A stretch of DNA of 61,870 nt, filler included, from Candidatus Tectimicrobiota bacterium (GCA_016193065.1; 8 parts of 8 records of this genome joined end to end with filler, not necessarily neighbours in it), one strand, 5' to 3'; positions 1 to 61,870 are shown, counted from the first letter of the whole stretch. Numbers and translations are program-made. Notes: generated by a model not told the origin, from the letters alone.

Positions 1-1439
1 GGGCTGTGGAGCTGATCTCCAAATTTCCGCTTCACTTCCCGCAGAAGCTCTTGCGGAGTCTCTACGGCAACAGGGAACTCACTGCGCCAGTCCCACGGCT
101 TACACGCGTCGATGATCGCTCGAGAGTTGAACCACTTCTCCTTATTTGGACCCGGACGAATGGCCGGGTCCAAGGGACCGCTCAAGCAGTGGGTCAGGAT
201 TTCAATGGCGTTCTGCGGATCGCTCCGCGTACCCAATGCCCAGAGAACCTCGTCGTTGTCATAGATATCGATATCGTCGTCCACGACAATCGTATAACGG
301 CCCATATATGCCCCCGCCCCGCACTGTGCGAGCACCCGGGCGGCCTGGCGGGAATGCCCCGCGTATCGCTGACGTATGGCAATGATGCTCAACATGGTTT
401 CCGCGGCCGCATCGTGGAAGCGAATCGCTTTCACATCAGGCACACCCGCTTTTTCCAGTTGCTCCAGGACCACGGCTTCACGCAGCATGGATGAGAACAC
501 CAGCGGCGCAACGGAGGGCTTCAGGGACGGCACGCCGAGGATGATCGGATCGTTTCGATACATGAGCGAAGTGACTTTAATGGTGGAGACGAGCCGGCTG
601 CTGCTCGCATAATAGCCGTGCCACTCGCCGAAGGGTCCTTCGGGCCGCTCGTCCTCAGGGGAAGAAATCCCTTCGATGACAATTTCCGAGGTGGCCGGGA
701 TCGGCAACCCGGTGTGCGGGGCTTGGATCACCTCGATCGGCTCTCCGCGAACTCCGCCTGCCCAATTATATTCAGAGACCCCGTAGGGCAAACTCGCTGA
801 GCCGGCCAGCAGGAGCAGCGGATCATGGCCGAACGACACGGCAACACGCATGGACTCACCCCTGGCGAACAACTGGTCCCTATGAATTCGGGCGTGATGG
901 CTGGGCGATACATGAAAACTCAGCGTCTTCTCATCGTGAATCATGATCCGATAGGTCCCCAGGTTCACCCAACCGGATTCCGGATCTCGCGTGACGGTAA
1001 CGCTGCCTGTGCCGATGTACCGGCCGCCGTCCTGCGTATGATATTTCGGGGCCGGCAGAGAGAACATGTCGATGTCTTTGCCTTCCCGAATATTTTGCAG
1101 GACAGGCCCATCAGATACAATCTCCGGCGCCAGCGAGGGCAGCGAATTTATTTTTTCGCGCAATTTGTAAGAAAACTCGGTGCGCTCGATTCCAGGGTCA
1201 AAATCCAAGGTCATGGCCACGCGGGGCAGCGTTGCCAGTGGATCCAGGAGAACGCGGTAGCCTTTCGGATACCCAACGATCTCATCGCAAAGGAGCGCCC
1301 ATCGTGTCTCCTTCTTGTTTCGCGCCACCATTTCAGAAAGTGCGGACATCTCCATGTCCCAGTGCACTCCGTTGACCCGGCGAAGCTCGTCGAGCTGTTG
1401 AGCATGCATCATCCATTCTCGAAGATCTTTGTGCGGCAT
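1..1439 (-). CDS. UbiD-family (prFMN-dependent) decarboxylase, runs off left edge (missed by the ORF track because no stop is in the window)
   Basis: Manual translation of segments from ATG 1439: MPHKDLREWM..., internal PEGPFGEWHGYYAS (UbiD EGPF motif), C-terminal NSRAIIDACKPWDWR. Confidence 0.88.
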   Translation of the reverse strand, partial: MPHKDLREWMMHAQQLDELRRVNGVHWDMEMSALSEMVARNKKETRWALLCDEIVGYPKGYRVLLDPLATLPRVAMTLDFDPGIERTEFSYKLREKINSLPSLAPEIVSDGPVLQNIREGKDIDMFSLPAPKYHTQDGGRYIGTGSVTVTRDPESGWVNLGTYRIMIHDEKTLSFHVSPSHHARIHRDQLFARGESMRVAVSFGHDPLLLLAGSASLPYGVSEYNWAGGVRGEPIEVIQAPHTGLPIPATSEIVIEGISSPEDERPEGPFGEWHGYYASSSRLVSTIKVTSLMYRNDPIILGVPSLKPSVAPLVFSSMLREAVVLEQLEKAGVPDVKAIRFHDAAAETMLSIIAIRQRYAGHSRQAARVLAQCGAGAYMGRYTIVVDDDIDIYDNDEVLWALGTRSDPQNAIEILTHCLSGPLDPAIRPGPNKEKWFNSRAIIDACKPWDWRSEFPVAVETPQELLREVKRKFGDQLHS

Positions 1440-1644
1440 AGTCCTTTAACCCTCCTGACGGTCGAGCCGTGATCCTATCGCGGCGCAGAGGCCGACAGTT
1501 GCCGACGCCCGAATAGAGCAATTCCCTTCCATCTCAAAGGCGCAGTACGCCGTCCCGTGAGCACCAGTACCCCGATGGACTCTCGCAGAGCCGGGCTCGC
1601 AGACAACCTTTCCTTCCTGAGAACTCAAGAAGGACGTGGGTGCA

Positions 1645-3420
1645 TCAGCTAACGCTCATACTGAGACCAAGCCGCCGCACGACCAAAGCCACCCCGACCG
1701 CCAGGACTGTCACAATGAGCCCCAGGATAGCGGCGCTCTCTATATTGCCGGCCGCCGAGAACTCAAACATCAGCAGCGATAGAGTCCTGCTTGACGGAGT
1801 GACCAGCAGGACGGTCGTGCTGATGTCACGAACAGCTCCAATGAAGGTGACTGCGAACAGGCTCACGAGGGTTGGAGCAATGAGCGGCAGCATGATCCGG
1901 CGATAGGTCCTAAACCAGCTGGCTCCACATACCCGCGAAGAAAATTCAAGCTCCTGAGATATTTGGAGGAATGCGACGCTGGAAAGATTCACGCCCAGCG
2001 GGAGCTCCTTGATAAATAGAGCGAGCAATAAGGCCCCGATGTTGCCGTAGAGGAGTCCCAGCACTGGCATGGAAAGCAGCAACCACAACAATCCGATGCC
2101 CAGCAACATCCCCGGAATGGCCCACGGCAGCCACGTCATCAATCCGATCAACTTGCGGCCGGTCAGATTCGACCGTGCCAGCACGTAGCCCAGAACCGAG
2201 TAAAAAACCAATCCGAGTATCGACGTGCTCAAGCTCAGGACCAGCGTGTTCCTCACGGCAAGACTGAAAACGGGGCTTTCAAGTACGCGTCGCCAGTGGT
2301 CCAGAGTGAACGGATGACTGATCCCAAAAAAGCCGAAGAGCCGCATGAAAGATCCGAGCACCAAGACCGTGACAGGCAATACAACACCGATTCCAATATA
2401 CGCAAACAGCGCGGCCGAAGCAGCGTACCGCCAACGTCCGGTCAGCAACGGCCGCATTGACATACCTCGACCCGTCACGGTCGCGTAGTTGCGGGAAGAG
2501 ACGATCCGTTGGTACAAAAGGGCCAGGAGACATAAGACGCCCAGGATAAGAGTGCTGAGGGCCATTGCCTGAGGGATCTGGGGGGGCTGATAATTAATCA
2601 GATCATAGATCCGCGTAGCGTACACGTAAATGCCTGAGCGCGAGCCCAGGAGCTGCTCGACCTCAAACGCTTCCAGGCTCCGGATCAGGCCGGCGAGTAC
2701 CGCGGTCAGGCTGGCGGGGAGAATCAGAGGAAAAGTGATCCGCCGCAGGGTCTGCCAGTTTTTGGCCCCACACGTGCGCGATACCTCTTCCATGGAGGCG
2801 TCCATGATTCTAAAAGCCGGGGCCAGGAGCATCGTCATAACCGGTACGGTGGCGATGCTCATATGAACCCACAAGATGCCGACTACGGACTGAATATTCA
2901 ATGGCCCAAGCTGCCAGGGCAACTTCTTCAGAAAGATATTGATCAGGCCGCTGTTGGGATCCAGCAAAAGGACCCAACCCAGCGTGATCGGCAAAGCGGG
3001 AAGGAAGAAGGCCGTCCACAGAGCCAGCTCGATCACGGAACGGCCAGGGATCTGAGCGCGAATTAACAACCAGGAAATCAGAAAGGCGATCGCGACCGCC
3101 AGCGGTGCTCGAACGGACAGGATAAGGCTGTACGTCAGCGATGACAATGTCCGCGAGCTCCCAAAGATCGCATCGCTCCAGCCGCTCAGCCCGAAGGTCC
3201 ATGGCTGGCTTGGTTGGGCAACGTTGAATGAGTTGACCACAACAAAGGCGATTGGGAGAACTGTAATAGCGGCAACGCCGATCACCAACGCGATTCCCAG
3301 CCACCGATCCCGCGTGTGCCGCGCCAACAATTGCGGCCGCTCTTCCAACGGGAATCTCCCCTCGACCGCGCTCAACCTCCCCGACTGTCTATCAGCCACT
3401 GGACCCTTTCTACCAACCAC
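1645..3420 (-). CDS. ABC transporter permease, FbpB/ThiP-like with duplicated membrane domain
   Basis: 591 aa hydrophobic; two EAA-like loops (MDASMEEVSRTCGA, SQELEFSSRVCGA). Confidence 0.88.
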   Translation of the reverse strand: MVGRKGPVADRQSGRLSAVEGRFPLEERPQLLARHTRDRWLGIALVIGVAAITVLPIAFVVVNSFNVAQPSQPWTFGLSGWSDAIFGSSRTLSSLTYSLILSVRAPLAVAIAFLISWLLIRAQIPGRSVIELALWTAFFLPALPITLGWVLLLDPNSGLINIFLKKLPWQLGPLNIQSVVGILWVHMSIATVPVMTMLLAPAFRIMDASMEEVSRTCGAKNWQTLRRITFPLILPASLTAVLAGLIRSLEAFEVEQLLGSRSGIYVYATRIYDLINYQPPQIPQAMALSTLILGVLCLLALLYQRIVSSRNYATVTGRGMSMRPLLTGRWRYAASAALFAYIGIGVVLPVTVLVLGSFMRLFGFFGISHPFTLDHWRRVLESPVFSLAVRNTLVLSLSTSILGLVFYSVLGYVLARSNLTGRKLIGLMTWLPWAIPGMLLGIGLLWLLLSMPVLGLLYGNIGALLLALFIKELPLGVNLSSVAFLQISQELEFSSRVCGASWFRTYRRIMLPLIAPTLVSLFAVTFIGAVRDISTTVLLVTPSSRTLSLLMFEFSAAGNIESAAILGLIVTVLAVGVALVVRRLGLSMSVS

Positions 3421-3538
3421 TGCAGCATCTTACCTGAGATGGGACAGACACCCTGAATCCCGATTGTCGGGTTCAGTGAAGCAGCCGTTCCCCCACCTAT
3501 AGGAACAGCTGCTTCGGCCGACACCGCTCCCTCTTGCG

Positions 3539-4628
3539 TCAGCGGCCGAGGGCTTGTTCAATCTGCTTGCGCATCTTGGGTGCTATGTTGACGTAGTAGT
3601 CCTCTTCATACTGGTTGCGGTACTTGGTTTTCGCCTTCGGGATGATATACTGCGGAATCGTAGGGACGACAACGTCGGTACGCCGGCTCGGTTCCAACGA
3701 AATCGCCGTATAGATTTCCTGCCCCCGCTTGGACATGAACCAGTTCACAAATACCGCCGCCGCATTCGGATGGGGCGCGTTCGCAACGATCTTCGGCACG
3801 GCGCTCCCGCCGCTGACGCTCAGCACGCCGTCCGTCGGGAAGACTCGTTCCAGAGGAAACCCTTCTTTCCGGAACGCTTCCGCGTGCGCGGGTATCACGG
3901 CCAGCGCGATCGGTTGACTTCCTTGAGCCATCAACCGCACAACCTCCCGCGCGTCGCGCGTTAACACGAGATCTTGTCCCTTATAGAGAGCTTTCAGGTA
4001 CTCGGGACCGAAATCCTCGAGCAAGGCACGAGCCGTCGCTCCGCCGGCCCCCACCGTCACTTCCTGGGCCACAATCTTCCCCTTGTACTCCGGCTTCAGC
4101 AGGTCCTTCCACGAAGTGATCTTCTTGGGATCGATAACCCGCGTGTTGACCATAAGGTCAATGTGCACCCACTCGGAAACCATCGGCATGTACTGCTGGG
4201 CCTTATCTGCCCACTTGATCCCTCCCTCCCGCCATTTGGATGAATCAGTCACATCGGCGAGCGCAAGCTTGGGTCGAACCGGCGCCAGTAGGCCTTTCGG
4301 ATACAGATCAAGAAATTCCGTAACACCTGAGATGAGGATGTTGGTTGTGTTCTTTCCCGCTGCGGATTCCCGTTCGATCCGGAGCTGAGCAGGACCGGTC
4401 GGCTCGGCTGTGAAGTCGAGCCGGATGCCGAATTCTTCCTGCGGGAATATGACCCGGAAGAATGATGCGGACGCTCCCTTCTTTTTTCGCTGCCTGGACC
4501 ATGGCCGTCCAGCCGGCCTGGTCAGCCGCAAAAGGCTGGCTGGACGCCAAGAGCAATCCGGCAAATGTCATAACCAAAAGCCGGGCGATACTGCGAAGTG
4601 ATCGTGAAGAGTACGGACGCTTTAACAT
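3539..4628 (-). pseudogene. ABC substrate-binding protein (Fe3+/thiamine/polyamine cluster), split by a frameshift near 4445
   Basis: Signal peptide plus WTAMVQAAKKEGSVRI in ORF 4308..4679; body (QEEFGIRL...APHPNAAAVFVNWFMSKRGQ) in a different frame, ORF 3539..4564; start approximate. Confidence 0.75.
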
Positions 4629-4688
4629 TTTCTTCCCTCTCCTTCCGTTTACTGTAAGACCTTCTTTCGCATGGCCCAAAGCTGGGGT

Positions 4689-5789
4689 TTACTCGTCAGA
4701 GGCCGGCCAAGTTTTCACCCTCTCTGCATTCATTCTGAGAACAACCTCTTGTCCACGTTCAAGGGCAGTATCTTTTGACGTATCAAAAAGCAATTGAGTC
4801 TCGCCCACTCTCAATACGTATTCGATGTGATCTCCACAATAGATTAGATCTTCGACGATCCCGCGGATCCCATTCTTCGAGATCGCATCCGAAAGCGGCT
4901 CGATAGTTACGTCCTCAGGACGAATTGCCAATCGAACTCGATTACCGTTCGGCGAAGAATCATGGTGCGCAGAAATGGAATCAGGCGTAACGTCAATCTG
5001 GAAAACCGTTCCATTCGCCGATCCCAGGACGACTGGCAGAGTAAGAACACGACCCACGAAACTTTGCACAAAAAAACTCGCGGGCGACTCGTAGACCTCC
5101 AATGGCGTGCCAAGCTGCTCGATTTTCCCCTGGCGCATAACTGCGACTCGATTGGCCAGTGACATTGCCTCGACCTGATCATGCGTGACGTAGAGAATTG
5201 TCATACCCAGGCGTCTCTGCAGCGCCTTCAGTTGTAGACGCATCTCAGCGCGGAGCTTCGCGTCAAGGTTACTCAAGGGCTCATCGAGCAGTAAGATGTC
5301 CGGTTCGTAGGCAAGAGCGCGGGCGAGCGCTACCCGTTGCTGCTGCCCGCCGCTTAGTTGGGTGGCTCGCCGCATCCCGAATTCGCCCAACCCGACCAGG
5401 TTTAAAACTTCTTCAACCTTCTCCTGAATCTTGGCCCGCGGGAAGCCGCGGATTTCGAGCGGGTAAGCAATGTTCTTCCCCACGGTCATATGAGGCCAGA
5501 TTGCATAGGACTGAAACACGAGGCCCAGATTGCGCTTCTCAGCCGAGACGAACACGCGCCGGCTGGCCGAAGCCACGGTCTTACCGCGGATCTTGATTTC
5601 GCCGCCCTCGGGCTCTTCAAGACCGGCTACCAAGCGCAACGTTGTACTCTTGCCACAGCCGCTGGGACCAAGCAGGGCCAATACTTCGCCTCGGCAAAGA
5701 TCGAAGCTCACGCTGTCGACGGCCATGACTCGCCCGTAACTTTTCTGAAGAGCACGGACTTCAAGAATTAGATCGTTCATAATATCCAA
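4689..5789 (-). CDS. ABC transporter ATP-binding protein (FbpC/PotA-like)
   Basis: Walker A GPSGCGKS, signature LSGGQQQR, Walker B LLLDEP, TOBE-like C-terminus. Confidence 0.93.
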   Translation of the reverse strand: MDIMNDLILEVRALQKSYGRVMAVDSVSFDLCRGEVLALLGPSGCGKSTTLRLVAGLEEPEGGEIKIRGKTVASASRRVFVSAEKRNLGLVFQSYAIWPHMTVGKNIAYPLEIRGFPRAKIQEKVEEVLNLVGLGEFGMRRATQLSGGQQQRVALARALAYEPDILLLDEPLSNLDAKLRAEMRLQLKALQRRLGMTILYVTHDQVEAMSLANRVAVMRQGKIEQLGTPLEVYESPASFFVQSFVGRVLTLPVVLGSANGTVFQIDVTPDSISAHHDSSPNGNRVRLAIRPEDVTIEPLSDAISKNGIRGIVEDLIYCGDHIEYVLRVGETQLLFDTSKDTALERGQEVVLRMNAERVKTWPASDE

Positions 5790-5999
5790 TCCTAGAGTGA
5801 CAGAAGCGGAGACGAGGCCACGCCTACAACGTGCCTAAGCGCATCGCGCAATCAATCAACCAGCCCGAACTGCGATGGCTACGGTGACTCATGCACCGGC
5901 CCAGAATCTTTTCCTCTGCCGTTGACTCGATGAACAAAAATTAGAAGCCTCCATCTGCTCTCCAACCCTTTCCATCGCTTCTTGCGTGCTGCTCTGCCT

Positions 6000-7340
6000 T
6001 TAAATCACTTCCTTGTGCTTGTCGAGCCAGTCCCTCGGTTCCCGGGCGTAATCTTGCCAGTAGTCCCCCGGCACACTAATTCCTGGGACGGGGGGGATCC
6101 ACTCCTCGCGGAGGATTTCCTTGGGATCGCCGTACTTGGCGGCCAAGGCCACTACCTCCGGATCGTCCAGCGCCGTCAAGTGCCCGTTATCGACCACTTT
6201 GATTCTCTTTCCGTCGCGGCAAATAATCTCGTAAGTCGGGAACAGAAGGTGCACGTGCATGTGCCCGTAGGGATGCTTTTTTTCTTCCGCCCAATTCTCT
6301 GAAGGCCCGTACAGCACGGTCCCGATACCAATGTGGATTATGCCCGATCGGAGCCTCTCCGAGAGAGCACCGGCGCCCGATAGCATAAACGCGTTCGAGG
6401 GCCGCCTCATCTTTGGGTTCGTTCCAATCGCCAACTCCCACCACCAGAAAAGGCCTTCGCTCGGGTATTCTGGGTAACGGATTTTTTTTCCAATATCAAG
6501 AAGCTCCCGCCAAGCATCACCGTACTTGCCACCCTCCTCTATTCGAACAGCCTTGCCCCCCTCAATGTGAAGCTTGATACGGGGAAACGGGCTGCTGATG
6601 TGATTGATCGTCCCCGCCACCACGCCGGAGGCGTCTTCACTGCTGCGCTCATAGGGCGGCGTTGGCCGGCCAAATAAGTGCCCGAAGAAGGGCTTTTCTT
6701 GGAAAAGGGGCAGGGATTTGGTTTGGGCGTATCGATTCAGGTCGTAAGACTCTTCAGGAAATGTGAAGGTAATATCCGTGCCTTCAGGGTCTGTCAGCCG
6801 AACTTTGCCTCCCCTGCCCTTGTTCCATATTTGATCCCATGCTCTATGATTTATTGCGTCCCATACCTCGTATGGAAAATCGGCCGCGGGAAATACCTCA
6901 CGGCTTGTCCAGGGTATGCCTCCATAGCGGAACTTTTTTGCCGGCAGGGAACCGCCCAAAGTGTGGATCAAAATGTCATATTCCCCTCGCTCAGCGACTT
7001 CCTCCGCCCACCTCACACGCTCGATCCACTGTCGAACCTCATTTACTTCGGGAACACCCGGACAGTTATGCATAAACCCCAGCAACTCGTCTGTGTAGTT
7101 CAAAGGACGATCCGGGCCCATGTCAACGCTGATCAGATCCACCTTGCCCGGAAGCTTTCGGATGGCTTGCACAATGGCATCAACAACTGCCTGATCATAA
7201 AAACTGTTCACCACAAGAAGAGCACGTTCCCCGGGCTTCATACCGTAACCCGCAGGTAACGATCCCCCCACAAACGAGCCCACGACCAAGCGCCTAGCTG
7301 TCTCTAATAAACGGGCGTCATAAGGGATCGGGGAACACAT
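6000..7340 (-). CDS. M29 leucyl-aminopeptidase-fold / NicX-like metalloenzyme
   Basis: VRLTDPEGTDITF, ELAIGTNP, HIGIG and HMHVH motifs resemble the C-terminal metal domain of this fold. Confidence 0.55.
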   Translation of the reverse strand: MCSPIPYDARLLETARRLVVGSFVGGSLPAGYGMKPGERALLVVNSFYDQAVVDAIVQAIRKLPGKVDLISVDMGPDRPLNYTDELLGFMHNCPGVPEVNEVRQWIERVRWAEEVAERGEYDILIHTLGGSLPAKKFRYGGIPWTSREVFPAADFPYEVWDAINHRAWDQIWNKGRGGKVRLTDPEGTDITFTFPEESYDLNRYAQTKSLPLFQEKPFFGHLFGRPTPPYERSSEDASGVVAGTINHISSPFPRIKLHIEGGKAVRIEEGGKYGDAWRELLDIGKKIRYPEYPSEGLFWWWELAIGTNPKMRRPSNAFMLSGAGALSERLRSGIIHIGIGTVLYGPSENWAEEKKHPYGHMHVHLLFPTYEIICRDGKRIKVVDNGHLTALDDPEVVALAAKYGDPKEILREEWIPPVPGISVPGDYWQDYAREPRDWLDKHKEVI

Positions 7341-7398
7341 ATTTGTTTGTTCCTTCCTAAATTTTGAAAATTACGTGCTCACGGCAGCTCAAGGGCGA

Positions 7399-8988
7399 CT
7401 ATCCGGAGGCTCGCACACGTCGCGCGCTTTCCTCAACCGACTCGGCAGAAGCGATCATTTGAGAACTCTCCTCCTCTCCCCAGCACAGAGGGTCCGGCAG
7501 CCTAAGCACACCCCCCCGGTAGTAAATCCTTTCCCAGGAGGCTTGTAGAACCTCGGGTCCGAATTTCCTCAGCACCGCGCTCCGCAGATAGTCTCGGGTG
7601 TCACCCGGACCGTGCATCATTGCCGTAGCAATATCTCGCCGTAGGTCTGTTGCCTTACAACCAGCCAGCCGCTTCTCAGCATACTCGAGTGATGATTCGA
7701 GATTATGCAAACAGTCACAGCTGTCCAAGTCCACTTCCTCGCCTGTGTACCAGCGCACTCCTTCATCAATCAGCGAAAACTGGTTGCATACTGTAAGCGC
7801 TTCCTCTCCCTGGGCTCCATACTCTTCCAACAGGGCAAGTTTTGTGACCCAATCTATCCCGTGAACTAATGAATCGAAATCCCCGGTTGCCAATTGCGTG
7901 ATTACCGTGGAAATCAACTCAACGGCTGCGTGATCTTCCGGCGAGCCCTCTCGGGCCACCAACTGCCCGATCTTCTCTAGATAGAAGCCCCCCAGTATGT
8001 CCCGGAGGGCGTGAGCCGTGCGTCCGTTTTCAAGCTGAACCTGCCAGTCCCTTGGCTCCAAGCCAAATACCAGCTGAACACCCGATCGTAGCGGGTGCGC
8101 CAGCTGAGGTGCTCCATCCAGCAGTCCTCGCTGGAAAGCGGCTACGATCAAAGTCTGCAATGCGTCCACAATATAAAGTTGAAACGGACTTCTCAGCGCC
8201 TCCAGGTTGATATCGTGCAGCCGCCAATAGGAGACGTCGTCCGCATGCGGCTCGTCACGTTCGTTGACCAGACCACGCCAGAACGTGGTGTCCAGGGTAG
8301 ATACAACGCGGACAAAGCAGATACGTGGGGAAATGGCGAACCTGAGTTCCTGACCGAAAAGTTCAGCATCCCGCCAGTCAACCTCCCATTGCGGCCCCGA
8401 TTTTCGAACGGGCACCATGTTTCCGCTGCCGATGAGCGGCAGTCGGGCGATCGTGTATGGCACCAGGGCTCGGCGTACCTGTTCCCAGTTCCGCAAGTTG
8501 CAAATACTGCGGGGCAGCAGAAGATTGTGATGAGTCCCGTAGGCCACTGAGCGAATGAGGCCGTCTTCAACTGTCGTGGACAGGTTGTTCTTGTAAGCCG
8601 CCACGGGTTTTTCGAACCGCTTGCTCGCCGCCTTGGCGGCAAGATAAACCAACACCTCACCTGCCAGAGAATATCGCACCAGATCCCGCGGATTTCTGAC
8701 CACAGGACTCGAAACCTCAAAGTGCACGGCGTCGTCGTACAATCGCATGCCGTTATACGCAACAGGGAATGGACCTCCGTCTGCCGCCCAGTTGGAGGCG
8801 ATCGACCTCTCATAGGCAAGATTACCCGCTTCATCCGTAACAGCCCATTTCGCGGGCGCGGTGTACCCTGCATCATGCAGGCAGTTCAGAGCCGTGTCGA
8901 TGAGCAGACGCCTGGGCACTTGATCCGCCGGGCAGGTGTTCATGGCGTACTCTTGTTCAAGTCCCCTGGCCACGGAGCGAACAATCAC
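7399..8988 (-). CDS. Divergent Pup deamidase/ligase family protein (Dop-like)
   Basis: GLEQEY (GxExE), NGMRLYDDAVHFEVSSP, YKNN, YGTHHN, RGLVNERDEPHAD...RLH, IDWVTK, DTRDYLR. Confidence 0.82.
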   Translation of the reverse strand: MIVRSVARGLEQEYAMNTCPADQVPRRLLIDTALNCLHDAGYTAPAKWAVTDEAGNLAYERSIASNWAADGGPFPVAYNGMRLYDDAVHFEVSSPVVRNPRDLVRYSLAGEVLVYLAAKAASKRFEKPVAAYKNNLSTTVEDGLIRSVAYGTHHNLLLPRSICNLRNWEQVRRALVPYTIARLPLIGSGNMVPVRKSGPQWEVDWRDAELFGQELRFAISPRICFVRVVSTLDTTFWRGLVNERDEPHADDVSYWRLHDINLEALRSPFQLYIVDALQTLIVAAFQRGLLDGAPQLAHPLRSGVQLVFGLEPRDWQVQLENGRTAHALRDILGGFYLEKIGQLVAREGSPEDHAAVELISTVITQLATGDFDSLVHGIDWVTKLALLEEYGAQGEEALTVCNQFSLIDEGVRWYTGEEVDLDSCDCLHNLESSLEYAEKRLAGCKATDLRRDIATAMMHGPGDTRDYLRSAVLRKFGPEVLQASWERIYYRGGVLRLPDPLCWGEEESSQMIASAESVEESARRVRASG

Positions 8989-10400
8989 GCGGGCCTCCCT
9001 CCCATATCGAACGAGATGTGTTTCATAAGCTCAGTTCTTGTCTCTTTGTTCCATCCATCCAGCTTCAGAAGCTCGTATTTTCTGCCTCGGACCGTCACGG
9101 AATCCCAATCAAGTTGCTCCAGCTCCACGCCGAACTGCTCGGCCAGCTCCCGACGGAGAGCGGCTCGCGAGTCAGGCGGCGGGTTCACCATGGCCTGGCG
9201 CACTTCCTCCTCTGACGTAAGCCTTTCTATCGGGAGCTCCGCCTCAAGTTCAGCGAAAGTTGAATCCGTCAACGACTTGAACTGGAAATCCAGCGTTTCT
9301 TTTTCCTCCCAAGTTCCTTGCCGCAGTTGAAAGTATTCATTGCCATTGAGCTCGATCACGTCCAGTTTGACGGCCCAATCCAGCCGTCGAGACAGCCGGG
9401 TGATGGCGCTCGTCGCGAGACAGTCCAGGGTATCTTCGAGCAGATTCAACAGAAGGCTATCAGACCGGGCGATCCCAAGCTTCTGCGCAAGCCGCTGGAT
9501 TGGATCCATGTAGAACTCTCGCAAAAACTCCACCGCGTCCATCCTGCTCCCGTTCTCAAGAGTGATCACCCAGTTCCCTGAAACGTTTGAGGAGATTTTC
9601 TGTGCTTCTTCCACGGGATCCTGAATCCGGGGGACGCTGTGAATCAATCCCTGTTCAAAGCAATTGATGATCGCTGCGGTGACGCCGTTTCGGAGGAACG
9701 TCGTACCATCGCATCGGGCCCCCTCTCCGCTACACAGATGAAGGCGAGCGAATCCATTGCCGGTGTTCGATCGCTTCCCCAGGGCAATGAACGGGAAGTC
9801 TCCAGTGACCTTGTCAGAAACTATTTTCCGCATAAAGAATTGGCGTGGCGACAACACGTATCGCCCTTGATAGTAGCCGCCGGTCCCACAGAGCAGTGGA
9901 CGAACCACCAGGAATGGGATTAAGCATTCTACAAGTTGACTCAGGTGATCTTCCCGCACGAGGTAGGATTCATGCAGCCCCCTGGGGGCATGCGACGTTT
10001 TTCTTTTATCACTGTAGGTGATGCTGCTTTTGTAACAGTGGACTCCCAGGCGGGAACAGGTCTCAGCCGTGACAAGATCACATGCCCTCTCATAGGCAAC
10101 CAGCTCTCTGGCCGAAGAGCATTCCGGAGTGCACAGCTCAAGAAGATCATGCCCGGCCGGGTGATCGATATATCCCCTTCCCCCGTTCTTGAGGAAGTTG
10201 GATGCACCTCCCCGCAACGGGATCAGATAGCTGCTGTTCTGCCGGCTATCCCCGTCGCCTTGGAGGTACTTCATGAGCCGATTTGCATCTGTCCATCCTT
10301 CCTCACGGATTGGAAGCGCGTACTCCACCTCCACGCCTTGCCAGCGGTGATCCAACAAATTCTCTCTTGCTCCCAAAGCTCCCTCGCTCCCCTGAGTCAC
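8985..10400 (-). CDS. Divergent Pup ligase family protein (PafA-like)
   Basis: GTG 10400 after GGGAGG; GVEVEY, FLKNGGRGYID, ELCTPEC, GLHESY, RLH, LDWAVK, PPPDSRAALR, LDWD; 4-nt overlap with the Dop-like gene. Confidence 0.78.
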   Translation of the reverse strand: MTQGSEGALGARENLLDHRWQGVEVEYALPIREEGWTDANRLMKYLQGDGDSRQNSSYLIPLRGGASNFLKNGGRGYIDHPAGHDLLELCTPECSSARELVAYERACDLVTAETCSRLGVHCYKSSITYSDKRKTSHAPRGLHESYLVREDHLSQLVECLIPFLVVRPLLCGTGGYYQGRYVLSPRQFFMRKIVSDKVTGDFPFIALGKRSNTGNGFARLHLCSGEGARCDGTTFLRNGVTAAIINCFEQGLIHSVPRIQDPVEEAQKISSNVSGNWVITLENGSRMDAVEFLREFYMDPIQRLAQKLGIARSDSLLLNLLEDTLDCLATSAITRLSRRLDWAVKLDVIELNGNEYFQLRQGTWEEKETLDFQFKSLTDSTFAELEAELPIERLTSEEEVRQAMVNPPPDSRAALRRELAEQFGVELEQLDWDSVTVRGRKYELLKLDGWNKETRTELMKHISFDMGGRPA

Positions 10401-10410
10401 TACCCCTCCC

Positions 10411-10724
10411 TCAAGCTGGCGGCTCGTTCCGGCATTTGAGGCGGGGTACGACCTCTTTGTGGAACAGCTCCAGCTGCCGGAAGTAATTGTTCGCGTGGAT
10501 CGTGAGGATGATGCGCTCCAGCCCGGCAATTGGCAAAAGGCCGTTGATCTTATCAGCCAGCATCTCCGGAGTGCCGACCGCTCCATACTTGTACCGCTCC
10601 TCTTGAGTCGGATCACCCTGGGCGCGGTAGATCTTCCGCCCCTCCCGTTCAATAACCCAGCGGGAGTCGCAGGAGGCGGCGTCGGCCATCGCCTCCTCGA
10701 GGTCGGGGTTGATGTTCACCTCAA
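10411..10724 (-). CDS. LLM-class flavin-dependent oxidoreductase, C-terminal fragment (contig edge)
   Basis: AVGTPEMLADKI...QLELFHKEVVPRL is typical of LLM C-termini. Confidence 0.65.
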
Positions 10725-10824
10725 NNNNNNNNNNNNNNNNNNNNNNNNNNNNNNNNNNNNNNNNNNNNTTAATTAATTAANNNNNNNNNNNNNNNNNNNN
10801 NNNNNNNNNNNNNNNNNNNNNNNN
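10725..10824. other. Artificial contig linker
   Basis: N-run + TTAATTAATTAA (stops in six frames) + N-run; same linker at 23539-23638, 34599-34698, 39989-40088, 50067-50166, 56071-56170, 58805-58904. Confidence 0.98.
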
Positions 10825-11731
10825 GGCCATCGTCAGTGCCTTGAAGAACCTGATCGAGAATGAAAAGCTCAAGACGAAGAACGCGGTCACTGCGGTCTCC
10901 GGGCATTCGGTCATCGTGAAGAAGATCAGCGTTCCCGCCATGGGGGAGGACGAGCTGGCCGAATCGATTCGCTTCGAAGCCGAGCAGTACATCCCCTTCG
11001 ATATCGAGGATGTCAACATCGACTTTCAGCTTCTGGGTTCCCCGGGCGAGACGGCGGAAGAAGGCGCCCAACAGATGGAGATTTTGTTGGTGGCCGCCCG
11101 CAAGGAGAAAATTGGAACTTTCACGGAGATCATCGCCCAGTCCGGGCTCAAGGCGATCACCGTGGATGTGGATGCCTTCGCCATGGAGAACCAGTACGAG
11201 CTCAACTACGATACTCCCCCCGACGAAGTTGTGGCCCTCGTCAACATTGGCGCGGGGATGATGAATATCAATGTGGTTAAAAACCAGATGACCGCCTTCA
11301 CCCGCGACGTATCCATCGGCGGCCGGCAAGTCACGGAGGCCATCGCCCGAGGATTGCAGGTAGATCTCGATGCGGCCGAAGCGCTGAAGCTGGGCCAGGA
11401 AGTCGAGGGGCATGGGACGGCTGAGGTCACCCCGCTGATTCACGGCGTCATTGACAAGATGAGCATGGAAATCCAGCGGTCCTTTGACTTTTTCCGCTCC
11501 ACGGCTTCCGGGGAAAAGATCAGCCGAATTCTCCTGAGCGGAGGGTGTGCCTGTCTGCAGGGCATCGACCGCTACCTGACCGACACGTTTGGCCTCCCGG
11601 TGGAAATTACCGATCCCTTCCGTCAGATTCAGGTGAGCGACAGCGACTTCGACCCGGAATACATTCGCCGCATGGCCCCTGTGGCGGCCATCGCCGTGGG
11701 TCTTGCGTTAAGGGGAGTGGGGGAAGGATGA
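10825..11731 (+). CDS. pilM: Type IV pilus assembly protein PilM (5' truncated)
   Basis: EAEQYIPFDIEDVNIDF, LVNIGA, ILLSGG, AVGLALR. Confidence 0.93.
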
Positions 11732-12345
11732 TCCGTATTAACCTGGCGACCCCCAGAAAGTCCCGCAAGCGCCTGGGCGTGGTCCAGCAACTCGCTGTGG
11801 CCGCGGTCCTGGTGGTTGTGGAGATCGGCCTGATGGGCTCCCTATGGCTGGGGCAGGGAGGGGAAATCAACCGGCTCCAAGGGGAAATACGCCGGGCCAA
11901 CCAGGAGTTGGAAAATCTCAAGAAGGTCGTGACCAAGGTGAGTGAGCAGGAAAAGGTAGAGGCGGATCTGAAAGAACGGCTGCAGGTCATCGCCGGGTTG
12001 CGCGAAAACCAGCAGGGGCCCATTAACCTCATGGACTTGTTGAGCCGGAGTCTTCCCGAGACCTTGTGGCTGACCAGCCTGGGAGAAAAGGAATCCAAGA
12101 TCGAGTTGGAGGGCTATTCTCTGGACAATCTCGGCGTCGCAAAATTTATGAAGAACCTGCAATCCTCTCCCACCCTGTCGGGTGTCGAGCTCGTCAGCTC
12201 CCAGCAGGAGGTGATTGAAAGCCGGAAGGTCCAGAAGTTTAAGATCGAGGCGACCCAGACCAAGAAAGCGGCGCCTTCGGTAGTGACCGGGAGCGCTCCC
12301 GGCAAGGGTGCGGCCAAAGGGCCTGAGAAGGCGCCGAAGTCGTAG
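11728..12345 (+). CDS. pilN: Type IV pilus assembly protein PilN
   Basis: ATG 11728 MIRINL, one TM helix, coiled coil, LPETLWLTSL. Confidence 0.9.
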   Translation: MIRINLATPRKSRKRLGVVQQLAVAAVLVVVEIGLMGSLWLGQGGEINRLQGEIRRANQELENLKKVVTKVSEQEKVEADLKERLQVIAGLRENQQGPINLMDLLSRSLPETLWLTSLGEKESKIELEGYSLDNLGVAKFMKNLQSSPTLSGVELVSSQQEVIESRKVQKFKIEATQTKKAAPSVVTGSAPGKGAAKGPEKAPKS

Positions 12346-12350
12346 GGGAT

Positions 12351-13022
12351 ATGATGGAAGGCTTGATCACAAAGATCCTGCAAATTCCGCCGGCACAGCG
12401 CTGGCTGGCAATGGGGGGTCTCCTGGTCGTACTGGGACTGGCCTATTATTTCCTCCTCTATTCGGGCCGGGTTGACGAGATCGAGACCCTGAACAAGAAC
12501 CTGACTCAACTCCAGGGCGAGGTGAGCAAGACCAAGACTGCGGCCCGGCGCCTGGCCGCTCTGGAGCGGCGCCTGGCCGCCTACAATCAAGAGCTCCAGG
12601 TGGCGGCCCGCTCCCTGCCGGACAGCAAGGAGATTCCCGAGTTGCTGACCCAGGTATCCAACATCGGGAGGCAGGCGGGTCTGGAGTTCTTGCTGTTTCA
12701 GCCCCAGGGGGAAACTTCCCAATCGTTCTATGCGGCGGTTCCCGTCAAGCTGCAAATTGCCGGCACCTTTTCTCAAATCATGATATTTTTCCGTGGACTC
12801 AGCCAGCTCCCTCGCATTGTGAATGTGACGGATCTCAAAATCGGCGGGGCTGATGTGCAACCGGGCCGGGTCACCCTGAAGATTGAATGTCTGGCCACAA
12901 CCTTTCGCTTCCTGAGAGAACAGGAGATTCGGGAAGCTGCCCAGAAAGCCGTGAAGGGTGGTGCTCGAAAGGCCCCACCTGCAAGCGCTCAGCAGCCCGC
13001 CAAAGGCGACGCTGGAGGGTAG
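12351..13022 (+). CDS. pilO: Type IV pilus assembly protein PilO
   Basis: LPDSKEIPELL, FYAAVPV, LPRIVNV. Confidence 0.92.
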   Translation: MMEGLITKILQIPPAQRWLAMGGLLVVLGLAYYFLLYSGRVDEIETLNKNLTQLQGEVSKTKTAARRLAALERRLAAYNQELQVAARSLPDSKEIPELLTQVSNIGRQAGLEFLLFQPQGETSQSFYAAVPVKLQIAGTFSQIMIFFRGLSQLPRIVNVTDLKIGGADVQPGRVTLKIECLATTFRFLREQEIREAAQKAVKGGARKAPPASAQQPAKGDAGG

Positions 13023-13026
13023 TTCC

Positions 13027-14994
13027 ATGTACAATCCCAGGAATAAAATGTTTCCGCTTGCTTGGCTGTTCTTGTTGCCTCTGCTTTTCTCCGGCGGATG
13101 CGCCACGACCGCGGGTCCCGGCAGGGCTCCGGAGGAATCTGCTGTGGGGACTGGCGAGGCGCGGATCGTCCGGGTCGGAGTCGACAAGGGCTCTGGAGGC
13201 AGTGAGCGGCTTACGGTGGAAACCACGGGGCCGGTGAATTCCACGGCCTTTCTGGCTTCTAATCCCCTGCGTCTGGAGCTTGACCTCTCCGGGATCAGCA
13301 TGGAAGCTCCTCTTCCTCAGTTGGAGGTTAGCGGCACCCTGATTAAGAGGGTGGCGGCGGTGCGGCTGCCGGAGAATAGAATCCTGCGGATCGAAGCGGA
13401 GTTGCTGCAGCCTGTCTCCTTCGAACTGATCCGGCAAGGAAAGCGGGTTTCGGTGGATCTGAGAGGAGTGGATGCCCCCCTCGCCAAGGCGGCTGGCGCG
13501 GATGGAGGAAGTGCAGATCCGGGCAAGGCAAGGCCAGCTTCCAACGGCGAGGAGCGCTCTAAAGTATCTCCTGCCCAGGTGGAGAAGACGCAGGCCCCGG
13601 CGTCAACGGAGGAGAAAAAGGGACCCAAGAAAGAGCCGGCACAGGAAGAGACGCCGCCGGAGAAACGGTACACGGGTTCCCGCGTTTCCCTCGATTTTCA
13701 GGATGCGGATCTCATTGGGGTTTTGAGGCTCATTGCGGAAGTCAGCGGCCTGAACATCATCACCACGCCGGAAGTATCGGGGAAGCTCTCGTTGCGCTTG
13801 ATCAACGTTCCCTGGGATCAGGCCCTGGACATCATTTTGAAGAACGCGAACCTGACCATGGTCCGCGAAGGCAACGTGGTCCGCATTGCTCCGAAAGCCC
13901 GGTTGGCTCAGGAGCGCGAAGAGACCCTGCGGGCTCAAAAGGCGGAACAGCAGGCGGAGGAGTTGGTGACCCGGATTCTTCCCGTGAGCTATGCAGACAC
14001 CAAAGAGCTGGTCTCGAACATCAAACCGCTGCTGACGGATCGGGGCACGGTTCAAGTGGACACCCGGACAAGCACCCTGATCGTCAAGGATGTGGAGCGG
14101 GTGCAGGGGGATGTGAGCAATCTGGTAAAGACTCTGGATCGCCAGACGCCTCAGGTCTCCATTGAGGCCAAGGTCGTCGAGGTGAGCCGGGACTTCAGCC
14201 GGGAGCTGGGAATCCAGTGGGGCGTCACCTACACCTATCCGAACCGGCGAATGACGGAGGAGATCCAGAGATTTCCACGGGCCGGCTTGGTGACGGGCGG
14301 GTCAACGGCCGCAACCGTCGGCGGCGTGACCCCGGGCGTACAGGGAGCCGATATCGTCCGCAACCTGGGAGTCTCCTCGGCTACAACGCCTGCCGGTGGC
14401 AACTATTTGGTCAGTTTGCCTGCTGCCGTGACCACCGGTGCCGGGGGGGCACTGGGAATCATTCTGGGCAGCCCGACCCTCGACCCGATCGTTCTGGCCG
14501 CGCAGCTCTCCGCCGCGGAGGCCACCGGCAAGGGGCGCATCCTGTCCAATCCCAAGATCACCACCCTGGACAACAAGGAAGCCAGCATCGAGCAAGGGCG
14601 CTCCATCCCCTACGAGACGACTTCCGCCGAGGGCACCAAGACCGAGTTCATTGACGCCACATTGAAACTGACGGTGACTCCTCACATCACGGCAGAAAAC
14701 ACGGTCTCCATGAAGATCAAGGTGACCAAGAATGCTCCCAATACCTCCGTCACCGGTGCCAGCGGAGCACCCAGCATCGACAAGAAAGAGGCGACCACGG
14801 AGGTCCTGGTCCGGGACGGTGAAACAACCGTCATCGGGGGAATCTTCACCAGCGATCAAAGCTCGAGCGAAAACAAGGTACCCGGGCTGGGAGATATCCC
14901 GCTGCTCGGATGGCTCTTCAAGAAAGAGAGGAAGGTTGACAACTCCACCGAGCTTTTGATCTTCATCACACCGCGGATCACCCGAAGCCGGTAG
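13027..14994 (+). CDS. pilQ: Type IV pilus secretin PilQ
   Basis: AMIN-like N-terminus, YTGSRVSLDFQDAD, VPWDQALD, secretin C-terminus VPGLGDIPLLGWLFK...ELLIFITPRI. Confidence 0.93.
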   Translation: MYNPRNKMFPLAWLFLLPLLFSGGCATTAGPGRAPEESAVGTGEARIVRVGVDKGSGGSERLTVETTGPVNSTAFLASNPLRLELDLSGISMEAPLPQLEVSGTLIKRVAAVRLPENRILRIEAELLQPVSFELIRQGKRVSVDLRGVDAPLAKAAGADGGSADPGKARPASNGEERSKVSPAQVEKTQAPASTEEKKGPKKEPAQEETPPEKRYTGSRVSLDFQDADLIGVLRLIAEVSGLNIITTPEVSGKLSLRLINVPWDQALDIILKNANLTMVREGNVVRIAPKARLAQEREETLRAQKAEQQAEELVTRILPVSYADTKELVSNIKPLLTDRGTVQVDTRTSTLIVKDVERVQGDVSNLVKTLDRQTPQVSIEAKVVEVSRDFSRELGIQWGVTYTYPNRRMTEEIQRFPRAGLVTGGSTAATVGGVTPGVQGADIVRNLGVSSATTPAGGNYLVSLPAAVTTGAGGALGIILGSPTLDPIVLAAQLSAAEATGKGRILSNPKITTLDNKEASIEQGRSIPYETTSAEGTKTEFIDATLKLTVTPHITAENTVSMKIKVTKNAPNTSVTGASGAPSIDKKEATTEVLVRDGETTVIGGIFTSDQSSSENKVPGLGDIPLLGWLFKKERKVDNSTELLIFITPRITRSR

Positions 14995-15043
14995 GCCCGC
15001 CAGAATTCGCAAATCCAGAGAGCAAGCCCAGGGGAGTCCAGGC

Positions 15044-16198
15044 GTGGAAACTGTTCGTGTCAATTTGCCCGGCAGGCAGTACCCGATCCTCATCGGCCGG
15101 GGCCTCATATCCCGTGCGGGCGAATTTCTGGCCGATGTGCAGGCCGGCCCTGCAGCAGGGTACCCGCAACGCCCAGAGGGCACCCGGGGGTACCCGGGGT
15201 GCAGGACAGGCAGCCGGGTGGTTGTGGTGACCAATCCGACGGTTTCCCGTCTCTACGGGGAGGAGATCCTTGCCGGCCTCGGGGCCCGCGGGTTTGCGCC
15301 TTTCCTGGTGGAGATCCCCGACGGAGAAGAATACAAGACTCTCGAGTCGGTCGCACGGGTGTACGAGGAACTCTTTGCCCGGCAACTGGACCGCGGCTCC
15401 ACTCTGGTGGCCCTGGGAGGAGGTGTGGTCGGGGATTTGACCGGCTTTGTGGCGGCCACTTTCATGCGGGGGATCCGCTACCTGCAGGTGCCCACCACGC
15501 TCCTGGCCCAGGTGGACAGCAGCGTGGGAGGAAAAACCGGGGTCAATCATCCCCGCGGAAAGAACCTGATCGGGGCCTTCCACCAGCCGGCCGCCGTGAT
15601 CACCGATGTGGAGGTCCTGCGCAGCTTGTCCCCGGAAGAGTTCCGTTCGGGGCTGGCCGAGGTGGTCAAGTACGGCGCCATTGCCGACCCGGATTTTTTT
15701 GCTTTCCTGGAATCCTCCGCCGTAGCGATCCGCGTCCGGGATGAGGGAACTCTCGTCCGGATTGTCAAGCGGTGCTGCGAGATCAAGGCCTCTTACGTGG
15801 AACAGGACGAGAGGGAGGAGAGCGGCCTGCGGGCCCATTTGAACTTCGGCCATACGTTTGCCCATGCCCTGGAGACGGCCACCTCGTATTGTGCTTATCG
15901 CCACGGCGAGGCTGTCGCCGTCGGCATGGCTTGTGCCGCCAGGCTTTCAGCCCTCTTGAATTTGTGTGGAAACCAGGAGGTGGAGCGTCTGTCCGCGCTG
16001 CTGAAGTCGCTGGAGCTACCGGTAAACATGCGTGGCGTGACGCCCGGGGCCATCGCGGAAGCCCTCGTGTATGACAAGAAGGCTGTGGAGGGGACCTTGC
16101 GCTTTATTCTGATGAAGACGATCGGTCAAGTCTTCCTTGCGGACAGCGTGCCGTTTCCCGAGGTCCGCAAGATCCTTAAGTGGGCCTGCATTGCCTGA
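15044..16198 (+). CDS. aroB: 3-dehydroquinate synthase with an N-terminal insertion
   Basis: GGGVVGD, PTTLLAQVDSSVGGKTGVN, LNFGHTFAHALE, HGEAV. Confidence 0.95.
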   Translation: METVRVNLPGRQYPILIGRGLISRAGEFLADVQAGPAAGYPQRPEGTRGYPGCRTGSRVVVVTNPTVSRLYGEEILAGLGARGFAPFLVEIPDGEEYKTLESVARVYEELFARQLDRGSTLVALGGGVVGDLTGFVAATFMRGIRYLQVPTTLLAQVDSSVGGKTGVNHPRGKNLIGAFHQPAAVITDVEVLRSLSPEEFRSGLAEVVKYGAIADPDFFAFLESSAVAIRVRDEGTLVRIVKRCCEIKASYVEQDEREESGLRAHLNFGHTFAHALETATSYCAYRHGEAVAVGMACAARLSALLNLCGNQEVERLSALLKSLELPVNMRGVTPGAIAEALVYDKKAVEGTLRFILMKTIGQVFLADSVPFPEVRKILKWACIA

Positions 16199-16414
16199 CA
16201 CCGATGCCGGGCTTTCAACTCGACCCCGACCCGAAAAAAATCAAGGGCCAGAACCTGGGAAATTCGCGATTCTCTTTGACGTTGGGGGAATCGGCAGGTG
16301 GTTTGGTAATCTCCTAATTGGGCCGTGGGGGGCTGCTTGGAACTCGGGCATACGGGCCGCTTTTCTACAAGCCTCTGGAGGGATTACCTGTCAATCTAGA
16401 GTTTCTGATCGGGG

Positions 16415-16443
16415 TTGACTTCCCCTGCCGTTTGATGGATACT
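16415..16443 (+). promoter_or_regulatory. Putative sigma70 promoter for aroQ-accB-accC (possibly leaderless)
   Basis: TTGACT-17 nt-GATACT, ATG 7 nt downstream. Confidence 0.45.
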
Positions 16444-16450
16444 TTCCGCG

Positions 16451-16726
16451 ATGCAGGGGGCGGCGGGATCCTATGATGCCATTGTCATCAACCCGGCGGC
16501 CTACACCCATACCAGCGTTGCTATCCTGGATGCGCTTCTGGCAGTCGGTATTCCGAGCGTCGAGGTACACATGACCAATATATACGGAAGAGAAGATTTT
16601 CGCCGGACGTCGCTCACGACGGCGGCGGCTCGTGGCCAGATTTGCGGATTTGGAGCCTACAGCTACATCCTCGGATTGGAAGCTGTCTGGCATATTCTGA
16701 CCGCCCCGCAGAACACGGACCATTGA
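16451..16726 (+). pseudogene. aroQ: Type II dehydroquinase lacking the N-terminal catalytic part
   Basis: INPAAYTHTS, EVHMTNIYGREDFR present; GPNLN...YG segment absent directly after ATG. Confidence 0.8.
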
Positions 16727-16739
16727 TCCCTCTCAACGG

Positions 16740-17231
16740 TTGAGGAAGACGGTGGACCTAAAAGATTTGGAAGAGCTGATCGATCTGTTTGAGCGCAAAA
16801 AGATCGCCGAACTGGAGTTCGAAAGATCCGGCGTGCGCGTGCGCCTGAAAAAAAGTGCTTCCCCCGAAACCGTGGGCGTGCCGTTTCCCTGGCCGGCTCT
16901 CACCCCCCCCGGGTCGGCCGCGGGGGCCAAGGGGGATCTGGATGCTGCAAACGGTCGGGGGAATTCCCCTCCCCTGGCCTCGACTTCCAATGTCGTTACG
17001 GTCACATCACCGATTGTCGGCACTTTCTATCGCGCCCCCTCCCCGGAAGCGGAACCGTTCGTGCAGGAGGGGGATCTGGTCGAAAAGGGACAGGTGCTCT
17101 GCATCGTAGAAGCGATGAAGCTTATGAACGAAATCGAAGCGGAATGTGCCGGAAAAATCCTCTCCGCTTTGGTCGAGAACGGCAACGCCGTAGAGTACGG
17201 AGAGGCTCTCTTCCACATCGAGCCGCTTTGA
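16740..17231 (+). CDS. accB: Biotin carboxyl carrier protein
   Basis: SPIVGTFY, EAMKLMNEI biotinylation motif. Confidence 0.96.
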   Translation: MRKTVDLKDLEELIDLFERKKIAELEFERSGVRVRLKKSASPETVGVPFPWPALTPPGSAAGAKGDLDAANGRGNSPPLASTSNVVTVTSPIVGTFYRAPSPEAEPFVQEGDLVEKGQVLCIVEAMKLMNEIEAECAGKILSALVENGNAVEYGEALFHIEPL

Positions 17232-17252
17232 GCGACGGTTTCCAAAAGGATT

Positions 17253-18608
17253 ATGTTCCACAAGATACTGATCGCCAACCGGGGGGAAATCGCCCTCCGC
17301 ATATTGCGTGCCTGCAAGGAGATGGGGGTTCGAACCGTGGCGGTTCATTCCACGGCGGACGCTGGAGCGGCCCACGTCAAGCTGGCGGACGAATCCCTCT
17401 GCATCGGTCCTCCCGAAAGCTCCGCCAGCTATCTCAACGTGGCCAGCATCATCAGCGCCGCCGAGATCACGGACGCGGAGGCGATCCACCCCGGTTATGG
17501 GTTTCTGGCTGAAAATCCTCACTTTGCCGAAGTCTGTGAAAGTTGCCGGATCAAGTTCATCGGCCCTACCCCGGAGCACCTTCGCCTCATCGGGGACAAA
17601 GCCCAGGCTCGTCGGATGATGCAGGAGGCCGGGGTTCCCATCCTAATGGGGAGCGAATCCTCCCTGCAGAGCTCGGAGGAGGCAGTCGAGCTGGCTCGGC
17701 AGGTGGGCTATCCCGTGCTGCTCAAGGCCGTGGCGGGCGGCGGGGGCAAGGGAATGCGGGTCGTCAGGGACGAGGAGGGGTTGATGAACGCCCTGCTCAT
17801 GGTCCAGGCCGAGGCCTCCGCCTCGTTCGGGAATGACAGCATCTTCCTGGAGAAATATCTCGAAAAGGCCCGCCACGTCGAAGTACAGATCGTGGCCGAT
17901 GAACTCGGCAACGTGGTGCACTGCGGGGACCGGGAGTGCACGATTCAGCGCCGCTATCAAAAGCTCATCGAGGAGGGGCCCTCCCCGGCCATCAGTGATA
18001 AGCTTCGCGAAGAAATCGGCCGGGTGGCCGTAAAGGCGGTGAAGACGATGCAATACCGCAACGTGGGCACCATGGAGTTCTTGCTGGATTCCGAGGGGCG
18101 CTACTACTTCATTGAGATGAACGGCCGAATTCAGGTGGAGCACGCGGTCACCGAGATGATCACCGGCATCGACCTCATCAAGGAACAGATCCGGATCGCG
18201 GCAGGCGAGAAGCTACAGTTTACGCAAAAGCAGGTCCACATCCACGGGCACAGCCTGGAGTGCCGGATCAATGCGGAGGATCCGGAAAAGTTCATCCCGT
18301 GTCCCGGCCGGATCTCTTATCTGAGTCTGCCTGGAGGGCCCGGCGTGCGTGTCGACACGGCCATCTTTCCAGGCTACGAGGTTACCCCCCATTACGATTC
18401 CCTCATCGCGAAGCTGATCGTCCACGGTGAGGACCGCATGGAGGCCATCTCTCGGATGATTCGGGCTCTCGGCGAGTTTCAAATTGAAGGGGTGAAAACC
18501 ACCATCCCGTTTCACCTTCAGGTGCTCGCGAACCCGGAGTTTATCCGAGGGGAGTTCTCGACGGACTTTCTCGACCGCTATCATCTCCCGGCTGCGGCCA
18601 GGGGTTGA
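17253..18608 (+). CDS. accC: Biotin carboxylase
   Basis: [35 protein letters not shown]. Confidence 0.97.
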
Positions 18609-18661
18609 CGGTCTCTCAAGTCTTCCCCCAGGTTCCGTGAACCCTCGCAGCGGGGTGGTCT

Positions 18662-19510
18662 GTGCTTCGCTCTCGGCCTTTGCGTGTTGAGGGATTGCGT
18701 ATGGCTTTTATGAGCTTCCGGCCAGGGCGCGCTGGCTCCATTCGGGCCCCGGGGAAAAAGCATCCCGGCAGGGCGTCTGCGATCCTGTTTCTCGCGTTCT
18801 TGTTTCCCGTCCTGGGGAGCGCCAGCGTCAGCGGCCAGCGTTTGGCCCCACCCGATGCCACCCGGATTGTCGTCATTGATCCCGGTCATGGCGGCCCGGA
18901 TTCCGGTCTGGTGGGCGCCCTCGGTGTCCAGGAAAAGGATGTGGCTCTGGCGTTTTCCCAGCTCTTGCAATCTCTGATTCAAGAGCGCTGGGGAACGAGG
19001 GCTCTGCTGACCAGAGCCTCCGATGTCTCTGTCCCCGATGCTCTCCGGGTCGCCCGGGCCAATCAGGAAAAGGCCGCTCTATTCCTGGGAGTTCATCTGG
19101 GAAGTTCGGGACTGCGGCGGGGGATGCGCCTGCTCTATCCGCTGTTCCCGGCCGAAGATCGCAGTTCTGATGGGACAGCGGGTCAAAGGGGGAGTCCTTC
19201 CTCCGCGCTCCGGGTGCTGTTGTGGGACCAGTTCCCGACCTCCGGGACCCTCCAGGAGAGCCGGAGGTTGGCGTTTGAGACAGGAAGGCGTCTCGAGGAG
19301 AACCAGGTCACACTGATCGGGGTACAGGGAATCCCGCTTTCCGGATTCCGGGGCTTGACGGCTCCGGGTTTTCTCCTGGAACTCGGACAGATTCCCAATG
19401 CCGAGGAGGAGAAACGCCTGAAGGACCCGGGGAACCTGGCTAGAATGGCCCAGGCGCTGCTGGCTGCGCTAGAGCAGTCCTGGTGGGTTCCCGGGCAAAA
19501 GACACCGTAA
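18662..19510 (+). CDS. N-acetylmuramoyl-L-alanine amidase (Amidase_3); true start probably downstream
   Basis: IDPGHGG, EKD, GVH, LLELG Zn/catalytic residues. Confidence 0.78.
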   Translation: MLRSRPLRVEGLRMAFMSFRPGRAGSIRAPGKKHPGRASAILFLAFLFPVLGSASVSGQRLAPPDATRIVVIDPGHGGPDSGLVGALGVQEKDVALAFSQLLQSLIQERWGTRALLTRASDVSVPDALRVARANQEKAALFLGVHLGSSGLRRGMRLLYPLFPAEDRSSDGTAGQRGSPSSALRVLLWDQFPTSGTLQESRRLAFETGRRLEENQVTLIGVQGIPLSGFRGLTAPGFLLELGQIPNAEEEKRLKDPGNLARMAQALLAALEQSWWVPGQKTP

Positions 19511-19532
19511 GCCCATTTTCGGAGGACGCCTC

Positions 19533-20141
19533 GTGCGACTTCGACCTCTTTACTGGGTTGCTGGGACGGCAATTCTGCTGGCGGCGGGAGGGTGGGGGAT
19601 TTATCAAAACTGGATCCGGGACCAGCGGATCAAGTCTCCCGGAGCGCGAGGAGTCTCGAGTCCGGTTCTACCCAGGGAGGGGGGAGTTGCCGTGACTCTC
19701 TACCTGCCAGCGGGTGATTCGGAAGGTCTCAGGGAGGAGAAAAGAGAGCTCCCGGATTCCCCCCAGTTTGAGCAGAAGGCTGCGGCGGTTCTGGGGGAAC
19801 TGCTGAAGGAAAATTCCGCCGCCGGGGAGGGACTCTTTCCACGGGGCACGAAAGTGCTGGCGGTTTATTGGGACACTGCCGGGATTGCGTACGTGGATCT
19901 CAGCCAGGAAGCCGGCCAGGGGGTGCGTCTGGGCCCCTGGGCGGAGGCGTTGCGGGTCTACGCGGTGGTCAACACCATGGCGGCCAATTTTCCCGGGGTG
20001 AAGCGGGTGAAGATCTTGGTGGAGGGACAGGAAGTGGACAGTCTGGCGGGACATGTGAGCCTGCAGGACCCCCTGGAGCCGAGGCCCGATATGGTTCAGC
20101 CGGCGGCAGGTGTTGGGGGTGGTGCTCCCCCAAGCTCCTGA
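19533..20141 (+). CDS. GerMN-domain protein
   Basis: N-terminal TM, AYVDLS, VVNTM, VKILVEG, LAGHVSL. Confidence 0.82.
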   Translation: MRLRPLYWVAGTAILLAAGGWGIYQNWIRDQRIKSPGARGVSSPVLPREGGVAVTLYLPAGDSEGLREEKRELPDSPQFEQKAAAVLGELLKENSAAGEGLFPRGTKVLAVYWDTAGIAYVDLSQEAGQGVRLGPWAEALRVYAVVNTMAANFPGVKRVKILVEGQEVDSLAGHVSLQDPLEPRPDMVQPAAGVGGGAPPSS

Positions 20142-20173
20142 TCTCGGCTCCCGGCGGCCGGCGGATCAATTTG

Positions 20174-20370
20174 TATACCCTGATCCGAAGAATAAGGAAC
20201 CGGCTGGATACGCGCTGTCGGCCCGCAGGGCCTGTCGCCGGGTCGCCTCCTCGATCCGCGCTCCGTCACCCTGACGAGGGTCCCACTTTCGCGCGGCTCT
20301 GCGGAGGCTTCCCCGGTGCCACCCGCGGGCCTTCGCCGGATGACGCCGGCGGAGAATTTCGGATTGAGTT
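20174..20370. repeat. ~190-bp imperfect palindromic element (MITE-like or structured RNA)
   Basis: Terminal ATCCGAA/TTCGGAT, CCGGC/GCCGG and long internal imperfect arms (GGCCCGC...CCGCGC vs GCGCGG...GCGGGCC). Confidence 0.45.
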
Positions 20371-20387
20371 AAATTAAGGAGGATGCG

Positions 20388-21128
20388 GTGCGAGTCGATG
20401 GTCGAGGGCCGGATGTGTTGAGGCCGGTTCGGATGGTGAGGAACTTCATCCGGTTTGCCGAGGGGTCAACGCTGATCGAGGTCGGGGACACCCGGGTGAT
20501 CTGCACGGTTTCCGCCGAAGAGAAAGTGCCCCCCTTCCTCAAGGATTCCGGGCAGGGATGGGTCACGGCGGAATACGCGATGCTGCCCCGCTCGACTCCC
20601 GAGCGGATGGCCAGAGAATCGGTGCGCGGACGCTTGGGGGGCAGGACCCATGAGATCCAGCGCTTGGTCGGTCGGGTCCTGAGATCCGTTGTGGATCTCA
20701 AGGCGTTAGGGGAACGAACGCTTTGGGTGGACTGCGACGTGATCCAGGCTGATGGGGGCACGCGCACCTCCTCAATTACCGGTGCCTTTGTGGCTCTGTG
20801 CGACGCGCTGTCGAATCTGAAGGCCCGGGGGAAAATCGACCGCTTGCCGATCCGGGACTATGTGGCAGCCACCAGCGTCGGAAAGGTCGGGGGGGGATTG
20901 CTGCTCGATCTAAACTACTCCGAGGATTCCCGCGCGGAGGTCGATCTGAACGTGGTGATGACCGGCAAAGGGTGTTACGTGGAAATCCAGGGGACGGCGG
21001 AAGGGTCTCCTTTCTCCCACGAAGATTTTCTGGCCATGATTGCTCTGGCTGGCAAGGGGATTCGCGAGCTGATTGATATCCAGCGCCGTGAGTTGGGAGA
21101 TCTGGAAAAAGAGTGGATCTCGTCCTAG
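20388..21128 (+). CDS. rph: Ribonuclease PH
   Basis: [37 protein letters not shown]. Confidence 0.97.
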
Positions 21129-21772
21129 CCACCCGCAACCGGGCCAAGTTTGCCGAAATTGTTGAGATCCTGCGGGGCTTACCTGCGGTTCTGATCTCTT
21201 TGGAGGAGTCGGGATTCCAAGACGTGGTTGAAGAGACCGGACAAAGCTATATGGAAAATGCGGCCCTCAAGGCTCTTTCCGTGGCGGCCGCGACGGGGCG
21301 TGTGACTCTAGCCGAAGACTCGGGCCTGGAAGTGGAGGCCCTGGGCGGGCACCCACCAGGTGGGCACCCACCAAGTGGGTACCCGGGAGTGCGCTCGGCC
21401 CGCTTTGGAGGTCCCGGACTGGATGACATTGCCCGGGTGGCGCTCCTGTTACGGCGACTCGAGAGCGTGCCCGAGGAGGGCCGGAGGGCCCGATTTATCT
21501 GCGTGGTGGCCCTGGCCGACCCCGCCGGCGAGGTGCGATTTTGCCAGGGGAGCTGCGAAGGGGTGATTGCACGGGAGGCCCGGGGGAATAGCGGCTTTGG
21601 TTATGATCCCGTTTTCCTGGTGCCCGCGTTAGGAAAAACTTTTGCGGAATTGCCGGGAAAGGTGAAAAATACAATAAGCCACCGGGGCCGGGCCCTCCAG
21701 AAGGCGCGGGCTTTGCTGGAACGGGTGTGCCGGGAGGGTACGTTCCCCCAGATCAAAGGGGGATCAGAGTAA
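21113..21772 (+). CDS. rdgB: Non-canonical purine NTP pyrophosphatase RdgB/HAM1 with a 10-aa repeat insertion
   Basis: [34 protein letters not shown]. Confidence 0.95.
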
Positions 21773-21782
21773 AAGTTCAGGG

Positions 21783-21859
<77 letters not shown>

Positions 21860-22215
21860 GTTTCTTTTGTGCGGTGTCCGCAGGGGAGGCAAGGGGCCGG
21901 TCTCGGACGGGTTCCCGGTTGCACGCGGGCACGAAAAGGAGGGCAAGCCCCGGGCATTCGGCGCCAGAGAACCGGCAGCCGAGCCCGGGTTGGAAGGATG
22001 TTTTTGGGTGGGATATTATGGTAGGTACAACCAAGCATATATACCGGAGTCGAGCCGGGCTGGCAAGGAAAAAATGAACCCCACTGCGAAATTAACGATC
22101 ATCCAGCCCGAAATGCCTTTGCGGAGGCCCCGGCTTTCGCTAAAATGATTGTATTTTAAAGACTCATGGCTGTGCAGGGAGTTGGTGCCTGAGTCGTTCC
22201 AATCCTAGTTTGTTT

Positions 22216-22292
22216 GCGCCTGTAGCTCAGTTGGATAGAGCAACGGACTTCTAATCCGTGGGTCGCGGGTTCGATTCCTGCCAGGCGCGCCA
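22216..22292 (+). tRNA. tRNA-Arg(UCU)
   Basis: Cloverleaf, anticodon TCT, CCA end. Confidence 0.96.
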
Positions 22293-22305
22293 GAAGTCAT
22301 AGCAC

Positions 22306-22380
22306 GGTGGGCGTAGCTCAGCTGGTAGAGCGCTGGACTGTGGCTCCAGTGGCCGAGGGTTCGAACCCCTCCGCCCACCC
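22306..22380 (+). tRNA. tRNA-His(GUG)
   Basis: G-1, anticodon GTG, C discriminator; CCA not fully encoded. Confidence 0.94.
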
Positions 22381-22420
22381 TTACTATCGCGCGGGAGCCG
22401 GTGGCCGGGCGGCCGGCGGG

Positions 22421-22456
22421 CCTAGGTCGCAGGTTCGACTCCTGCCGGGCGCGCCA
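22421..22456 (+). pseudogene. 3' half of a tRNA (probably Arg)
   Basis: TAGGTCGCAGGTTCGACTCCTGCCGGGCGCGCCA = T-arm, acceptor 3' strand and CCA; no D or anticodon arm upstream. Confidence 0.7.
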
Positions 22457-22538
22457 ACTGTGGGGCTGGCCGCTGGCCAGCCCCTTATGTTTTGACCACT
22501 GGCTGTGCTGGGAAGAGATCCGCCGGCGCCAATCAATC

Positions 22539-22715
22539 TCACTTTTTGACCGGTTCTTCCGCAGGAACCTGGGCCCTGACGATGACCCACTCGGTGTCCT
22601 TGCCGCAACCGGGACAAGGCGGCAGGAACTGGCCCCTGGGAAAGGCCATGAGGAACTGGCACTGGGAACAACGGTAAGCGCTAAATACGGGATTGACATC
22701 GCCTGTTTGTGGCAT
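22539..22715 (-). CDS. Small zinc-ribbon protein (58 aa)
   Basis: ATG 22715 after a G-rich RBS; YRCSQC...LPPCPGC...W. Confidence 0.65.
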   Translation of the reverse strand: MPQTGDVNPVFSAYRCSQCQFLMAFPRGQFLPPCPGCGKDTEWVIVRAQVPAEEPVKK

Positions 22716-22949
22716 ACGCCCTCCCCCCCCTCTCCTGGCGCCGACGGATATAAACAGTTTACCATATTTCATCTGCTGTGGCCGAATCGGTGGAAAACCG
22801 CCGGAGCAGCCCATCCGGCCCGACTCCCCGCCCTCCATATCTAATGTAATCGCATCAACAAAATGGGAAGTCCTCCCCATTTACTGGCACTTCCGCCGCG
22901 TTATGCTGAGACCAACATTGGTCACTAAGTCCCGGACCGGAGGGGGAAC

Positions 22950-23297
22950 GTGAAAAGCGCACACCAGCACCTGAATTTCTTCGGCTGGATCTCCATGATG
23001 ATCTTTGGGGTCGGCTACAAGCTCCTCCCCAACTATGCCGGAAAGATCGTGATTCACAGTTTGACCATGGCCAGGGTCCGGTTCTGGCTTGCGAACCTGG
23101 GTTTCATCGGCCTGCTCTGCTTCTATGCGCTCTGGTCAGCCGTGCGGAGCCATGTGGCTTTTGCTCTCACGATTCTGGGTGCTGCCACGGTGATTGCCTC
23201 GATTGCCCTCTTGGGCCTGAACGTCTGGCTTACCTTTCGACCGGAGGTTTCTCCGGCAGAAAGCCAATCCCTACATCGTAAAGGGGGGCAAGAATGA
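22950..23297 (+). CDS. Small membrane protein, cbb3-oxidase-subunit-I-like helical domain (possibly N-truncated)
   Basis: AHQHLNFFGWISMMIFGVGY..LP, FWLANLG. Confidence 0.65.
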   Translation: MKSAHQHLNFFGWISMMIFGVGYKLLPNYAGKIVIHSLTMARVRFWLANLGFIGLLCFYALWSAVRSHVAFALTILGAATVIASIALLGLNVWLTFRPEVSPAESQSLHRKGGQE

Positions 23298-23372
23298 AAA
23301 AAGTGTGAGACCTATCGAGGACCCCCTCGAACACAAGAGACGAAATCCTGATCTAGGTCATAAAACTTTTAG

Positions 23373-23538
<166 letters not shown>

Positions 23539-23638
23539 NNNNNNNNNNNNNNNNNNNNNNNNNNNNNNNNNNNNNNNNNNNNTTAATTAATTAANNNNNN
23601 NNNNNNNNNNNNNNNNNNNNNNNNNNNNNNNNNNNNNN

Positions 23639-24589
23639 GGTCTCCTCGATCCCCTTGGACTGGGTCGAGCGGCCCGAGTTCACATCGATGGAGACCAGAG
23701 CCTCCGTGGGTTCGACGATGACGGAGCCTCCGGATTTCAGGGGGATCTGGCGCTGGGAAATGGATTCGATTTGATCCTCGATGTCGTGGAAGGAAAAGAT
23801 GGGCGTCTTTTCCCGGTAGAGCTTCAGGCGCTTCTGGTAACGCGGCATGACCGCCTGCATGAAATCCCGGGCCCGCTTGTAAGCTTCCCGGCTGTCCAAA
23901 ATGATCTCCTCAATATCGGGGGTGAAGTAATCCCGGATCGAGCGTACCACCACATCACTTTCCTGGTATATGAGAGCCGGAGCCGTGGTCTGGCGGGCTG
24001 TTTCCTGGATGGATTCCCACAGGCGCATTAGATAGTTGTAATCCCGGGCAAGTTCATTTTTCGACTTGTCCAGGCCCGCCGTCCGGACAATGAAGCCCAT
24101 TTTTTCCGGGGGGTTTAACTGGGCGACGAGCTCCTTCAGGCGCCGGCGCTGCTCATCGTTTTCGATCTTGCGGGAAACCCCGCTCACATCGCTCCCGGGC
24201 ATCAAAACCAGGTAGCGACCGGGAAGGGAAATATAAGTGGTCAAGGCGGCGCCCTTTTTCCCGATTTCCCCCTTCACCACCTGGACGATAATTTCCTGGC
24301 GCTTCTTCAGGGCTTCCTGGATTCGCGGGCGCTCATTGCCCTCTACAGAAGAGGAATGGTAATCCGGGTGAACTTCGGAGAAGGGGAGAAAGCCGGCGCG
24401 ATTGCCGCCAAAGTCCACGAAGGCAGCCTGCAGGCTGGGTTCAATCTTAACGATGGTGCCCTTGTAAATGTTCCCTTTGATTTGTTCTCGGAGGGGGGTT
24501 TCGATGCTGAATTCTTCCAGGATTCCATTATCGACCAGGGCTACCCGGCACTCTTCCTTATCAATCGCATTAATCAACATCTTGCTCAA
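23639..24589 (-). CDS. RNase E/G family ribonuclease, N-terminal part
   Basis: KGNIYKG, LQAAFVDFG, SLPGRYLVL, FIVRTA, IDVNSGR. Confidence 0.93.
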
Positions 24590-24786
24590 TTCATAGACCC
24601 TCGCTCATTAGTACCTGTTTCGGGGGGCGTGTAACTCCCAACTTAAGAGGAAATTATACCAGATAGGTGGGAGGAACAAAGCTGAATTTGTGCCATTTTG
24701 ACTTTGACAATGGCAGCCGCAAGGTGTATAAGTTAGAGCAAAACAGTCGATCTTCGACTGGGGTCAAGCTGGCAGCCGGAGCAGGT

Positions 24787-25200
24787 ATGTACACCCTGAG
24801 CAGGAAAGTCGATTATGCGTTCAGGGCCGTTGAGTATATGGCCCTGAAGCCGCCGGGGCAAGTGGTCCATATCAAGGAAATTGCCGAGCACCGGAATATC
24901 CCCAAAGATTTCCTGTCCAAGATCATGCGGGACTTGGTCAACCACAAGATCGTCAGGTCACGCTTTGGGCCGGGAGGAGGCTACTGCTTAAATCGGAGTC
25001 CCGCCGAGATTTCCTTTAAAGATATCGTAGAGGCTGTCGACGGCCCGGTCAATCTCTTGGGCTGCGACGATGGAGCGGAGGAATGCCCTTTCTCCTGTAC
25101 CTGCGGCCAACAGGCGGTGTGGCGGGAACTCCAGGGGAAAATCATCGAAACCCTTGATCAGTACAAGATGAAAGACTTTTGCCAGACCGTGAAAGCCTAG
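24787..25200 (+). CDS. Rrf2/IscR-family transcriptional regulator
   Basis: DYAFRA, GPGGGY, DIVEAVDG, three Cys for an Fe-S cluster. Confidence 0.9.
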   Translation: MYTLSRKVDYAFRAVEYMALKPPGQVVHIKEIAEHRNIPKDFLSKIMRDLVNHKIVRSRFGPGGGYCLNRSPAEISFKDIVEAVDGPVNLLGCDDGAEECPFSCTCGQQAVWRELQGKIIETLDQYKMKDFCQTVKA

Positions 25201-25271
25201 TCGACCTCCCCGACCTCGTTTGTCGCTCTCTGATGAAATCCAAGGCGGTTGTCGTGGTGAAGCGAGGAGCA

Positions 25272-26267
25272 ATGGCAAATCAGCTTGTTGACCGGTTTCA
25301 GAGAAGAATCACGGATCTGCGGGTCTCAGTGACGGACCGCTGCAACCTGCAGTGTTCCTATTGCATGCCCTCTTTCGGCACGACTCATGTCCACCGGCGG
25401 GAGCTTCTCTCCTTTGAAGAGATTCAGCGTCTGGTCACTCTTCTGGCCAGCCAAGGCATTGAGAAAGTCCGCCTGACGGGGGGCGAACCTCTGATCCGCC
25501 GGGACCTCATCCGCTTGGTGCAGATGATCCGGCAGATTCCCGGGGTGCGCAAGATTCCCATGACCACGAATGCGGTTCTCTTAAGCCTGTATGCCGGCGC
25601 TTTGCAGGAAGCCGGCCTCACCTCGGCAAACATCAGTTTGGACACCCTGCAGCGGGAGCGTTTCCAGCAGATCACCGGCTTTGATAAATTTGACCAGGTG
25701 ATGGCCGGAATTCACAAAGCCCTTGAAGTTGGGCTCCCGGTTAAGATCAATGTGGTGGCCATCCGCAATTTCAACGATCACGAGGTGCTGGACTTCGTCG
25801 AACTGGCCGGTCGTCTCAAGGTCGCCGTGCGCTTCATTGAGTTCATGCCTTTCCAGGACAACCAGTGGTCGATCAAGCAGTTTATCTCTGCCCGGGAACT
25901 CCGGCGGATCGTGGGATCCAGATATAAGCTGGTCCCCTTGGAAAAGGAAGCCCTCTCCTCCACCTCAAACAATTTCCGAGTCGAAGGCCAGGAGGGCTCC
26001 ATTGGCTTTATCGCCTCGATGACCGAGAGCTTTTGCAGCACTTGCAGCCGGGTACGCCTTACCGCGGAAGGTTATTTCAGACCTTGTCTGCACGACAGCA
26101 TCGAGGTGGACTTGAAAGCTCCTTTGCGGGAAGGAGTATCGGACCAGGAACTCACGGAGCTGATGCAAAGAGCCCTCTGGCAGAAATGGGCAGAGCACCC
26201 CGATTTCCTGGCTTCCTCCGGCAAGGTGACCGCCGGGCCGCGGGAGATGATTCGAATTGGCGGCTGA
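25272..26267 (+). CDS. moaA: GTP 3',8-cyclase (radical SAM)
   Basis: LRVSVTDRCNLQCSYC, LTGGEP, FCSTCSRVRL...C, C-terminal IGG. Confidence 0.96.
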   Translation: MANQLVDRFQRRITDLRVSVTDRCNLQCSYCMPSFGTTHVHRRELLSFEEIQRLVTLLASQGIEKVRLTGGEPLIRRDLIRLVQMIRQIPGVRKIPMTTNAVLLSLYAGALQEAGLTSANISLDTLQRERFQQITGFDKFDQVMAGIHKALEVGLPVKINVVAIRNFNDHEVLDFVELAGRLKVAVRFIEFMPFQDNQWSIKQFISARELRRIVGSRYKLVPLEKEALSSTSNNFRVEGQEGSIGFIASMTESFCSTCSRVRLTAEGYFRPCLHDSIEVDLKAPLREGVSDQELTELMQRALWQKWAEHPDFLASSGKVTAGPREMIRIGG

Positions 26268-26384
26268 CTCCCTGCAATCCGCGCCTACTCAGCTCGTTCT
26301 CCCCTTTCCCCCGTAAACGCTCTGAAAACCTCCCCCCCGGCGCAAAAATCTGTTAAGATGGGTGAAGCGGCAAAAAACAGGGGT

Positions 26385-26461
26385 GCGCCCGTAGCTCAGT
26401 TGGATAGAGCGCAGGACTCCGGATCCTGAGGCCGAAGGTTCGAACCCTTTCGGGCGCACCA
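26385..26461 (+). tRNA. tRNA-Arg(CCG)
   Basis: Cloverleaf, anticodon CCG, CCA end. Confidence 0.95.
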
Positions 26462-26713
26462 TATACTTTTCATCTTGCCCCCTCCCAGGTTTTCGACCTC
26501 ATATCCAGAAATCCAAGGCCCCCAACACCCAATCCCTAAAGGAGAACATCACCGTTACCGATAAAGAGATGGGTTAGAAGGGTTCGTCACCGCTGGAAAC
26601 CTACAATTCGTCTGGCCCGGGGAAAGCTCCCGGGAGGGCTTGAATCCCGGAATCCGGAATCCTCAAGATGGAATCCCTCTGACCGGTACCGGGCGCATTG
26701 CCAAAGGATCTTC

Positions 26714-28699
26714 ATGGAGCAAGAGATTCTTAAGAACCGCCGGGCGTTTTCTTTTTACAACCGCAGGCGTCTGGACCAGCTGTTCTCAGCCCTTCAGGAG
26801 CAAGACGCATGCATCTTGGGGGCCCTCCCTTTTCTCCTTCAGGTAAACATAAAGAAGCTGCCCGGCTACATAGAGGCCAAGGAGGTCCCCTGCGGCACCT
26901 ACGACTTTTCCTGGACAAAAGAGGCCCAAACGGCCGTCAGGAAACTATTCCCCGACTTCCCCCTAGAGCGCCTCAGCTCCGCCCACCTCTTTCCGCGGCG
27001 CTCAGCAATCGTTATGCTGGCCCTGATTGGCAGCGCCGGGTCCATCGCCCAAACCGAAAAATCGGACCTGGACTTCTGGGTTTGCATTGAGGAGCGCTCC
27101 CTGGGTGCTGCAGCCCTGGCTCTCCTGAAAGAAAGGCTCAAGGCACTCGAGCAATGGATCTGGCAGACGAGCCAAACGGAGATGCACTTCTTCATCACGG
27201 ACATCGAAAAAGTGCAAAAAAACGATTTTGGAGAGGCGGGCCTGGAGAGCTCGGGAACCGCCCTGGGCAAGCTTCTCAAAGAGGAGTTTTACCGCACCTC
27301 CATTGTGCTTGCCGGAAAGACCCCCCTGTGGTGGATCACTCCCACCCGGGCGGATGACGAGACCTACGAAGAGTTCAAACAGGCTGTGCGCGCCTCCAAT
27401 GAGCTCGACCCTCAGGACTATGTGGATCTCGGCAACCTCTCCGAGATCACCTGGGACGAATTCTTCGGAGCCTCTCTGTGGCAAATGAACAAAGCCATGG
27501 CCAGCCCCTTTAAGTCGGTTCTCAAAATGGCACTTCTAGATGCCTGCATGGACCCGGAGAATGAGTCCGGTCTGCTTTGTGACGATCTCAAGCAGAGTGT
27601 CTTCTCCCTGAGCACCTCGGACCGGCATTTAGACCCCTACATTCTCCTCTTCGATCACATCCTGGAATACAATCAAAAAAAGCAGCGCCCCGAAGTCGTG
27701 GACCTGCTGCGGACCTGCTTTTACATCAAAGTGGGCGTTCGGCTATCCCCCCTGGATTTCTCCAAAAAACTCTCAAGCCGGAAAAGGGAGATCCTGGCCG
27801 AGTATGTGAAATCCTGGGGCTGGAGCCTGGAGCGAGTCGAGACTTTGAACGACTACGCCAACTGGCCCTTTGAAAAGACCCTGGCTCTGGGCAAGGAGGT
27901 GCACCAGTTCCTGCTGTCCACCTACCAGACCCTGTCGGACCGGCTCAAGGAAAAACCGGATCTTACTGCCAAGATCAGCGCCACGGATCTGACGCTACTG
28001 GGTCGCAAACTGGCCAGCCTCTACTCCAAAAAGCCCGGGAAAGTCGAAGTGATCAAGCAGGCAGTGGAAGAAGGGCTGGAATTAGAGGCCCTGACCTTGT
28101 ATACTAGCTACGAAAGTGACTCGAAACGGGGGGAATGGCGAGTGTACCGCGGAATGGTGCCCCGGGAAGAACTCTTGGATGAACGAGGAAAGGGGAAGCT
28201 CCTCAGGCGCTCCAGGAATCTCCTGGAAATCCTGATCTGGCTGGTGCACAACCGCCTTTATACACCTGCCACCACCCTCCACATGATTCCCAATGGGAGC
28301 CCGATCACCTTGAACGATCTCAAGGAGATCCTGCGGGAAATGTCCGACTTCTTTCCCCCGATTGACCTCTCCCAGTTAGCCAAGAAAGACCTCCTTAGCG
28401 AAAGCCGGATCGACAAGGTGATGGTGGTGGCAAATCTCTTAGCTCAGCGCTGGGCGACCCACCTCTCGGACCTTGGCATCCTGTACCGGACCTCTTGGGG
28501 GGAACAGTTCTGCGAGTCCTACGCTTCCCAGGCGGGAATCCAAAAAGCACAGGAATACGTGGTCGAGGCGGCCAGGAAGCAGCCGGCATCCACCTGCTAC
28601 CGGCTCTGGGTCCCCAGAGGGGAAGGCTACAAAACGCTGGCGCCTAGCCTGGCGGAGCGTCTCAAGAAACGATTACCAAAGGCCTACGCTGCCAATTAA
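26714..28699 (+). CDS. cyaA: Class I adenylate cyclase
   Basis: LPFLL, GSAGSIAQTEKSDLDFWVC, LLKEEFYRT, GKTPLWW, GASLWQ, SPFKSVLK. Confidence 0.88.
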   Translation: MEQEILKNRRAFSFYNRRRLDQLFSALQEQDACILGALPFLLQVNIKKLPGYIEAKEVPCGTYDFSWTKEAQTAVRKLFPDFPLERLSSAHLFPRRSAIVMLALIGSAGSIAQTEKSDLDFWVCIEERSLGAAALALLKERLKALEQWIWQTSQTEMHFFITDIEKVQKNDFGEAGLESSGTALGKLLKEEFYRTSIVLAGKTPLWWITPTRADDETYEEFKQAVRASNELDPQDYVDLGNLSEITWDEFFGASLWQMNKAMASPFKSVLKMALLDACMDPENESGLLCDDLKQSVFSLSTSDRHLDPYILLFDHILEYNQKKQRPEVVDLLRTCFYIKVGVRLSPLDFSKKLSSRKREILAEYVKSWGWSLERVETLNDYANWPFEKTLALGKEVHQFLLSTYQTLSDRLKEKPDLTAKISATDLTLLGRKLASLYSKKPGKVEVIKQAVEEGLELEALTLYTSYESDSKRGEWRVYRGMVPREELLDERGKGKLLRRSRNLLEILIWLVHNRLYTPATTLHMIPNGSPITLNDLKEILREMSDFFPPIDLSQLAKKDLLSESRIDKVMVVANLLAQRWATHLSDLGILYRTSWGEQFCESYASQAGIQKAQEYVVEAARKQPASTCYRLWVPRGEGYKTLAPSLAERLKKRLPKAYAAN

Positions 28700-28763
28700 C
28701 CGGCTCCCGCGGGAAGCCCGTGAGAGAATCACAGTCAGAGTCCAAGAGAGAGGAGGAAAGTCC

Positions 28764-29135
28764 GTGAACCCGCGCAAAAATCCGGCAGACGATCAGGAAG
28801 ATTACCAAGAACTCTCTCAAGCCATCACCGAAGCCCTCATTAACTCGGAGGAAGTGCAAAGAGCACTGGTAAGATTCCAACGCAAAAAAAAGGTCAAGGC
28901 CAAGGGCCTGCTGATCCTGGCCTTGAGCCTGGAGGACATGAACACGGCTTACACTTCCGGCAATCGCAGGAAGCTCAAACCCATCATGACCAGGATCCAA
29001 GAGCAATTCATCGACGGCAGGCGGCTTACGGCCAAGGAAATCGCTTTTCACGAATTTCTCGTGGAGAAATTTAACGAACGAAAGTGGCTGAAACAAAATC
29101 GCCTCACCTTGGAAGATTCTCGCCAGCAGGATTAA
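28764..29135 (+). CDS. Hypothetical protein
   Basis: GTG after AGGAGG RBS; protein-like composition (QFIDGRRLT...FNERKWLK). Confidence 0.65.
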   Translation: MNPRKNPADDQEDYQELSQAITEALINSEEVQRALVRFQRKKKVKAKGLLILALSLEDMNTAYTSGNRRKLKPIMTRIQEQFIDGRRLTAKEIAFHEFLVEKFNERKWLKQNRLTLEDSRQQD

Positions 29136-29163
29136 CACATACCCAGACAGGGGACCTCACGCC

Positions 29164-30093
29164 ATGAACAGAGTGGTCCTGACGGTTCCCGCCTCCACGA
29201 CGAACCTGGGGTCGGGTTTCGATGCGTTGGGTCTTGCCCTGACCCTGCGAAACCGGTTCCTGCTGGAGGAGACCCCTTCGCAAGGGTCAATCGAGGTGGT
29301 CGGTGAGGGGAGCGAGTTTATACCGAGGGATGGGAGCAACCTGGTTCTCCAGGCTGCCCACCGCCTTTATCGCAGCCAGGGGAAAACGCCTCCCGGTCTC
29401 CACATCCGGCAAGAGAACCATATTCCCAGGTGTGGAGGCCTCGGCAGCAGCGCCAGCGCCATCATCGCCGGACTGGTGGGAGCCAACTCCCTGTGCGGGG
29501 AACCCCTGTCCAGGGATGAAATCCTGCCCATGGCTCTGGATCTCGAAGGGCATCCAGACAACGTGGTCCCGGCCCTGTACGGCGGCTTCACGATTTCCGC
29601 TCTGGTCGACGGCCAGGTAGCTTGGCTGAGAGCAAGTTTCCCCCCCGATTTACGATGCGTCGTGGCGTTGCCCGATCTCACCTGGAGCACGGCTGAGGCC
29701 CGTCAAGTACTGCCCGTCCAGGTCCCCCGTTCGGACGCCGTCTTCAACGTGCAGCGCGTGTCCTTGCTTCTGGGGGCCCTGTTCGCCGGCCAGCACGATC
29801 TGTTGCGAACCGGCATGGCGGACCGACTCCACCAGCCCTATCGGGCCAAGCACCTAAGCTACTTGGAGGAAGTTTGCCGGCAGGCTCTCGAAGCCGGGGC
29901 GTGGGGAACTTGCCTGAGCGGCGCCGGCACGTCCGTACTGGCTCTGGCCAGCACCTGTGAGGAGGAAATTGGCAAGGCCATGTGCCGGGCCCTGTCAAAC
30001 CACGGGATCGGCTCCCGATTTCTGGTCCTGGAGATGGATCCGTGCGGGGCACAACTTCACGTTCCGTCGTCTTCCGAAGGGGGGTTGGAATAG
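29164..30093 (+). CDS. thrB: Homoserine kinase
   Basis: VPASTTNLGSGFD, GLGSSA, EGHPDNV, DRLHQPYR, LSGAG. Confidence 0.95.
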   Translation: MNRVVLTVPASTTNLGSGFDALGLALTLRNRFLLEETPSQGSIEVVGEGSEFIPRDGSNLVLQAAHRLYRSQGKTPPGLHIRQENHIPRCGGLGSSASAIIAGLVGANSLCGEPLSRDEILPMALDLEGHPDNVVPALYGGFTISALVDGQVAWLRASFPPDLRCVVALPDLTWSTAEARQVLPVQVPRSDAVFNVQRVSLLLGALFAGQHDLLRTGMADRLHQPYRAKHLSYLEEVCRQALEAGAWGTCLSGAGTSVLALASTCEEEIGKAMCRALSNHGIGSRFLVLEMDPCGAQLHVPSSSEGGLE

Positions 30094-30097
30094 GATC

Positions 30098-30517
30098 ATG
30101 GGCGTCGTATGCGGAAAGTTCACCGTCCAGACTAAGGGACAGACGGAGATCATCGACATCACAAAGCTCGTGGCCCGGCAAATCGAGCAATCCAATCTTG
30201 GCAGCGGCACGGCGACCGTCTTTGTCGCGGGCTCTACGGCAGGCGTAACGACCCTTGAGCACGAACCGGGATTGCTCAAGGATCTGGAGCAGGCCTGGGA
30301 GCGCATCTGCCCCCGGGACATCCCCTATGCCCACGACAGCCGCTGGGGGGATGGCAACGGCTATGCCCACGTACGGGCCGCTCTGCTCGGCCCCTCTCTG
30401 ACCATCCCCTTTTTCCATCAGAAGTTGCTTCTGGGAGTCTGGCAGCAAATCGTACTGGTAGATTTCGACAACAGACCCAGAATTCGGGAGATCAGCGTTC
30501 AGATCATCGGGGAATGA
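30098..30517 (+). CDS. YjbQ/UPF0047 family protein
   Basis: GSTAGVT, NGYAHVRA, LGVWQQIVLVDFD. Confidence 0.9.
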   Translation: MGVVCGKFTVQTKGQTEIIDITKLVARQIEQSNLGSGTATVFVAGSTAGVTTLEHEPGLLKDLEQAWERICPRDIPYAHDSRWGDGNGYAHVRAALLGPSLTIPFFHQKLLLGVWQQIVLVDFDNRPRIREISVQIIGE

Positions 30518-31648
30518 GTGTCAAAGGTCATGACGGCGAAACGGGAACTCCGCAACCAGCTCATCCTCGCCCGCCAGCACCTGCATCACAAGCGTTGGGC
30601 CAAGGCACTGGAAACTTTGAAAAGAGCCGCCGCCCTGGACCCCTCAAACCTGGAGATCCGCTTGCAGACAGCCAGGCTGTGCCAGGATCAAAACCAGCTT
30701 GAAGAAGCCTTGAAATACCTGGACAGCATCCTGGCCCGGGAACCGGATCACTACCTCTCTCTCGTCCTCAAAGGCAATCTCCTCCTGTCCCAGGGGAAGC
30801 CTCGCCAAGCCCTCGATTCCTTCCTGCGAGCCACGGAGCGTCAGGAGGACCCCGAAGTCTATTACAACTTGGGGATCTGTTACCGCTCCCTTCGGGAATC
30901 CTCCAAGGCAGAGAATGCCTTCTTGCGGGTTTGGAAGATCTCTCCCAGGGAGGCCATCGGGCTTCTGGCAGGGGCCCAGGCGGCCCTGGGGCGGGGACGC
31001 CTTGATGAGGCCCGGCAGATCCTCGAGCAGGCCGTCCAACTCTTCCCGCAATATACTCCCGCCAAGGAAGAACTGGCTCAGCTCTACATTCAGATCAAGC
31101 GTCTGGATCAGGCCGAAAGCCTCCTTCGGGACCTTCTTTCGGAAGGACATGCCACCCCGACCGTGTATCATCGCCTCGGGACCATCGCCGCCGAACGAGG
31201 AAAATGGCAGGAAGCCATCGATTTCTGGCAAGAAGTCATCCGGCGCAGCCCCGCGGCCGACGAAACCTTACGAGAGATGGGGTGGGCTCACCACATCCTT
31301 CGAAACCCCGGCACGGCGGAAAAGCTTCTCAAACGGGCTCTGGAAATCAATCCGGATAATTCCAAAGCCCTCATCGACCTGGGCGCCGTCTACATCAGCA
31401 ACGGCTGGGTTCAAGGAGCCATCGAGGCCTGGAGCAAGGCTCTGCAGAAAGAGCCCGGGAACGAGGCTCTGCAACACCATCTGGAGCAGGCCCAGGATCT
31501 GCTCAAGAGACACGGCCCCATGATTCTCCCCGACCCCGGAGTCCCTGCGGAAAATCAGTCCGCGCCACAACCGGAGCCTGGAAGCCCGCTCGCTTCCCAA
31601 AAGATCATCCCGATCGAGAACCATCGCCCCCCTCACCCCAAAGCATAG
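30518..31648 (+). CDS. Tetratricopeptide repeat protein
   Basis: Multiple TPR units (YYNLGICY, ALEINPDN, LIDLGAVY). Confidence 0.88.
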   Translation: MSKVMTAKRELRNQLILARQHLHHKRWAKALETLKRAAALDPSNLEIRLQTARLCQDQNQLEEALKYLDSILAREPDHYLSLVLKGNLLLSQGKPRQALDSFLRATERQEDPEVYYNLGICYRSLRESSKAENAFLRVWKISPREAIGLLAGAQAALGRGRLDEARQILEQAVQLFPQYTPAKEELAQLYIQIKRLDQAESLLRDLLSEGHATPTVYHRLGTIAAERGKWQEAIDFWQEVIRRSPAADETLREMGWAHHILRNPGTAEKLLKRALEINPDNSKALIDLGAVYISNGWVQGAIEAWSKALQKEPGNEALQHHLEQAQDLLKRHGPMILPDPGVPAENQSAPQPEPGSPLASQKIIPIENHRPPHPKA

Positions 31649-31655
31649 ACCCTGC

Positions 31656-32372
31656 TCAACCGGCCGGATCCGCTCTTGCCGAGGAGCCCCTTTCCTTTTC
31701 GTGGCCCGCCACGAGAACCGTAATTTCCCCTTTGAGCTTCTTGCCTTCCAGGTCTTGCCGGAGACCCCCGGCAGTCCCCCGCAAAATCTCCTCGAAACGC
31801 TTGGTCATTTCCCGGGCTACAACCACGGGGCGCTCCCCGAGAATCTCCGCAATCTCCTTCAAGAGATCATAGATCCTGAAGGGGGATTCGTAGAAGATGA
31901 GCGTAGCGGTCTCCTCCTTGAGGGCTTCCAGGCGCCGGCGCCGCTTCCCCGCTCGGTGGGGCAGGAACCCCTCGAACAAGAAGCGATCGGTTGGCAGTCC
32001 TGAGGCGCACAGAGCGGAGATAAAGGCCGTGGGTCCCGGGATGGGAACCACCTGGATTCCCGCCTCGATGGCTTGCCGGACCAAGAGGTATGCCGGGTCC
32101 GAGATTCCCGGTGTCCCCGCATCCGAAACCAGCGCCACGTCGCTTCCGGACAAAATCCGCTGGATCAAACTTCTCCCCTTTTGCCGCTCGTTGTACTGGT
32201 GGTAGCTGGTCAGAGGGGTGGAGATCCCGTAATGGGAGAGGAGATGACGCGTGTGGCGCGTATCTTCAGCGGCGATGAGGTCAACTTCTTTGAGAGTCCT
32301 CAGGGCCCGGAGGGTGATGTCTTCCAGGTTTCCAACCGGTGTGGCGACGAGATAGAGTTTCCCCTGGGCCAC
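31656..32372 (-). CDS. rsmI: 16S rRNA (C1402)-2'-O-methyltransferase
   Basis: LYLVATPVGNLEDIT, AEDTR, SDAGTPGISDP, YESPFR, REMTKRFEE. Confidence 0.96.
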   Translation of the reverse strand: MAQGKLYLVATPVGNLEDITLRALRTLKEVDLIAAEDTRHTRHLLSHYGISTPLTSYHQYNERQKGRSLIQRILSGSDVALVSDAGTPGISDPAYLLVRQAIEAGIQVVPIPGPTAFISALCASGLPTDRFLFEGFLPHRAGKRRRRLEALKEETATLIFYESPFRIYDLLKEIAEILGERPVVVAREMTKRFEEILRGTAGGLRQDLEGKKLKGEITVLVAGHEKERGSSARADPAG

Positions 32373-32397
32373 GGATCTGGCCTGGACCGAAGAAACT

Positions 32398-32646
32398 TCA
32401 GGAATGGCCCCTCCCGTCTTCGGGCTCGATTTTTCTCCCCCTGAGCTGCAGGTCGTCGGGGTACTCCATGCCCTTCCTGGCTAACTCCTCAAGAGCCGCC
32501 GCTACCATCTGCTTGCCGAGTTCCCGGGCGTCCTCCAAAGTCGGAGCCTGCCCCCGGTAATCCCGCATGGCCGGAATAAACACGTTGTAGCCTCCCCCCT
32601 CCACCTTTTCATAGACGACCGTGTAGGTGTAACTCTCTTTCCCCAT
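32398..32646 (-). CDS. HicB-like antitoxin (orphan)
   Basis: YTVVYE..GGYNVFIPAM...QAPTLEDAR pattern. Confidence 0.7.
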   Translation of the reverse strand: MGKESYTYTVVYEKVEGGGYNVFIPAMRDYRGQAPTLEDARELGKQMVAAALEELARKGMEYPDDLQLRGRKIEPEDGRGHS

Positions 32647-32774
32647 CTTCTCCCCCTCCGGATAAGGGAAACCGCATTGGACGCACGTGCGGTTGGTTTG
32701 CCAAGAATAGGCCCTTTCCGCCCTCCCCTGGTTTCTTGCCAAAAGCTGACGGCGAATCGCTGAACGCTTATCCG

Positions 32775-33602
32775 CTACCGGCCCCAGTCCCGGGCGTATC
32801 GAAAATCCCTGTCGATGGTCCGGTTCGAGATTTTGGCAATGACCGGGAGCCTCCTCTTGTACTGGGAGCCCTGGACCAGCTTCGTGACCCGGGTAACGAA
32901 GTCCGGTTCAAACCCGAGGTCCTGGAGCTGCTCCTCGTTGTAGCGCCGGTCCACCATGTAATAGAGGAGCCGGTCGACCTCCGCATACGTGAACCCCAGT
33001 TCCCCCTCGTCCGACTGCCCCTGCCAGAGGTCCGCAGTCGGGGGTTTACGCAGGATCGTCTCAGGGATTCCCATGGCCTCCGCGAGCTGCCGCACCTGGG
33101 TTTTATAGAGATCCCCCAGAGGGTTTATGGCCGAGGCCATATCTCCGTGCAGGGTCCCGTAGCCCAGGAGGAGCTCGGTCTTGTTGCTCGTGCCCAGGAC
33201 CAGAGCCTTCTCGACCATGGAAAAGTCGTACAGGATCGTCATGCGCTCGCGGGCCATCTTGTTGCCTCGCCGCACCGGATCCGCCTCGGGAAAGGCCGCA
33301 AAATAGGCATCGATCATCGGGGTAATGTCAATCACCCGCGAACGGATCCCCAGGACAGCCACGACCCTGCGAGCGTCTTCCAGGCTCTGGGAGCTGCTGG
33401 TCCGGTAGGGCATGATGAGGCCCAGCACTTGCGCCGGCCCCAGGGCTTCCGCGCCCAGGTAAGCAGAGAGGCTGGAATCGATCCCCCCGGACAGTCCTAC
33501 CACAACGCGTTCGTGCCCGGTCTTTGTGACCTCGTTGCGGATAAACCCCGTGAGCATCCGCCGGACAAGCTCAACGCTGATCCTGACCTCACTCATCCCC
33601 AT
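32775..33602 (-). CDS. nadE: NAD+ synthetase (synthetase subunit)
   Basis: [38 protein letters not shown]. Confidence 0.95.
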
Positions 33603-34458
33603 CCCCCTCCGGGAAGTGCTTTCGATAGATGCGCTGCAGCTCGCGGAAGGTTAAATCCAGATCCTCGTCCCGGCGCACGGTGTTCGAGATCCGGGACCGG
33701 CGCACCTCATCCAGGTCAAAAACACCGACGAGCAAATTCTCCTCAAAGTCATTCCCCTTGAGAAGCCGCTCTCCTGCCGGGGATATGATCTCAGACCCGC
33801 CCCAGAAGTTCACCCCGTCCTCGTAGCCCACCCGGTTTGTAAAGCACACCCCCATGGTGAACAGAGTGGCATAGGTGCGGTTCATCGCCTCCCAGGTCTC
33901 GGCAATCTCCAGTTTTCCTCCTCTCTCCGCACCCCGGCCGGGGCTGGCCGCAGGGATCAGGAGGAGATCGGCCCCCTGCTGGGCTGCAAGGTAAACGGTG
34001 GAGACGTGCCAGAGATCTTCGCAGATCAGAATGGCCATCTGGCCAAACCGGCTCTTAAACGTCCTCACTGTCCGACCGCGGGCTAAATAGCGCTGCTCAT
34101 CGAAGAGCCCGTAGGTGGGCAGGTAAACTTTGCGGTGGCAATGCCGGATGGCACCGTCCTCGAGATAGAGGGCCGCATTGTAAAAGAGCGCCTCCTCGGA
34201 CTCCTCCACGAGGCCGATAACCAGAGAGATGCCCCGGCTCATTTCCTCCAGCTCGCGGACGACCGGCGAATCCAGGCGCAGAGCGACCTGCGGCACCATG
34301 TCTTTCAAGAAGTAGCCCGTCAGGCTCAACTCGGGAAAGATCAACAGATCCACGCTGCTCCTGTGCCCCCGGTCTATGAAATCCCGGTGGATTTCCAGGT
34401 TGCGCTGCAAGTCTCCCAGGGTAGGGTTAATCTGAGCCAGTCCGATCTTTGCTTTCAA
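33589..34458 (-). CDS. Nitrilase-fold glutaminase partner of NadE
   Basis: [32 protein letters not shown]; overlaps nadE. Confidence 0.88.
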
Positions 34459-34468
34459 TAGATCCCTC

Positions 34469-34598
34469 TCAGGGAACGAGCGGGTCCTCCAGTTCGTAAA
34501 CCCCTTTCATCTCGGTGGAATAGTCCCCGCTTTCCCGGTTGACGAAGAATGGAGGGGAAACCCGCAAGCCCGCCCGCCCCCTTTTTACGGCTTCCACC
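34469..34598 (-). CDS. Probable tRNA1(Val) m6A37 methyltransferase, C-terminal fragment
   Basis: Manual translation VEAVKRGRAGLRVSPPFFV...GDYSTEMKGVY; neighbourhood with rsmI. Confidence 0.5.
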
Positions 34599-34698
34599 NN
34601 NNNNNNNNNNNNNNNNNNNNNNNNNNNNNNNNNNNNNNNNNNTTAATTAATTAANNNNNNNNNNNNNNNNNNNNNNNNNNNNNNNNNNNNNNNNNNNN

Positions 34699-35282
34699 AG
34701 AACGGTGGCCTGTGCGGCTCCCGCTTCCAGTGCGGCAAATCGATCCGGCTGGCCGCCGATCTGCACCATTGTCACATCGGTAGGTCGCAAGCCCAGTTGC
34801 CGGACCGCGTAAAGGGCACCGAATTCGGAGAGGGCGCCGAACCGCGTGATGGCCACGCGCCCGCCCACCAGATCTTTGCCCTCTTTGATGCCCTTGCCGC
34901 CGAAAAAGATGTAATCCAGCTTGTCGGCCAGGTTGATGAAGACCACCACATCGGTGCCCCGCAAGTTGGCGTTGACCGGTTGCACCCCGGAAGCCACGAT
35001 GACCGGAGATTCTTTGGCCATCAAGGCCTGAATCGCGGAGCCAGTTCCCATGTAGATCAAGGTCACGTCCAGGCCGTTTTTCTCGAAAATACCGGCGTCC
35101 TTCACCACTCTCATGATGGCCTGCTGACCGGAGATCGTTGTGTAAGAGACGGGGACTTTGGTCAACCCCTGGGCGGCCGGCTCTGTAACGACAGCGACCA
35201 GCAGGCAGAAAACCATGGCCGGGATGGCCATCCACTTCCGCATCATTATCGATGGGCCCATTTTTCTTCTCCTTCCACTCAC
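34699..35282 (-). CDS. SsuA/THI5-like ABC substrate-binding protein, truncated
   Basis: Signal peptide, GIFEKNGLDV, DLVGGRVAITRFG, RFAALEAG. Confidence 0.82.
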
Positions 35283-35428
35283 TTAGAGTAAAGTAAAAAT
35301 AATAATAGGACCCCCTGCTGCCGCCGTCAAGATTCATTCGGGTCCTGAATCGGTAGGAGAGAAAACCACCCGGACGTGTTAAGATAAAACAAATAGGGCA
35401 TTCTCCTTGAACCGCTGGGAGGTGGATC

Positions 35429-36820
35429 ATGTCATCCGCATTTCGTGACTTTCTGCGCCTGCTGGAAGGGGAAGGACAGCTCTTGCGAATTCAAGAGAAC
35501 GTCAATCCCCGCTTTGAGCTCTCCCAAATCCTCAAAGAAGTCGACCGCAGGGGAGGGCCGGCGCTCCTGTTCGAGCGGGTCTCGGGCTGTTCCTTTCCCG
35601 TGGCGGGAAATCTCCTGGGGACCCGGCATCGGCTGGCCCTGCTCTTCGGCACTTCCGAGGAACACATTGTGGAAGAATATGAGCGGCGCAGAAGCCGCCT
35701 CATTCCGCCGGTGGTGGCTTCCTATGCACCTTGCCAGGAGGTCGTGGTCCAGGAGGAAATGGATATTCTAAAGACGCTTCCCATCCCGACCTACCACGAG
35801 AAGGACGGCGGCCCGTACATCACCTGCGGAGTTTTATTCGCCAAGGATCCCCTGACGGGACAGCGGGGAGTGGGGCTCCACCGCCTGCACGTGAAGGGGA
35901 AGAACCGGCTGGGAGTCCACCTGAGCAACCCGCCGATCTCCCAGTTCCAGGCCAACGCCGAAGCCCTGGGAAATCCCCTCGAAGTCGCCATCGCCCTGGG
36001 GGTGGACCCCGTGATCCTGATGGCCTCCATTGTCCGCATGCCCACCGGCGACAAACTCGCGCTGGCCGGCGGCCTGCGCGGGGAAGCCGTGGAAGTGGTT
36101 CGCGGGACCCGGGTAGGGGTTGAAGTTCCGGCCCGAGCCGAAGCGGTTCTGGAGGGGAAGATCCTACCCGGAGTCCGGGAAGACGAGGGCCCCTTTGGAG
36201 AGACCTCGGGCTATTACTTTCGGGATCGCAGCCACGTAATCGAAGTGACCGCAATCACCCACCGGGACCGTCCCATCAGCCAGGCCCTGCATCCGATGAC
36301 CAACGAGGTGGTTATGCTGGCCGGAGCTTCCGCGGAGGCGGAGCTCCTGCGTTTTTTGCGCGGAGAGGGCTATCAGGTCCGCCACCTCCATCTCACGGGC
36401 GGGACGAGCCGGCCCCACGCCCTGATCTCTCTCCGGAAGAAGCACGACGGCGAGCCCAAACAGCTTCTCTACCTGCTCCTTTCTCACTCTCCTTGGATCA
36501 AGCATGCCGCGGTCCTGGACGACGACGTGGATCTTCACGATCCGGATGATGTGGAGTGGGCTCTATCCACGCGGGTGCAAGGAGATAGAGACTTGGTCGT
36601 CCTCTCGGGGTTGCCCGGCCGCAGCATCGATCCCTCGACCCGCGATGGATTTGGGTCCAAGGTGGGTGTGGATGCCACCGTTCCGATCCAGGAGCGGGAA
36701 CGCTACGTCCGTCCCCGAGTTCCGGCCGACGTTGCCCAGAAAGCCCGGGAATTTGTCTCGCGCTACTTGAAGGAAGGAGAGCACCCGCCCCACGGCCATG
36801 GTCACGGTCACGGCCACTAA
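35429..36820 (+). CDS. UbiD-family decarboxylase with a His/Gly tail
   Basis: FRDFLRLLE, HEKDGGPYIT, EGPFGETSGYY, VEWALSTR, KVGVDAT. Confidence 0.92.
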   Translation: MSSAFRDFLRLLEGEGQLLRIQENVNPRFELSQILKEVDRRGGPALLFERVSGCSFPVAGNLLGTRHRLALLFGTSEEHIVEEYERRRSRLIPPVVASYAPCQEVVVQEEMDILKTLPIPTYHEKDGGPYITCGVLFAKDPLTGQRGVGLHRLHVKGKNRLGVHLSNPPISQFQANAEALGNPLEVAIALGVDPVILMASIVRMPTGDKLALAGGLRGEAVEVVRGTRVGVEVPARAEAVLEGKILPGVREDEGPFGETSGYYFRDRSHVIEVTAITHRDRPISQALHPMTNEVVMLAGASAEAELLRFLRGEGYQVRHLHLTGGTSRPHALISLRKKHDGEPKQLLYLLLSHSPWIKHAAVLDDDVDLHDPDDVEWALSTRVQGDRDLVVLSGLPGRSIDPSTRDGFGSKVGVDATVPIQERERYVRPRVPADVAQKAREFVSRYLKEGEHPPHGHGHGHGH

Positions 36821-36964
36821 TTTTTTAGCCCCTCTCCACCATCTTGGGGGAGAGGGTTGGGTGAGGGGGATTTTCTCAGCAGCGGGAAAAGCGCTTGTAT
36901 TGGCCGACATGGAGTTGGTGTAGAATATTCTCTGAAGATTAGGATGAATGCCGGAGATCGTTCC

Positions 36965-37264
36965 ATGAGCCCCAAGATTCCCATCGATCAAGACAAGATC
37001 GCTGAATTCTGCCGCAGTCACCATATTCGTAAACTAGCGCTCTTCGGTTCTGTACTTCGCGAGGACTTCGGCCCCAACAGTGATGTGGATGTTCTGGTGG
37101 AGTTTGACCCGGATCATGTGCCGGGACTTGCTTTCCTTGCCATGGAGGCCGAGCTTTCTGAGCTTCTCGGGAGGAAAGTGGATTTGAACACGCCGAATTT
37201 TCTGAGCCCTTATTTCCGGGACCTCGCGCTCATGGAGGCCGAGGTGCATTATGTCGCAGCGTAA
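36965..37264 (+). CDS. Minimal nucleotidyltransferase (MNT/MntA-type antitoxin)
   Basis: LALFGSVLREDFGPNSDVDVLVEF, LGRKVDL. Confidence 0.9.
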   Translation: MSPKIPIDQDKIAEFCRSHHIRKLALFGSVLREDFGPNSDVDVLVEFDPDHVPGLAFLAMEAELSELLGRKVDLNTPNFLSPYFRDLALMEAEVHYVAA

Positions 37265-37385
37265 GAGCAGCATAAGCCTTGAACAGGTTGATTTCGACAT
37301 CCTTGGGCAAATCCTCACGAGGGATCTCCCTCCTCTCATGGCCGAACTGAAAAGACTCGTCCCGCCGGAAAAACGACCGACATGA
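37251..37385 (+). pseudogene. HEPN (DUF86/HepT-type) toxin remnant, 44 aa
   Basis: Overlaps the MNT stop; MSQR.. fused to the C-terminal VDFDILGQILTRDLPPL; RX4H core missing. Confidence 0.65.
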
Positions 37386-37478
37386 GCCTGCCAGTTAAAT
37401 ATTGGCCCTGGACCATCACGCCTGGGGCCAGGTCTGTATCCCTTCTTGAGAAATGGAAAGCGCGGAACAGGGGACGGC

Positions 37479-39469
37479 ATGGGTCTGGGTGAATCCGACA
37501 CTCGCGCCAAATTAATCGACCCGGCACTGCACGCCTGCGGGTGGACCGAGGACCTCATCCGCCGGGAGGAGACTGCGGGCGGGATCGAGATCATCGATGG
37601 CAAGCCCCGCAAGCAGGCAAAGGGGCGGGTGGACTATACCCTTCGCATCAAGGTGAATCCCGATACTCAACCCCTTGCCGTGGCTCTGATCGAGGCGAAG
37701 GCAGAGGATTTCCCTCCCACCCACGGGCTGGAGCAAGCCAAGCTGTACGCCGCCTGTAAACGCCTCAACGTGCCGTTTGTTTTCTCCTCGAACGGTCATC
37801 TCTTCGTCGAGTTCGACCGGTTCACCGGGATCACCGCCTCCCCGAGGCCTTTGAGAGAGTTTCCCACACCCAACGACCTGCGCGCCCGCTACGAGAAGAG
37901 CGTGGGTTTCAGCCTGGAGTCTCCGGCGGCTCGGCCCCTCCTTGCGCGATACCCTGGAGGCGAGGCGACCCGGCGGTACTACCAAGATGCCGCCATCCGG
38001 GCCGTGCTGGAAAAGCTTGCACGTGGCGAGAAGCGTGCCCTCCTCTCGCTTGCCACCGGCGCCGGAAAAACCTTCATTGCGGTTCATTTGCTCAGGCGCA
38101 TTGCCGACGCGGGGCAGTTGCGCCGCGCGCTCTTTGTCTGCGACCGGGATGAGCTTCGCGCCCAGGGATTGGGAGCTTTCCAGAATGTCTTCGGGGCCGA
38201 TGCAGCCGAGGTCTATCGGGAAGCCGACGGGTCCAATCATGCCCGGAACGCTCGCATCCATATCGCCACATACCAGACTCTGGATGTTGACTCGGACGAC
38301 GCCGACGCAAACTTTCTTACTTCATACTATCCCGTGAACTATTTCAGCCATATTGTGATCGACGAATGTCACCGCTCCGCCTGGGGGAAATGGTCGCAAG
38401 TGCTCACCCGCAACCCGGACGCCGTGCAGATCGGCCTTACAGCGACTCCCCGGCAGTTGCCGATCCGGGAAAAGACAAGGGAAGCTCAAGCCGACGCGCA
38501 GCTCACCGCTGACAACCTCAAACACTTCGGCGAGCCGGTCTATGAATACGATATGAGCCAGGGGATCGAGGACGGATACCTGGCGGCCTGTGAGATTCAC
38601 CGGTTCGATCTCTTTCACGATAACAAGAAGGTCAACGAACGGGAAAGCGGTGTCAGCCGGGAAGATCTGGTTGACAAAGAAATGACGGATGCCCTTACAG
38701 GCGATCCGATCGGAGCAGGCTTTGCCCGTGAGCATTATGATGCGGAAGCGATCGAAGACAAACTCCTGATGCCGGAACGGGTCGCCGCCATGAGCCGGGA
38801 TCTTTTTGACCATTTGCTGGCGACCGGCGGTCCCGAGGCAAGGCCCCGCCGCCGCGCAGGCCGCCCAGGGGGCCAGGCCCGGAGCCGCCGGAGCCCGCCG
38901 AACATCCGATTGTGGTGGAAGGTTTTGATGTACACGTCACGGACGCCGGGCGCTACATCGTCACAGAGGTGGATGGTAAGGCCATGCCGGTGACTGTGGA
39001 GGAGTATAAAGAACGCCTGGCGGCCAGATTGGTGGAAGAGGCTCCGACATTGAAGGAGTTTCGCAATCGTTGGGTAATTCCGCCCGATCGGAAAGAACTG
39101 CTGGGTCGCTTGCCGGATGCGGGCCGTTCCGCGTTCCTGGTCCGCGCGCTGGAGGAAATGACCGATTTCGACCTCTACGACGTGCTGGCGGAACTCGGCT
39201 ATGGTCTTGCCCCCAAACGCCGTGGAGAAAGGGCCGACGCCTTTCTCTACAAGCACGCCGCCTGGCTGTCCGGCCTGCCCTTGGCGACGTCGGCCACACT
39301 GAAAGCACTTGCCCAACAGTTCTCCCGATCTGGCACTGATAGCCTGGAGAATCCCCAGATTTTCCAAACGCCCGAGGTCGTTCGTGCCGGAGGTCTCGCT
39401 GCCCTGAGAAATTTAGGCAAACCTGCTGATATCCTGCGCCAGACCAAAGAAAGGCTCTTCGCGGCATGA
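37479..39469 (+). pseudogene. hsdR: Type I restriction enzyme R subunit (EcoAI/EcoEI-like) with internal deletion and frameshift near 38837
   Basis: ESDTRAKLID, VDY...IEAK, ATGAGKT, DECHRS, GLTATP; C-terminal domain in ORF 38912..39469; helicase motifs IV-VI not seen. Confidence 0.78.
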
Positions 39470-39988
39470 GACTACCACAGGATGTTGCGAACCTGCTGGC
39501 GGTTGCAATTCGGGACGTTATTTGGTTTAAGCAGAACGTCTCTGCATTCTTGGATGCCTGCGGCGTTCCGAAGTCAATCATGCTAGAGGTGCGGCGCATG
39601 CAGCGTGATACTCCAACGATTAAGATCGTTCACCATGTCTTTGACCAGCTCGCTGAAAAAGGCGATGAGGGATTTAATGTTGCGAAGAGGCTGCTGACCA
39701 AGCTGTATTACTGGAACGACTTCCACACCATCCCTACAGACCGCAAGGAACAAGCAATGGTCTCCCTAAAGGCGCTACGTGAGGCCTACAAGAGATATGA
39801 AGCTCAAGAGGATTATCAAAAGGAACAGGAAAGAAAAATGCATGCCGAACGGGCCGAGAGGAGCCGGTTGACCAAGCTCGACCATGTGAAACTACAATCC
39901 TTCCGTGACGAGTTCGATTGTATCCACGCCCTAAAGAACCGACAAGAGCGCGGCAATCAGTTTCAGGACCTCATGAACAAGATCTTTG
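39466..39988 (+). CDS. Putative restriction endonuclease (Mrr-like catalytic domain starting at the contig end)
   Basis: 4-nt overlap with the hsdR remnant; ends QERGNQFQDLMNKIF, like the RG..FE..L..LF start of Mrr_cat; lower GC. Confidence 0.5.
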
Positions 39989-40088
39989 NNNNNNNNNNNN
40001 NNNNNNNNNNNNNNNNNNNNNNNNNNNNNNNNTTAATTAATTAANNNNNNNNNNNNNNNNNNNNNNNNNNNNNNNNNNNNNNNNNNNN

Positions 40089-40333
40089 GCGCGCTTTTCG
40101 AGGAGATCAAATTTGAAAACGGGAAAATAGTGAATCCCCGCTTCTCGTCCTACCGGCTCCCACGCTTCACCGACATTCCCTCCATCGAGGTCGTTCTTAT
40201 CGACCGCCAGGACATTCCGCCGGCTGGCGCCGGTGAAACTCCCATCGTCGCTGTGGCAGCGGCGATTCGTAACGCTATTTTGGCCGCGACGGGGATCCCC
40301 TTGCGATCCTTACCTCTAAGATTACCGGCCTGA
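40089..40333 (+). CDS. Xanthine dehydrogenase-family molybdopterin subunit, C-terminal fragment
   Basis: ALFEEIKF...YRLPRF..IP...GAGETPI...AIRNAILAATG...LPL. Confidence 0.82.
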
Positions 40334-40555
40334 AGGGACGATGTTGGAAACCAATAAACCTCACCGATGGGCACATCCATCGAGCGCTACTACGACCCCA
40401 CCTACCACCAGGCAGCCGTGGGGCGATAATTTCGCCCACTCAAAGAAGAGCGAGAGCAGCAGAGGAGGAAGTGCGGTGGTGTGCCCAGCACTCCCCCCTT
40501 TACAACCCGCAGAAGGGCATGATATAGAGGGGTGCGCCAAGTGAGGTCTGCACGG

Positions 40556-41546
40556 ATGACCGGACAGCAAGAGCAAAACCTGAAGCGCACGCCCCTCTAC
40601 GAAGCTCACAAGGACCTGGGCGCCAGGTTCGTTGAACCTGACCACGAACGACGCCGGCCGTCTGCTCCCGGGACAGGTTCAGTACTCCCTGCTGTGCAAC
40701 GAAAGCGGCGGGATCGTGGACGACATCACCGTGTACCGTCTGGCCGCCGACCGTTTCATGCTCTGCGTCAACGCCGCCAACATTGAAAAGGATTTGCGCT
40801 GGCTGAAAAGCCACTGGCAGTGGGAGGCCAAGCTCCAGGATCTGAGTTCCGAGACCGTTCAACTGGCCATCCAGGGTCCCTCGGCGGAGCCTTTACTCCA
40901 GAGACTCACTCCAGCCCAGCTAGGCAGCATTTCTTACTATGGGTTCGTCGTGGAGCAAGTCGCGGGGGTGCAGAGCCTCATTTCCCGGACTGGGTACACC
41001 GGGGAGGACGGTTTCGAGATCTATTACCACAGAGACCATGCCCGCCAGGTCTGGGAGAAGATCATGGAGGCTGGCAAGTCCTTCGGACTCAAGCCCTGCG
41101 GCCTGGGAGCCCGGGATACCTTGCGCCTGGAGATGCAGTACGCTCTCTACGGCCACGACCTGGATGATTCCACTACTCCTCTGGAAGCCGGACTCGGCTG
41201 GGTGGTCAAACTCGATAAGGGGAACTTCCTCGGAGGTGAACCGCTGCGCCGCCGGAAAGCAGAAGGGATCCCGCGGAAACTGATCGCCTTTGAACTCGGG
41301 GAACGCGGCGTTCCCCGCAGCCACTACCCTATCTTCTCCGGGGACCGTCCAGTCGGTCACGTAACCAGCGGCACTTTCTCCCCGTGCCTGCAAAAAGGGA
41401 TCGGCATGGGCTATGTGGACAGCGGTGATCTCACCGGTGAACTTAGTGCAGAGATTCGAGGGAAAAAGATAAGGATCCAACGGGTCACCACGACATTCTG
41501 GCCGAGCCGGGTCAAGAAACACCCGCGCAGCAGCACCACCCCTTAA
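40556..41546 (+). pseudogene. gcvT: Glycine cleavage T protein with internal deletion and frameshift near 40636
   Basis: LKRTPLYEAH..LGARFVE joins LTTND in another frame; FGGW-MP...FDVSHMG segment absent; SRTGYTGEDGFE, GLGARDTLRLE present. Confidence 0.88.
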
Positions 41547-41572
41547 ACCAAGTCTATCCACCGGGAGGCATC

Positions 41573-41962
41573 ATGGATCTACCTGAAGATCTGAAATACA
41601 CGCGGGAACATGAATGGGCCCGCCGGGAAGGGAACCGGATCACCGTCGGAATTACCGATTATGCGCAAAAGGAACTGGGGGACGTGGTTTATGTGGATCT
41701 CCCTCCTCTGGGTCGCACGGTTTCCCAAGGGGAAAGTTTTGGAGTCGTGGAGTCCGTGAAAACCGTCTCCGATTTGTATGCGCCCGTGGGAGGAAAGGTC
41801 GTGGCCGGCAACGAGGAACTGGTCCAGAAGCCCGAGCTCGTCAACTCTTCCCCCTACGGGGAGGGCTGGATGATCGTCATTGAGCTGAGCCAGGCCGAGG
41901 AACTGGACAATTTGCTGGACGCCCGTGCCTACCGCGCTCTCGTAGAAGGCCAGGGGAGCTAA
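41573..41962 (+). CDS. gcvH: Glycine cleavage H protein
   Basis: HEW, GITDYAQ, VESVKTVSD lipoyl-Lys, PYGEGW. Confidence 0.97.
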   Translation: MDLPEDLKYTREHEWARREGNRITVGITDYAQKELGDVVYVDLPPLGRTVSQGESFGVVESVKTVSDLYAPVGGKVVAGNEELVQKPELVNSSPYGEGWMIVIELSQAEELDNLLDARAYRALVEGQGS

Positions 41963-41967
41963 CCCTC

Positions 41968-43305
41968 ATGCGCTATATCCCCAACACGGCGGAAGACTGC
42001 CGCCAGATGCTCGAGCGCATCGGGGTCGAAACGATCGAGGACCTGTTTTCGGATATCCCGGAGGCCGTCCGCCTGCAGCGGCCGCTGAATCTCCCCCCGC
42101 CCCTTGCGGAGGGAGAGCTTCTCCGTCACCTGCAATCGCTGAGCGAGCGCAACACCCGAGCAGATTCCGGCGCCTCGTTTGTCGGTGCGGGCGCCTATCG
42201 CCATTTCATCCCCACCCTGGTGGACCAGCTCTTGCTGCGCGGAGAATTCCTCACGGCCTATACCCCTTATCAGGCCGAGGTGAGCCAGGGAGTCCTGCAG
42301 GCCGTCTACGAATTTCAAACCCTCATCTGCCAGCTTACCGGGATGGAGGCCGCCAACGCCTCCCTTTATGACGGGGCTTCCGCGACGGCGGAAGGGGCGC
42401 TGATGGCCCGCCGGATCACGAACCGGGATCGCATCCTGGTTGGACACTCGGTTCACCCGGAATGGCGGCAGGTTCTCACCACCTACCTGGGCAAGGGCAG
42501 CGTGGTTGAAATTCCCTTTGCCTCGACGGGGAAAAGCGACCTCCACTGGATCAAGGATCACGTGGGGCCGGAAACTGCCGCCGTCATCCTCCAAACTCCA
42601 AATTTTTTCGGGACACTGGAGGACCTCGGTGCAGCCGCAGAGATCGCCCACCGCTCCGGGTCCCTCTTGATTGCCACGGTCTCGGAGGGCCTTTCACTGG
42701 GCCTTCTCCAACCCCCCGGGCTTCTCGGGGCGGACATTGTGGCCGGGGAAGGACAGTCCTTGGGCCTCCCCGTCAGCTTCGGCGGACCGTACCTGGGGTT
42801 CTTCGCCACGCGCCAGGAATATGTACGCCAGATGCCCGGCCGTCTGGTCGGCGAGACCCTGGATAAGCAGGGCCGCAAAGCCTACGTATTGACCCTTGCC
42901 ACCCGGGAGCAGCACATCCGCCGGGAGAGGGCCACTTCGAACATCTGCACGAACCAGGGGCTTTGTGCTCTGGCCGCCACGATCTATCTCACCGCCCTGG
43001 GCAAAGAAGGGCTGCGCGAGCAAGCTCTCCTCAACCTGGCGAAAGCTCACTACGCAAAGGCATCTCTGAGCCGGCTGCCGGGCTGGGCAGTGGCCTTCAG
43101 CGGCCCAACGTTTAACGAATTCGTGCTCAAGGTTCCTACGGATCCCCAGGTGATCCTGCGCCGCCTCTTCGCACAGAACATTGTAGGCGGCCTTGCCCTG
43201 CAGCGGTTTTACCCGGAGCTGGACCGCCATCTTCTCCTGTGCGTTACGGAAGAGAACCCACGGACTGAGATCGACCGGCTGGTGTCCGTGCTGGAAAGGA
43301 AATGA
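41968..43305 (+). CDS. gcvPA: Glycine dehydrogenase subunit 1
   Basis: [38 protein letters not shown]. Confidence 0.96.
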
Positions 43306-44879
43306 CGATGAACCCGGAGCCCACTCCAAGGACCTGTCCTGCACCCGGAAGCCGGTCACCCGCAAGGCGGGTACCCGGTCGAAGGGGCGAGTCGAGCCCC
43401 GGGCTTCAGTTTGACGAACCCCTGATCTTCGAGAGAAGCCGCCCGGGGCGGCGAGCCGCTTCCCTTCCCTCCTGCGACGTTCCCGAGGTTTCTCCGGGCA
43501 GCGTGATCCCGTCCCACCTCCTGAGGGACGAGATCCCCGGATTCCCCGAGGTCAGCGAACCCGAAGTGGTCCGCCATTTTACCCGCCTTTCCCAATGGAA
43601 CTTCGGCATCGACGTGGGATTTTACCCCTTAGGCTCCTGCACCATGAAGTACAACCCCCGGGTCAACGAGGAAGCGGCCCGGCTTCCTGGTTTTGCCCAG
43701 GCCCACCCCTACTTGCCCGACGAGCTTTGCCAGGGGGCTTTGCAGCTCCTCTACGAGATCGAGCAGTATTTATGCGAGATCAGCGGCATGGCTCGGGTCA
43801 TCCTGCAGCCCGCCGCCGGGGCTCACGGCGAGCTCACCGGGATGATGCTGATCCGGGCCTGCCTGGAAGATCGGGGGGAGCGGCGACGCAAGGTTCTCAT
43901 CCCCGATTCCGCCCACGGCACGAACCCCGCCAGCTCCGCCCTGTGCGGCTTTGATGTGGTCCAGATCGCCTCCAACCGGCAGGGCTGCCTGGACCCGGAG
44001 GCCGTCGCCCGGGCCATGACACCCGAGGTAGCTGCTCTCATGCTCACGAACCCGAACACGCTGGGCATTTTCGAGGAAAACATCCTGGAGATCGCGGAGA
44101 TCATCCACCGGCAGGGGGGGCTTCTGTACTGCGACGGCGCCAACATGAATGCCCTGGTAGGGATTTCCCGGCCGGCGGATATGGGTTTCGATGTGATCCA
44201 GTTCAATCTGCACAAGACGTTCTCAACCCCCCACGGGGGCGGGGGCCCCGGTGCCGGCCCCGTGGGAATTGGGCAGGCGCTGACCCCATACATGCCGGTC
44301 CCCACGATTGAACGGGAGGGCGGCTTCTTCCGCCGCAACTACGATGTTCCCAAGACCATCGGCAAACTCCACGCCTTTTACGGCAACTTCGGAGTGCTCG
44401 TGCGCGCCTATGCCTACATACGAACGCTGGGTCCGGAAGGTTTGAAGAGGGCCACGGAGGTAGCTGTCCTCAACGCGAACTACCTGATGCAGGAACTGAA
44501 GGGGACCTACGATCTCCCCTACGATCGCCTCTGCAAGCACGAGTGCGTGTTCTCGGACAAGAACCAGGCACGCCACGACGTCCATGCTCTGGAGATCGCC
44601 AAGCGTCTCATCGACTACGGCTTCCACCCCCCCACGATGTACTTCCCCTTGATCGTCAAGGGAGCCCTGATGATCGAGCCCACGGAAACCGAAAGCAAGG
44701 AGACTCTGGACCGCTTCATCGAAGCGATGAAAGCCATTGCACGGGAAGCCGAGGAGTCTCCCGAACTCGTGCGCCAGGCCCCTCACACGACGAGGGTTTC
44801 AAAGCCCGATGAGACCCAGGCCGCACGCCATCCCGTCCTGCGCTGGAAGCCGGGTACCCGGAACCCGGGTGCTCCTTGA
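43302..44879 (+). CDS. gcvPB: Glycine dehydrogenase subunit 2
   Basis: [44 protein letters not shown]. Confidence 0.96.
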
Positions 44880-45769
44880 TGAACCCGACCACCTGGCGCC
44901 TCCTGCTCACCGACCTCCAGGAGCCCGCCCTCAACATGGCCATTGATGAAGCACTTCTGATGGCCTGCGAGCGGGAGGGCTCCGCACCCGTGCTCCGCCT
45001 CTACACCTGGAATCCTCCGGCCCTGACGCTGGGCCGATTCCAGAAGGTCAGGGAAGAAATTGATCTGGAAGCCTGCCGCCGGCGAGGCATCTCCATCGTG
45101 CGCCGGCCCACGGGGGGCAAGGCAATCCTGCACGACCGCGACTTGACCTACAGTGTAATTGGACCCACTTCGATGGTCCCGTGGGGGGGCGACATCCTGG
45201 AAACCTACCGTACCTTGAGCGGGGCCCTCGTTACGGGACTCCGCTTGCTCGGCATCACGGCCGAACTCCTGCCGCTGCGAAAGCGCGCTCCGCGCCGGTC
45301 TCCCTTTCGAGGAGCATGCGCCCTTTTCCCAGCCTCCTACGAAGTCGCAGTGGGCGGGAAAAAGCTGGTGGGAAGCGCCCAAAAGCGTCTGCGCAGGAGT
45401 TTCCTCCAGCACGGATCCATCCCTCTTTTCTCCGACGTGGAGGCAAACCGGGAGATTTTTCGCAGCCCGCAGGAGAACGGTGCCCAAGGGCAGGATCTGT
45501 GGCGGGAAAAGGCCACGACAATTTCCGAACAGGTTCCTATCCCCCCATCCTACGCGCAGATTGCGGAAGCCATTGTCAGGGGATTTCGGGAATTCTTGGG
45601 AGTTGATCTCCCGCCAGCGGAACTCTCTTCCGAGGAACTCTCTCAAGCTCAGGAGCTGGTGCGTCTCAAATACGCCCGGCCGGAATGGAACCTGCAGGGC
45701 CTGGAAAGCATTCAGCGGTCAGCACTAAGCCATCAGCTTAATACCGGGAGGATAGAGAGAAAATCTTGA
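44876..45769 (+). CDS. Lipoate-protein ligase / octanoyltransferase (LplA/LipM-like)
   Basis: [33 protein letters not shown]. Confidence 0.9.
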
Positions 45770-45810
45770 ATTCTCCAAGCTGACAGCTGATCGCTGAACG
45801 CTGAAAGCTT
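45706..45810. repeat. Inverted pair of heptamer tandem arrays (AGCNNTC)n / (GANNGCT)n
   Basis: 45706-45739 AAGCATTCAGCGGTCAGCACTAAGCCATCAGCTT vs reverse complement of 45777-45810 AAGCTTTCAGCGTTCAGCGATCAGCTGTCAGCTT. Confidence 0.7.
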
Positions 45811-45918
45811 GTTTTAAAAAGAGATTGCGGTTTCCCCACCTGTGTGGTACATTTTTTGTAAGTCCTTATATATACTTGATTTAACCTGATCCCTTAGAAT
45901 CGGCAGGAAAGGTCACCC

Positions 45919-47229
45919 ATGAAGCGACACAGGCGGATATTCTCAGCGGGACTTCCCCTTTGTCTGCTCCTGTTCCTGCTTCCGGTTGCGGGTCATGGCT
46001 CCCCGGCCCGGGAGATTGGCGTCCTCAAGTTCGACGGGGTCATCAACCCGGTCGCCGCGGAATTTATGATCAACGGAATCCAGAACGCGGTCCGCTCCGA
46101 CTCCGAGGCCCTGATCATCCAGATGGACACGCCGGGCGGTCTGGATACCTCTATGCGCGCCATCATCAAGGAGATCCTCAACTCGCCCGTCCCGATCGTG
46201 GTCTTTGTGGCTCCCAGCGGTTCTCGGGCCGCTTCGGCCGGCGCCTTCATCACCATCGCCGCCCACGTGGCCGCCATGGCCCGGGGTTCCAACATCGGCG
46301 CCGCCCACCCGGTGGCTATGGGGGGGCAGAAGATGGACGAGACTATGAGCAAGAAGGTGGAAAACGACGCCGCAGCCTACATGCGCTCCCTGGCCGAGAA
46401 GAGGGGACGCAACGTGAAGTGGGCCGAGGAAGCCGTGCGCAAGAGCGTCTCCATCTCGGAGACCGAAGCCCTGAAGCTCAAGGTGATCGACGTCGTCGCC
46501 GAGGACATGGACGATCTCCTGGCCCGGCTTGACGGCTGGAAGACTACAACCGCCAGCGGAGAGAAAGTGATCCATACCAAGGGCCTGAAGGTCGCGGAAG
46601 TGAGAATGTCGGTTCGCCAGAAAATCCTTGCCCTGCTCTCCGACCCGAACATCGCCTACATGTTGCTGCTGCTCGGGATGTACGGAATCTTTTTCGAACT
46701 GACCAGCCCGGGGGCCATCTTTCCGGGGGTCATCGGCGGGATCTCCATCATCTTGGCGCTCTATGCCCTGCAGGCGTTGCCGGTCAATTACGCGGGCCTC
46801 CTCTTGATCCTTCTGGCCCTGGGGCTTTTCATTGCGGAGATCAAGGTCACGAGCCACGGCCTGCTGACCATGGGGGGGATCGTCTCCATGGTCTTCGGCT
46901 CCCTCATGCTGATCAACAGCGATGCTCCGTTCCTGCGGATCTCTCTCAGCATCATCATCCCTGCCGCCCTTTTGACAGCCGCCTTTTTTACCTTCCTTCT
47001 CACCCTGGCCCTGAAGGCTCAGCGCCGGGTCGCCGTCAGCGGAGCTGAGGGGCTGATCAACCTGATCGGCACCGCGCAAGGGCCCATCCAGCCCACAGGA
47101 AAGGTGTTCGTGCACGGGGAACTCTGGGACGCGCGCTCCAGCGAACCCATCCAACCCGGCCAGAAGGTGAGGGTCGTTAAAATGGAAGGCCTCAGACTAA
47201 CGGTCGAAAAGGTGAAGGAGGACTCCTGA
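45919..47229 (+). CDS. nfeD: NfeD family membrane-bound serine protease (long form)
   Basis: [23 protein letters not shown] region, GELWDA OB-fold. Confidence 0.93.
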
Positions 47230-48005
47230 TGTTTGAACTACTCTTTAGCGGTCCCGTCCTGATCATCATCCTGGCCATGCTGGTCATGAGCGCCATCAAG
47301 GTTCTGAGGGAGTACGAGCGCGGCGTCATCTTTCGCCTGGGCCGCTTCCTGAAATCCAAGGGGCCGGGCCTGATCATCGTGTGGCCCGTCATCGACCGCA
47401 TGGTGAAGATCAGCTTGAGGCTGATCGCCCTGGATGTGCCCCCTCAGGACGTCATCACCCGGGATAACGTGTCGGTGAAGGTAAGCGCGGTTATCTATTT
47501 CCGGGTTGTGATTCCAGACAAGGCGGTCATCCAAGTGGAGGATTACCTCTACGCCACCTCCCAACTGGCTCAGACCACCTTGCGAAGCGTCCTCGGGCAG
47601 GCGGAGCTGGATGACCTTCTTGCAGAACGAGAAAAGATCAACGCCCACCTCCAGGAGATCCTAGATAAGCATACGGACCCCTGGGGGATCAAAATTTCCA
47701 ATGTGGAAGTCAAGCACGTGGACCTGCCGCAGGAAATGCAGCGCGCCATCGCCAAGCAGGCGGAAGCTGAAAGGGAGAGGCGGGCCAAGGTGATTCACGC
47801 GGAAGGGGAATTCCAGGCCTCCCAGAAGCTGGCTGAGGCTGCGGAAATCATCGGGAGGCAACCAGCCGCCATCCAATTGCGCTTTCTGCAAACCCTAACG
47901 GAAGTGGCCACGGAGAATAACTCGACCGTCATCTTCCCGATTCCCATCGATCTCTTCGACCCCCTCATTGGGGCCATGCGTCGGGTTAGAGATCAGCAAC
48001 CCTGA
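47229..48005 (+). CDS. SPFH/stomatin-like (slipin) protein
   Basis: [43 protein letters not shown]. Confidence 0.95.
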
Positions 48006-48206
48006 CCGGAACCGGTTGGACATTCCATGGCCCCCCTCAGGGGGCCGCGTTCCCTCACTTTACCCTGCCGTCCTCCCCGGCCCGGGCTTCCGGGTAGTTC
48101 ATTCTTTCTTCTAAAGTCCTATAAATAAATACCGATCTGAATCCATGGGCTAAGCCCGCGAGAAGCTCGGGCCTGGATTTAAGCTCACATTGAAGACGGG
48201 TCAACC

Positions 48207-49241
48207 ATGAAGCGATTGTTGCCCTTACTCCCATCCAGTTCCGGAGAAAGCCCGGCACTTTCTCCAGAGGACAAGTATGTACCCATCCGGTTGGACAGCG
48301 TTCAAAACAATACGGAGCTCGATTTCGACCTTTACCTGGAAAATTCCAAAAACGGGCGCAAGCGCCTCTACCGGAGCCGGGACCTGGTCTTCCAGGACAA
48401 ACACAGGGAACGTCTTCTGGAAAACAACGTCAGCGTCCTGTTCATTTCCCGGGATGACGTCGACAAGTACTACGCTTACGTGGAATCCCATCTCGGAACA
48501 CTGGTGTCGAACCCGGACGTTGTGCCGAAAGAGAAAGCCTCGATCCTTTACGAAACTTCCATTCACAGGATCCATCAAATCCTGGAAGATCCGGAACGTC
48601 CCGAAAACATCGACCGCTCACTTGTACTGGTGGATCACACCATCTACTTCCTCATCAACGAGGAGCGAGCCCTCGAGTCTCTTCTCGAAACCATGTCTTT
48701 CGATTATTCCACCTACACTCATTCCATGAACGTTTGCGCGTTGTCCGTTCTCCTGGCTCAGAGGCACGGAATCGACGACCAGGAAACCTTAAAAGTCCTC
48801 GGGATCGGCGGTCTCCTCCACGACGTCGGCAAGAGCAAGATCAACCCCGACGTATTATTCAAGAAGGGTCCCCTCAACAATGACGAGTGGAAGTTAATCA
48901 AGGAACACCCGGCGATCGGCTATGATTTGCTGAAAGCCCACGAGCTGATCCCCAAGCGCTCCTTGTCCCCGGTCCGCCATCACCACGAGCGGTCCGACGG
49001 GTCGGGCTATCCGGACGGCCTCCCGGAAGAGTCGATCGACATTCTGGCGAGCATTGTCCGGGTCTCGGACATCTTTGACGCTATTACCACCAACCGCTGT
49101 TACAAGAAGGCGGCCCCAGCCTTTGAGGCTCTCAACATCATGAAGGACGAAATGAAGAGCAAACGGGATAAGGAGATCTTCCAGGATTTCATCATGCTCC
49201 TGGGTCCCAAGCGGAGCAAAGAGATGCTCCTCTCCCATTGA
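48207..49241 (+). CDS. HD-GYP domain phosphodiesterase
   Basis: YTHSMNV, LLHDVGK, HHERSDGSGYPDG. Confidence 0.9.
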   Translation: MKRLLPLLPSSSGESPALSPEDKYVPIRLDSVQNNTELDFDLYLENSKNGRKRLYRSRDLVFQDKHRERLLENNVSVLFISRDDVDKYYAYVESHLGTLVSNPDVVPKEKASILYETSIHRIHQILEDPERPENIDRSLVLVDHTIYFLINEERALESLLETMSFDYSTYTHSMNVCALSVLLAQRHGIDDQETLKVLGIGGLLHDVGKSKINPDVLFKKGPLNNDEWKLIKEHPAIGYDLLKAHELIPKRSLSPVRHHHERSDGSGYPDGLPEESIDILASIVRVSDIFDAITTNRCYKKAAPAFEALNIMKDEMKSKRDKEIFQDFIMLLGPKRSKEMLLSH

Positions 49242-49251
49242 GGGAAAGGCA

Positions 49252-50066
49252 ATGCTGAAGCCGACCGAGTTAGAACTACGCATCGGAAAGCTGGACGGGA
49301 TCCCGGCCCTGCCGGCCAACGTGGAGAAGCTGATCACCTTGGCCCTGGACGAGGAAGCCTCCACCGCCAAAATCGCCGAGTTGATCTCCCGAGATCCGGC
49401 CCTGTCGGCCAAGCTTCTCAAAACCGTGAACTCTCCCTACTACGGTTTCCCGCAGCGCATCAGTACCGTAACCCAGGCAGCGGTGATCCTGGGGCTCTTC
49501 GCCGTGCGGAACATTGCCTTGAGTATCTCCGTCCTCGACCGCTTCCAGACCCGCAAGAAGCTCAAAAGCTACCTGCCGAAGTTTATGGAACATTCTATGA
49601 CCTGCGGAGTTGCAGCCCGCCTTCTGTCCCAGGAAATGAATTATCCGTTTCCCGAGGAGGCCTTCATGGCCGGGCTTCTCCACGACATCGGAATCCTCGC
49701 CCTCTTCGAATGCGCTCCCGATCGCTACACGAAGGTGCTGCACGCCGTGGCGGAACAGCAGATTCCCTTGACGGAAGCCGAACTGTCCGTGCTGGGGATG
49801 CATCATGCCCGGGCGGGAGAGCGCCTGTCGCGGGGTTGGGGGCTCCCCAATCCTCTGGAGGTGGCGATCCGCAACCACCATAACCCCGATCTGCAGTGGA
49901 AGCAAGGAGACCCGGAGTCGACGTTCAACGCCTTGACCCGGCTAGCTGATCTGGCGGCCTATGCCCTCTCCGACAGCAAAGACGGAAGAGCAGTCCATGA
50001 CTTTTGCGGCGAGACCCCCCGCCTTCTCGGTCAAAACAAGGAAGAAGCCATCAAGCTCCTGGAGAC
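49252..50066 (+). CDS. HDOD domain protein, truncated
   Basis: IPALP, DPALSAKLLKTVNSPYYG, AGLLHDIG, AIRNHH. Confidence 0.9.
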
Positions 50067-50429
50067 NNNNNNNNNNNNNNNNNNNNNNNNNNNNNNNNNN
50101 NNNNNNNNNNTTAATTAATTAANNNNNNNNNNNNNNNNNNNNNNNNNNNNNNNNNNNNNNNNNNNNCATTCTTTTCAAAGCGGCCTACATCCCTTGCTGT
50201 ATCGAGTATACCCTCCGCCCCTCTAGCCACGCCTCCGCGATCCACCGTATGGACAATTCCCGCGTCACTGTCGGCTGGGCCCCAATCGCGGCCAAGCCCC
50301 TTTTCAACTTTCCCTTCGGAAACCTCACGCTTCTCAGCAATGTTGCGCACGGCCTCGAGGTGTGACTCCTCCTGTCCTTGGCAACGTCGGTTCAAAACCA
50401 TTGAGGTGGAACATCAGTTAAGGAATCTG

Positions 50430-50762
50430 CTATCCATTTCCTTTGCCACTCCGCCGCCGCCTGGCTTTTCTTTGAACCTCCTGCCTGCGAGGCCACGGTG
50501 CCTTACCGTCAAAGATGGGTCCGATCCGCTGCATCACAACTGGTAAGATCTCGCGGATCTGGGGCACCGTAAGGGCATGTGCATACTTTCCTCTGTAGAC
50601 ACAGAAGAACAGTACCTCTCGGGTCTTACGGACCCAAACGCGATCAGAGTATAGGCGACCCTCACGGACGGTCTCAATAAGCACGGGGCGGTCAAAGATC
50701 ACTATGAGGCCAGGGCCCCCACCGGGATGGGGTTGCACGTCTTTGACGCGTAAGTCTTCCAC
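50430..50762 (-). CDS. Hypothetical protein
   Basis: 110-aa ORF co-oriented with the island genes; no motif recognised. Confidence 0.4.
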   Translation of the reverse strand: MEDLRVKDVQPHPGGGPGLIVIFDRPVLIETVREGRLYSDRVWVRKTREVLFFCVYRGKYAHALTVPQIREILPVVMQRIGPIFDGKAPWPRRQEVQRKARRRRSGKGNG

Positions 50763-52100
50763 TGTAACGCCTTTGTATCGTTATCCTCTGTGTCCCACGA
50801 CCTGCGTCACCGGGTGGAGGAGCCAGGTCTTGAAGACGTCAATTGAGTCAGGCATCTCACTTTCCACGGGGGCGCCTCTCCTTCTGCGGGGCGACCCCGT
50901 TCAAGACTGGGAGGTAGTCCAGAACACCCACCGTGATGCCCAGGTATCGCGGAAGGCCACCAAGCTCCACGGTAGTGCCGAACAGCAATGTATCCAACTC
51001 AGGCAACAGGTACCCCCTGTTCCGATACTCGGCAGGGTCCATCAGCGCATACTCTCCCAATCTGTCGAGCGCGACCAAGTAGGTAATGCAGATTCACTCG
51101 CGCCCCAACCGGGACCATGGTCACGAGCATCAATCGCCACCCCTGGTGCATAAGGCCAGCGAGGGTAATCGCATCATGCCTGCCCCGTGTGATAATGACG
51201 CCATTTGCCTCGGCCTCAACCAGAGCGGATTCGTGCTCAGTGAACTACCCCGGAGCAAGCTGCGGGGCATCAAGTGCCAGAACAGGAAGAGCCCTGCGCG
51301 GCGAGCCGCGGGGAATGAACCCCCTTCGATTCAAGTGGCTCACGGCCTCAAAGGCCACCAGTTCTGCACGGACGGACCTCCGGATCCTCTGCAAGCGTTC
51401 GTCATCCTGCCAGATTCCAGATACTATCCCGTAATCTCGTCGTGCAGTGATGGCCAACCTCCCAGGGACTGACCATATTTCGTCATTCCCCTGACCCGAC
51501 GCCAGACTCGTTCCTCTGCTTCATCGGTGTTTGGCTCAGCATGAAGTTCGGCCAGAGGAACCGTCACCGCCGCTGCTCCACAAGAATCCTGGTATTGCTG
51601 CCGACGCGCTAACAGGTCATCATCCATCGCCGCCGCTCTCCGGAAACAACAAGGCCCTGGGCGTACGGCAGGAAGCCACACCCATGGCCGCAAACCGGAA
51701 GGTCAGAGCCTCCCGGAACCTATTCATTTACTGCCGCCGTGCTTGAGTTGTCTCAGTGAAGCAAGCCTTTCCGCATCCTGTCAATATGAAACTGCCATTC
51801 TCCGCTTGGTTGCTCCGTGACCTCCGATGCAACTCCGCCGTCCGGTTGCGTGGATCTGGCGTCAGGGGATGGTTTGGTGAAGAGGGATGTGTGCGACGGG
51901 ACCCAAGCCGGCCTTTATTCCAGCCACCCTTTTTTCGGGGACCCCCTGGATCCCGCATCCACTTTAGGAATCTGAAGGCATTCGTCGCTGTCAGGCACGG
52001 CCGATCCACCTGCTGGGCTACTGGAAGTCTTCCATCCCATCCGCCTGGCCCAGTTCGATTTTCGCGACGTGCTTGTCAGCATTGCAGCCCCCGTGGATGA

Positions 52101-53159
52101 TCATCGAGGAGTACCTTCGTGCACTACAGAGCCAACAGTGGTCTTCCGAATGAAGAGCGTGGATTCATCGTGTTGAAGCACCACCTCGAACATCTCGTCA
52201 TCACGCTCATTGACCCACCCCGCTACCTCCCACCCATTCATCCGCTGGAGACGCATAAGGGGCAGCACGCGGAGGCGGTCCCGCTGCTCTGGAGCAGGTT
52301 GACGGTAATGGCGCAGCTCAACCACATCGGTGTGGGCGACGGTTACTGTCCCCTCAGCGGTGCGGATCAGGTACGCTCCCCGATCAACTTGCTCCAACGT
52401 GCCTGAGTAACTCAAACCGCTGGATGTCAGTATTACCACGCGCCCCCCAGGTGGCAAGTCAATTGGCTTGGGCTGCGGCTGGACCCTGACGACTGCTGGA
52501 AGAGGGTCCGCCCTAGGCTGCAACTTGGCGATTTCGGCGATCCTATCCTCGATGTTCGGATGGGTTGCGAACAAGCCTCCGCCTGTTCGCCCATACCGAT
52601 TTCGGAGGAGCGTCAGTACCTGGAGCATCGTGCGCTCCGGTTCCGCGTAACCCGTCTTGCGGAGGATTTCCACTGCTTTCTGATCTGCCTCAAGCTCCTG
52701 CGACCGTGAAAAGGCACGGACGACGAGCGGGTTTACAAGCTCGTCGGCGTGCCTAAGGCCTGGGAGCTTAGTGTCCAGGACCGCGAACACCGTGCTGATC
52801 ACCACAGACGTGACAATGGACTTGCCCACATGGCCTAGAGCCTCATGGGCGACCTCGTGCGCGACAACCCCATCGATAGTTTCCTGATCTTGAGTCGCTA
52901 GCCCATCTGTGAAATAGAATACACCCCCTCCCGCATTCGCCGCGTTGATCTCATGAGACCGGATCATGCCCATCTTAAAGGCTCGAGGGTTCTCCCCAGC
53001 AGCCATCCCTGCCCGGTAGAGGGATTGGGCCAGCCGTTGATGCTGCGGAGATGAGGCGTCAGCCCGGTAGGCACCTTTGGGGACGGCTGTCCCGCAGGCA
53101 GCGAGGGCGACCGCGAAGGAGGCGAGGAGAGCGGCTCCGAACCTTTTTCCAATGTCCAT
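52101..53159 (-). CDS. M48-family zinc metalloprotease lipoprotein
   Basis: Lipobox LAAC, INAA, AHEVAH, FSRSQELEAD, FATHP...R. Confidence 0.88.
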   Translation of the reverse strand: MDIGKRFGAALLASFAVALAACGTAVPKGAYRADASSPQHQRLAQSLYRAGMAAGENPRAFKMGMIRSHEINAANAGGGVFYFTDGLATQDQETIDGVVAHEVAHEALGHVGKSIVTSVVISTVFAVLDTKLPGLRHADELVNPLVVRAFSRSQELEADQKAVEILRKTGYAEPERTMLQVLTLLRNRYGRTGGGLFATHPNIEDRIAEIAKLQPRADPLPAVVRVQPQPKPIDLPPGGRVVILTSSGLSYSGTLEQVDRGAYLIRTAEGTVTVAHTDVVELRHYRQPAPEQRDRLRVLPLMRLQRMNGWEVAGWVNERDDEMFEVVLQHDESTLFIRKTTVGSVVHEGTPR

Positions 53160-53174
53160 TTGAGCTCGCTCTTC

Positions 53175-54389
53175 CTACGGTCGCCCCCGAAGGATGACCA
53201 TCGGCTGTTCGATCTGACGCTGATACTGCCCGCGAAAGGCCTTGACCAGGACAGTTGACCCCGCGCTCTTGCTTGCTAGGAGTGCGGCGACGTGACCCGG
53301 GCCTTCAAGATCAATTCCGTCAATCGCCACGATCACGTCACCGGGATCCAAATCGATAGGGGGCAGGTCTGGATTCCGGGCAAAAGGTAAGACTACAGCG
53401 CCGCGACCGGGTCGGAGGCCGACTCGTTCGAGGGTCTGCTGGTCCGGAGAACCGAGAGGGACCCCGAGCCAGGGCCCGGTGGGGGGCACCGGTGCTGTGG
53501 GCGGACTGGCCTTTGCCAAAGGTTGAGTCGGGCTGGCAGGCACGCTGGGCGTGGGGGCGGATGCTTGCGCGGACGGTGAGGGTAACTGGGCTGGCGCACT
53601 GGGGGGCGTATGACCCTCGGGAGCGAGTGAGAAGCCAGTCAGCTCGGCGATAATCCACCCTTCGTTCATGTAATTAACCAGCTTCACATGGCGACGAACC
53701 TTTGGCGAGTACCAAGCTTCCGAAACTCGTGCACCAAAATCGGATGTGGAGAGCAGATAGAATGCTTCGAACTCGCCTGCTGGCACCCGGACGACCCCGT
53801 ACCCCTTCACCTCAAAGTTCGTGGAGGTGTTTATTTTTCCAGTCTGGGTCTCCATCTCCCCTTTGGACTGCCAAGTTTTTCCGACCTCCAATGGCCAAGC
53901 ATAGCTCTGCAAAGGCGGCGTATGGGTAGCCGTGATCTTATCCTTCTCCTGGACCTGAATTGTCTGCAAGTCCTCACTCAGGAGCAGTTTGTTTTCACCG
54001 AACTTGACCACATACGCCGTCAGGCCCTTAGCAAGTTCCTTCCCTATGACCTCTTGTCGGCTGGTGCCACTTCTAATCCCTGATAGCTGGTAGGTCCACA
54101 CGTAGCCAGTTTCCCATAGTGGGCGACCGACCTTGGACGGGCTGACCCCCATACGCTGCTCTACCTTCGGCGCTTCGGTCCTTTCGAAATCCTCCAGATC
54201 CACAAACCCGAGCGCTTTCTGTTGGTTCACGCATTCCAAATACGAGCCGACTGCGACCGTAGTGCCAATGACACCAAACCCGAATGACCCACATCGCACC
54301 TGCCTTCCCCGCGCACTGATCATGACTTTGGGAGGTGCGGCGCAGCCTATGAGAGTCAGGAGGATCAGAAGGGAGAGGATGGCCTTCAT
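53175..54389 (-). CDS. Lipoprotein with beta-rich middle domain, Pro-rich linker and C-terminal PDZ domain
   Basis: ATG 54389, lipobox LIGC; WPLEVGKTW...VRVPAGEFEA...WYSP; PWLGV...GDVIVAIDG. Confidence 0.75.
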   Translation of the reverse strand: MKAILSLLILLTLIGCAAPPKVMISARGRQVRCGSFGFGVIGTTVAVGSYLECVNQQKALGFVDLEDFERTEAPKVEQRMGVSPSKVGRPLWETGYVWTYQLSGIRSGTSRQEVIGKELAKGLTAYVVKFGENKLLLSEDLQTIQVQEKDKITATHTPPLQSYAWPLEVGKTWQSKGEMETQTGKINTSTNFEVKGYGVVRVPAGEFEAFYLLSTSDFGARVSEAWYSPKVRRHVKLVNYMNEGWIIAELTGFSLAPEGHTPPSAPAQLPSPSAQASAPTPSVPASPTQPLAKASPPTAPVPPTGPWLGVPLGSPDQQTLERVGLRPGRGAVVLPFARNPDLPPIDLDPGDVIVAIDGIDLEGPGHVAALLASKSAGSTVLVKAFRGQYQRQIEQPMVILRGRP

Positions 54390-54720
54390 GGAAGCCCCCT
54401 TTCTGTATGCCTGATCGTTGTGGGTATGAGAACCGGGGGCGAGGAAGTGGCCCCTGGATGCACCTCGGGGCGCGAAAGATAACCAAATGGCCAGCATGAC
54501 CCGCTGAACACGCCGGGGAGTAGGCCAGAGTCCCCTCGGGACACCGGGCGAGGGGGGGGCCGCTCGCCTTTGAGGCTAACCGAGACCGTTCTTGTGTGTC
54601 AACAGGGAAGCCATCCCCGGCCAGGGCCGCGGGAGGGCCTTTTCCCGTCGCGAACGCTAGGCCGGGGATGGGTGGTTAACCCGCCAGTTTCACTGAGACT
54701 CTACGATCCGAAAATTCCCC

Positions 54721-54749
54721 TTGACTTTTCCCGCCCAGAGTATGAAGCT
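54721..54749 (+). promoter_or_regulatory. Putative sigma70 promoter for the convergent ncRNA
   Basis: TTGACT at 54721 with an imperfect -10 region (TATGAAGCT). Confidence 0.35.
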
Positions 54750-54755
54750 TCCATT

Positions 54756-54873
54756 GTCGCCCCAACCAGGAGACACGGGAAACCGTGGTTTCGGGCGAGC
54801 CGACACGCGCAAGTCGGTCATTGCCTGGATGGGCCAGGGACCTGCGAAAGCAGCCCCTGGCCGCTTGTTTTTT
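54756..54873 (+). ncRNA. Candidate structured ncRNA (~115 nt) convergent to the BECR-like gene
   Basis: Nested stems with two GAAA tetraloops and a terminal hairpin followed by a T-tract. Confidence 0.5.
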
Positions 54874-55300
54874 ATGGCCAGATCCGCGGGTGGGTCCGGA
54901 TCTTCAAAATCGTACTCGTTCCGGCTGAGTATGCCGTGATGAAGTGCGACACCCCCTTGCGGTTAGGAGTCTGTATCACCACAGCAAAGTCCTCGCCCCA
55001 ACCGGACCCGGTAAGTAGGTAGACCTCCCGCCCCTTGACGTGGGCTTGTCGAATCTCCTCTGGCCTCTGAAGTGCCTCTAAGATCCACGGCATCCGCTCA
55101 GCCCGCTCAAGATCGAAATACTGTCCGTTTCTCCAGAACACATGGGCCCAGTTGTGGGCGGTAAAGATCACGCGCACCTGCGTGCCACCCCGGGAGGCGA
55201 ACACCTTCGCCCAGACGAAGTGCTTGAAGAAGTACGCCTTGAAATCATTCTCGCTCGTGAACCCAAGGACCTGCGGCGGCGGCCTGGTCATCCTGGGCAC
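54872..55300 (-). CDS. Small BECR-fold (PBECR/RelE-like) putative RNase
   Basis: 142 aa, GGGAGG RBS; H..F...ERAERMPWI.EAL..PEEI...F.VVI...FITAY pattern. Confidence 0.55.
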   Translation of the reverse strand: MPRMTRPPPQVLGFTSENDFKAYFFKHFVWAKVFASRGGTQVRVIFTAHNWAHVFWRNGQYFDLERAERMPWILEALQRPEEIRQAHVKGREVYLLTGSGWGEDFAVVIQTPNRKGVSHFITAYSAGTSTILKIRTHPRIWP

Positions 55301-55328
55301 CTGCCTCCCTACGTCTTCATACCTCCCA

Positions 55329-55381
55329 GAAAACAGCGAGGCCCCGGGTGCACGGCGGGCAGCCAGAACCCAGGGCCTCGC
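55329..55381 (-). terminator. Intrinsic terminator in the leader of the BECR-like gene
   Basis: 14-bp stem GCGAGGCCCUGGGU/ACCCGGGGCCUCGC followed by UGUUUUCU, upstream of the RBS. Confidence 0.6.
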
Positions 55382-55447
55382 GTACCGGCAGGCCGGAGCC
55401 TCCCGCCACCTTATGCCCTTGTGTGCCCGCCGTGCTTTCGTTGAGCC

Positions 55448-55477
55448 CTTCTACCTACAGCCTCTCGATTTTGTCAA
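55448..55477 (-). promoter_or_regulatory. Putative sigma70 promoter for the leader and BECR-like gene
   Basis: TTGACA-18 nt-TAGAAG. Confidence 0.45.
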
Positions 55478-55640
55478 GCTCGTTTCGTCCGTGGATGATT
55501 TGAAAAATTTGGGGAGGATGCCCGTGCGAGGGAGCCCCATCCCCTTCTGTTCCACCCCTCCGGGTGCTTCCGGGTTCCCCCCCCCTCCCTGACCGATTCA
55601 CGATCCCCGATCCGGGGCGATTGCAGGGTGGCCTCCGTTG

Positions 55641-55664
55641 CTGGTGTCAGTTCTGGTGTCAGTT
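55641..55664. repeat. 12-bp tandem direct repeat (possible integrase arm-binding sites)
   Basis: CTGGTGTCAGTT x2, about 105 bp from the tRNA 3' end. Confidence 0.5.
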
Positions 55665-55769
55665 GCATATGGTACAAGCTCGATTTCCAGCATACTCCAT
55701 CACAGTCGTCTGACCAAAAGAAAACCCGCGTAACTGCGCGTCACGCGGGCTATCTGGTTGGTTTCTCTA

Positions 55770-55845
55770 TGGTGGGCCCACCAGGATTCGAACCTGGGAC
55801 CGTCCGGTTATGAGCCGGTGGCTCTGACCACTGAGCTATGGGCCC
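55770..55845 (-). tRNA. tRNA with CAU anticodon, probably tRNA-Ile2 (lysidine)
   Basis: Cloverleaf GGGCCCATAGCTCAG...CTCATAA...GGGCCCACCA, downstream of rpoD; no initiator features. Confidence 0.9.
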
Positions 55846-55929
55846 ACGCCAGGCGAATGCACTTGCAAGGCCATCTCTTCACCGACTAACCGAAATGCCT
55901 CCAAGGCTTCTCGGCTCTCTCGTCTTCCG

Positions 55930-56070
55930 CTAGCCCTCCACGAAGCTCTTCAGCTTCTTGCTCCGGGTCGGGTGGCGCAGCTTCCGCAGGGCCTTGGCCT
56001 CGATCTGGCGGATTCGCTCGCGGGTGACGTCGAACTGCTGTCCGACCTCCTCCAGGGTGTGGTCGCAGCC
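55930..56070 (-). CDS. rpoD: Primary sigma factor, region 4 fragment
   Basis: [32 protein letters not shown]. Confidence 0.93.
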
Positions 56071-56170
56071 NNNNNNNNNNNNNNNNNNNNNNNNNNNNNN
56101 NNNNNNNNNNNNNNTTAATTAATTAANNNNNNNNNNNNNNNNNNNNNNNNNNNNNNNNNNNNNNNNNNNN

Positions 56171-56234
56171 CCGGGTACCCGGTTCCCGGGTGCCGTCGTC
56201 CGTTCGTGGTGAGCCTGTCGAACCATGAACGGAC
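56171..56234. repeat. GGGTACCC palindrome plus a REP-like hairpin
   Basis: CCGGGTACCCGGTTCCCGGGTGC then GTCCGTTCGTGGT-11 nt-ACCATGAACGGAC. Confidence 0.6.
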
Positions 56235-56327
56235 TTATGACACAGTCTCTGAGGGGAGAGGGCACTCGATCAGGATGTAACAAATATAATTCGTTCGTAT
56301 AAGTTTCCACAGAATCCGGTTGCCGGT

Positions 56328-57476
56328 CTACGGCACCAGCGCTGCCTTGATGGGGTAGATTCCCGACACGTCGCCGCCCACGGCTCGAATGGCTTCCTCA
56401 GCTTGCTCCAGGGGATAAACATGGCTGATAATGCGAGCCAGCGGGTACTTTTCCGCCTTATGCTCGATGAAGCGGATTGCCCCCAGGACGGCTTCGCTCC
56501 CCTTGCTGAAAACTCCCTGCACGCGCACCTCGTTCCAGACCAGATGGTCAAGGAGCAAGGAGGTGCGTGTCTCTTTTCCCGTAAGCCCTCCCAGCACGAT
56601 GGTCCCCAGCTTGCGTACCATTCGCACCGAGGCTGCGATGGCCGCCGGGCTCCCCGTCACATCGAGCACCAGGTCGGCCATGGCTCCGCCGGTGATTTCG
56701 CGTACCCGCTCCACCACATCTTCATCCTCGGCCACAAGCACGTGGTCGGCCCCCAGGTCCAGCGCCAGAGCGAGCCGCTCCCGGTCGTGGCGCAGGCCGG
56801 TGACGATGATCGTTCCCGCTCCGCTGTCCCGGGCAATCACGACTGCCGCCAGGCCCTGCGCACCGGCCCCCTGGATCACCACCGTGGCTCCCAGGGCCAC
56901 TTCTCCCTTGATCCGGATCCACTGGACTCCGTTGGCCAGCACTCCTTTGGCCAGGACCGCGACGCGGTCGGGAATATGGGAAGGGATGCGGTGGACCACC
57001 GAGCCCGGAGCCAGGTACATGTAGTCGGCCATGGCTCCCCACAGGGAAGGGGGAACCGTGATGGGAGTGCCCGTGCCATAAGAGCGCTTGCTATGGCAGA
57101 AGCGGAACTGGCCGCTCAGGCAATAGAGGCAACTCCAGCACGGCACGGAGCCCTCCACGACGACACGATCCCCCGGGCGCACGCCGTAGCGGCGAGCGGC
57201 GCTTTCCCCGACTTCCGCAATTGTGCCGAGAATCTCATGACCCAGGACGAGGGGCAGAGGCGCCGCCAGTTTGCCGTGGTAAAGCTTGGCGTCCGTGCCG
57301 CATATTCCCGCCATCTCCACCTGCAACAGGGCCTCGTCTGGCCCGATGCGGGGCACTTCGAATTCGCGAATGGCGATCTTCCCGACTTCTTCCAAAACAG
57401 CGGCCCGCGCTTTCACGACCCCGCTCCTCTCGCGCAGGATGCACCTGCACCCCCGTGCCCTCGCGGCAAAGTGCAT
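56328..57476 (-). CDS. Zinc-binding medium-chain dehydrogenase (true start probably ~57419)
   Basis: GICGTD, LGHE, CWSCLYC...C, GAGAQG. Confidence 0.9.
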   Translation of the reverse strand: MHFAARARGCRCILRERSGVVKARAAVLEEVGKIAIREFEVPRIGPDEALLQVEMAGICGTDAKLYHGKLAAPLPLVLGHEILGTIAEVGESAARRYGVRPGDRVVVEGSVPCWSCLYCLSGQFRFCHSKRSYGTGTPITVPPSLWGAMADYMYLAPGSVVHRIPSHIPDRVAVLAKGVLANGVQWIRIKGEVALGATVVIQGAGAQGLAAVVIARDSGAGTIIVTGLRHDRERLALALDLGADHVLVAEDEDVVERVREITGGAMADLVLDVTGSPAAIAASVRMVRKLGTIVLGGLTGKETRTSLLLDHLVWNEVRVQGVFSKGSEAVLGAIRFIEHKAEKYPLARIISHVYPLEQAEEAIRAVGGDVSGIYPIKAALVP

Positions 57477-57582
57477 CCTACCATGTTGTCAAGCCTATAG
57501 GCGCCTTATAGCAGTCCCTTTTATCCTCTGTCTCAGCCTCCATCCACCCGGACGATCGGCCCTTCCGGGAAAAGGTATTACG

Positions 57583-58804
57583 TTAGTTAAACGCGTTTAA
57601 CTTTTTTCTGGCGGCCGTTGGAAAGCGCGAAAAATCAAGCGGGCTTTGAGCTTCTTTGATCGTGACGCTCTTCACCGTATGGGTGTAAATCATGGTGGTC
57701 CTCACATCGCTATGCCCCAGCAACTCCTGAATCGTCCGAATGTCATAATTCCCCTGAAGCAGATGGCTGGCAAAGCTGTGGCGAAACGTATGGGCGCTTG
57801 CCCGTTTGCAGATTTGCGCAGCGCTCACGGCCTGTTTAATTGCCTTCTGGACATTCGTTTCATGCAGATGGTACCGTCGGTATTCCCTAGTCTTGGTCTC
57901 AAGGGTCAGGTGTTTGGCAGGGAAAAACCACTGCCAGATAAATTCTTTGGCTGCATTTTTGTATTTTTGCTCGAGTGCGTTCACTAAAAACACGCCGCCA
58001 TATCCCCGATCCAGGTCACCTCGATGAAGGACTTTGAGGGACTCCAAATGTACCCGGAGTTCCTGAAGAATCGTCTGCGGAAGCGGAACCGTCCTGTCTT
58101 TCTGCCCCTTTCCGTCATGAACTGTCAAAAGGCCCGCATCGAAATTCAGGCATTGCACGCGAAGCCCCAGGCATTCAAAAAGCCTCAATCCGCAACCGTA
58201 TAGCAGTTTTACGATAAGGTCATAGGGAGGCTCCATATGCGCCAGGACGGCATCGATCTCCTCCCGGGATAAAACGACCGGGATATAGGGCTTCCTCTTC
58301 GCCCTGACCACACCGTCAACTTTTCCGAATTCCTTGCGCAAGACGTGGCGATAGAAGAAGAGGAGTGAGTTGAACGCCTGATTTTGGGTGCTTGCCGACA
58401 CCTTTCGTTTCACGGCCAAGAATGTCAGGAACGCCTTCACATCGTCCGTCGAGAGCTCGGCGGGGGCCTTGCTGCACGTAAACGTCTGAAATTGCTTCAC
58501 CCATCCCCGATACGTCCTGAGGGTTTTTGAAGAATAATGCCGGATGCGGATTTCATCCGTCAGTCGGGCGTATTCCGATCTCCAAGAAGCTCCCGTTTCC
58601 GGTCCTGCGCGGAAAGATCCGGGATCGATCAGGGCCGCCGGTTCGGGGCGAGTCATTTCCGGCAATCTCGATGGACTTGAGGCGTTTATGGTCTTTGGCG
58701 TGACGGACATCTTCTTTATCTCGGTGGAAGGGGAACTGACTGAAGGACCGGCGGGTTGAAGCGGAGCGGCAGTGACGAGTTTCCCCGATTCTCTCAATTG
58801 GAGC
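57583..58804 (-). CDS. intI: Integron integrase (IntI), N-terminus possibly beyond the contig edge
   Basis: SASTQNQA, LLYGCGLR, GKGQKDR, IntI-specific insert (VFLVNALEQKYKNAAKEFIWQWFFPA...RRYHLHE), HTFRHSFASHLL, IQELLGHSDVRTTMIYTH. Confidence 0.92.
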
Positions 58805-58904
58805 NNNNNNNNNNNNNNNNNNNNNNNNNNNNNNNNNNNNNNNNNNNNTTAATTAATTAANNNNNNNNNNNNNNNNNNNNNNNNNNNNNNNNNNNNNNNN
58901 NNNN

Positions 58905-59495
58905 GAGCCAGCGGCTGACGGCCAGGCTGGTGGCCAGAGCGAGGAAAAGTCCGGCCAGGGAAGCGCTGACGAGAATCCTGCGGATGCTGGCCAGAGTGCG
59001 ATCGACGTCCGTGAGGGGGACTGCCAGGCGCAGCCAGCCCTGGAAGACTCCGTTTCGCTGTAAGGGTTTTGCCGCGTAGATCATGGAGGTTTTGATTGTG
59101 TCACTGAAGCGGATGCTGCTCCCCAAGCCGGATCTCAGGGACTCGACAATCTCCGGACGATTCCGGTGGTTTTCCACCCGGGATAGGGCGGCCGGGTCCA
59201 GTTCCGAATCAGCGAGGACTTTGCCGGTGGGGTCGATGAGTGTCACGCGGAGCTGGAGGCGGCGGCCGTATTCGCCCACGATACGGGGCGCGACGGCCTC
59301 GGGGACCGGGCCGGGGAAGCGCTCCTGCATGATCCAGGCGAGTAGGTCGATCTCGCGCTCCAGAATTTGCAGCTTTTGATCCAGCAGAGAACGTCGCAGG
59401 TTGGGGTGAAGATAGAACTGCAGACCGACGAGGAGAAGGAGGATGATACCGGAATAGGCAGCGAAGATCTGCCATTGCAGCTTGGGAAGCTTCAC
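58905..59495 (-). CDS. PhoR-like sensor histidine kinase, N-terminal part
   Basis: TM - RVTLID..GKVLADS...ENHRNRPEI - TM; adjacent response regulator. Confidence 0.82.
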
Positions 59496-59499
59496 TTTC

Positions 59500-60180
59500 T
59501 CACTCCTCCAGAAAGCGGTAGCCCACGCCGCGGACGGTTTCAATGTGGCGGCCGCACGCCTTGAGTTTGGCTCTGAGCCGGCGGACGTGGGTGTCTACCG
59601 TGCGGGTGGCGCCGGGATACTCGTAGCCCCAGACCTGGTCCAGCAGGAGGTCCCGGGTGAATACCCGGCCGGGCCTGCCGGCCAGCGTGGCGAGAAGCTT
59701 GAATTCCGTGGCCGTCAGGTCAATGGTCCAGTCCCGCACCAGGACCCGATGCGCGCTGACATCGATGGTCAGGTCCCCTGCCCGGATGACGGCGGGAGAC
59801 TCGGCCGCCGGGGATAGGCGGCGCAGGACCGCGCGCACCCGGAGGATCAATTCCCGGGGGCTGAAGGGCTTGGTAATGTAGTCCTCGGCACCCAGTTCAA
59901 GGCCCACGATCCGATCGACCTCTTCGGCCTTGGCCGTGAGCATGATGATCGGGATATCGCGAGTCGTCTCGTCTCGTTGCAGAAACTTGCAAACCTCGGT
60001 CCCGTCCATCCCGGGCAGCATGAGATCCAGAAGGATGAGATCGGGGTGCTCCCGGCGGGCGATGTCCAGAGCTTTTTGCCCGTCCCCGGCACTGAGCACC
60101 CGAAATCCCGAGGTTTTCAGGTTATAGCTCACCAGGTCGGCGATGTCTTTCTCGTCCTCGATGACCAGAACCGTGCTCAC
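59500..60180 (-). CDS. OmpR/PhoB-family response regulator
   Basis: VIEDE, LLDLMLPG, KPFSPREL, RTVDTHVRRLR, ETVRGVGY. Confidence 0.93.
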   Translation of the reverse strand: MSTVLVIEDEKDIADLVSYNLKTSGFRVLSAGDGQKALDIARREHPDLILLDLMLPGMDGTEVCKFLQRDETTRDIPIIMLTAKAEEVDRIVGLELGAEDYITKPFSPRELILRVRAVLRRLSPAAESPAVIRAGDLTIDVSAHRVLVRDWTIDLTATEFKLLATLAGRPGRVFTRDLLLDQVWGYEYPGATRTVDTHVRRLRAKLKACGRHIETVRGVGYRFLEE

Positions 60181-60184
60181 CTGC

Positions 60185-61616
60185 TCAGTCCCCTTCCCAA
60201 CCGTTCCGGGAATTGGCGTGGGCTGCCTTCCCCCGCACCAGAGAGGCAAGAAGCCCCAGGACGGCAATCACCGTGCAGAATAGAAAGGCGTGCTGCAATC
60301 CCTGCACCATTGCTTCCCGGACGATCAAAGTGGTGGAGCTTTTCCGGTTGACCAGCAGGTTGATGAAACCTCCCTGGGGAAGGGCACTGGCGGTTATGGT
60401 GCTGATGGCGGCCAAACTCAAGGATTGGCCCACAATCCGGATCGTGCCCAGCGTGCCCGCCGCCACCCCGAGCTGGTCGCGCTTCACCGATCCCAGAATC
60501 GCGCTGTTGTTGGGAGACGCGAACAGACCCATCCCCGTTCCCATGAGCGCCATGGCCACCAGAATCTATCCGGTCGGAAAGCTTCCCGGCCAGCGGGGAG
60601 AGGACGGTCATGGCCAGGGGTTGCGGGATGAGCAGCATTCCGGTCCGGGATGGGTTGTAGTGAAGCACGCCTTGCAGGTACATGGACAGAAGGAAAGGAG
60701 CTCCGAAAATCGCCATGTAGTTCATCATGGCGGCGGTATTGGCGGCGCGAAACAGGCGATTCCGGGTGAAGAGGGATATCTCCAGCATGGGCTCTCCGGA
60801 CGTATGGCTCTCGAAGGAGATGAACGTTCCCAGGGCCAGAATGCTCAGCGCCAGCAGCAGTGCCACCCGCAGGGAAGACCATCCTGTGATCTGCACAAAC
60901 GTCAGAGCCAGAAGGAGCGAAATAAGGAAAACGGCGAAGAGCAACGCTCCCCCCCAGTCGAAAGAAAGCCCTTCCTGTCGCACGGGCAGGTCTGGCAGGC
61001 GAGTGCGGATCAGGTAGAAGGTGACCGCCCCGACCGCGACGTTGAGAAGAAAGATGGAGCGCCAGCCCCCCTGCTGGGTAAGAAAGCCGCCGAGTACGGG
61101 GCCGACCGAAAGGCCGAGGTAAAGGGACATGACATAGAGACCCAGCGCCTTGCCCCTTTCATGCTCCGGGAAGGATTCGGTTACAATGGCGGCGCTGTTG
61201 GACCACAGAAGCGCCCCGGCGATTCCCAGGCAGACCCGAAGGGCGATGAGCTGGGCGAGACTCTGGGAAAGACTTGAGAGCATGGAGGTAAGCGCGAAGA
61301 TTCCCACCCCGAGGGAGTAGAGGCTTTTTCGGCCTCTGATGTCCGCCAGCCGGCCGCAGAGAACCTGAAGGACGGCGGAGGGGACAAGGCTTGCCATGGG
61401 AATCCAGGAGAGTGTGGCAAGGCTGGCGTGCAGGTCCTCTCCGATCTTGGGTAGCGCCACGCTCAGCGCCGCCATGTCGTAGGGCCCCATGAAAGCCCCG
61501 ATGCAAGTTACCAGAAGGATGATCTTCTTCCGGAGGAAAACTTCCCTTTTCGGGCCGGATCCCGTTGCCGGGTCTGCCTCCGCCTGGCAGGATTCAAGAG
61601 AGGAGTGTTTAGCCAC
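60185..61616 (-). pseudogene. DHA2 (14-TM) MFS transporter with deletion and frameshift near 60562
   Basis: GRLADIRGRK, GPVLGGFL..WRSIF, LAGKLSDRI; C-terminus GLFASPNNSAILG...R.VGQ in ORF 60185..60559. Confidence 0.8.
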
Positions 61617-61827
61617 TCTTTTTAGCGTTCTGGTCCTTTTCCAGATCGTAACCGCAGCGGCAGATTCCGAAGGAAACTGTGGTGAAGAGAGTCTTCTTGG
61701 TCTTTTCCCGGTACTCCTGCTCCGTATGGTACTCAGTGCCGCAGCGCGGGCACTTCTTGTAGTAGGTGGGGTGACGGCTGGTAGGGGAATCCCCTGATGG
61801 AGACTTATAAGGAGACCAGCAGCGCAT
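61609..61827 (-). CDS. Small zinc-ribbon hypothetical protein
   Basis: KKCPRCG...ICRCGYDL; start uncertain. Confidence 0.4.
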   Translation of the reverse strand: MRCWSPYKSPSGDSPTSRHPTYYKKCPRCGTEYHTEQEYREKTKKTLFTTVSFGICRCGYDLEKDQNAKKSG

Positions 61828-61870
61828 CGGCTTTAAACCTCCAATAGACTTCCGGGCAATGATGTTTCTC

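What the first reader, a model, noticed from the sequence alone, without database searches (positions are those of the whole stretch)
6000..10724. Orphan PafA-like + Dop-like pair inside a small-molecule catabolic cluster, with no Pup/UBact or proteasome
Seen: two adjacent Pup-ligase-superfamily genes overlap by 4 nt. They lie 10 nt downstream of an LLM oxidoreductase and 58 nt upstream of an M29/NicX-like enzyme, followed by an ABC importer and UbiD, all on the minus strand. I found no small ORF ending GG[EQ] or R[TS]G[EQ] in the gaps I read, and no ARC/Mpa ATPase or prcAB on the contig. Established: PafA/Dop normally cluster with pup (Actinobacteria) or ubact plus proteasome genes, and belong to the glutamine synthetase/gamma-glutamyl-cysteine ligase fold. 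GS-like enzymes such as AtdA1/TdnQ and PuuA gamma-glutamylate amines before catabolism. Inference: this pair may be repurposed as a small-molecule glutamylation/deglutamylation module, or serve an unrecognised proteasome-independent tagging system with the M29-like protein as peptidase.
Basis: partly seen in the sequence, partly recalled or inferred. Interest (0 to 1): 0.8.

Follow-up and report, generated by a model that had tools for sequence, protein, structure and literature searches.

The report
Pup-like enzyme pair, tag gene deleted
Two neighbouring enzymes related to the bacterial protein-tagging enzymes PafA and Dop belong to an undescribed tagging system that has its own small tag gene, and this strain appears to have lost that gene from the spot where relatives, and probably sister strains, carry it.

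Summary
Genes A (8985-10400) and B (7399-8988) both match Pup_ligase and overlap by 4 nt. A truncated LLM gene lies 10 nt upstream and an M29/NicX-fold gene 58 nt downstream. No tag-like ORF occurs in the window. However, the window is 8 joined contigs and this one ends 324 nt upstream of A.

The pair is not an orphan kind. A and B are a conserved two-paralogue branch, separate from PafA and Dop. In 64 of 73 evaluable genome loci (mostly archaeal MAG records) a small Lys-rich ORF ending APPG[EQ], APSGE or ATSGE lies beside the pair. Four bacterial-type loci read M29-like, tag, A, B.

Contigs from four groundwater runs show sister strains with 183 nt between LLM and A where the window has 35 nt. 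In two runs the visible end of that alternative path reads Pro-Ser-Gly-Glu-stop, 1 nt before A's start. The window keeps only the Ser-Gly-Glu codons.

Most likely this is a Pup-like, proteasome-independent tagging module whose adjacent tag gene is deleted in this haplotype. The small-molecule reading is not supported but not excluded.

This scan had already noted the archaeal operon on other DNA. I had derived it independently before that look-up.

The parts
8985..10400 (-). Gene A, 471 aa: the divergent Pup-ligase-superfamily paralogue. It has a short, PafA-like spacer and is the candidate ligase.
   Evidence: PF03136 at 198 bits. Below the PafA and Dop equivalog cut-offs. Sits in the A clade next to L079_A. 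Keeps E8, E10, Y92, D94, E99, H155 and H241, but has R227->G and D228->K. Spacer of 44 residues.
7399..8988 (-). Gene B, 529 aa: the paralogue with the canonical active site and a Dop-length loop. It is the candidate deamidase and tag-removing enzyme.
   Evidence: PF03136 at 175.7 bits. All 8 Dop catalytic or metal residues are kept. Spacer of 64 residues. The complex model with a relative's tag scored 0.86 against a best control of 0.32.
10371..10405 (-). Junction between the LLM stop and gene A. Sister-strain contigs carry 183 nt here in place of these 35 nt. The codons Ser-Gly-Glu at 10387-10395 look like a remnant of the tag's C-terminus. They have no start codon and no stop after Glu.
   Evidence: Joint '10370 to 10406, skips 35, 183 letters between' in X3 and X4. 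In X1 and X2 a loose end at 10370 reads Pro-Ser-Gly-Glu-stop on the coding strand. Window sequence.
10411..10724 (-). C-terminal 102 codons of an LLM/FMN-monooxygenase-type gene, cut by the contig end.
   Evidence: ORF listing. TIGR03860 NtaA/DmoA at E 0.0039, profile positions 350-407 of 422.
6000..7340 (-). M29/NicX-fold metalloenzyme-like protein, 446 aa. It is the conserved partner of the bacterial-type tag-A-B module.
   Evidence: No Pfam or NCBIfam match. Family profile hits NicX 7cn3 at E 0.0034. Model pLDDT 90.3. Foldseek hits NicX, PepS, AmpS and AmpT at E 1e-13 to 1e-11. A homologue lies next to the tag in L017, L079, L085 and L086.
4689..5789 (-). ABC importer ATPase with a TOBE domain.
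   Evidence: PF00005 and PF08402. Nearest models are PhnT2 and PotA, below their cut-offs.
3539..4564 (-). Solute-binding protein of the importer.
   Evidence: SBP_bac_8, 6, 11 and 1. Weak matches to PhnS2 and PotD.
1645..3420 (-). Fused two-domain ABC permease.
   Evidence: Two BPD_transp_1 stretches. PhnU2-like, 138 bits against a cut-off of 593.
3..1439 (-). UbiD-family decarboxylase, running off the window start.
   Evidence: UbiD, UbiD_C and UbiD_N. Over the UbiD subfamily cut-off, 250.4 against 244.85; nearest named models are phenylphosphate carboxylase beta and VdcC. 43% identical to the UbiD in L079.
10725..10824 (.). Artificial contig joiner: a run of N with TTAATTAATTAA. Sequence beyond it belongs to another contig.
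   Evidence: 7 such linkers in the window.

Best explanation
Genes A and B are the two enzymes of a Pup-like conjugation system that is distinct from actinobacterial Pup and has its own tag.

The tag is a 31-64 residue, Lys-rich, probably disordered peptide. Its C-terminus is ...H-x-E-[VI]-[VI]-A-P-[PS]-G-[EQ] in most lineages and ...YEIYATSGE in ANME-1-type archaea.

Inferred mechanism, by analogy with PafA and Dop:
- The C-terminal Glu side chain of the tag is phosphorylated with ATP and joined to an amine, most probably a protein lysine.
- Where the tag ends in Gln it must first be deamidated.
- B keeps every catalytic and metal residue of Dop and a Dop-length loop. It is the likelier deamidase and tag remover.
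- A has a short loop and an altered phosphate-binding position. It is the likelier ligase, or possibly a non-canonical partner.

The window belongs to a bacterial subtype in which an M29/NicX-fold protein is always adjacent. In that subtype no Mpa/ARC-like ATPase lies beside the pair, and no 20S proteasome was found in the two relatives' genomes searched. It is therefore probably proteasome-independent.

In this particular haplotype the tag gene that sister strains appear to carry directly upstream of A has been lost. The enzymes must either use a tag gene elsewhere in the unseen genome or have been orphaned recently.

Shown: family membership, the conserved linkage, the active-site states and the strain variant. 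Inferred: the chemistry, the roles of A and B, the target and the role of the M29-like protein.
For: 1. The pair is conserved. An A-type gene lies directly upstream of a B-type gene on the same strand in 71 of 80 genome loci.

2. The tag is conserved.
- 64 of the 73 loci with room carry a small ORF ending ATSGE (38), APPGE (12), APPGQ (8), APSGE (2), ATSGQ (1) or ATAGE (1). These 62 came from the regex; L019 and a cut copy in L073 bring the total to 64.
- 6 of 8 metagenome loci also carry it.
- A profile of 14 tags finds 151 proteins at E<=10 in the protein collection, of which 120 are listed, nearly all 30-64 aa.

3. Link to unfolding in archaea. In 49 of 80 loci a 543-aa AAA ATPase precedes A. 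It matches proteasome ATPase models: PAN at 4.4e-50 and pup_AAA over positions 33-414 of 512 at 4e-47, both below their cut-offs.

4. The window pair is nested among tag-linked members. Window A sits with L079_A (SH-aLRT 97) and window B lies inside the Bathyarchaeia/Methanomethylicota B group.

5. Bacterial subtype. L017, L079, L085 and L086 all read M29-like, tag (ending APPGQ), A, B, which is 4 of 4. The window has A, B, M29-like.

6. Strain evidence.
- X3 (a 3741-nt contig) and X4 (a 2905-nt contig) have 183 nt where the window has 35 nt.
- In X1 and X2, 100-nt unitigs (depth 10.1 and 6) leave the window at 10370. Their loose end, which I translated by hand, reads Pro-Ser-Gly-Glu-stop, 1 nt before a GTG in A's frame.
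- P0001 is 99% identical to A and sits on a 2905-nt contig. It has the matching N-terminus ...SPHQGNEV.

7. Active sites. B keeps E8, E10, Y92, D94, E99, H155, R227 and H241 (AcelDop numbering; passages of PMC8599861 read) in 29 of 29 B rows. A keeps the Mg ligands.

8. Complex model. Window B with the L085 tag scored 0.86 against a best control of 0.32. That mark was reached by 58 of 80 solved complexes and 2 of 110 mismatched pairs. The runs agree in at least 88% of contacts and the partner's pLDDT is at least 58. Tag residues 36-57 touch B residues 13, 86-89 and 153, which are the catalytic centre. Dop-Pup complexes are solved, so this pass may come from memory. It shows likeness, not binding.

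9. No 20S proteasome in the bacterial relatives. G001 has one 185-aa match to the proteasome family that reads as HslV; G002 has none. Three archaeal genomes have 2-3 each.
Against: - No tag gene lies anywhere in the 61.9-kb window. A tag elsewhere in the genome is an assumption.
- Only the last four codons of the putative sister-strain tag are visible. The other letters of the 183-nt insert were not shown. The tag search did not list a protein from those contigs.
- All four runs belong to one study and may include the window's own source, so they are not independent.
- Window A and its five closest relatives have Gly at the R227 position. Tag-linked A genes of Methanomethylicota and Bathyarchaeia also lack that Arg, so the change is not specific to tag loss.
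- 9 loci with room lack an adjacent tag, and 3 or 4 loci with room lack A.
- In L079, gene B is split between two frames.
- All bacterial-type loci sit among transport and catabolic genes. This would also fit a small-molecule role.
- No conjugate has ever been observed. Everything about the chemistry is by analogy.
Confidence: 0.6

Rival explanations
1. Carrier-peptide metabolism. In the bacterial subtype the small peptide is not a degradation tag but a reusable handle. A ligates a small amine substrate to the side chain of the peptide's C-terminal Glu. Neighbouring enzymes (M29/NicX-fold, UbiD, LLM and others) work on the tethered compound. B then releases it. This would be analogous in logic, not in ancestry, to LysW-type amino-group carrier proteins (that comparison is recalled, not tested).
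For: - 5 of 5 bacterial-type loci, counting the window, have the M29/NicX-fold gene adjacent.
- All sit among importers and catabolic genes. The window has an amine/phosphonate-type ABC importer and UbiD. L017 and L079 have TctCBA, a GntR/FCD regulator, Fe-ADH, ALDH, CoA-transferases, a LUD-domain protein and UbiD. L085 has a LUD-domain protein and a second M29-like gene.
- In the maps of L017 and L079, the genes directly flanking the M29-like, tag, A, B run were annotated and none is an AAA ATPase.
- The fold search also hit the peptide-binding crocagin proteins CgnB and CgnE, at E 3.5e-4 and 7.3e-4.
Against: - The tag is homologous to archaeal tags that sit beside an Mpa/PAN-like unfoldase.
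- Gene neighbourhood is the only support.
- Neighbouring genes differ between loci apart from the M29-like one.
- No small-molecule ligand is indicated by any test run here.
Confidence: 0.15
2. A and B work without any peptide tag, as a gamma-glutamyl ligase and amidase pair acting on free glutamate and a small amine that the adjacent ABC system imports.
For: - This haplotype has no tag gene next to the pair, yet both reading frames are intact.
- Window A and its five closest relatives share a changed phosphate-binding position, R227 to Gly with Lys next to it.
- The importer's nearest models are 2-aminoethylphosphonate and polyamine systems, all below their cut-offs.
Against: - Sister strains about 99.5% identical in gene A (4 differences in 871 nt) carry the insert.
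- Loss of Arg at that position also occurs in tag-linked A genes.
- The model places a relative's tag in window B's groove with its C-terminus at the catalytic residues (likeness only).
- The window pair is nested inside tag-linked clades.
Confidence: 0.1
3. Freshly orphaned remnant. The deletion removed the only tag gene, so in this haplotype A and B no longer have a function and are simply not yet degraded.
For: - The tag-bearing form is seen in all four runs. The tag-less form bridges the junction only in X1 and X2.
- A remnant Ser-Gly-Glu coding stretch without start or stop remains.
- The LLM part differs by 13% (43 of 319 nt) from the sister contig while gene A differs by 0.5%. This suggests a recombination or replacement breakpoint at the junction.
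Against: - A and B have no frameshifts or internal stops and keep their conserved residues.
- The tag-less path has at least as much depth as the tag-end path in X1 and X2: 14.1 against 10.1, and 7.48 against 6.
- A second tag copy cannot be excluded without the genome.
Confidence: 0.12

Closest known systems
Actinobacterial Pup-proteasome system (Pup, PafA, Dop, Mpa/ARC, PrcAB)
   Same: - Two paralogous GS-fold enzymes of Pfam family PF03136 lie beside a small, probably disordered protein ending Gly-Glu or Gly-Gln.
- The Mg and catalytic residues of Dop are kept in B.
- An Mpa/PAN-like AAA ATPase is adjacent in ANME-1-type loci.

   Different: - A and B form their own branch. The tree that pairs A with PafA and B with Dop is rejected (delta lnL 72.6, p-AU 1.7e-7).
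- Both score far below the PafA and Dop equivalog cut-offs.
- The tag is basic, 31-64 aa, ends PPG[EQ], PSGE or TSGE rather than GG[EQ], and matches no Pfam or NCBIfam model.
- The host range is mostly archaeal. A 2020 survey of PafA and Dop lists only bacterial phyla, and the word 'archaea' does not occur in its text (PMC7947786, passages read).
- No 20S proteasome was found in the two bacterial genomes searched.
UBact systems of Gram-negative bacteria (recalled from memory: Lehmann et al. 2017; the paper was not found in the library)
   Same: A Pup-like small protein ending G[EQ] next to PafA/Dop homologues outside the Actinobacteria.
   Different: As I recall it, the UBact C-terminus is R[TS]G[EQ] and the loci include proteasome subunits. 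Here the motif is A-P-[PS]-G-[EQ] or ATSGE, and the tags matched no NCBIfam or Pfam model at E<=0.1 and E<=0.01. I could not compare with a UBact sequence directly.
Proteasome-less pupylation, as in Corynebacterium glutamicum (recalled, not tested)
   Same: Tagging enzymes present without a 20S proteasome, so the tag would act in regulation or unfolding rather than proteasomal degradation.
   Different: Corynebacterium uses canonical Pup, PafA, Dop and ARC. The bacterial subtype here has no adjacent ATPase and instead has an M29/NicX-fold partner.
M29 aminopeptidases (PepS, AmpS, AmpT) and NicX 2,5-dihydroxypyridine dioxygenase
   Same: The fold of the 446-aa neighbour. Foldseek gives E 1e-13 to 1e-11, probability 1.0, TM 0.39-0.52. 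The family profile hits NicX at E 0.0034. His, Asp and Glu columns are nearly invariant.
   Different: No match to PF02073 or the NicX Pfam model at E<=0.01. Identity to the structural hits is 12-16%. It forms its own family with 384 representatives at E<=0.001. The metal ligands were not mapped, so whether it is a peptidase or an oxygenase is undecided.
LysW-type amino-group carrier proteins (recalled, not tested)
   Same: A small protein whose C-terminal Glu side chain is ATP-dependently joined to an amine and later released. This is the logic of the carrier-peptide rival.
   Different: LysW is ligated by an ATP-grasp enzyme, not a GS-fold one. There is no sequence relationship. No biosynthetic kinase, reductase or aminotransferase set is present here.

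Membership tests
Pup-ligase superfamily (Pfam PF03136) | Whole-protein score above the gathering cut-off of 25 bits | tested here: met
   A 198.1 bits, B 175.7 bits.
PafA (TIGR03686 equivalog) | Score of at least 551.3 bits | tested here: not met
   A 142.1 bits, B 97.4 bits.
Dop (TIGR03688 equivalog) | Score of at least 492.3 bits | tested here: not met
   A 160.5 bits, B 157.7 bits.
PafA and Dop orthology | A groups with PafA and B groups with Dop in a tree | tested here: not met
   The A and B clades group together, apart from a clade that holds both PafA and Dop (SH-aLRT 100; 82 rows). The constrained tree is rejected (delta lnL 72.6, p-AU 1.7e-7; 39 rows; LG+G4 quick search; the groups were named after the first tree was seen).
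PafA/Dop-type catalysis | Mg ligands Glu8, Glu10, Tyr92, Glu99, His155 and His241, plus Asp94 and Arg227 (AcelDop numbering; PMC8599861, passages read) | tested here: met
   For B: all 8 are present in window B and in 29 of 29 B rows. For A, only partly met: window A has 7 of 8 (Arg227 is Gly). Across the A clade, Asp94 is D, C or H; Arg227 is R, G, I, V, A or M; His241 is H or Q.
Dop compared with PafA architecture | Dop-loop: a long spacer between the GxExEY motif and the NGxRxYxD motif | tested here: inconclusive
   Spacer lengths: PafA clade 36-37, Dop clade 65-73, window A 44 (A clade 39-52), window B 64 (B clade 45-66). 12 of 82 rows lacked the second motif and were dropped. Length fits the labels, but homology of the loop was not tested.
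Pup-type tagging system | A small protein ending Gly-Glu or Gly-Gln encoded beside the enzymes | tested here: not met
   In the window: none. In the family: met in 64 of 73 evaluable genome loci. In sister strains a Pro-Ser-Gly-Glu-stop ORF end lies 1 nt before A. The tag matches no Pup or other Pfam/NCBIfam model.
Pup-proteasome system | 20S proteasome alpha and beta subunits and an Mpa/ARC ATPase in the genome | tested here: inconclusive
   The window's genome is not held, and there are no hits in the window. Bacterial relatives: G001 has only HslV and G002 has none. Both are MAGs, so absence is not proven. The TIGR03689 search gave only sub-cut-off AAA matches in all 5 genomes.
Peptidase M29 / NicX | Match to the family model, shared fold, conserved metal ligands | tested here: inconclusive
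   No Pfam match. The fold is shared. The profile hits NicX at E 0.0034. Ligand positions were not mapped.
Known anti-phage defence systems (PADLOC) | Match to any PADLOC model | tested here: not met
   0 families for A, B, the M29-like protein and the L085 tag at E<=0.01.

The most novel reading that the evidence does not exclude
The bacterial subtype (M29/NicX-fold enzyme, tag, A, B) would be a proteasome-independent system in which a Lys-rich peptide ending Gly-Glu or Gly-Gln serves as a gamma-glutamyl handle in small-molecule metabolism. An imported amine would be tethered to the peptide by A, transformed by the neighbouring enzymes, and released by B. This would be a GS-fold counterpart of LysW-type carrier chemistry that arose from a protein-tagging system.
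Probability: 0.15. Interest if true: 0.85.

Novelty: new variant of a known kind. Interest (0 to 1): 0.62.

Why it matters
Pupylation is treated in the papers I could read as a bacterial trait, mainly of Actinobacteria and Nitrospirae (PMC7947786 and PMC12288473, passages only).

This locus leads into a separate branch of the same enzyme superfamily. It has its own duplicated enzyme pair and its own tag family, and it is widespread in MAG records labelled Bathyarchaeia, Methanomethylicota and ANME-1. A rarer bacterial subtype swaps the unfoldase for an M29/NicX-fold partner and lies inside transport and catabolism clusters.

That gives three things:
- A second, independent origin of a ligase and amidase pair to compare with PafA and Dop.
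- A testable candidate for protein tagging in archaea.
- A natural pair of near-identical haplotypes, with and apparently without the tag gene, in one groundwater community. This is a convenient handle for asking what the tag does.

Tried and rejected
- Whole-genome search for pup, ubact, prcAB and arc: not possible, because no genome is held.
- Closer relatives with context. The metagenome scan returned only 8 loci, all at or below 37% identity. The closest homologues (P0001-P0006, P0033-P0036) lie on contigs I could not fetch, because the tool that looks up encoding contigs is closed.
- Scan of 401 genomes of G001's phylum with the A profile. Only G001 had a strong A-type match (411 bits). 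Nine others matched at 131-207 bits and look like other Pup-ligase clades.
- Search for the sister strain's tag protein with the tag profile. Nothing from a 2905-nt or 3741-nt contig is among the 120 listed of 151 hits.
- TIGR03689 in five genomes. Only generic AAA matches below the cut-off, and the control rang in 14 of 14 genomes, so it is uninformative.
- PADLOC: no match.
- Literature on UBact and on pupylation in these archaeal groups.
  - 'UBact' as a word-start term matched unrelated words.
  - 'ubiquitin bacterial' found no UBact paper.
  - None of the 15 listed of 463 papers combining the archaeal group names holds 'pupylation'.
  - A search for 'Pup-like', 'ANME-1' and 'pupylation' gave one unrelated 2010 paper.
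  - 'Not described' therefore rests on these searches only. Supplements were closed.
- Single-sequence search of the M29-like protein against PDB sequences: nothing significant. It was resolved with a profile and a model.
- Protein atlas: a NicX-like cluster appears only at rank 10 with score 0.92, which is a lead only.

Full report
**What is in the window**

The window is not one contig. Seven N...TTAATTAATTAA...N linkers split it into eight pieces, against zero expected in shuffles. The finding lies on the first piece, 1-10724. No whole genome is held.

All of the following genes are on the minus strand:
- a truncated LLM-type gene, 10411-10724; its only family match is weak (TIGR03860, E 0.0039)
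- gene A, 8985-10400, GTG start, 471 aa
- gene B, 7399-8988, 529 aa
- a 446-aa gene, 6000-7340
- an ABC ATPase, a solute-binding protein and a fused permease
- a UbiD gene that runs off the window start

A and B both pass the Pup_ligase model, at 198 and 176 bits against a cut-off of 25. Both score only 97-161 bits on the PafA and Dop equivalog models, whose cut-offs are 551 and 492. Among solved structures both are nearest to Dop (E 3.5e-32 and 7.2e-31), with PafA second (E 3e-17 and 8.6e-11).

Other contigs of the window carry bacterial genes: a PilQ-type secretin, AroB, biotin carboxylase, a class-I adenylate cyclase, glycine cleavage proteins and a second UbiD.

**The pair is a conserved family with its own tag**

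Close relatives of A are rare. Seven have 99-35% identity, and the rest are at or below 30%. B has a family of about 530-aa relatives.

A scan of one genome per prokaryote species with a B-family profile found 94 relatives, and the best 80 were kept. By record title most are archaeal MAGs: Bathyarchaeia, Methanomethylicota, ANME-1/Methanophagales, Syntrophoarchaeum and Alkanophaga. A few carry bacterial labels.
- In 71 of the 80 loci an A-type gene lies directly upstream of B on the same strand.
- Of the nine others, five are cut within 400 nt upstream, one has 1.9 kb, and three have at least 2.5 kb without an A gene.

A small ORF sits right after B. In L017 and L079 it sits 86-88 nt before A instead. 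Its endings are ATSGE (38), APPGE (12), APPGQ (8), APSGE (2), ATSGQ (1) and ATAGE (1). Those 62 come from the regex; L019 and a cut copy in L073 bring the total to 64.
- Seven loci have under 250 nt after B.
- Nine have room but no adjacent tag, and one of those is N-masked.
- So 64 of 73 evaluable loci carry the tag.

The tags are 31-64 aa and Lys-rich. They share ...K-K-x-H-x-E-[VI]-[VI]-A-P-P-G-[EQ]. They match no Pfam or NCBIfam model. A profile of 14 tags finds 151 proteins at E<=10 in the protein collection, including at least 14 clusters of a longer bacterial type ending ...KLKP[VI]H[QE]EIIAPPG[QE].

In 49 of 80 loci a 543-aa AAA ATPase precedes A. It matches PAN and the Pup-system ATPase model over most of its length, below their cut-offs.

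Earlier notes of this scan describe the same archaeal operon on other genomes. I had reached it independently.

**Relationship to PafA and Dop**

In an 82-row tree the A clade and the B clade are each supported at SH-aLRT 100. They group together, apart from a clade that contains both named PafA and named Dop sequences. The tool warned about long branches.

In a 39-row data set the tree that forces A with PafA is rejected: delta lnL 72.6, p-AU 1.7e-7. This used LG+G4 and a quick search, and the groups were named after the first tree had been seen.

The labels 'PafA-like' and 'Dop-like' are therefore descriptive, not orthology. They do fit loop length. The spacer between the two N-terminal motifs is 36-37 residues in PafA, 65-73 in Dop, 44 in window A and 64 in window B (12 of 82 rows dropped for lack of the second motif).

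Active sites were mapped with AcelDop numbering from passages of PMC8599861.
- B keeps Glu8, Glu10, Tyr92, Asp94, Glu99, His155, Arg227 and His241 in all 29 B rows.
- A keeps the Mg ligands. It varies at Asp94 (D, C or H), Arg227 (R, G, I, V, A or M) and His241 (H or Q).
- Window A has Gly at position 227 with Lys next to it, as do its five closest relatives.
- Tag-linked A genes of Methanomethylicota also lack that Arg, so the change does not mark tag loss.

**The bacterial subtype**

Window A groups with L079_A (SH-aLRT 97). Four loci read M29-like gene, tag ending APPGQ, A, B. They are L017 and L079 (MAGs labelled Thermodesulfobacteriota and 'delta proteobacterium') and L085 and L086 (metagenome contigs).

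A profile of the M29-like family hit only these loci and the window among the 88 loci then held.

The window's 446-aa protein has 384 representative relatives at E<=0.001. Its family profile hits NicX at E 0.0034. It folds confidently, with pLDDT 90.3. The model matches NicX, PepS, AmpS and AmpT at E 1e-13 to 1e-11 and the crocagin proteins CgnB and CgnE at about 5e-4.

The surroundings are transport and catabolism:
- L017 and L079: TctCBA, a GntR/FCD regulator, Fe-ADH, ALDH, CoA-transferases, a LUD-domain protein and UbiD.
- L085: a LUD-domain protein and a second M29-like gene.
- The window: an importer nearest to 2-aminoethylphosphonate and polyamine systems, and a UbiD nearest to phenylphosphate carboxylase beta and VdcC.

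In L017 and L079 the genes directly flanking the M29-like, tag, A, B run were annotated, and none is an AAA ATPase. G001 (the genome of L017) has one proteasome-family match, which reads as HslV. G002 (the genome of L079) has none. Three archaeal genomes have 2-3. Both bacterial genomes are MAGs. In L079, B is split between two frames.

**Why the window has no tag**

No tag-like ORF exists anywhere in the 61.9 kb. Twelve runs hold part of the stretch. Four groundwater runs from one study hold 0.81-0.93 of its sampled words.

Their contigs were laid on 9500-10724.
- X3 (a 3741-nt contig) and X4 (a 2905-nt contig) match gene A with 4 differences in 871 nt. They carry 183 letters where the window has 35 (10371-10405). 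They then resume in the LLM gene with 43 differences in 319 nt (X3) and 36 in 186 nt (X4).
- In X1 and X2 the assembly graph branches. The gene A unitig has depth 33.4 and 13.6. One path is the window's form, at depth 14.1 and 7.48, and it bridges the junction. The other path is a 100-nt unitig, at depth 10.1 and 6, that leaves the window at 10370.
- I reverse-complemented and translated the printed 30-letter loose end by hand. It reads Pro-Ser-Gly-Glu-stop, then one base, then a GTG in frame with gene A.
- P0001 is 99% identical to A and lies on a 2905-nt contig. It has the N-terminus MQQLSPHQGNEV..., which is that same DNA read in A's frame.
- In the window the corresponding stretch reads Asp-Ser-Gly-Glu-Arg in the frame that follows the LLM stop. 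It has no start codon and no stop after Glu.

The simplest reading is that sister strains have LLM, tag, A, B, M29-like, and that the window's haplotype has lost about 148 nt holding most of the tag gene.

Limits: only four codons of the insert are visible, and all the runs come from one study that may include the window's own source.

**Does the window's enzyme still fit a tag?**

A complex model of window B with the L085 tag scored 0.86, against a best control of 0.32. That mark was reached by 58 of 80 solved complexes and 2 of 110 mismatched pairs. The runs agree in at least 88% of contacts, and the partner's pLDDT is at least 58. Tag residues 36-57 touch B residues 13, 86-89 and 153.

Dop-Pup complexes are solved, so this shows likeness and not binding. 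The tag also comes from another organism.

**Verdict**

The 'orphan' status belongs to this haplotype and this short contig, not to the kind of system.

My estimates:
- About 0.6: this is the enzyme pair of a Pup-like, probably proteasome-independent tagging module with an M29/NicX-fold partner. Its adjacent tag gene is deleted here.
- About 0.15: the peptide is a carrier in small-molecule metabolism.
- About 0.12: a freshly orphaned remnant.

I found no paper describing this branch or its tag. The searches were those, together with passages of PMC7947786 and PMC12288473. Supplements could not be seen.

Noticed in passing
window 10725-10824 and six further sites (linker cores at 23583, 34643, 40033, 50111, 56115, 58849): The window is eight contigs joined by N runs around TTAATTAATTAA. 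Any statement about 'the contig' beyond one piece is invalid.
   Followed up: yes
L021-L078 (ANME-1/Methanophagales-type loci), e.g. L041:8109-11941: A four-gene operon: an Mpa/PAN-like AAA ATPase, A, B and an 80-110 aa tag with an acidic N-terminus and the ending ...KKIMPYEIYATSGE. In these loci the A paralogue has Cys at the position of the catalytic Asp94. In one Bathyarchaeia group it has His.
   Followed up: partly
L004, L007, L008, L009, L016, L029 (Methanomethylicota-type loci), about 200-300 nt after the tag: A conserved 95-99 aa protein ending EEKYEPPP, with a weak Molydop_binding-type match (E 2.5e-7). It follows the tag and is followed by 2-oxoacid:ferredoxin oxidoreductase-type subunits.
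   Followed up: no
L035, L025, L054: Records titled Desulfobacteria, Patescibacteria and Nitrosotalea carry loci that are archaeal in type and in the tree: ANME-1-like for L035 and L054, Bathyarchaeia-like for L025. This is either mis-binning or gene transfer.
   Followed up: no
L079:9965-11532 (G002:C47): Gene B of this bacterial-type locus is split into two reading frames of 186 and 336 aa. It is a frameshift or an assembly error.
   Followed up: no
G005:C14:2216-3400: The ANME-1-type genome G005 has a third Pup_ligase-family gene (506-aa open frame) away from the operon.
   Followed up: no
window 35429-36820: A second UbiD-family decarboxylase lies on another contig of the same window.
   Followed up: no
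window 10406-10724 compared with sister contigs: The LLM part differs by about 13% from the sister-strain contig, while gene A differs by about 0.5%. There is a sharp change in divergence exactly at the junction where the tag region differs, which suggests recombination there.
   Followed up: partly
window 26714-28699: A class-I (enterobacterial-type) adenylate cyclase gene of 661 aa in this groundwater bacterium.
   Followed up: no
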